Positions 1 to 36,985 are shown, counted from the first letter of the stretch. The stretch: DNA of 36,985 nucleotides from Collodictyon triciliatum (GCA_043381765.1 JBHJMP010000874.1:1-36985); one strand, 5' to 3'. The notes: generated by a model from the letters alone, not told the origin. Made by a program: numbers and translations.

Positions 1-78
1 GTTCTTTTATGTTCTTTTATGTTCTTTTCTTTTCTTTTCTTTTCTTTTCTTTTCTTTTCTTTTCTTTTCTTTTCTTTT
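1..78. repeat. (TTCTT)n-type microsatellite, intronic
   Basis: Direct reading; lies just before the AG acceptor at 98-99. Confidence 0.95.
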
Positions 79-99
79 TTTGTTCGTTACCTGTTGCAG

Positions 100-3000
100 T
101 CTAAGTCGCTGTTATTATGAAGTTCAGCTGCATAAATGCCAAAAAGTTGCTATTGGTAAGAAAAATAATTTCAGGCACATGGTGTCTAATCCTTAAGAGA
201 TTTTATAGAATCACTGAATTTAAGTATAATATGTCAACTTAATACTTCTCTCGTGTTCCGGAATCTAGGTTACACGTCCGATTCATTGTCCCTCTGTGAG
301 TTCCCTGGAAGTGATGTGACCAGCTATGGATTCTGTTCGGATGGAACAGTATGGCATAATGGTGTTGAGGTGATTCCTTTCATAAGTATAATAATAAAAA
401 ATTATTTATATTCTTACGAACCAAAATTTTTTTACAAATAATCAAATTTGACTTCAAAGAAAACTATATAATATGGGAACCTATTTTGATGCTAATTAAA
501 ATCTAATTACTTGAGTATTAAATAAATTATCAAAGATGCCATTCTGCCCTCCCTGGAACCAATCATCTATCATCGGAGTTGTTGCTGATTTAAATGAGGG
601 CTACATAGGTAATTGTCAGTACATAAAATTACAGTACTTTTTGCAGGTAATTTTGTATCAATTTTCTTTCTTTCTTTTTCTCGATGACTTCTATCAATTT
701 CATGGATACCAAGGACTGTATGTGGATGGAGTCTATATGGGCGAGGGCTTTGGTGCTTTCTCCAAGCATAGTGAAGATATTTTGCAGAGACAAAAGTAAA
801 CCCCAGTTATCTTCATATTAAATTCAACTATTGATATTGGCGATTTGTTCAACTATCTAAGCAAACAAATTTGGTATCGAGACATGCAATCCAGAATGAA
901 CAATTGATTCCATGCTTCGGTCTGTATGGATTGGAGGTGCCACTTGTTATATTTTTGTGTCACCCCCAAAAAAAAAACATAGGAACGTATTCAACTCATC
1001 CCAATATGGTCCCCCTTTTTCTTTCTTCGAGGGCATATTTATTGATGAGAAACGTTTCCAACCATATTTCTGCGTAGCTCCCTTCGATGCCAGTGAAGTT
1101 GGGTAACGCACACTCGATAGAAATTGGCGGGTACGAAAAAAAGCCCTTCATCAAAACATCACAAAATATCTTCGCATATGTATTCCTGTCTCTTACAGGA
1201 TCTCTTTTTTTTAAGAATAGACTACTGAGCGTTTATATAAAATAGAATGCTTTATCAAGTACCAGAACTCGCAACTGAGATACGAAATGCTACCTGGAAT
1301 TTTACTTTGGTTAGAAACATTCACATCTTTGAGACTTACCATTTAACCGCAGATATTTTTTTTTATATATATCATGATAAAATTCGATAAAACTTCCGCT
1401 ATTAAAAATAATAGCCCAGCTTGACTGTGAATTTTGGTGGACAATCCTTCAGGCTTCGCCCTAGAGATGTTTCATCCATCGACACGGTGATTAGATTAGC
1501 ATACAACACTGGTAAAGATAGATTTCAATCCCCATCTATCGTTATGATTTAAGAACTTTGAATTGAATAGAGGGAAAACGCTATTATTTAAGAAAGGTGC
1601 AATATTCACTGTTTTTTTTCTTATGTTTGAAATATGTTTATTTTTGTTAAGATGAAATGGATGCATTTTTTTATTCCAACTTTAAAGTTTAATCATAAAT
1701 ATTCAGCCGCGTTTGATAAGCTGTCAAATGAGTATGGACAAGACGACTTCGACCTTGAAGACGCACAGGTTGCTCTATACTATGCATGAGATAACTATCA
1801 ATACTGTGAATTCCATAAGATATATTTTTGTAGAGAACTTAAAAGTGCATTAATAGGCAAGAACAAGAATGAATTTCATCTCGTGAGCAACCCGTTATCT
1901 TCAAAATTTCGAATAAAGCACATAATTTTTTCATTATACCACACTTTTACCCAAATTGCTCTAATAATCATCGAAAATGAAATAGTTCCTTAGAGGATGA
2001 CTCTGATGAGAGCTGGTCGATATTTCCTCCCAGTACGAGACAGCTACAGACACACTCAGCGCTTAAGATACAGAGAGGTATACCCACTCACAACTCGGTG
2101 AATATTGGTTTTTAATTGGTTTTTAATTGGTTTTTAATTGGTTTTTAATTGGTTTTTAATTGGTTTTTAATTGGTTTTTAATTGGTTTTTAATTGGTTTT
2201 TAATTGGTTTTTTATTAATTTATTATTAGTCCTATTAGTTACATGGAAGAAAGGTCTGTTGTACAACAAAACAGCTTGAATATTTACTTTATTTCCTGCT
2301 TCCTAAAGCGTATCGAAGGTATTTATTTGCATTTCGTGTGAAGCTGGCTGGGATACGAAGAAGGTCTGCGGTCTCAATAATTCAGAAATTCGTTCGTTGG
2401 TTCATTCCCGAGAGAAGAAGAAAAAGGTTCCAAAGTGCCATCAAGATACAGGTATTTAAACATTTTTTTATAAAATAGACTTGTTTAAGTGAATATCCTT
2501 TTTCAAATTGTTCGATGAAGCAAGTACCTTCCGTTCCTTTTGTCCCACGTCATGCATCCATCCCATATCTTCTGTCCAAACAAATGCTCTTAATTGAATG
2601 CCAATTTGACTGCAGAAAATTTGGAGAGGTTATGTATCCAGAGAGAAGACGAATATATGTGAGTGGATATGCTATACACAACTGCAGAAGACATACAATA
2701 TCTCACAGAAGAAATTACGATACGCGATGCATCTTTTCAAGTGATTCACTAAAATATTTACCCGCGAAAACTTCAAGGTTGGATTTATTCCAAAAAATAC
2801 CATATTGTCGAGAAGGCAGCTGTAAGAATTCAACGTTGGTGGCGTCGTGAGACAAGAAGAAGGCTCGACCGGCCTTCATTAGCTCAGGTAACGAGAAGTG
2901 GCACTGAGTGTGCATCTATAGAATTCGGTACACAATTGTATGGTTCTCTTAACATTTTGAGACGACTATTGAGCTCAAAAAGAAAAATAAGGCGGGAAAA

Positions 3001-4305
3001 AGAGCCAAAAATCTGCTGAAATCAGAATCGAGAAAAAGCAATGACTCGAATCATTTTGCTCTCATTTATCCAGATTGTGTTGAAGCATCTGATGAAATTG
3101 AACCGAAATGCCCGAATCATACAAAGGGCTTTCAAAAGACTGCACAATAACCTATACAAGAAAAAGAGAAGCTTGGCTGCCTTGACAATTCAAAGAATCT
3201 GGAGAGGTTTATCTTTTTCTACTTATTGCTTAATTATAAACGGCATATCGCTTTTTTTCCTCTGTATTTACTTCTTTTTCCCTATCCTGTAAAAAATTTC
3301 GTCCCATACATTCCTGCTTCAAACATTACTTTGCGATGTACGAATTATAAAAAAGAACAAATCGACAATTTAAGGTTATCGAACAAGAAAGGGAATCCGA
3401 CCTAACGAAAAGCGATTACGATTGAAACTAATCGGCTTGCGATTAGTCAAGATTTACAAGGCCACACTGCTAGGTATGAGAATCTCTCTGTAATTGCTAC
3501 TCAGCAAATAGCGACCATCAGAAGCCTTATATGCATTCATTTTTTATTTTTCCTTTCAATTTTGTGCAGGATGGTGAAGATGTTGGCCTTATATGCATTC
3601 ATATATTAAACACCAAAAACTATCTCGGTCTCTCTACTTGTTTTGAAAATATATCAATCATTTCATAACGCTATCAAATATCACCAGACAAAAGTGCTCG
3701 AGTTATTCAGAGGGGATGGAGGCGGTACTTGTCGATGAGGTATATTCGAAGGAGACTTCATTTGAAGAAGATTTTGGCCGTGAAGATTCAAGTAGACACC
3801 TCAAAAAATTAAGCATACTCATAAGATGTTGTTGATGGTTATTTCAAAAGGACAACCATTTGCTTTGCAGATTAAATCTATCTTTATATTTATACTTTCT
3901 TATGGTCTTTATACGAGTTTTTTTAGTTTGGTAATGATATGACTTATATTATTATGCTTATGTTTTGTATCAGGCCTATTGGAGAGGCTTTTTGACAAGA
4001 AAAGGTATTTAATAAATACAAAGAACGTGAACTAAGCCCCTTTTCAGATAGATGCATAAATCTTAACGGCACAGATTATTCGATTTTTGTTTTATTTTGA
4101 GGGCTATTATAACAAGTAGTAAAAAAAAAAAATTAAAAAATAATCATGTCATCCAAACAGAAATCAAAAGCATTCTCCAGCCGGATAAACATGATTTTCT
4201 GACGGTACGATTATCCCCATAGATGAACAAAATACAACAAAAAAAGAAAACATTATTCCCATATTTGTTCCGTTTTATTAACAGACTTTTATACCAACTC
4301 CATGA
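100..4305 (+). CDS. SPRY-domain protein with about 8 IQ calmodulin-binding motifs; multi-exon, 5' end lies upstream of the window
   Basis: Spliced exons give SPRY motifs: RCYYEVQLHKCQKVAIG, EFPGSDVTSYGFCSDGTVWHNG, WNQSSIIGVVADLNEGYI, LIPCFGLYG and PSLTVNFGGQSF (about 1414-1486). IQ motifs follow: SALKIQRAYRRY, AVSIIQKFVRWF, AIKIQKIWRGY, AVRIQRWWRRE, ARIIQRAFKRL, ALTIQRIWRGY, ARVIQRGWRRY, AVKIQAYWRGF. The last exon (TFIPTP*, stop 4303-4305) and the exons between 940 and 2000 are tentative. Confidence 0.8.
2105..2212. repeat. 11-bp minisatellite (TTTTTAATTGG)n, about 9 copies, intronic
   Basis: Direct reading. Confidence 0.95.
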
Positions 4306-4478
4306 AATCCAAAGAGATTTGCCGCGCGACTGAGAGAGACAAAAGGAATCCTGCGTCTTTATCGGCCTCTTGAATTGTACACATAAACAGCAAACTCAAA
4401 ACATGAACGATTCCGATTACCTTGACTCCATGTGCAAAGGAGAATGTGTACTGATGTAGAGTCATTGTTAGTCTATAT

Positions 4479-5796
4479 TTATTTTTGCTTTTGAATGTCG
4501 GCCACTTTGTGAAGCATGTGAGAGGACGTCTCCTGCATGTTTATTAAGGATTCTTGGTAACGCTGCATCGACGCAATTTGTGATGCCGTCGTTTGAATCG
4601 TATATACCTATAAAGTAAAGAAAAGTATATATAAACTAAAAAAACAAAACGAACCTAAATATTTGTTAGGTAGGGTTGTGGTCCTACTTTGTAAGTAACT
4701 TTTCACATTAAAAATAAAATAAAATAAAAAAGCAAAAATGTAAAGAATGATATTTATCCACAGCTCCAACAAACCAACTGCTCCAAGTCAACTTGAAACT
4801 TCGGGCCATCAGCGACGAGCCCTAGTAGTGTGGTTGTCCGATTCACCATGGATGCAGCCTCACGAAGGACATTGCAAAAGTCCCTTCATGCATCAGCGTT
4901 CATTTTGTTTGATTTACCATACCGCACTTCCATCTCTTTCTCGCATAATGGAATATTTTTATAAAAATAAATAATTAATTAATTATGAATACTCTTGGTT
5001 GGCATGAGACACAACGACATATTCCCCCACAAAAGGCTGCTGCAACCTCGCGGAAAACGTTGCTTTTTGTCTTGTGATCTTCTGAATGTGTTCGACGAGG
5101 TCATTCAGCATCTTCCTGTAAGTGTCTACATCAAAAGAAAGCATAAGTCGCCCGATTTAATCTGGAATGCTTATTTCCCAGCAAACTAATGAACTATGCA
5201 TGAATACATAGTTGCGGGAGTGAGTCTCATGGCATCAACGTGTTGCCCTTGACTGATTTATAGCAAACATCACGGCATCACACATGTTTATTCTAACCAA
5301 GGCCAACCTAGAACGTGCGGGCACATCACATCTGAAGTCCTGGCGTAGTCTTGCTCTTCTTCGAAGGTGCGCGTCAACTGAAGTATGGCGTGGTGAGTGG
5401 GAGGCTTTGGAAGATGCATCAAAGCGAATTCATTCTGACTTGCTGGAGTTCATCCGAAGACTTTGAGAGAGCGTCAAACAGTCGAATCAGCTCCAGTGAT
5501 TCGCTCCTCTTGGTGGTTGGGCGATTGAAGATGAAATAGAAGTTGATATGATGAGTAAAAGAAAAAAAAAAGGGTTGTAGATATGTAGAAGAAATGTGAT
5601 ATTCGTGGTTTATAAGTATATGCATGTCTGTGTGTATAAAGAAGAACTGCAGCTCCACTTGTTCCTGTGACGTCTTTCTTGTCGCAAACTTCTTTGCCTC
5701 GACTCTTTCCTCTACTCCGCAGTCTTGCGCAAAACCCAAAAGCGCTTCCTCGATCCCCACACTGATCACTGCTGCTCTCCAAGGATTTCCCTCCAT
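4479..5796 (-). CDS. HAUS2: HAUS augmin-like complex subunit 2 (Cep27/AUG2), about 6 exons
   Basis: Spliced protein MEGNPWRAAV...RTSDVMCPHVL-DTYRKMLNDLVEHIQKITRQKATFSARLQQPFVGEYVVVSHANQ-EDFCNVLREAASMVNR. It aligns without gaps to HAUS2 hallmarks as I recall them: N-terminal NPW, TADVVHP...HL...K..L.QRL..P, and plant-type RLQQP. Intron phases are consistent. The 3' end is taken as HKVADIQKQK* (tentative). Confidence 0.85.
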
Positions 5797-6458
5797 CTGC
5801 GCAAACCTCCTTTGTTTGGGTGTGATAATAAGAAGAGGAGAACAACAAGAAAAAAAAAAAAACCACAACATAAGCAATCAGCAGCGCCTTTCTTATAACC
5901 GGGCAGAAGGGAAAGGAAGGAAAAGGTTGAATGGGATATATGCTCGTAACCGCGGGAACTTTCCACTCATTTATCACTGCAGTGGAAGAAATCACAACTT
6001 GCAGAGTGACTCTTTGACAGGTGCGCAGGTGTCGTTGGTGTGATTATCCCGAGTAATAGGGGTGTATACGACTCACAAAGCTTTCTTGGCATGAGGCAGA
6101 ATTGAGACACAGGAGATATGTGCGATGGATGCGATAAATACCTGGGGATGCAGACAAGAAATAGTTTTTCCATCCGGATAGCATAGAGACAGCGCCTGAA
6201 GCTTGAGATTTAACGTATACATATTGTAAACATACATTTAGTGAGAAGTCCACTCAGCGATTGCTGGGCTAGTGTGATGCAGACAGGCTGCGCTGGCCTA
6301 ACAAAAGAGCTTCTCTTCTGACCTGCCTGGCTCATCAGCGCGAATCAGTTTTCAGAAGATCCAAAAGTTTTTTTTGATGGGCTTGACTCTGTGTTCTTTT
6401 GAGATGGCCCTGAAATGCTGTTTCAATCCTGTCTGGCTTTGGTAGTCAAGCGCTGGCG

Positions 6459-6570
6459 ATTGATGATTGATGGTTGATGGATGATGGATGATGGATGATG
6501 GTTGATGGATGACGGATGATGGATGATGGATGATGGATGATGGATGATGGATGATGGATGATGGATGGTG
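6459..6570. repeat. (GATGATG)n 7-bp tandem repeat
   Basis: Direct reading; accounts for the HHPSSII ORF. Confidence 0.95.
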
Positions 6571-6699
6571 TATGATGGTGAAAAGTCCAGGAAATGAGCA
6601 AATAAACCCTTCTTACACAGATGTGGAAAATATACCTTATAACAAAACGCTCAAGCAAGCGACACACAAAACCACCAATCATATGAAAGACAAACGACT

Positions 6700-7242
6700 N
6701 NNNNNNNNNNNNNNNNNNNNNNNNNNNNNNNNNNNNNNNNNNNNNNNNNNNNNNNNNNNNNNNNNNNNNNNNNNNNNNNNNNNNNNNNNNNNNNNNNNNN
6801 NNNNNNNNNNNNNNNNNNNNNNNNNNNNNNNNNNNNNNNNNNNNNNNNNNNNNNNNNNNNNNNNNNNNNNNNNNNNNNNNNNNNNNNNNNNNNNNNNNNN
6901 NNNNNNNNNNNNNNNNNNNNNNNNNNNNNNNNNNNNNNNNNNNNNNNNNNNNNNNNNNNNNNNNNNNNNNNNNNNNNNNNNNNNNNNNNNNNNNNNNNNN
7001 NNNNNNNNNNNNNNNNNNNNNNNNNNNNNNNNNNNNNNNNNNNNNNNNNNNNNNNNNNNNNNNNNNNNNNNNNNNNNNNNNNNNNNNNNNNNNNNNNNNN
7101 NNNNNNNNNNNNNNNNNNNNNNNNNNNNNNNNNNNNNNNNNNNNNNNNNNNNNNNNNNNNNNNNNNNNNNNNNNNNNNNNNNNNNNNNNNNNNNNNNNNN
7201 NNNNNNNNNNNNNNNNNNNNNNNNNNNNNNNNNNNNNNNNNN
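6700..7242. other. Assembly gap (N run)
   Basis: 543 consecutive N, followed on the right by (ATT)n. Confidence 1.
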
Positions 7243-7332
7243 ATTATTATTATTATTTCTTTATTCTGTAGATGGAATTGTTAATGATTTTTGATAAAGA
7301 ACCACATATTTACCAAAATTTTATTGTTGCAG

Positions 7333-10300
7333 GATTGTGGGCAGCTGAACCTCGACACATGCTTTCTTTGCCTGTATGATCCTGCAAAATGTCTGTTAAA
7401 ACAAAAGTATCTGAAGTGTGCTATCGAGATAAAACGCCAGTGTACACAGGAGACATGCGAAAATGGTTTGTCTTCGCTTTTAATTATTAAAAAAACATAC
7501 ATTTTTTTCTGCCGCTCTATGATTTTTTTTTTTAAAAAAAAAAGATGAAAAACAAAAATGATAGAGAATTCAATGCACTCGTGCCCTCAGTATTCTATCT
7601 ACTAGAAAAAGAACCTAATCAGATATCAGCATCGCTCGATTTAATTTTATTTTCCTTTTTTTTATAGGAGGATATTGCAACAATAAGTACCTTTATCGAA
7701 AAGACCCTAGGTATGGATGCCTTGGTTTGGAAAACGAGTTTCTCATGACCGAAGAAAATTGGCAATGGTCTGTACTTTCCATAAATGGCTGCGACTTAAA
7801 ATGCCGATAAACTATTTAAAAAAATATGTAATTTATCACTGTGTAAATCAAATCCAGCTTTGGAGCTTGTAATGGCTACTACGGTGTAATGGAAGATGGG
7901 ACACCATACTGTGATGAAGGCGAATTTATGACGAGAAGTGGATGTGTTAATTTGAAATACAACTTGACTGAATGCCTTAATGCAGTTTGTGAATCAAATA
8001 CCTCATGCCCTGTTCTTTTTTCTTTCGTGAATTAATATTTCCCCATAGTCATAAATACTGGTCGATACATTGTGGATATATTCATTTACATTTTAAAATA
8101 CCTTTTATGCAAGAACCAAGTGTTTTCTTTTGGTTTAATTGGGATGAGCAAAGACTTCTGCGAATGGAGGGACATAAATAATAATGTAATAGATTAACCG
8201 AAAAAAATAATTTGAAGGGTAGAAACTGTATTCTGATTCATAGCATATCTTGAACGATAATCAAATATAGCTTTTGGAAGGCTGTGTTGACAACCCCTAT
8301 TTGCTGTTGACAAGCAAGAATGAAACAGAATGCGATAAATGTGGAGGTTTTTTTTTTATAGATATCTATGCTATGCAAAAGAATTTTTTTTTCAGAAAAA
8401 AACGAGAGCACACTTTTTATTTATCACATTTTAAAAACAAATTTTTGGTAAGTTTTTCTTAAACTATAACGCCCGCGACATTGGTAGGTTATAAAGAAAC
8501 GATTTATACGTGGAAAAAAGGGGAATGGAAAACTGGAGGACGCAAACTAAACACAAGGTTAAGAAGATGAATAAAAAATGATAAATTTTCCGAAAGTGAA
8601 CCAAACAGAACGAAAAAAATGCATCCGAAAAATATGAAAAAATAGCCATTATCCTTTAGTTTTTTTTCTTACAAAGTATTCATCACTAATAAAATTAAAC
8701 CAACTTTTAATTTTAGTTGGAGAGAAAAGAAATATGTATCCGTGAATCGCTATGTTCCGACGCTCAACCAAAAGAAAGTTTATGATGTTGTCGAAGCTGC
8801 GATTGTTTCGTATTTTTCTAACGCTTTCAAGACAGAAAGCCTTTGCAGGTTAGAAAGAAGACTCCTATAATTTTTGTTTATGTAGGTCAATGTATTTGTT
8901 TAAATGCTTTTTTTTTTTTTGTAATTACTCGACAGGTTCAATCCAGTAGCATCTGCTTTGGTATTTTATGCCTGTGATTGTACAAATACTGGTGGGCCCT
9001 CTACGTGTTATAGTAACTCTGCTAGAAACGTTTCTGTTGGTGTCCAGCGTTTCTGTCATGGTATTACAGATTGGCTAAAGGTTTGCCTCATTTGGCATCT
9101 TCTTCTTTCAAATCGAATGAGAAATAGACAGAGGCTTTTCTGAGCTTGATTACTTTTGTTCCAAGGAAACGCACAAAGGAAATCCCCACCCCTGGTTTAG
9201 TTTTTAGCATAGTACTTATAATGCTGACTTTATGAATGCTAAATAATTTGCTTTTGTTTGTTAGGCAGGTCCATTTGAAATTTTTGTTGCCGCTCAGAGT
9301 GTCCCAAAGTCACTTATATGCATAAATGTCAATATAATTCTGCACTCAGCAACGCAATACCGGCAGCAGTTTTCGGATTCCTTATCATCCGACCAGTTAA
9401 CAGGAAGTGGTCAGGTAGTGAAAAAAATTCCGCTAATTATTTGGATCTCATTAAATCCTCTGTGGTATCTGTGCAATTCTTTTAGTTATTTTCTTATATA
9501 TGCAATAGAGAATACAAAATGAATATGCGGTCATTGAGTACAGAGGATTTTACGTCGGTCAGTTAATTGGCGACGGAATCGAATTTCGGTTGTGATACTT
9601 TAATTTCTTTCCATAATTTTCCATGATGCAAAGTGCCGAATGAAGCCATACGCTCAAAAAAAAATTCTTTCAGTATCGGTTTCGATAACTCAACCATTCC
9701 AAACCATCATTCATGTAATAATAGCGGCGGGGATGGTTTGAGTAATATTTCTGTCTGTGCTAACCACCGAGCAGACATACAAATAGAGCCTTCATTTTCA
9801 TCGCCTTACTTTGTCTTTCGGTAACTCACTTTTTTTTTTGTATATGTGTGTACTCCCCTTAAAGTAAAAATTTATCTGGAATCCTCACAAGCCATAAATA
9901 TAGAGAACCTGATGGACGTTGGGTTCCATTGTTACGCCATCATGTTGAGATGAGCGGTAGGCTCGTTTTGATTTCATCTGTTTGGATGACTTTTTTCTTA
10001 AATTTTTTTTTTAAAAAAAAAATTGCACTTTGATTTCTATTACCTCTCACAACAGCATGAAATTTTCCTCCTGACTTATTTGTTATTTCTTGATTCGTAA
10101 CACAACAGGTGAAGTTTATTGCATCTTCACAGATGTCCCTGCTTCGTCTTCACAAGGAAGCACAATACTATACCCAGCCTTGTTTGACCCACAATGGATG
10201 AGCTACAATTCCGTAATCGTTCCTTTGTATTCAGTGCGCACTCCATGAAATCTCCATGTTTAAACTCATATTGCACAACATATGAAAGTTTCAAAGTTTC

Positions 10301-12316
10301 TATTTGTAAATATATTATTTGTAATTAACCACGCTATTTCAAAGGATGCTAAAGTTGAGCCATATGTCGTTTTTCTTCTCCTGTGCGAATGCATTTTGGC
10401 AGTCTGGAGCAGTGTTATGGCGGTCTCAAGCTTATTGTATAAGAAAAAGAAGCGAACATCGGTTAATATGAACACCATCTTTGGTCTTGTGTCTTTGTTT
10501 GCTATATGTAGGTTTAGAATAATTGAAGTACTCTCCTGCTTCATAGCTTGATTAAGTGAAAGTGACATTCCATATGCTTCAATTTATTAATTTCTATACT
10601 ACTTATTTATTAGTTCGAGCCGTTTTTTTCGGTCTTCAATTCGACGATGTAGTAACTGAAGGAAGCAATCTCCAGCTTATTCTCTATGATTTTCCCGTCG
10701 CAATTTACTTTATGATGTTTTCTGTTCTTTTGTTTTTCTGGTAAGTACGAATGGATGTCGAGTATGAATTTAGGACCTACTCTTTTTGAACTGATTAGTC
10801 GTCTCTCTTCTCGTCTTAACAAAATATCAACCAATGTGCACTTCATGATAACAAAACTTGCTAATTTAGCTTATGTAATGAAATCAGGATTGAAATATCA
10901 GACCAAAAGTATGCCTTTCAAACACAAACACCCGAGAGTCTGAAGCGGCCCATGCGCGCAATTAATGCGGTTATACTTTTTATATTTGCGACCTTGATAA
11001 CAGTCAACAATACTGCATCCTCGAAGCATTTTAGAGTGAGTTTATGGCCCCAATTACTTCTTTTTTTTTAACAATCAGTTTCTCTCTCTTTATTCTGTTT
11101 ATGAATCACACCATATTTGTTTGAATTTGGAATTTTACTTCATTCCATAACACGCATTGTTTTGTTGATTGTATCTCTTTGTTGGATATCCAAAACATGG
11201 TGCTGATTGGTTTGGTGGATAAAAAACAAAATCTAAAATGCCTCATGATGAATTTTGAAACCATTTCGTCTTTTACAACCAGGCTGCCTTAGTCGCATAC
11301 TACTCTACTTTGGTGGCTCTTTCAGGGGCCATCGCTGTCGGTTTTCTGCACTATGGCATCAAAGTGTTGCGGGTAATAAATTCTTTAAGCCTGGCAGAAA
11401 TATCCAAACGGCAGAAAGACCACGCGCGGAAGGTATCACAAACGCTTTAAAAAACACAGCATTTTGTGCGACAGATGCCCAATATTCTTGATACAGATAC
11501 CTTTCTATCTTTGGGCAATATAAAACCATCAACAACATACACGAACGTTGTGGAAAATAGAGTCACTAAGTGGGACTTTTTACATCAGATTACCTTGGTG
11601 ACTGCGATAACAGCAGTGGGCTTACTTGTGAAATGTGCATGGACTCTGGCATCCATCTATGTTGATGAAAGCAATGTCAATATTATATGTACTATCATCC
11701 TTTTTACAGAGGTAGATTATGTGGCTCGCGACAATCTCTGACTTTTTTCGTTTTATTTTAAATTTTTCAATCCTTTGAGAGTCACAGTGATGTAGAAGAT
11801 GACTTTAATGTGAACGCACATTCGTATTCCCCGCGTTATTTTCTCCAAAGTCTCTCGCTGTAAACTGGTAATAATAAAAAGTTAATATTTCTCAAAGTCT
11901 GTTTTTCAACACATAGATTGTACCATGCGCTACGTTTCTGCTTGTGTTTGGTACACTCCCAAGGATACTACGCAAGGTTAAATGCCTCTTTCCAAATGCA
12001 ATTCCAACAAGGTGACTAAATCTTTGCTTGCTTCTATCAGTAAAATTCATTCATAAATGCATAAGCGATTACAGAGAATGTAAAAAAAAAATACGAAAGA
12101 AATAAAAGAATGAAATCAAAGGGAATAAAAGAGCAGTAAGAGGCGATTTAAAAAGACAAGGTTGTATGAAAAATTAAAAAAAAAAAAAGGTGTTGCATTG
12201 CTGAAGTCTGCAACGCCACCCCATGTCCTTAACATCTTGCTCTCCTTGGCAGATGGTTTGATATGAAAAGCACAGAGTCTTCCAGAGAGTCACACACGCA
12301 CTCAGCCGCCGAGTAA
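7333..12316 (+). CDS. Cys-rich ectodomain plus THH1/TOM1 (DUF1084/GPR137-like) seven-transmembrane protein; many exons, 5' end unresolved (probably within or before the gap)
   Basis: Ectodomain exons: CTQETCENG, GYCNNKYL, FGACNGYYG...GCVNLKYNLTECLN, ECDKCGGYKETIYTWKKGEW, WREKKYVSVNRYVPTLN...SLCRFNPVASALVFYACDC, with several N-x-S/T sites. Seven hydrophobic segments from about 10345 include VRAVFF...ILYDFPVAIYFMMFSVLLFFWIEIS (TOM1-type D.P...F..L..FWAEI), INAVILFIF, GFLHYGIKVL, KITLVTAITAVGLLVKC and LFTEIVP. The most parsimonious end is ...SHTHSAAE* at 12314-12316. Confidence 0.8.
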
Positions 12317-12649
12317 CTGAGCTCCCAAGCCGACTCATCCGCGGCCGAAGCGACATACTTGAAGCAGCCGACTCCCACAACCCCCAAAAAACGAAGCACA
12401 TCCTTCGGCATCGACACGTCTGTTAGTCACACCCGCGAAATAAAGAAATAAAAAATAAAATAAAATAAAATAAAAATACATGGGCGAGTGATTATGATGA
12501 GCATGAAAAAACCAACCTGTGCAAGAATAGTTTGTACGCAACCACCCACAAAACGAGGAAAGAAGAAAAGGGAGGACACTCTCAAACAGACCCTCGGGCT
12601 CAGCAGAACAAACTCGATTCATCACCACGTAGGACAACGGCAGAGCGGT

Positions 12650-14528
12650 ATGAGCGAGGGCAACGAGTTTGGAGACGCTTTGCTGGCTTTGCAGCGGTCC
12701 AAGTCTTTCAGTCAAGCTTACGAAGCCGCGATCGAGAAGGTAAGCGACAGCACAAACTTGACTTGCCGAAAGACAAGACAGCCAAGAAAAATCATATCCT
12801 TTATCATAACCAAGTAATACACACGCATTCCCTTTTACAAGCCCGAGCGAAGGTAGTTCGTACCAGCAACCTCAACAGAAGCAACACCATCGCAGTAACC
12901 ACATGCAGGAGGTGGTATTTCTTCTCATATACCAACTAACCATATCATTCTTTGGATGCCTGAACACAGATCAGTGATGACTTTGATGGTTTCGATTCTT
13001 CAATCCTCGGCATGACAGACCAGCTCCATAAAGCCTTAGATTCAAAGCTAAACTATGAGGTCGATGGGGTTTGTCTTGCTTGTGCACCCCATTTTATTTT
13101 ACTATGGCGAACGTTTTGTGCGTTGCCTCGTCATTTCTAACATGCATCATGTTTTTCTCTTTATCGTCGCGTTACGCCCCAAAGTGGGAGATTGAAGAAA
13201 AAAGAAAAAAAGAGAATAGAAGATACTAAAAATTGGCAATCACGTGGATATGATTGTTGTAGGTGAATCTTTTTCGTAGCGGATATTATAAAAGCATAAC
13301 ATTTGCAGAGAATCAAGGGCGCCTCCTTTTACTAGAGTACGACCGCTATGTTCGAAACAGAAAAAGAGACACCGCGATGCAAAATCCTTTCAACATGCAG
13401 CGAATGATGGGCATTCTGACCCCTGGTATATCCAAAGAGTCTTCGAAAAGCTCCACAGGCGCACAAAAAGGCCTGATTGGCCATGTGCACATCCCACCAG
13501 CACGCATGATTCTCTTACGCTCAGACTGCAAAAGCATTACGATGAAGACCAGCACCAGGGTAGAGGGACAATCGGCAGAAGCGAAGGATATCCAAGCGAT
13601 ACTGCATGAATCTGAGCTGAAAGGAAGTGGAGAGCACAAATACTGGGTCCACGCTGGCTATTCTCCCATCATTTGGGACCTAGGGGCAATGGTGGAAGAA
13701 CCCGTGCAAGTTTTTGAAAGTATTGGGGAGAAAAGACTTTCTCGAACGTTTGGTATTGCTGTAAATCCCCTCACTCAGAATTTGTACGTCGGCAACCAAG
13801 GGACATCGGAGGTTTATCAGTGCACATTGAATGGAGAGCTTATTCGCAGCCTGGACAGGGCCATACCTGAGCCGACAATACCAACATTTTCTGTTCTTTT
13901 GGGGATTGCTGTATCATCATTGGGTCGCGTGGCTGTAACTTCGAACTCCACACACGACGTGCATCTCTTTACCAGCGAGATGGAACACATTACAACTCTG
14001 AAAAAGTTTATCCAGAAAAATGAAGGCGGTGATCTTGATGAAGCTAGTTCTGGTCCGATTTCGGTAGCATTTGACGCGAACGATAACCTGTACGTGAGCG
14101 ACCACAACAACAATAGTGTGGCCAAGTTTGACGCGAAAGGAGACCTCGTCAAATCCGTCAGCTACAAAACAGTTGAAGGACTTCGTGGTGTGTATGGCCT
14201 GGGCGTTGATGACGATGATCGTGTGTTGTGCATAGCTTATGGTGTGGCAAACATCGTGGTTCTCAACTCAGATTTGGAGTATCTAGAGTCGTACAACCTT
14301 GCAGCCCCAACAAGGTCGTTCAACTCCATTGGTCGTGGGCCAAACGGAGGCTTCATTGTGACCGATTATGCTGCCAATGAAGTGCACTTTCTCAGCAAGG
14401 GCGGGACTCATATGGGTTCTGTGGCTGTGCCTGGGTCGCCCACTGCCGCATGCTTTGCCAATGGTATGCTTTATGTTGTGCGACAAGATGATGCCGCAAT
14501 CAGTGTGTTACGTTCAGGACGAGCTTAA
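12650..14528 (+). CDS. NHL-repeat (six-bladed beta-propeller) protein with a short helical N-terminus
   Basis: The long ORF 13263-14528 begins directly after an AG acceptor. It has NHL blades TFGIAVNPLTQNLYVGNQG, LGIAVSSLGRVAVT, PISVAFDANDNLYVSDHNNNSVAKFDAKG, YGLGVDDDDRV, GPNGGFIVTDYAANEVHF and PTAACFANGMLYV. The upstream phase-0 exon ISDDFDG...EVDG (about 12970-13068) joins in frame. The start codon (12494 or 12650) is uncertain. Confidence 0.8.
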
Positions 14529-14902
14529 ATCGTGCTGGTCCAGTAGGCCTCTTTGGCTCAAGACCGAATAAAATCGAAAGCCGATAGGCAAATGGATTAT
14601 GCATACACAAAATGCTTTATGGTTGTAGAAGGCGACCCAAGAGAACTAAATTTCTAGGCTCTATTAAAAAAAAAAAAAAAAAAAAGGAAGGAATTGGTGA
14701 ATGAAGAAATGAAGGAATCAACAGTCGAGGGAGGAAAAAAGGTTTGGAATGGGAGGGAAAAAAGAACAGGAGATTCGCGCTTTCAAAATGCCGGCTGTGG
14801 ATAGTTGCGAAAGCAGCAAGGCCAACAACTGAAGGAGAGTAAGAAGCGAAAAAAGGTGAATAGGGATGTTATTTTGTTTTTGTTTTTCTGTTTTGTTCAT
14901 GT

Positions 14903-15922
<1,020 letters not shown>

Positions 15923-16313
15923 TGTGCGCAGTCATTGTGCGGGTTTGTTGGCGCGTGGTGGTCTTTATTCTGTATGGACGCACACGCACGCACACACGCT
16001 ACATGCACGCGCCTGTCCAACGAATTCGTTTCGTTTTTTCTTCTGTTGTTCTATTTTTTGTTTTCATTATTTATTTATTTATTTATTTATTTTATCTTTC
16101 TTCTTTCTTTCTCTTCAAAGACAGCTGTGTTGCAATGATTCTACAAGACGAGCCATGTGCCTCAGCATTCTCTTGTGGCAAAAGCGAGTCTTGATAACAA
16201 ACCGCCCAAACACACGAGTGTCACACACAAGCTCACTTCGTCGATTCCGCTTCGCTTTCGCTACGCAGCGCTTTTATGCTCGGTGCTGGCGGAACGAACA
16301 AAGAAAAAAATCA

Positions 16314-16899
16314 ATGGCCAGCGAAAAGGAGCAATATGCGCGTGTGAACGCGTTCTCCACCATGCGTTTCAAACTAAATTCCCTTATGTGGATGATGGCA
16401 CGTGGGCAGCTTCGGCCGGGTGACTTCTTTGTTCGTGCGCTCAGCCTAATTATACCTTTCCACGGGCGATTCTCGTTGGTTTTCCCAGACGGAAAGGAAA
16501 GGAAAGGAAAAAAAAAAGGGTTGTGTGTTTGTTTGTGGCGTTGTTATAGAATCGCAAAGCTGAACCATATTCGGATCTTTTCCACAGAATAGTTTAGTGC
16601 CAAGAAGGAAATTCGCAGCACGTGTTCTCACAGCGTGTGCGTAGTCTGCAGTATCCGTGTGTTAGCGCCGCTTGCTATTCGGAGGCTTCGCATTGCTAAG
16701 GGTGCTGGTGATTCATGCCTATTATGGTATGGGTGTCTTAATGGAGAACGGCTCGCCGCATTTAGACAACGAGGTCAAGAAGATCAGACAGGTCGCCGCC
16801 AAAAGCCGAGCCATCAACCATCGCATCTGCGTCCGAGACCTTCTCCTTATCATGGAACTTAGGAGGCAACATAAAGGGTGTTGGTTAGCTCATCAATGA
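16314..16899 (+). CDS. Possible small two-exon hypothetical membrane protein
   Basis: ATG in an A-rich context opens MASEKEQYARVNAFSTMRFKLNSLMWMMARGQLRPGDFF. A phase-0 splice (gttcgt...gttag) would add RRLLFGGFALLRVLVIHAYYGMG. I recognise no family, and the 3' part is antisense to the last Ku80 exon. Confidence 0.3.
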
Positions 16900-16964
16900 A
16901 ACAGTGGAAGCAACTATGATATTAATATGTTTGAATGGTGGCTACAAAGAGTCTGGTCGTTGAC

Positions 16965-17006
<42 letters not shown>

Positions 17007-18658
17007 ACAAAAACAAAAACAAAAACAAAAACAAAAACAAAAACAAAAACAAAAACAAAAACAAAAACAAAAACAAAAACACAAAACAAAACAAAACAAA
17101 ACAAAACAAAACAAAACAAAACAAAACAAAACAAAACAAAACAAAACAAAACAAAACAAAACAAAACAAAACAAAAAACTATTCATTCATCAGACACGCA
17201 CATGACGATATAAGATGTGTATCGGCTTTCCATATTTTCATTTGATTTTCGCATGGACAAAACACGCAAAATACCTGAGTCGCTCCCTGCAGCGTATAAG
17301 CGCTCTCTGGCCATTCGATTTGGTGGATGGGGATGATATCGCGCTTCACAACGACAGAGTTCCAGAACTCCAGGGCTTGTCCGCACTCTGCTTTCCATTG
17401 TCGCAAATCAAGCAAAAAGTTATTGAAGATTTCCCCCTCTTGGTACTAAAAAAAAAAAAGTGGCTTTAGCTACGGTTGAAAAAATTACAGTCTGATTTAA
17501 AACTAGATTCGGTATTGGGCTTGGAAAAGTATGTTGGTATGATTCACACATAAAAATGAGCTGTGCTGCGAGCGCATAAATGGACGTTTTTGGCATATCT
17601 TCATTTGCACTTACCTGGACGCAAGCATCTCGCAAAGCTTCCATACAATTTCCGGCAACCCCAAAGAACTGAGCTCCTTGTGATTCACGCACAATTCGTT
17701 TGATAGCAGACTGCATTTGCTCAAGGGCTACACCATATACATTCAAGGGGTAAATACATCGATATTGCATTCGCTACGAGAAAAGGAGCGTAAAATGTGC
17801 TCGTTCATATTCAAAAAATCACAGATTCATCAAGTATGGCGCGTCTATGACTTTGTTTTTCTTTTGCCTTGTAATGAGATGTTGGAATTATTTCCTATCC
17901 CAAAGATAAACTGAAATAAACACGAATCTACCGGGTAAAACGAAATCTTCGTCTCTGCGCCTGATGAAGCTCCAAAAAGAAAGTACGGGATTAGCTATAT
18001 CAACCTGGGAACTGCCTCTGTTCAAGAAGCTCTAAACAGTTGAGATACATGAATGAATGACACCAGATGGTTATCCTAAAAACACAAGGGAACATGAAAT
18101 ATTGAGCAAAAAAAAAAAAAAAAAATACATTGAAAATAGACGATGTAGTTATGCTAGATGATTGATTTTCTTCGTAGTGCTCCTCTTCATCCCTTGCATT
18201 TCTTTCCACCGTATCATCGTCATCTAGTTTAAAAAAAAAAATTGCGCGAGTATTTCATCGTGTGCTTTATCTTGGAACTGTAAATTCAGGAGACAGAGTA
18301 TTAACTTCAATCAGAATTTTTTTAACGAAAAAAAATTCAACACGAAAAGGGAAGGAAATAGAAAGGAAAGGGTAAAGAAATCCTTACAAACATGGCTAAT
18401 TGGAAATGATCTGTAAAAGTCACTCCAAACAGCCGATACTTGTTTGGTGAAATCCTCTGAATGGTTTATCAGCCTATTCCAAAAAAAAAAATAATTCAAT
18501 TTCGAAAACGACTTTAAATTTTTCAAAAAGAGCACATATGCGTTCAAATGAGAGGAGAGGAAGCCATTCAACACGCAGCAACAATTTTACTTCTCGTATA
18601 AACATATTTTTGTTGTTTGTTTGTTTGTTTGTTTGTTAGTTTGTTTGTTTGTTTGTTG

Positions 18659-18753
<95 letters not shown>

Positions 18754-20404
18754 CATTATTATTATCATTATTATTATTATCATTATTATTATCATTATTA
18801 TTATTGAGAAGAACATAGACTTCGTATTGGAAAATTACTTTTCTATTTCACAGCTTAATTTTGGAATTTCACCGTCAGACTTTGAGACTCTTTCCATTAT
18901 GCACTGTGCGATTCGATCCAAGGCTGGGTTTGGAATATCTTCCGGACAAAAGACTCCGACTGACCTGGTTACAAATTAAAATAAACATATGCGAGAAGGG
19001 TTAAATATCAGCGAGAGGAGATCAACAGTACTTGATGATTACTTTCATATCCGAATTTTGGATTATATAATTAAAATACTGACTCTTTGAATCGAATAAA
19101 GGGGATAAAATTGATTAAAACACTGACTCGATTTCATTCTCCTTATGAAGCATCATAGCAGATATCAACTTATCCGCCGCGGTCAATTGCGCCTCAGTTG
19201 GCTGGTTCGTCGATTTGCTAAGGTCGCACACTCGGATTTTACGAAGATCTTCAGCGTATGGTATCTGGTTCATAACCAAGAAGCTTCCTTCTGCACTCTT
19301 ATCTTTAAAGGATAGAAAAATTAGAGAAAAGTGCAATACAGCTCTGTGGCTACACAACTGAAAGGCAAAGGCATGACATAAATGTGCGTAAACAAAGTAA
19401 CATATCTAAAAAAATATCAAACGACATCTTACTTTTTTTTAAAAATGGCTATCGTAATAATTAAAAACAAAGGAGAAGAAAAACAAACGTGGAGTCAAAA
19501 CACATAGAGTAGGTGCAGACGTCTGTCGATAAAGAAAATGGACCAGAATTCCTCTGTGATTACTCTCAAGGGCGGTAAAAAGTGCATTCATCATATACGC
19601 AGCTTGCCTGTTTCCTTTCGGATGCGCAACATATACACTTCCTCTGGAATACCAATGACCTAACACATCAGCATTTCAAAACTTTTTAAAGAATAAATCA
19701 CTAAAGTTCGGTACATTATAAACAATGTTCATAATATTTTGATCGCCATTTCCATTCACTACGTATTTCTATTCATAAACAAACGTTGAATAGCCTCCAA
19801 CCGAACGAAGCCTTTGCAATAAAGCCCCTTCGCCATGTCGACTCTGAGTAGAGATGCATCTACCCCGTCAGTCGACAGCTTTGTATATATTTAGTTAAAA
19901 CAAATCACATATGATGTTTTTTTAATTATATATTTGAATGTAAACATATGTTAAATTCACAAGTTTCCCTCCATATTCATAGGCAAAAGCTGTTTCGCTA
20001 TCTTGAACTTCGGTGAAAGGGTTGTTCTCAAGAACCCGGGTCGTCCTTTGGATTAAATACTTGTATCCTGCCTGGCCGCCTATTTTGTGATAGTCTTCAT
20101 CATTATAATAATAATTATTTCGTGCTACAATCTTGTTTATATACCGAACGCAAGGCAACTTGAAAGGACATGACCCACATTCTAAGCAATATAAAAAAAT
20201 TATTCGACCAATATAAAAATGTTGCAAAATATGAATCACTGACCTCGGAGTCTTTTCACTTTGCCGAATGATGCTGGTTTATGAATTGACGTTTTTACGA
20301 AGCAAGATATCTGTGCACGTGATTAAGGATGTTAAATATTGTAACATGTACAGGAGGAACCCAAGAGATAGCAGGAATTTGCATATAAGATGATGAAAAA
20401 TTCT

Positions 20405-20437
<33 letters not shown>

Positions 20438-20453
20438 NNNNNNNNNNNNNNNN

Positions 20454-20499
<46 letters not shown>

Positions 20500-20872
20500 G
20501 GTATGATAAGCTTCGATGTGATATTGAGTGTCCCATTGAGGTAAACTCTGGTACTTGTCGACCGAAGCTGTGGGACGGTGAGCTCTTCCTGCAGCAGAAC
20601 CCTTGGAATAGATGTGGATGAGCTGATTCCATGCCCGCCGGTGGAATTGGGGTCTGCATCCCCAGTGAAAGACTCTGGTTGATTTGAATTCTCAGCCTTG
20701 ACAGCTGGTATTTTTGAAACCTCAGCAGCCTTTGTACCAAGATGCGATGCATCGGTATACATCGACCCATTCGATTTCTTCGATAAGTCAATCAATTTGT
20801 GCACATAGTTATTTGCCTGGTAAAGAGTTTGATTCAGTAGAATTTAACATTGCTTTTATCAGACCCTTGATG

Positions 20873-20961
<89 letters not shown>

Positions 20962-22396
20962 GCGGCTCGTGTCAATTAAGATGGTGTTTAAAGGCAATTG
21001 TGTCTCTATCCATCTTAACATGATTTAGTATCGTCTTTTCCCCCTTTCATTTTATTCGAGATAATTTCTTGTCGGCCGATCAATTGCAGAATATGACGTA
21101 ATTCTAATAAATAGCACATACCTTGTCCTTCAGCTCATCCATATTTGTTTGCATACTGCATGATTCATTAGATCGATAGTTCAGAGACATATTGAAAAAA
21201 AATATGATGTAATTGTTTTTGAAGATTGATATTGTGCACGGATGGATAGTTGTGCTGAATGAGAACTATCGACATTACAGAGACTTCAAACCATAAATCC
21301 AAGACAATCTTTTCGGCCTTCAACTTGTCCAGAATCATGGAAAATATGTCATCACTGTCATCAATTATGCATTCATTTTCCCCGATAAAAACAACGATTC
21401 TTTTAGCAACTTTGATAGGAGATTTTTGCAGCAAGATGACCTCAATCGCAGCCAAAATCGCGTTGATGTCTGAAGGGAGATAAGAATTGAAAGTATTGGA
21501 TTATTTTTTCTTTTATCATTTTTCGACGCTGAAAAAAATTCAAAAAATTATTACAACGTCTCAAAAATTAAAATACTGCTCAAATATTACACCCATAAAG
21601 AAATTGCCAAGAAAATGTTACATTTAGATAATGGTGATTTTTTATTGATACTAATAAATATTATTTTACTAAAAAAATTTTGAAAAAATGAGGGGAATCT
21701 CTAGATATTTCATACAGTCACAGTCGAAGCCGAGTTTGGGTAGGGTCCGTATAATTGTCTGTGGGGGTGAAGCGTGGCCGAAATCGTGGACAACTGATAT
21801 GTTCTCGTATCCCTCCAGATCAAAGGGCAAAGATTTGCCTGGTTTTAAGCGTTTAGATATAGGGTGGATGAGGCATCTACTTGTTAAATATTCGATTGCT
21901 TAAAAAGATGTCCTAGCCACCCTCGCTTCCCGCAACCATGACCGCCACGTTGTCTCCGTCGGTGTGCTGGTGAAAAAGGAAAAGCGATTTTAAAGAGATA
22001 ATCTCATGACCAATGTTTTAGGCTGCTGTAACTGTATTTGCGATGTAAAGCAAGGAAAACACACTATTGTGTTCAACTCGTTCATGATTCACGCAAAGAC
22101 AGAGTGTATGTTTGCTTCCTTTTGTCTCCTTCGTATGTTTGCTTCCTTTGATGCGGTATTTTCTGAAAGGAATGGTCACCAGCTTTTCTGCATATCTCGC
22201 TGCCCACTCGACAAGGAGGTCTCTCTGGTCAGGCTTTTTCGAAAGACCAGGCCCGGCGTTCAGCAGGATCAGCGACGTGAATGCCTTGTGTGCGAGTTAC
22301 GACCCTCTTCAGTCTCCAAACTCTGGGCTGGCTTTGACACGGCGATGGAATGCGCAAGGGCAGTGGTGTACGGAAAGAGACTGCAGGGGAAAGCAT
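16762..22396 (-). CDS. XRCC5: Ku80 (NHEJ DNA end-binding subunit), about 17-19 exons
   Basis: vWA: AFTSLILLNAGPG, DNVAVMVAGSEG, GYENISVVH, KRIVVF. Core: AYEYGGKL, QIPYAEDLR, PTEAQLTAADKLISAMML, IPNPALDRIAQCI. C-terminal domain: ALEQMQSAIKRIVRES...CMEALRDAC, FNNFL, FWNSVV. Final exon ...GGDLSDLLDLVV* (stop 16762-16764). The start codon and one or two 5' exons are tentative. Confidence 0.93.
16965..17177. repeat. Compound (CAAAA)n/(CAAAAA)n microsatellite in the last Ku80 intron
   Basis: Direct reading. Confidence 0.95.
18615..18805. repeat. (TTTG)n plus (ATT)n microsatellite in a Ku80 intron
   Basis: Direct reading. Confidence 0.95.
20407..20498. repeat. (CA)n microsatellite containing a 16-N gap (20438-20453), Ku80 intron
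   Basis: Direct reading. Confidence 0.95.
20870..20960. repeat. (AAT)n microsatellite, Ku80 intron
   Basis: Direct reading. Confidence 0.95.
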
Positions 22397-22542
22397 AGAT
22401 GACTCCAAACCATTGTCGCGGGCTTTTTACTTGTCCTTGGCTGAGTCCTGCTGATAAAAAGTGGTTTTTGTTCTTGTTATTGATGTTGTGGTGGGTCGGA
22501 AACGAGTGTTTCGATGGTTTGCGCGAGTGTAAGGCGAAAGGG

Positions 22543-22874
22543 AAAAGAAAAGAAAAGAAAAGAAAAGAAAAAGAATAGAATAGAAAAGAAAAGAAAAAGA
22601 AAAAGAATAGAATAGAAAAGAACGAGGGATCGATCACAAGAATCTATGAAGCGACACACACGAACTCCTCTGCAGGCAGAGTCCTTATGCCCGTATTGAT
22701 TTTCCTGAATGCGTGTTCATTCTCTTTGACTGAAGAGTTTATTTTTTTGCAGATCATCCAAGCAGCCCGCCCATTAATTCTTTCCTTTTCATTCTTTTTG
22801 CCTTTTTGTTTTTGTTTTTGTTTTTGTTTTTGTTTTTGTTTTTGTTTTTGTTTTTGTTTTTGTTTTTGTTTTTG
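22543..22874. repeat. Intergenic (GAAAA)n (22543-22622) and (TTTTTG)n (22803-22874)
   Basis: Direct reading. Confidence 0.9.
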
Positions 22875-23007
22875 TCAGTTTCTGGGCGAAACTAAAGTAT
22901 CAAAAAAAAAAAAAAACCGAAGAAAAAAGGAGTCCGAAGCAAAGACAGAATAAAGCAGGGCGGCCAGAAAGAGACAAAAACACACAGCATGTTTGCAAGA
23001 CACGCAG

Positions 23008-24290
23008 CTATGAGGATTCCGAGGTTTTTGGTGTGAAAGGCTTGTACACCACAATCGGCTCTGGATTAAACGTGACAGCTGTAACTGTTGTGGCGGGGGT
23101 GTCTTGAAGATTCCCTAATAAACGACATGTGGTGTGATGTGATGTGATGTGATGTGATGTATTGTATTGTGATGTATTGTGATGTATTGTGATGTATTGT
23201 GATGTATTGTGATGTGATGTAAAGCGATTGCGATGTGATGTAAAGCGATTGCGCTTGAAACCAATCTATTACAAACCTCCCTTCCTTTTGGCGCTGAGCG
23301 TCCGCAAGGCTTCAGGCTTGGGGATCACTACACCACTATCCTTTGAAATGCGCACTTTTGTTCCATCCTCAAGGTATTTTGTAGCTACGCGGGTGCCTTT
23401 GCTGGAACAACCAACAACAGATGTGTTGAGTCAATATCGGAGCATTATGGGGACTCAAACAGAGAAAAGGAGAGGCAAAGCAACAAGCTGTCCCATTCCA
23501 CAAAAGAAAAAAAGAAGGGAGGGAAGGAGGGAAAAGAGGGACGCATGGCAAAAGCGTAGCTCAAGACTAACCCAGTGGATGGATCGACCAATGCAAGGTT
23601 GCTGTAGTGGACTGGTGCTTCGATGGTAAAGATGCCTCCTTTGCGGTCGGGTGTGCTCTTCACATGCTTTTTCACCTGGAATATGGATGATTAAGCCGAG
23701 CAGTCCAATGAACCTAGGAATTTGCATTCGGCCATGAGAAGGGCAAGGCAGAAGAGGACGCGTACAAGATTGAGACCCTCAACAACGGCCTTGTTTCGGT
23801 GGTGCAGGGCTCGCAAAACAACGCCCTGCTTCCCTTTGTCTCGCCCAGCGAGAACCTCCACCTGCAGAGGAACAAAGTGGCCTTTGGTCAGAGGGGAAGG
23901 ACGCACGCTAGAAAGAATCAAATCGTTTGAGAGGAGAGGCAAGTAGGCAGACTTTATCGCCTCGGACAATCTTCCACTTCTCCACCAGATCGATCATCCC
24001 TTTGTAAGCCAGAGTGCGTTGGCGACCAAGATCTGGGGGCAAACAGCAAAAAAAAAAAAAAAGTTAAAATTAAAAAAATCAAAAAAATCTTTCTGTCCTA
24101 TTATGCTTATTATTAATTTTCTTTCGTTGGATTCGGAGACAGAAAGGGAGTTAAAGAAAAGTTTGGAGAAGTAAGTCGGATAATTGGGGAGGAGAAATAA
24201 GCGAGGCACGTTTTTCGCAACCAGCAGAGTAAAGGACAAAAAGGTTGGACGTTAGAGAGCGCACAAGTACTTACTCACGATGCGACTCAT
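23008..24290 (-). CDS. MRPL24: Mitochondrial large-subunit ribosomal protein uL24m, 6 exons
   Basis: Spliced: MSRIVNLGRQRTLAYKGMIDLVEKWKIVRGDK-VEVLAGRDKGKQGVV...VVEGLNL-VKKHVK...GGIFTIEAPVHYSNLALVDP...GTKVRISKDSGVVIPKP...DTP. The KOW motif and the eukaryotic mitochondrial-type extensions are present. Confidence 0.93.
23133..23250. repeat. (GATGT)n/(GATGTATTGT)n tandem repeat in the last uL24m intron
   Basis: Direct reading. Confidence 0.9.
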
Positions 24291-24749
24291 TTTGTGGATC
24301 TGCGCGGCTCAGACGGTCTGGAAGTGCAATTAATCTCGTCAGTTCATTGTTCCATAATGCTCCTTGCCTCACCCTCCGAGCAAAACGCCGCCCACAAACG
24401 CGCTCTCTGCTTCGCCAAGGATTCCAGATGGAAAAGTACCGCATCTGATTATTCCCGACGAATCGTGTGCGAAAAGATTTGTGTGGTATTCAATGAATAT
24501 ATATATATTTGGAAAATATAATAATTCGCATCAAACACCCACACAGAGCCACTCTGCTGTGATTTTTTTCTATTTCGTGGTTGATTTTCTGCTTTGGTCG
24601 TGAATACGAAGAACCATTAAACGATTGCGCTCTCTTCTACCAAGGCACCGAAACTGACTGCAAAACATTAAGAAAATGAAAACGAGAAAATCATCAGCAA
24701 TAATCAGCCTATGGGATTGAACGAAGCGGTGCTGTATCTTTATGACTCA

Positions 24750-27065
<2,316 letters not shown>

Positions 27066-27156
27066 TTGGAGATGTCTGCGGCTGGACAGAAGTTTCTGTC
27101 GTGAGAATGGTAGTGGGCTGTGGTGCTGTTCTGTTGCCTGCGAGGAAGCATGAGGG

Positions 27157-27251
27157 AGGAAAAGAGGGAAGGAGGAAAAGAGGGAAGGAGGAAAAGAGGG
27201 AAGGAGGAAAAGAGGGAAGGAGGAAAAGAGGGAAGGAGGAAAAGAGGGAAG
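27157..27251. repeat. 16-bp polypurine minisatellite (GAGGAAAAGAGGGAAG)n, about 6 copies
   Basis: Direct reading; about 90 bp upstream of the oxidoreductase ATG. Confidence 0.95.
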
Positions 27252-27514
27252 GGGCTGCTGTCTATGCGGGTTGTGCTTGTGCTTTTTGTTTGCTTGTGCC
27301 TTTTGTTTGCCTGTCTGCGTGTTGACATCCGGCCCTGGGTTTTGGGGTGGGATGCCAAACGTCGGAATGGGATGGCGTCTTTTGGTCGCGTTGTCTGGCT
27401 TCGCTCTGTCTTTTTATTCTTCCTGTTTTTTTCCTTTCAATTGGCTCTTGTTTGTTCGGCGCTACCTTGGTCGGCCGGTAATGCCAATTCGAGGGTGTGG
27501 TTGGGTGGGAGTGG

Positions 27515-27760
27515 GAGTGAGTGAGTGAGTGGGTGAGTGAGTGAGTGAGTGAGTGAGTGAGGAAAGGAAAAGACTGCCCGGATCAGTTCTCATTTTCAAT
27601 CACTTTCGTTTTGTAACGAATGATGACTTCCAGGTGTTGTTTCAGGGGTTTACCCGCACTTGACTTAGGTGATGAGGCTTGGGCTTGGGCTTGTGATTAT
27701 TATTATGATTATGGTTGGGATTGTGATTGTGATTGTGATTGTGATTGTGATTGTGATTGT
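27515..27760. repeat. Intergenic (GAGT)n (27515-27560) and (GATTGT)n (27718-27760)
   Basis: Direct reading. Confidence 0.9.
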
Positions 27761-27890
27761 ATTCTTATGATTTAATTATCTTTTATCTTTTATCTTTTAA
27801 ACGCATATGTTTCGCAACATTTTGAAAGAATGATACTTCACATTTACTTGAAAATATTTAAAAATGTAAACCCTTTAATAATGAGACATG

Positions 27891-30800
27891 TTATCTACAC
27901 AGTATTACTTTACCTCTGTCTTGCTCCATGACTTCTGGAGATACGCCGATCTCGACTATTTTAGGGTACTCATGAGTCCTTTGTGGATCTAATGTTTTTG
28001 GTTTATCTGTTCCGGCATCGAACCCAACCCCGCTTATTCCTTGAACTAAATAGAAAGATTCCTTCGAATCTGATTTGGCTATACTCTGTAATACTTCCAC
28101 GGAAAACTGACATCCAGATAGCGCCTCTGACTGGATGAGAAAATGAGCATCAACCGAGCCCTCCAAGCAAAGTTCTCCAATCAAGTGCAAGGCGACACTA
28201 GATCCGTTTCTGAAAGATTCCTCTAGAACCTGGTAAACATCTGTAGATCTAAAGTGAATCATCTCTTTCATATAGACCAGAGATCTTTCATGTCCTTTTA
28301 TTGACAAATCCTTCAGTATATCGAATGCGATAATAGACCCTTTTCTGGCAGCATCTCTTAATATTTCGGCTCCATCATCCAGTCTATCTTCAAATATATT
28401 TCTGTGTACGCCCACGACGCCTTTGGTCCATATTTGAACAAACTCCTTCATCACTTGGAATGCATGAGGCGAATCCCTGTGAATGTTTTCTTTTAAAATC
28501 ACCATGGATTTCTTGTAAATGTTAATAACTCTCTCACTCAAAATACGGTTCATTTTCTCAATAGAGTCCATCTCCATATCCTGAGAAAGAGCCATCGGGT
28601 GAACTTTTGCTCTGGTTTTTTCATAAAAATTAACATCAAGCTTACGTTTGCTATCTTTAGGGGTTATTATTTCATCAAATGTCCAATATTCCTCAAAAAA
28701 ATTATTTTCAATCTCCTTTAAAACACTGAATATGTATTCAGGATGTATTTCAGCGCTATTGACCAGAACAATCCAAGCTGTTTCATAATCCTGCTCGGCC
28801 ATATCTCTTAATATGCTAAATACATATCCAGGTTTTGTTTCCATAATTTCTACTAAAATCTTCCAAGCTTTTTCAATATTATCTTCCGCCATTTCTTTTA
28901 ATACCCGAAAAGAATATTCTGGTTTCTCTTCGATGGTATTTATGAGAACAGTCCAAGCCCTTTCGCAACCCTGCTCGGCCATATCTTTTAATATGCTAAA
29001 TACATATCCAGGTTTTGTTTCCATATTTTCGATCAAAAATTCCCAAGCTCTTTCATTATAATTTTCTACCAATTTTTTCAAATAACTAAATCCTTCTCCT
29101 GGTTGTGTTTCGATTTTGTCCGCCAAAATTGTCCAAGCCTCTTCACTATAATTTCTGGTCATATCCTCTAATGATTTAAACAAGTCTTCTAGAGTATTCC
29201 CCATAATTTCTATTAAAATAGTCCAAGTTATTTTGTGATCTTCTTTCGAATCATCTATAACTCCTGATTCAGATGATACTGTTTTATCAATGCTATCTGA
29301 TAAAATTTTCCATGCTTTTTTAGAATCCACTAAAATCATTTCTTTCAGTAAGGAAACTGCATAGTGATTGCTATCTCTTGTGCCCTCGCTTAAAATAGAC
29401 CATGCACCGTTCGAATCGTTCAGAAGCATCTCTCTTAGCAAGAGATAAAAATCCGTTGATCCGTTTTCGAATAAATCCTTAATAATATCCTTAGATAATC
29501 TGGAGTCGTGCTTTGCATCTGCTTTGAGAAATTCTCGGGCCTTGTTTTCGGGATGTTGCATCAAGTCTCTCATTATTATTCTTGCATCTATAAATTCATT
29601 AAAGTGAAGGACCTTTAGGGCGTAAAATGCATCCAAAGACCCTTCTTGAATAAGTTTTTGTAACACGATGGCGCCGTTACTTATTCCTTGTTCAACTGTA
29701 TCTTTTATCACTTGCAATGAATCCTTACATCCATTCATTGCCATTTCTTGGAATAATGATATTGATTTTTCCGACCCACTCATAGCGCTTTTTTTTAATA
29801 AATGGATAACAGTTGCATTTCTCTGCATAAGCAACTCTCTAATTAAATCGAAAACTTCGATAGAATCTTCAAAAAAACTATGCATCAGCACACATATTGC
29901 ATTTCTATATCCTCCTTTCGCCATGTTTTTCAAAATTGTATAGGCCTCTATTGAATTATCGTTAGCCAAACTTGTTAATGCTTTGAGGTGATCATCACAA
30001 CCTTCCCTAGATTTGGTAGCTAAAAATTCTATGAAAATCGTATTTTCATCGCTGATTAATTTCATATCTGTTAATTCTTTTACTATTCGGTACCTCTTGA
30101 TTGCCTCTTCTTTGTCTTGGTCTTCTGTCAATCCGTTTTCGTAACATTCTTCAACAGTCGACATCGCCTCACTCTTTTCTTCAGGGCCTAAGTTTGATTG
30201 GTCGTATTTTTTCTCAATAGAAACACTTTCCTGGTCTGAATTAGCTATGGGCATCAATTGAGAAAAACCACTCTCTGAACTTTCTTTTCTCAAAGATTTT
30301 GTCTGATCAAAAGACTGTGAGCTTCGTGGGCGTGAAGCTTTGTATGTTTTTGACTTCAGCTGTACTTTGGATGGATTCACTCTGTCATAATTTGTTGATA
30401 ATTGAGAATTTGTATAATTCATCGGAAATTTTTTTAAAATTGCGACTGCTTCCAAATGTCTTGGTATAAATCTGACTAAATTTCTTCCACCACTTCTCGA
30501 AAAAAAATTAATATTAATATCTGCTAGTTTCCTTAGCGAATCAAATGCATTGAGAGAACCATTTTCCAATAACATGCCGAGCCTTGTGAAATTTTCGGAT
30601 TTTTCATACCACTCGCACGCAACTTTCTCATTGTTTTCAACCGCCCATCCCCTCTCGTAACATTCCCCAAGGATATAACAAACCCTTTGATTAATATTTT
30701 TTCTTTTGAATTCCATTGAACTACATTTGAGGAGCAATCCGAAGGCAAATTTGTTTCCATTTTTTACACTTGAAGCAATATTTCTCAAGCTTTCATCAAA

Positions 30801-33800
30801 ATATTCCTGAAGAAACTCCAAGATAGTGTATTCATCTTCAACCGATATTAAATATTCCATTGATTTTTCTATATTCTTTTTCAGTAGTAAACGATCTTTA
30901 AAATAATTATTTATCATTTTTACGGCCTCGATGCGGGCAAGATTTACGCCGAATTTTTTCTTTGAGATAGCGAGCAATATTTCGAAAGCTTCCTTTACTT
31001 GATTGTGTGCGTGAGAATTCAATTTTTCATAACTACTAGATTCATAGTTCATCACCAGAGATTTTCTAATATCTTTATCCACGCCCCATCCATTTTCATA
31101 GCATTCTGCAATTCCATCAGAGATATAAGGACATACATTTTCTTGATTTAACTTTGAATTCTGATAAAGTTCAAGCAGACAATCAAAAGCGTCGTGTGAA
31201 CCTTTTTTTGCCATCGTTTTCAGTACCTGAACGTCCTCTCTAGTTTTGGCTTCTGATATATATTTCCAGAACTCGTATTGTTCTTTATCCTTTTCTACGC
31301 TCCATCCATCGAGATAACATCGTGCGATTAATTGTGCCAATTCAGGATATTTTTGGTAATTTCCTTCTTTTACTGTAGATAATCTTAACAAGTGCAAAAA
31401 TGCAAACCGAAAATTTTTTTTCACCATTTCCGTCAAAAAACGCACTCTACTTTCAGTTTTGTCTTCATATGTTTCTCTCTCCTGTTCTTTTTCTTCCTCT
31501 TTCAAAATCTGTAAGAAATCTGAAACGGTATCGTAGGTCTGAGACATTTCGATATCTTTGGACACACTCCATCCTTCCTTATAACAATCCGACAATATTT
31601 TAACCAAATCAAGGAAAAAATCGTTATCGATCGGCAAAGTTTCTGATAGTTGCTCCATGTATTCAAAGTGAATTCTACTGCCCATCATGGCATTTTTTTT
31701 GAGAGTGCTTAGTACTTCTTTTGGATATTTTTGATATAATTTCCATAAGAGAACAAAATTTTGCCCCTTGCAATAGAAGTTGGTAGCTGATTCTGGATTC
31801 TGTTGGCAAATCCACCCGTTTTCGAAGCACTCTCCAAGAGTAGATAACACACCTGACTCCACAAAAGATATTTTTCCCTGTTCGCGGTGTTTTCCTTGCA
31901 AATCCTCGTTGATTGAAGTTAAAAGCTCATAAGCATACCTATTTTTTCTCTTTATCAGTCTTTTTAGATCTGAAAAGCTACTCGCTTTGAGATACAGGTA
32001 AGCAGCTCTTTCTGGTTGCAGCTTGACAATCCTTCCCTTTTCAAACCATGAAGCAATTACTGAGAGGGCATCTCTTAACTTTTTCCTTTTTTTTTGTCCG
32101 TAGATATCAAGTGATAGCTGCAAAAGTTCCTTATTTTCTACTATCTCGATCAATTTTTTGAATGCGCTCTCTGAACCCCCTCGACTTAATCTTAGCAATG
32201 ATATCACATCAAGGCCCTTGAAATAGTATAACTCGGCTGTCTCTTGAGAAGATTTGACACCTATTCCGCTTTCATATAATTTGCCAATCTCAGCTGATGC
32301 CTCTGGGAACTTCAAGCTATCCTTTTCGTCGAGTGATTCAGAGTAATTGTACAAAACATCATAAGCTCTAGGTACTTTATACTCTGCTAGTCGCCTTATC
32401 CCTTTAAAATCAAGTACTTTTTGATAACACTTTAAGGCTTCAAAATAATCTTGTTCTACCACCCAGCCATTCTCATAGATTTTTCCTAAAATGGACAGAG
32501 CTTCAGGGTATAAATAATCTGTCTCGTTATATATTATTTGACCCATTTCCAAAACCAACTCATATGCATTCCTTGATTTCTTCATAGCCATATGTTCTAT
32601 AATCTTATAGTTATCTGGGTGCTTCTTCAACTGTAAAAGTTCTAGTTTTGATAATAATCTCTCCTCTTCGTTTTTTTCGAAATCCTCTGCAAGAAGAACA
32701 GCACCTAAATATCTTAGTCTTCCGAATTCGTCTTCTTCTGTCTTGATTCTTTTTAATGACTCTGTGGCCTCCTTTGAATTAACTTGCACTAACCTTTGTA
32801 ATTCTTCAATATCCTTGTTTTCTTCATATAATTTTGTCGCCTTTTTTAAATCTCTCTTCACCGTCCACCCCTTTTCGTAGCATCGGGCGATGCAACAGAC
32901 CGCATTTTGGTATTTAATTTTATCGTTCTCTGTGATAATTGATAAATCTTTGAGGGCGTAGAATGCTAAAGGCAGAACTCTGGCATGTTTTTGCAACTCT
33001 TTGTAATTTTTTGACCTTGCTAGCCAAATTATTGTGTTGTTTAAATCTCTTGTGGTTCCTAATCCATATTCATAGCATTTACTCATACAATAAGCCTGAC
33101 AATCAGTTACTTCATGGGTTCTGCAGAACTTTACAAATTCTGATGTGTATGAAACAGCGCCAATCTCAAACAAAATGGTCTTATTTATCAAACTCAATTC
33201 ACGGCACTCTGTTATATCTATAAAACCCCCTACTATTGTTTCTCTTTCGAAGGTATCCTGACTAATATCATCTTCAATATCACATGAATTTTCCAAATAA
33301 CCAATTTTCTCTTGAGACTGCCCAAAAAATCCTAAATTCATATGGGCACAATACTTTTGATTCAAATATCTATCTTCCAAAAAACTAGATATGCTGTGTA
33401 ATTTTGTGGATATTTCTGCCATTTTTTCCAAGTTCCATAATTTCTCGTCTCGGTCACCCTTAAGAATTAATATTGGTTCGAGTTCAGAGTTTAATTTAAT
33501 GTAAGCATGAGTTATTGGGCTTTTCTTCTTTTTTAATTCGTAAGAATCATTCGGCTCGAATATCGTATTTTTCATGTTGCATCCCTTAAACTTGCAATTT
33601 CCAAGGTACGATTTTGAAAATATAACCCCTTGTAGATCAGAGCCGCTAAAGTCGGCACCATTTATTAAAGATTTGCTCAAGTTGGCGTTTGGTATGCTGA
33701 CTCCAGACAGATTCATATTACTGAATCCTACATTCATAAAATTCAACATAGTAATGGCCTTGGAAGCCGAATCAGCCTTTTTTTCGTCTTCTCTTGATGA

Positions 33801-35820
33801 GAAAAGTATTTTAAAAAGATAGGCGATTATTTTCTGCCGATTCCATATAGAATTCATGTCAAATGAGGAATAGTTGTCTTTTACGAACTGTAACACCTCG
33901 GTTAATTCAGAGGGCTCTTTTTTTACCCCAGAATATTCGAATAAATCACAGAGATATGTGCATGAATTCAATGTATAAATACTGCTCCATTTTTTCTTTG
34001 CATTCATCGTTAATCTCATTTTATCCCATATTTTCATGCACATATTATGTTCTTTCTTTTCTAGTAATTTGTTATGAACTTTAACAATAAATTTCCAAGA
34101 GTCCGTGCTACCTCCTGATAGTAAATCGATGTGCAGAAAAGCAGAGGCTTTGTATAATTCCAAAGCAACAGAAGTCAGGGATTCAGCGTCCATAAATACT
34201 GCGATAGCCTCAACTTGTGTAGGATTTTTGAGTGATGCGTTTGTTTGGGTTTCGATCCTTATTTTATGGGCCTCTTGAAAAAATGGTATGGATTCTTGAT
34301 ACCTAATTGCAAAATGGAAAATCATAATTTAAAAACGCTCTAATAATGTCTCATTTTAATAAAAAAAAATATATTTTTTTTATCATTTTCAATCGGTTTC
34401 AATTACCTTTTTATCTCAAAAAGTGTTCGACCAACACTTTCATAAGATTTAGCAATATCGGGATGATCTGGATTCATATTCTTTAATCTTAAATCCATCG
34501 CCTTCTTGTAGTTCTCGAGAGCATCATCAAACCTCAATTATTAGAATTTTAACAATTTTCAAATCTTTTTGAAATATTCCTTATTTAGATTTTTATGATA
34601 TTGAATTATTATGCATATTAATAATAATTCAAAATCAAGTCTTTTTCATTTTTAATGATAACTGACTACTGCAAATATACTTATATGTAAATTAAGTATT
34701 ACTTTTCTTCATCAAAGTATGCGTCTGCTAAGGCCTCATACATAGGGACCGATTCAAACTCTGCCGTTTTTTTAGTCTCTGATTGCATTGATATCGACTT
34801 CAGCATATATTTGACACTCTCTTGTTTGCTATTTACAATATTAAAAATAAATTGCATAGATCACGAATATTTATATAAAGAAACGGCAGCCATGCAACAA
34901 ACCTTCAAACTTTGAATCTAATAAAGGGAAAAATACAACAAACCTTCCTAATCGATTCTGAACTTCTGCAATCTTCTTGTTTATTTCAACCATCAACTTG
35001 TGGCTTTTTCCAACTATTTTACCCAAAAAATCTTCTGACTGTTCATAGGCATCCATCAAATGGCTCAGGCTGCAAGAATTATGGTTAGTTGACATAGAAA
35101 AAAATTATTAATTTAAAATATTACAAATTTTCATCCCAAAATATTGTGATTAATTTTTCGTGAGACATCGCAGCAAAATCCTCTTGTAGAAACAGGTAAA
35201 TTGTTATCGCAATTGTAACATCTAGATTCATTTAAAAATTAATGACCAAACCATCATAAAAAGTAATGGACACTTGAAAAAATTATTCTGTCTCACCTCT
35301 GAAATTTCCTTCTTTAAATTTAATCAGATTTTGTTGTGAAATTGGTGCTATTCTGCCAGATATCCAATTTAAGAGGATGGATTGATTTTTTTTAATATGA
35401 GATGGCTCCTCTAAGGATGCATACCTGTGATTATATGTTAATAATTAAATTTATGAGATTCCTAAACTATGAAAATAAATATTTATTTATTAGAACTTTC
35501 TTGAGCATACATCGTTGGGCGTGCTCTCATTTTTTTCGGAGGATTTTTCAGCTGCAGTAATTCTATTAGCATTTGAAGAATGCATCCGTCATATAAACCG
35601 GTTTCATAATTCGAAAGTATGACACCCAGACACCCGATACGGAAATTAATCCACCTTGTGAATACCTAACATTTATGCCAAAACGAAGGAAATAAATAAT
35701 CCTGATTTTCTATAGAGATCACATTTTCGTGTGCTTAAGTCAATTAATTTGGCATATCACCACCTGATGCAATTCAAAATTCTTCTTTGAGTATCTCTCC
35801 TCAAATCTGTTTTGCGACAT
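27891..35820 (-). CDS. About 2394-aa mosaic repeat protein: degenerate CH segments, 42-aa TPRs, pentapeptide repeats, Sel1-like repeats and 15/30-aa helical repeats
   Basis: Eight exons with GT-AG boundaries and consistent phases: 35820-35764, 35665-35511, 35424-35297, 35221-35167, 35069-34944, 34828-34703, 34532-34407, 34302-27891 (7185 nt in total). Motifs: VFTRWINFRI...GLYDGCILQMLIELL (CH); FDDALENYKKAMDLRLKNMNPDHPDIAKSY (TPR); NLSGVSIPNANLSKSLINGADFSGSDLQG (pentapeptide); LGECYERGWAVENNEKVACEWY (Sel1). Confidence 0.85.
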
Positions 35821-36420
35821 ATTTGGTCTCTCTTAGGTACTTGACCCAATGTAGAGTATGGTAGTTTTATTATCTTCTCCTTTATCAAACCCTTAAGAGA
35901 TTATAACTCCTAGTGACATAGTATTTGGCGTGGTATATTAATAATTTACTTCCAATTTTTTACATCTGAAATATTAAATGTGTGTATGTAGACTAAGGCT
36001 TTACTGCCTTACTCAATCTAAGCCCTCTCATCTTTGAATATATAAAGAAGATATTCAGTGTATTTTTTGGATAATCTTGTTAAATATGATAACCAAACCA
36101 AAACTCTTGTCAAGTATATTTTTTGTTACCTAATTGGTAATGCTGTAGTTGATTCTCTTTTCTGACAGATCTCTCCAGTCAGTGATAATTATTCAGGCTT
36201 TTTAATAATGAATTATGATTTATATTATTATATATCAATGATCCTATGAGCACTAACAGATTATTCATAGGGTTGTAATGAGAAAAAGTTATGATTAAAT
36301 CATTATAGAAGGAAGAAGGAGGGAAAATCTTATTTTAGCAGAGGGAAACGTTTATTCGATCACGTTGTCACAGAATATTAGAAGGGGTTTAGTTTAGTGT
36401 ATGAATATATGGTCGAGAGG

Positions 36421-36575
36421 TTTGTGTCTTTTGTGTCTTTTGTGTCTTTTGTGTCTTTTGTGTCTTTTGTGTCTTTTGTGTCTTTTGTGTCTTTTGTGTC
36501 TTTTGTGTCTTTTGTGTCTTTTGTGCCTTTTGTGCCTTTTGTGTCTTTTGTGTCTTTTGTGTCTTTTGTGTCTTT
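36421..36575. repeat. 9-bp minisatellite (TTTTGTGTC)n, about 17 copies
   Basis: Direct reading. Confidence 0.95.
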
Positions 36576-36985
36576 TTATGCGGTATTAGGGGACATTGAT
36601 TGTTTTGGTGGCTGATTGACTTTTAAAATATATATGTATAAAACAAATAAGTAATGATGCGAGCAGAAAGGCAGGAATGTGATCTGGCCATATGAAAAGC
36701 GCCAGGCCTTTAGTATCCTGTGCGCAATAAGGAGCGCTATGGCACGATCAAAGCCGAGAATGGTGCGGCAGAATAAGGAGCGGCATTTTGACAAGCTGTG
36801 AGCCTTAAATCTGATTGCTTGGTTCAGCGTATTGACTATTCTGGAATTTACAAATCCGGAATTTATAATTTAGCCCATTTTTTAATCTAGCACAGGCTCA
36901 TCCGCACGATCGCCGGCACTGATGGATATGAGGAAGAAGGTGGGGACGAGAAAAAAAACGAGGCGTCATGGAGGAAAGAAAAAAA

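Follow-up and report, generated by a model that had tools for sequence, protein, structure and literature searches.

An eight-exon gene of Collodictyon triciliatum encodes a giant repeat protein, a likely NTPase-less and Sel1-expanded member of a protist STAND family

The window, the whole stretch of 36,985 nucleotides of Collodictyon triciliatum DNA analyzed here, contains a confirmed, real and intact eight-exon gene for a 2408-residue repeat protein. Our preferred reading, to which we assign a probability of roughly 0.55, is that the product is a cytosolic repeat protein that belongs to a protist family of STAND (NLR-like) proteins as a derived, NTPase-less, Sel1-expanded member. In fuller members of this family, the order would be CH, DUF4062 (TIR-like), NACHT, TPR_12, helical linker, pentapeptide beta-helix, WD40, and Sel1 tail. 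The window protein retains the CH-like head, a TPR region spread over three exons, the helical linker, the pentapeptide helix, a blade-like remnant, and the tail domain. It has no DUF4062, NTPase, or propeller, and it carries at least 11 Sel1 units followed by about 770 residues of helical repeats. To our knowledge, STAND/NLR-like repertoires beyond animals, plants, and fungi have barely been charted.

RESULTS

All of the features of the gene described below lie on the minus strand. The 2144-codon open reading frame (ORF) at 27891..34325 belongs to exon 8 of the gene, with its first 8 codons being intronic; about 7% stop codons are expected at 35% G+C, and thus an open run of this length is not due to chance. 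A 1045-letter spliced contig from one public run (depth, 10.3; about 99% identical) aligns to the window in 8 pieces and skips 7 stretches. Six of the seven joints have printed CT..AC ends, which correspond to GT..AG on the minus strand, and the seventh (35223->35305), for which AG..AA was printed and 8 letters lie in between, also becomes GT..AG after the removal of a two-letter ambiguity. Joining the exons by coordinates gave gt...ag at 7/7 introns and a single open frame of 7227 nt, corresponding to 2408 aa plus a stop codon. The spliced contig and the open joined frame therefore agree with the earlier note's proposal that seven small exons are spliced in frame onto the large exon, and the length of about 2394 aa given there is corrected to 2408 aa.

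Exon 1 (35764..35841) starts at the 5' end of the contig at 35841, has its ATG at 35820, and contributes 19 codons; an in-frame TAA is located 15 nt upstream of the ATG, within the spliced contig. Exon 2 (35511..35665; residues 20-71) and exon 3 (35297..35424; residues 71-113) encode the first half and the middle of a CH-like domain, and exon 4 (35125..35221; residues 114-145) presumably encodes its final part. Exon 5 (34944..35069), which starts at residue 146, exon 6 (34703..34828), which encodes a unit of the TPR region, and exon 7 (34407..34532), which encodes a TPR_12 unit, are each 126 nt long, specify 42 aa, and have phase 2-2. Exon 8 (27891..34302) is 6412 nt long including the stop codon at 27891-27893 and encodes residues 272-2408. 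The introns measure, in order, 98, 86, 75, 55, 115, 170, and 104 nt. A tblastn search with the spliced protein found no second copy of the gene in the window. The GC3 of the gene is 0.34 versus 0.48-0.59 in three neighboring genes, and other AT-rich parts of the window also contain host genes, such as a Ku80-like gene. A protein search with a neighboring NHL ORF returned 8 distant hits with identities of 26-31%.

Within exon 8, the contig covers the junction and the first 206 nt, and most of this exon has no cover in the run. A single run was listed, with a share of words of 0.07; its kind ("RNA?") is a guess, and its coverage is no evidence on expression. The absence of the introns from the contig argues for cDNA, and transcription of the gene forms part of our best explanation, with the source run only guessed to be RNA. 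Exon 3 has 131 letters in the contig versus 128 in the window, with one additional letter in an A8 run and two in an A3 run. Taken literally, the contig's frame between the two runs hits a TAA. This mismatch reflects either homopolymer errors in the contig or the window or else a broken allele. It is the window's frame of exon 3 that aligns to P0003, a relative from Diphylleia rotans, and the three listed substitutions comprise one synonymous and two conservative changes (A>V and L>V).

The N-terminal head is CH-like. Exon 2 matched the Pfam CH family (PF00307) over profile positions 7-52 of 109 (E = 2.8e-4; 21.5 bits; cut-off, 26), and a phmmer search of the PDB with the exon 2 region recovered the CH1 domain of filamin-B/A (E = 7.7e-5; 26 bits). 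Residues 23-94 align to residues 192-262 of P0003, which lie in its CH domain, in a local phmmer search of 153 fetched proteins; the score of 21.7-27.7 bits applies to this 153-sequence set, and the block alone would not be significant in a whole-library search. Exons 3 and 4, each searched alone, had no Pfam or PDB match, and recognition at the sequence level is limited to the first half of the CH domain. The "calponin-homology-like segments" described previously amount to a single CH-like domain.

The TPR region can be aligned with the TPR_12 arrays of two relatives from D. rotans, P0002 and P0003. Exon 7 alone matched Pfam TPR_12 (PF13424) with an E value of 5.8e-7 and 30.0 bits, against a cut-off of 30.1, and gave a weak match of 18.1 bits to the NPHP3 TPR model, for which P0002 scores 89.7 bits. 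The TPR tail and a helical linker, designated X (33744..34301; residues 273-458), are homologous to P0002, P0003, and P0006. AF2 with alignment A1 predicted helices for this region, with a pLDDT of 48-66 for the block of model residues 1-70 and of 83-89 for residues 71-160. The pentapeptide-repeat beta-helix follows (33552..33743; residues ~459-522), matching Pfam Pentapeptide (PF00805) at 39-47 bits (best, 47.3) against a cut-off of 20.2. AF2 modeled this segment as a beta-helix of regular single-residue strands with pLDDT above 90, and pentapeptide proteins were the top Foldseek matches of the core model (best E = 4e-3; 0 at E<=1e-3). The window protein shares the Pfam match and the confident AF2 beta-helix with pentapeptide-repeat proteins such as MfpA/Qnr and Rfr, which form a right-handed quadrilateral beta-helix, but it has only about 12 pentapeptide turns, and these are embedded in a giant protein.

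Downstream of the helix, AF2 predicted a four-stranded sheet (33408..33509; residues 537-570) with strands at model residues 265-298 and pLDDT 72-84. The sheet aligns to the segment of P0002 that directly follows the P0002 WD40 array, and we read it as the putative leftover of a WD40 blade. The window protein has no Pfam WD40 match and no propeller, with only this one four-stranded sheet predicted. The core model as a whole (24 sequences; pLDDT 75.1; pTM 0.65) is arranged in the order of helices, beta-helix, four-stranded sheet, and tail.

The tail begins with domain Y and the first Sel1 unit (33012..33233; residues 629-702; AF2 pLDDT ~90), and this segment has its homologues in the C-terminal tails of P0002, P0003, and P0006. 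The Sel1-like array (30483..33107; residues 671-1545) contains 10 of the 11 core motifs found in the protein by motif count, at a spacing of 65-147 aa. The ORF matched Pfam Sel1 (PF08238) with an E value of 2e-25 and 88.7 bits against a cut-off of 30.7, and the PDB Sel1 protein 6ur7 was matched at E = 8.8e-4. The array aligns to that of P0004 over more than 400 residues. The window protein differs from Sel1-like repeat (SLR) solenoid proteins in that a degenerate second hairpin alternates with the canonical units and in that CH, TPR, and pentapeptide modules are joined to the array.

A Ser/Lys-rich linker (30183..30482; residues 1546-1645) is probably disordered, given its composition and the pLDDT of less than 50 with which the C-terminal model starts. 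It is followed by an all-helical repeat region (27894..30182; residues 1646-2408) that contains the final Sel1 core motif at residue 1658. Positions 28762-29146 within this region encode a 30-aa tandem repeat (TRF period, 90/180 nt; 65-75% matches). These C-terminal ~770 residues matched no Pfam family and passed no Sel1 threshold. AF2 run on the single sequence predicted about 40 helices of about 12 residues at low confidence (mean pLDDT 55.8), and Foldseek with this low-confidence model returned generic alpha-solenoids with TM scores of 0.21 or below, which indicates a fold class only. With the 769-aa tail as the query, the ESM Atlas yielded Sel1-like clusters, mostly bacterial (best score 0.86; recognition 1142), which serve as leads only. 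Self-blastp of the 2408-aa protein printed no off-diagonal match.

A search with residues 273-1472 against 1.84 billion representatives returned 1314 matches at E<=1e-3, of which 30 reached <=1e-10 and 2 reached <=1e-30. The best matches were EukProt transcripts of D. rotans (unnamed Trinity ORFs; 25-34% identity). P0003 (2619 aa) has the order CH, DUF4062, NACHT, TPR_12, pentapeptide, WD40, and Sel1 tail, and its Pfam matches include CH (43.5 bits), DUF4062 (42.3 bits), nSTAND1, TPR_12, and WD40, with NACHT just missing its cut-off (25.1 versus 26.7 bits). We assessed collinearity by local phmmer of the window protein against the 153 fetched proteins. Window residues 146-515 correspond to P0003 residues 1248-1616 (138 bits), and residues 577-701 correspond to 2488-2611. 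The long homology block thus starts at residue 146, the first residue of exon 5. P0002 was collinear in the same way, its WD40 array being situated between the two blocks, and P0004 has the order NACHT, pentapeptide, WD40, and Sel1 array. One Sel1 unit follows domain Y at the equivalent position in P0002, P0003, and P0006.

Taken together, the D. rotans proteins P0003, P0002, P0006, and P0004 are related to the window protein through three collinear blocks, namely the CH part, the TPR-linker-pentapeptide core, and the Sel1-unit tail, and P0004 additionally has a long Sel1 array downstream of its pentapeptide and WD40 parts. P0002, P0003, P0004, and P0006 each have NACHT and at least one WD40 propeller (P0003 also has DUF4062), whereas all of these are missing from the window protein, whose Sel1/helical body is far longer. 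The NB-ARC/NACHT-pentapeptide-WD40 proteins of Hexamita inflata and Anaeramoeba flamelloides have the pentapeptide module and its N-terminal cap in common with the window protein (~90-150 residues; 33-46% identity); they contain an NTPase and propellers, and they do not match the window beyond this module. Two further matches, P0005 and P0007, are Sel1-only and are unnamed environmental proteins (37-41% identity). A word-index protein search with the ORF gave nothing at E<=1e-3 (4819 near-length and 7998 shorter candidates), which has little bearing on novelty given that the method misses P0003, which HMMER found.

The module list in the earlier note (CH-like, 42-aa TPR, pentapeptide, and Sel1) matches these domain and relative searches, and its suggestion of a module-shuffling, NLR-linked family is supported by closest relatives with DUF4062 and NACHT and by an iterated NTPase profile, which found a STAND NTPase in 43 of the 129 relatives matched via the pentapeptide module. 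Its statement that no described protein has this architecture was too strong, given that the pentapeptide, WD40, and Sel1 order occurs in P0003 and P0004.

The same NTPase profile scored 2.3 bits on the window protein. No Pfam NTPase (NACHT/NB-ARC) was found on the ORF or the upstream exons, and the Walker A motif G....GK[ST] does not occur in the protein. A tblastn search of the whole window with seven relatives revealed nothing beyond the gene's own exons, and the introns, at 55-170 nt, are too short to hide a further exon. Neither DUF4062 nor another effector domain was matched, and the N terminus is CH-like instead. The STAND/NLR features that are present are the C-terminal superstructure-forming repeats (TPR_12, pentapeptide, and Sel1) and the homology of the non-NTPase parts to the DUF4062- and NACHT-bearing P0003. 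Reading the absent NTPase as a loss, as opposed to a domain that the lineage never had, would rest on collinearity rather than on a tree.

DISCUSSION

NPHP3 is a TPR_12 member of the same superfamily and has a ciliary role.

The known family closest in plan is the TeTIR/DUF4062-NACHT STAND family (TEP1, NWD1, NWD2, TTC41, and NPHP3), for which the available parts of the sources give a DUF4062, NACHT, and TPR or WD40 order, as in the window's relatives. The window's TPR units are of the TPR_12/NPHP3 type, like those of this family, but neither of the two defining domains is present in the window protein; the family as described in those parts features no CH head, no pentapeptide helix, and no Sel1 arrays. 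According to the portions of two preprints that were accessible, the DUF4062/TeTIR domain adjoining NACHT is a TIR-like NADase. In the literature searched, titles and the opening lines of abstracts described no CH-bearing STAND protein and no eukaryotic NACHT-pentapeptide-WD40-Sel1 family.

We infer the function of the window protein entirely. With neither a nucleotide switch nor an effector, it would be unable to signal alone, and its most likely role would be that of a scaffold built as a long solenoid, not that of an autonomous receptor. Its CH head would attach the protein to actin or microtubules, and partners may be bound via the pentapeptide and Sel1 surfaces. The protein could also serve full-length paralogues as a regulatory or sensor-only partner via the shared TPR-linker-pentapeptide core.

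We considered that the gene could instead encode a scaffold of the cytoskeleton or flagellum that performs housekeeping and takes no part in defense, the STAND link being shared repeat ancestry only, as with NPHP3. This is less probable than membership of the STAND family but deserves to be taken seriously, given the CH-like head, the NPHP3 TPR matches (weak on exon 7 and stronger in P0002), and the lack of an effector domain; NPHP3 is moreover assigned to the TeTIR/NACHT family without the catalytic glutamate, as far as the available text of the source states. However, no orthologue above 57% identity was found among the 1.84 billion representatives (that match being a 132-aa fragment), which would be unusual for a conserved housekeeping protein, although the organism is poorly sampled, and the repeat arrays look recently expanded. 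It is unlikely that the gene is a decaying relic, a STAND gene minus its NTPase that is still transcribed and has no useful function. The missing DUF4062, NACHT, and propeller, the TAA in the literal contig frame of exon 3, and C-terminal repeats that match no family would fit such decay, but a 7227-nt frame that is open across eight exons is not maintained without selection at ~7% stops, all splice sites are canonical, the window's exon 3 frame aligns to P0003, and the substitutions are synonymous or conservative.

The earlier note had also likened the protein to an innate-immune or symbiont-interaction receptor. That it is an active innate-immune receptor, with repeats that sense microbial ligands and a protein that signals by itself, appears quite improbable. 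Its relatives are NLR-like, and their DUF4062/TeTIR domains are reported as NADases in the accessible parts of the preprints, but the two defining parts, the NTPase switch and the effector, are both absent, such that autonomous NLR-type signaling would be impossible. Least probable by our estimate, and barely credible, is that the Sel1 part is bacterial in origin and became fused to a host gene. The environmental Sel1-only matches P0005 and P0007, the mostly bacterial ESM Atlas neighbors of the tail (leads only), and the low GC3 of the gene point in this direction; against it, exon 8 is continuous with the spliced eukaryotic exons, and AT-rich parts elsewhere in the window carry host genes. 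We rejected horizontal transfer of the Sel1 array, given that the Sel1 unit after domain Y in the tails of P0002, P0003, and P0006, together with the long array in P0004, makes the array native to the family.

A further-reaching possibility, which we put forward tentatively and regard as doubtful, is that the gene is a sensor-only offshoot that has shed its switch and effector. Its parent group would be a class of STAND receptors, so far undescribed, that deep-branching protists anchor to their cytoskeleton (order: CH, TIR-like NADase, NACHT, TPR, pentapeptide, WD40, and Sel1). Such an offshoot would serve as an inhibitor, guard, or decoy and would co-assemble with full-length paralogues via the TPR-linker-pentapeptide core and, if real, would be a protist counterpart of the truncated or integrated-decoy NLRs of plants.

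In summary, a derived, NTPase-less member of a protist STAND family remains our preferred reading of this gene. The interest of the locus is evolutionary, with its function being something that we only infer. Together with the D. rotans relatives, the locus suggests that protist STAND-type proteins can bear a CH head, a pentapeptide helix, and a Sel1 tail, that repeat arrays grow and shrink among paralogue types, and that a family member can drop its switch entirely yet stay open and spliced. The exon structure, with three 126-nt phase-2 exons that each encode one 42-aa unit and a homology block that resumes at an exon boundary, provides a concrete mechanism for this modularity.

Gene structure

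The proposal in the earlier note of an eight-exon gene was borne out by a spliced contig, canonical introns and an open joined frame. The bulk of the gene is a 2144-codon ORF (27891..34325, minus strand) in a region of 30-38% G+C; given that about 7% of random codons at this composition are stops, an open run of this length is not due to chance. Only one public run was listed for the stretch (share of words, 0.07; its type, "RNA?", is a guess), and a 1045-letter contig from it (depth 10.3) aligned to the window in eight pieces between 35841 and 34097, with seven stretches skipped. Six of the contig joints end CT..AC, or GT..AG when read on the minus strand, and the seventh, printed AG..AA with eight letters between, is canonical too once a two-letter ambiguity is resolved. 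When the exons were joined by coordinate with a script, gt...ag was present at 7/7 introns (98, 86, 75, 55, 115, 170, and 104 nt), and the frame was open over 7227 nt, encoding 2408 aa plus a stop rather than the ~2394 aa originally claimed. The first eight codons of the ORF as listed are intron. The ATG is at 35820, and an in-frame TAA 15 nt upstream, inside the contig, indicates that the N-terminus is complete. The contig reaches only 206 nt into exon 8 (34302-27891; residues 272-2408), and the remainder of that exon is without cover in the run.

Exon 3 (35424-35297) differs in length between the contig and the window (131 letters versus 128), the contig carrying an additional letter in an A8 run and two more in an A3 run. 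Taken literally, the contig shifts the frame between the two runs into a TAA. The window frame is open and aligns across the site to P0003, a Diphylleia rotans transcript, so we took the window sequence as correct; the contig difference may come from an error in assembly or in reads, or from another allele. The three listed substitutions between contig and window comprise A>V, a synonymous change and L>V.

Immediately 3' of the stop codon, at 27600-27893, the summed contig depth was 5538 in this run, in which 592 of the 691 aligned records match two places in the aligned stretch. We think that this depth reflects a simple or dispersed repeat and is no sign of expression. Runs of N, which mark scaffold gaps, occur at ~6700-7240, ~20500, 16900-17200, and 36380-36620 together with numerous long microsatellites or short tandem repeats (unit length, 2-15 nt); one such element lies at the end of the gene's 5' flank.

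Modules of the encoded protein

Within the ORF, Sel1 (2e-25, 88.7 bits) and pentapeptide (39-47 bits) matches were above the Pfam cut-off. Searched alone, exon 7 reached 30.0 bits for TPR_12 against a cut-off of 30.1, and exon 2 reached 21.5 bits for CH against a cut-off of 26; exon 2 also matched filamin-B/A CH1 in PDB (E 7.7e-5). Exons 3 and 4, each searched alone in Pfam and PDB, had no match. Exons 5, 6 and 7 are 126 nt each, phase 2 at both ends, with one 42-aa unit per exon. Residues 681-1658 hold eleven Sel1 core motifs, spaced mostly by 65-89 residues, so that canonical units alternate with a second hairpin. The 770-residue C-terminal tail, for which no Pfam family was matched, is directly preceded by a Ser/Lys-rich linker (residues 1546-1645). 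The single-sequence AF2 model of this tail is all-helical (~40 helices of ~12 residues; mean pLDDT, 55.8), and Foldseek returned generic solenoids only. A tandem repeat of 90/180 nt at 28762-29146 encodes a 30-aa unit.

The AF2 model of residues 273-706 (24-sequence alignment; pLDDT, 75.1; pTM, 0.65) predicts helices, a confident pentapeptide beta-helix, one four-stranded sheet, a disordered stretch and a confident tail domain, in that order. The single sheet is at the position of the propellers in relatives.

Relatives and the missing switch

A HMMER search with residues 273-1472 against 1.84 billion representatives matched 1314 proteins at E<=1e-3, of which 30 reached E<=1e-10 and 2 reached E<=1e-30. 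The top matches were EukProt transcripts from a flagellate, Diphylleia rotans (25-34% identity). One of these, P0003 (2619 aa), has the Pfam order CH (43.5 bits), DUF4062 (42.3 bits), NACHT/nSTAND1 (25.1 bits, slightly below cut-off), TPR_12, pentapeptide and 14 WD40 stretches. By eye, P0003 may also have a second CH-like segment, a partial one, at residues 1-45, ahead of the CH that Pfam supports (191-277). When the spliced protein was compared with 153 fetched proteins by local phmmer, three collinear blocks with P0003 emerged: a CH block (residues 23-94; P0003 192-262), a long block of 138 bits (146-515; P0003 1248-1616), and a tail block with one Sel1 unit at its end (577-701; P0003 2488-2611). 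The long block begins at the first residue of exon 5. In a second transcript, P0002, both C-terminal blocks recur, separated by the WD40 array. In a third, P0004, the order is NACHT, pentapeptide, WD40 and Sel1, and its Sel1 array aligned with that of the window protein over >400 residues.

Among 150 listed representatives, 129 matched the pentapeptide module and 20 matched Sel1 only. Among the 129 pentapeptide-type proteins, an iterated NTPase profile found a STAND NTPase (the NLR-like switch) in 43, of which 42 fall among the 88 of at least 800 aa; the NTPase lies on the N-terminal side of the module in 36 of the 43. In the Sel1-only proteins, the profile found it in 0 of 20. Members of the module-only class that carry names include NB-ARC, NACHT and WD40 proteins from Hexamita inflata and Anaeramoeba flamelloides. 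The same profile gave 2.3 bits on the window protein, in which no Walker A motif was found. With seven relatives as queries, tblastn across the 37-kb window matched only the gene's own exons, and the introns (55-170 nt) are too short for a hidden exon.

Neighboring genes

The composition of the window is mosaic (12000-17000 versus 17000-22000 and 28000-36000), and host genes are present in its AT-rich parts too. GC3 is 0.34 in the repeat-protein gene, 0.48 in a single ORF of 421 codons that holds an NHL repeat (13263-14528, plus strand; Pfam, 30.2 bits), 0.59 in a minus-strand GC-rich ORF (14903-15931; helix-loop-helix, 27.5 bits; long poly-Q/CAG run; Ser/Asp-rich tract), and 0.58 in a dehydrogenase exon (24750-25172). 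The closest proteins to the NHL ORF among 5.8 billion share only 26-31% identity, and the sole one with a named source is bacterial. Also on the minus strand are exons of a Ku80-like gene (17420-21500; Ku_PK_bind, 25.9 bits against a cut-off of 25; Ku beta-barrel, 21.4 bits, below cut-off) and of a zinc-type/medium-chain oxidoreductase (24750-27100; ADH_N_2, 40.5 bits; ADH_zinc_N_2, 21.6 bits), the latter broken up by a long ATT/ATA-type microsatellite at ~26450-26730.

Discussion

According to two preprints, DUF4062/TeTIR is a TIR-like domain directly upstream of NACHT in TEP1, NWD1/2, TTC41 and NPHP3, and that of TEP1 is an active NADase; the fuller relatives thus look like switch-plus-effector receptors. 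For conflict systems of prokaryotes, an eLife paper names pentapeptide, TPR and beta-propeller repeats among the superstructure-forming domains and refers to Sel1 as a peptidoglycan-associating effector domain. This agrees with the earlier note's general remark that such modules are typical of NLR-like and host-microbe effector proteins, but it is no description of the present architecture.

We read the gene as derived from a protist STAND family, lacking the NTPase and the propeller and with an expanded Sel1 part. The window protein retains only the head and the repeat body, and our inference is that it would serve as a scaffold tethered to the cytoskeleton or as a sensor-only partner for full-length paralogues. 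Among rival explanations, a housekeeping scaffold is the likeliest, followed by a decaying relic, and an autonomous receptor is less likely still.

In titles and abstract openings, we found neither a CH-bearing STAND protein nor a eukaryotic NACHT-pentapeptide-WD40-Sel1 family. The modules themselves are already known, as is the concept of NLR-like genes that have been truncated; what is new in this gene is the combination of modules, the arrangement of one exon per repeat and the loss of its switch.
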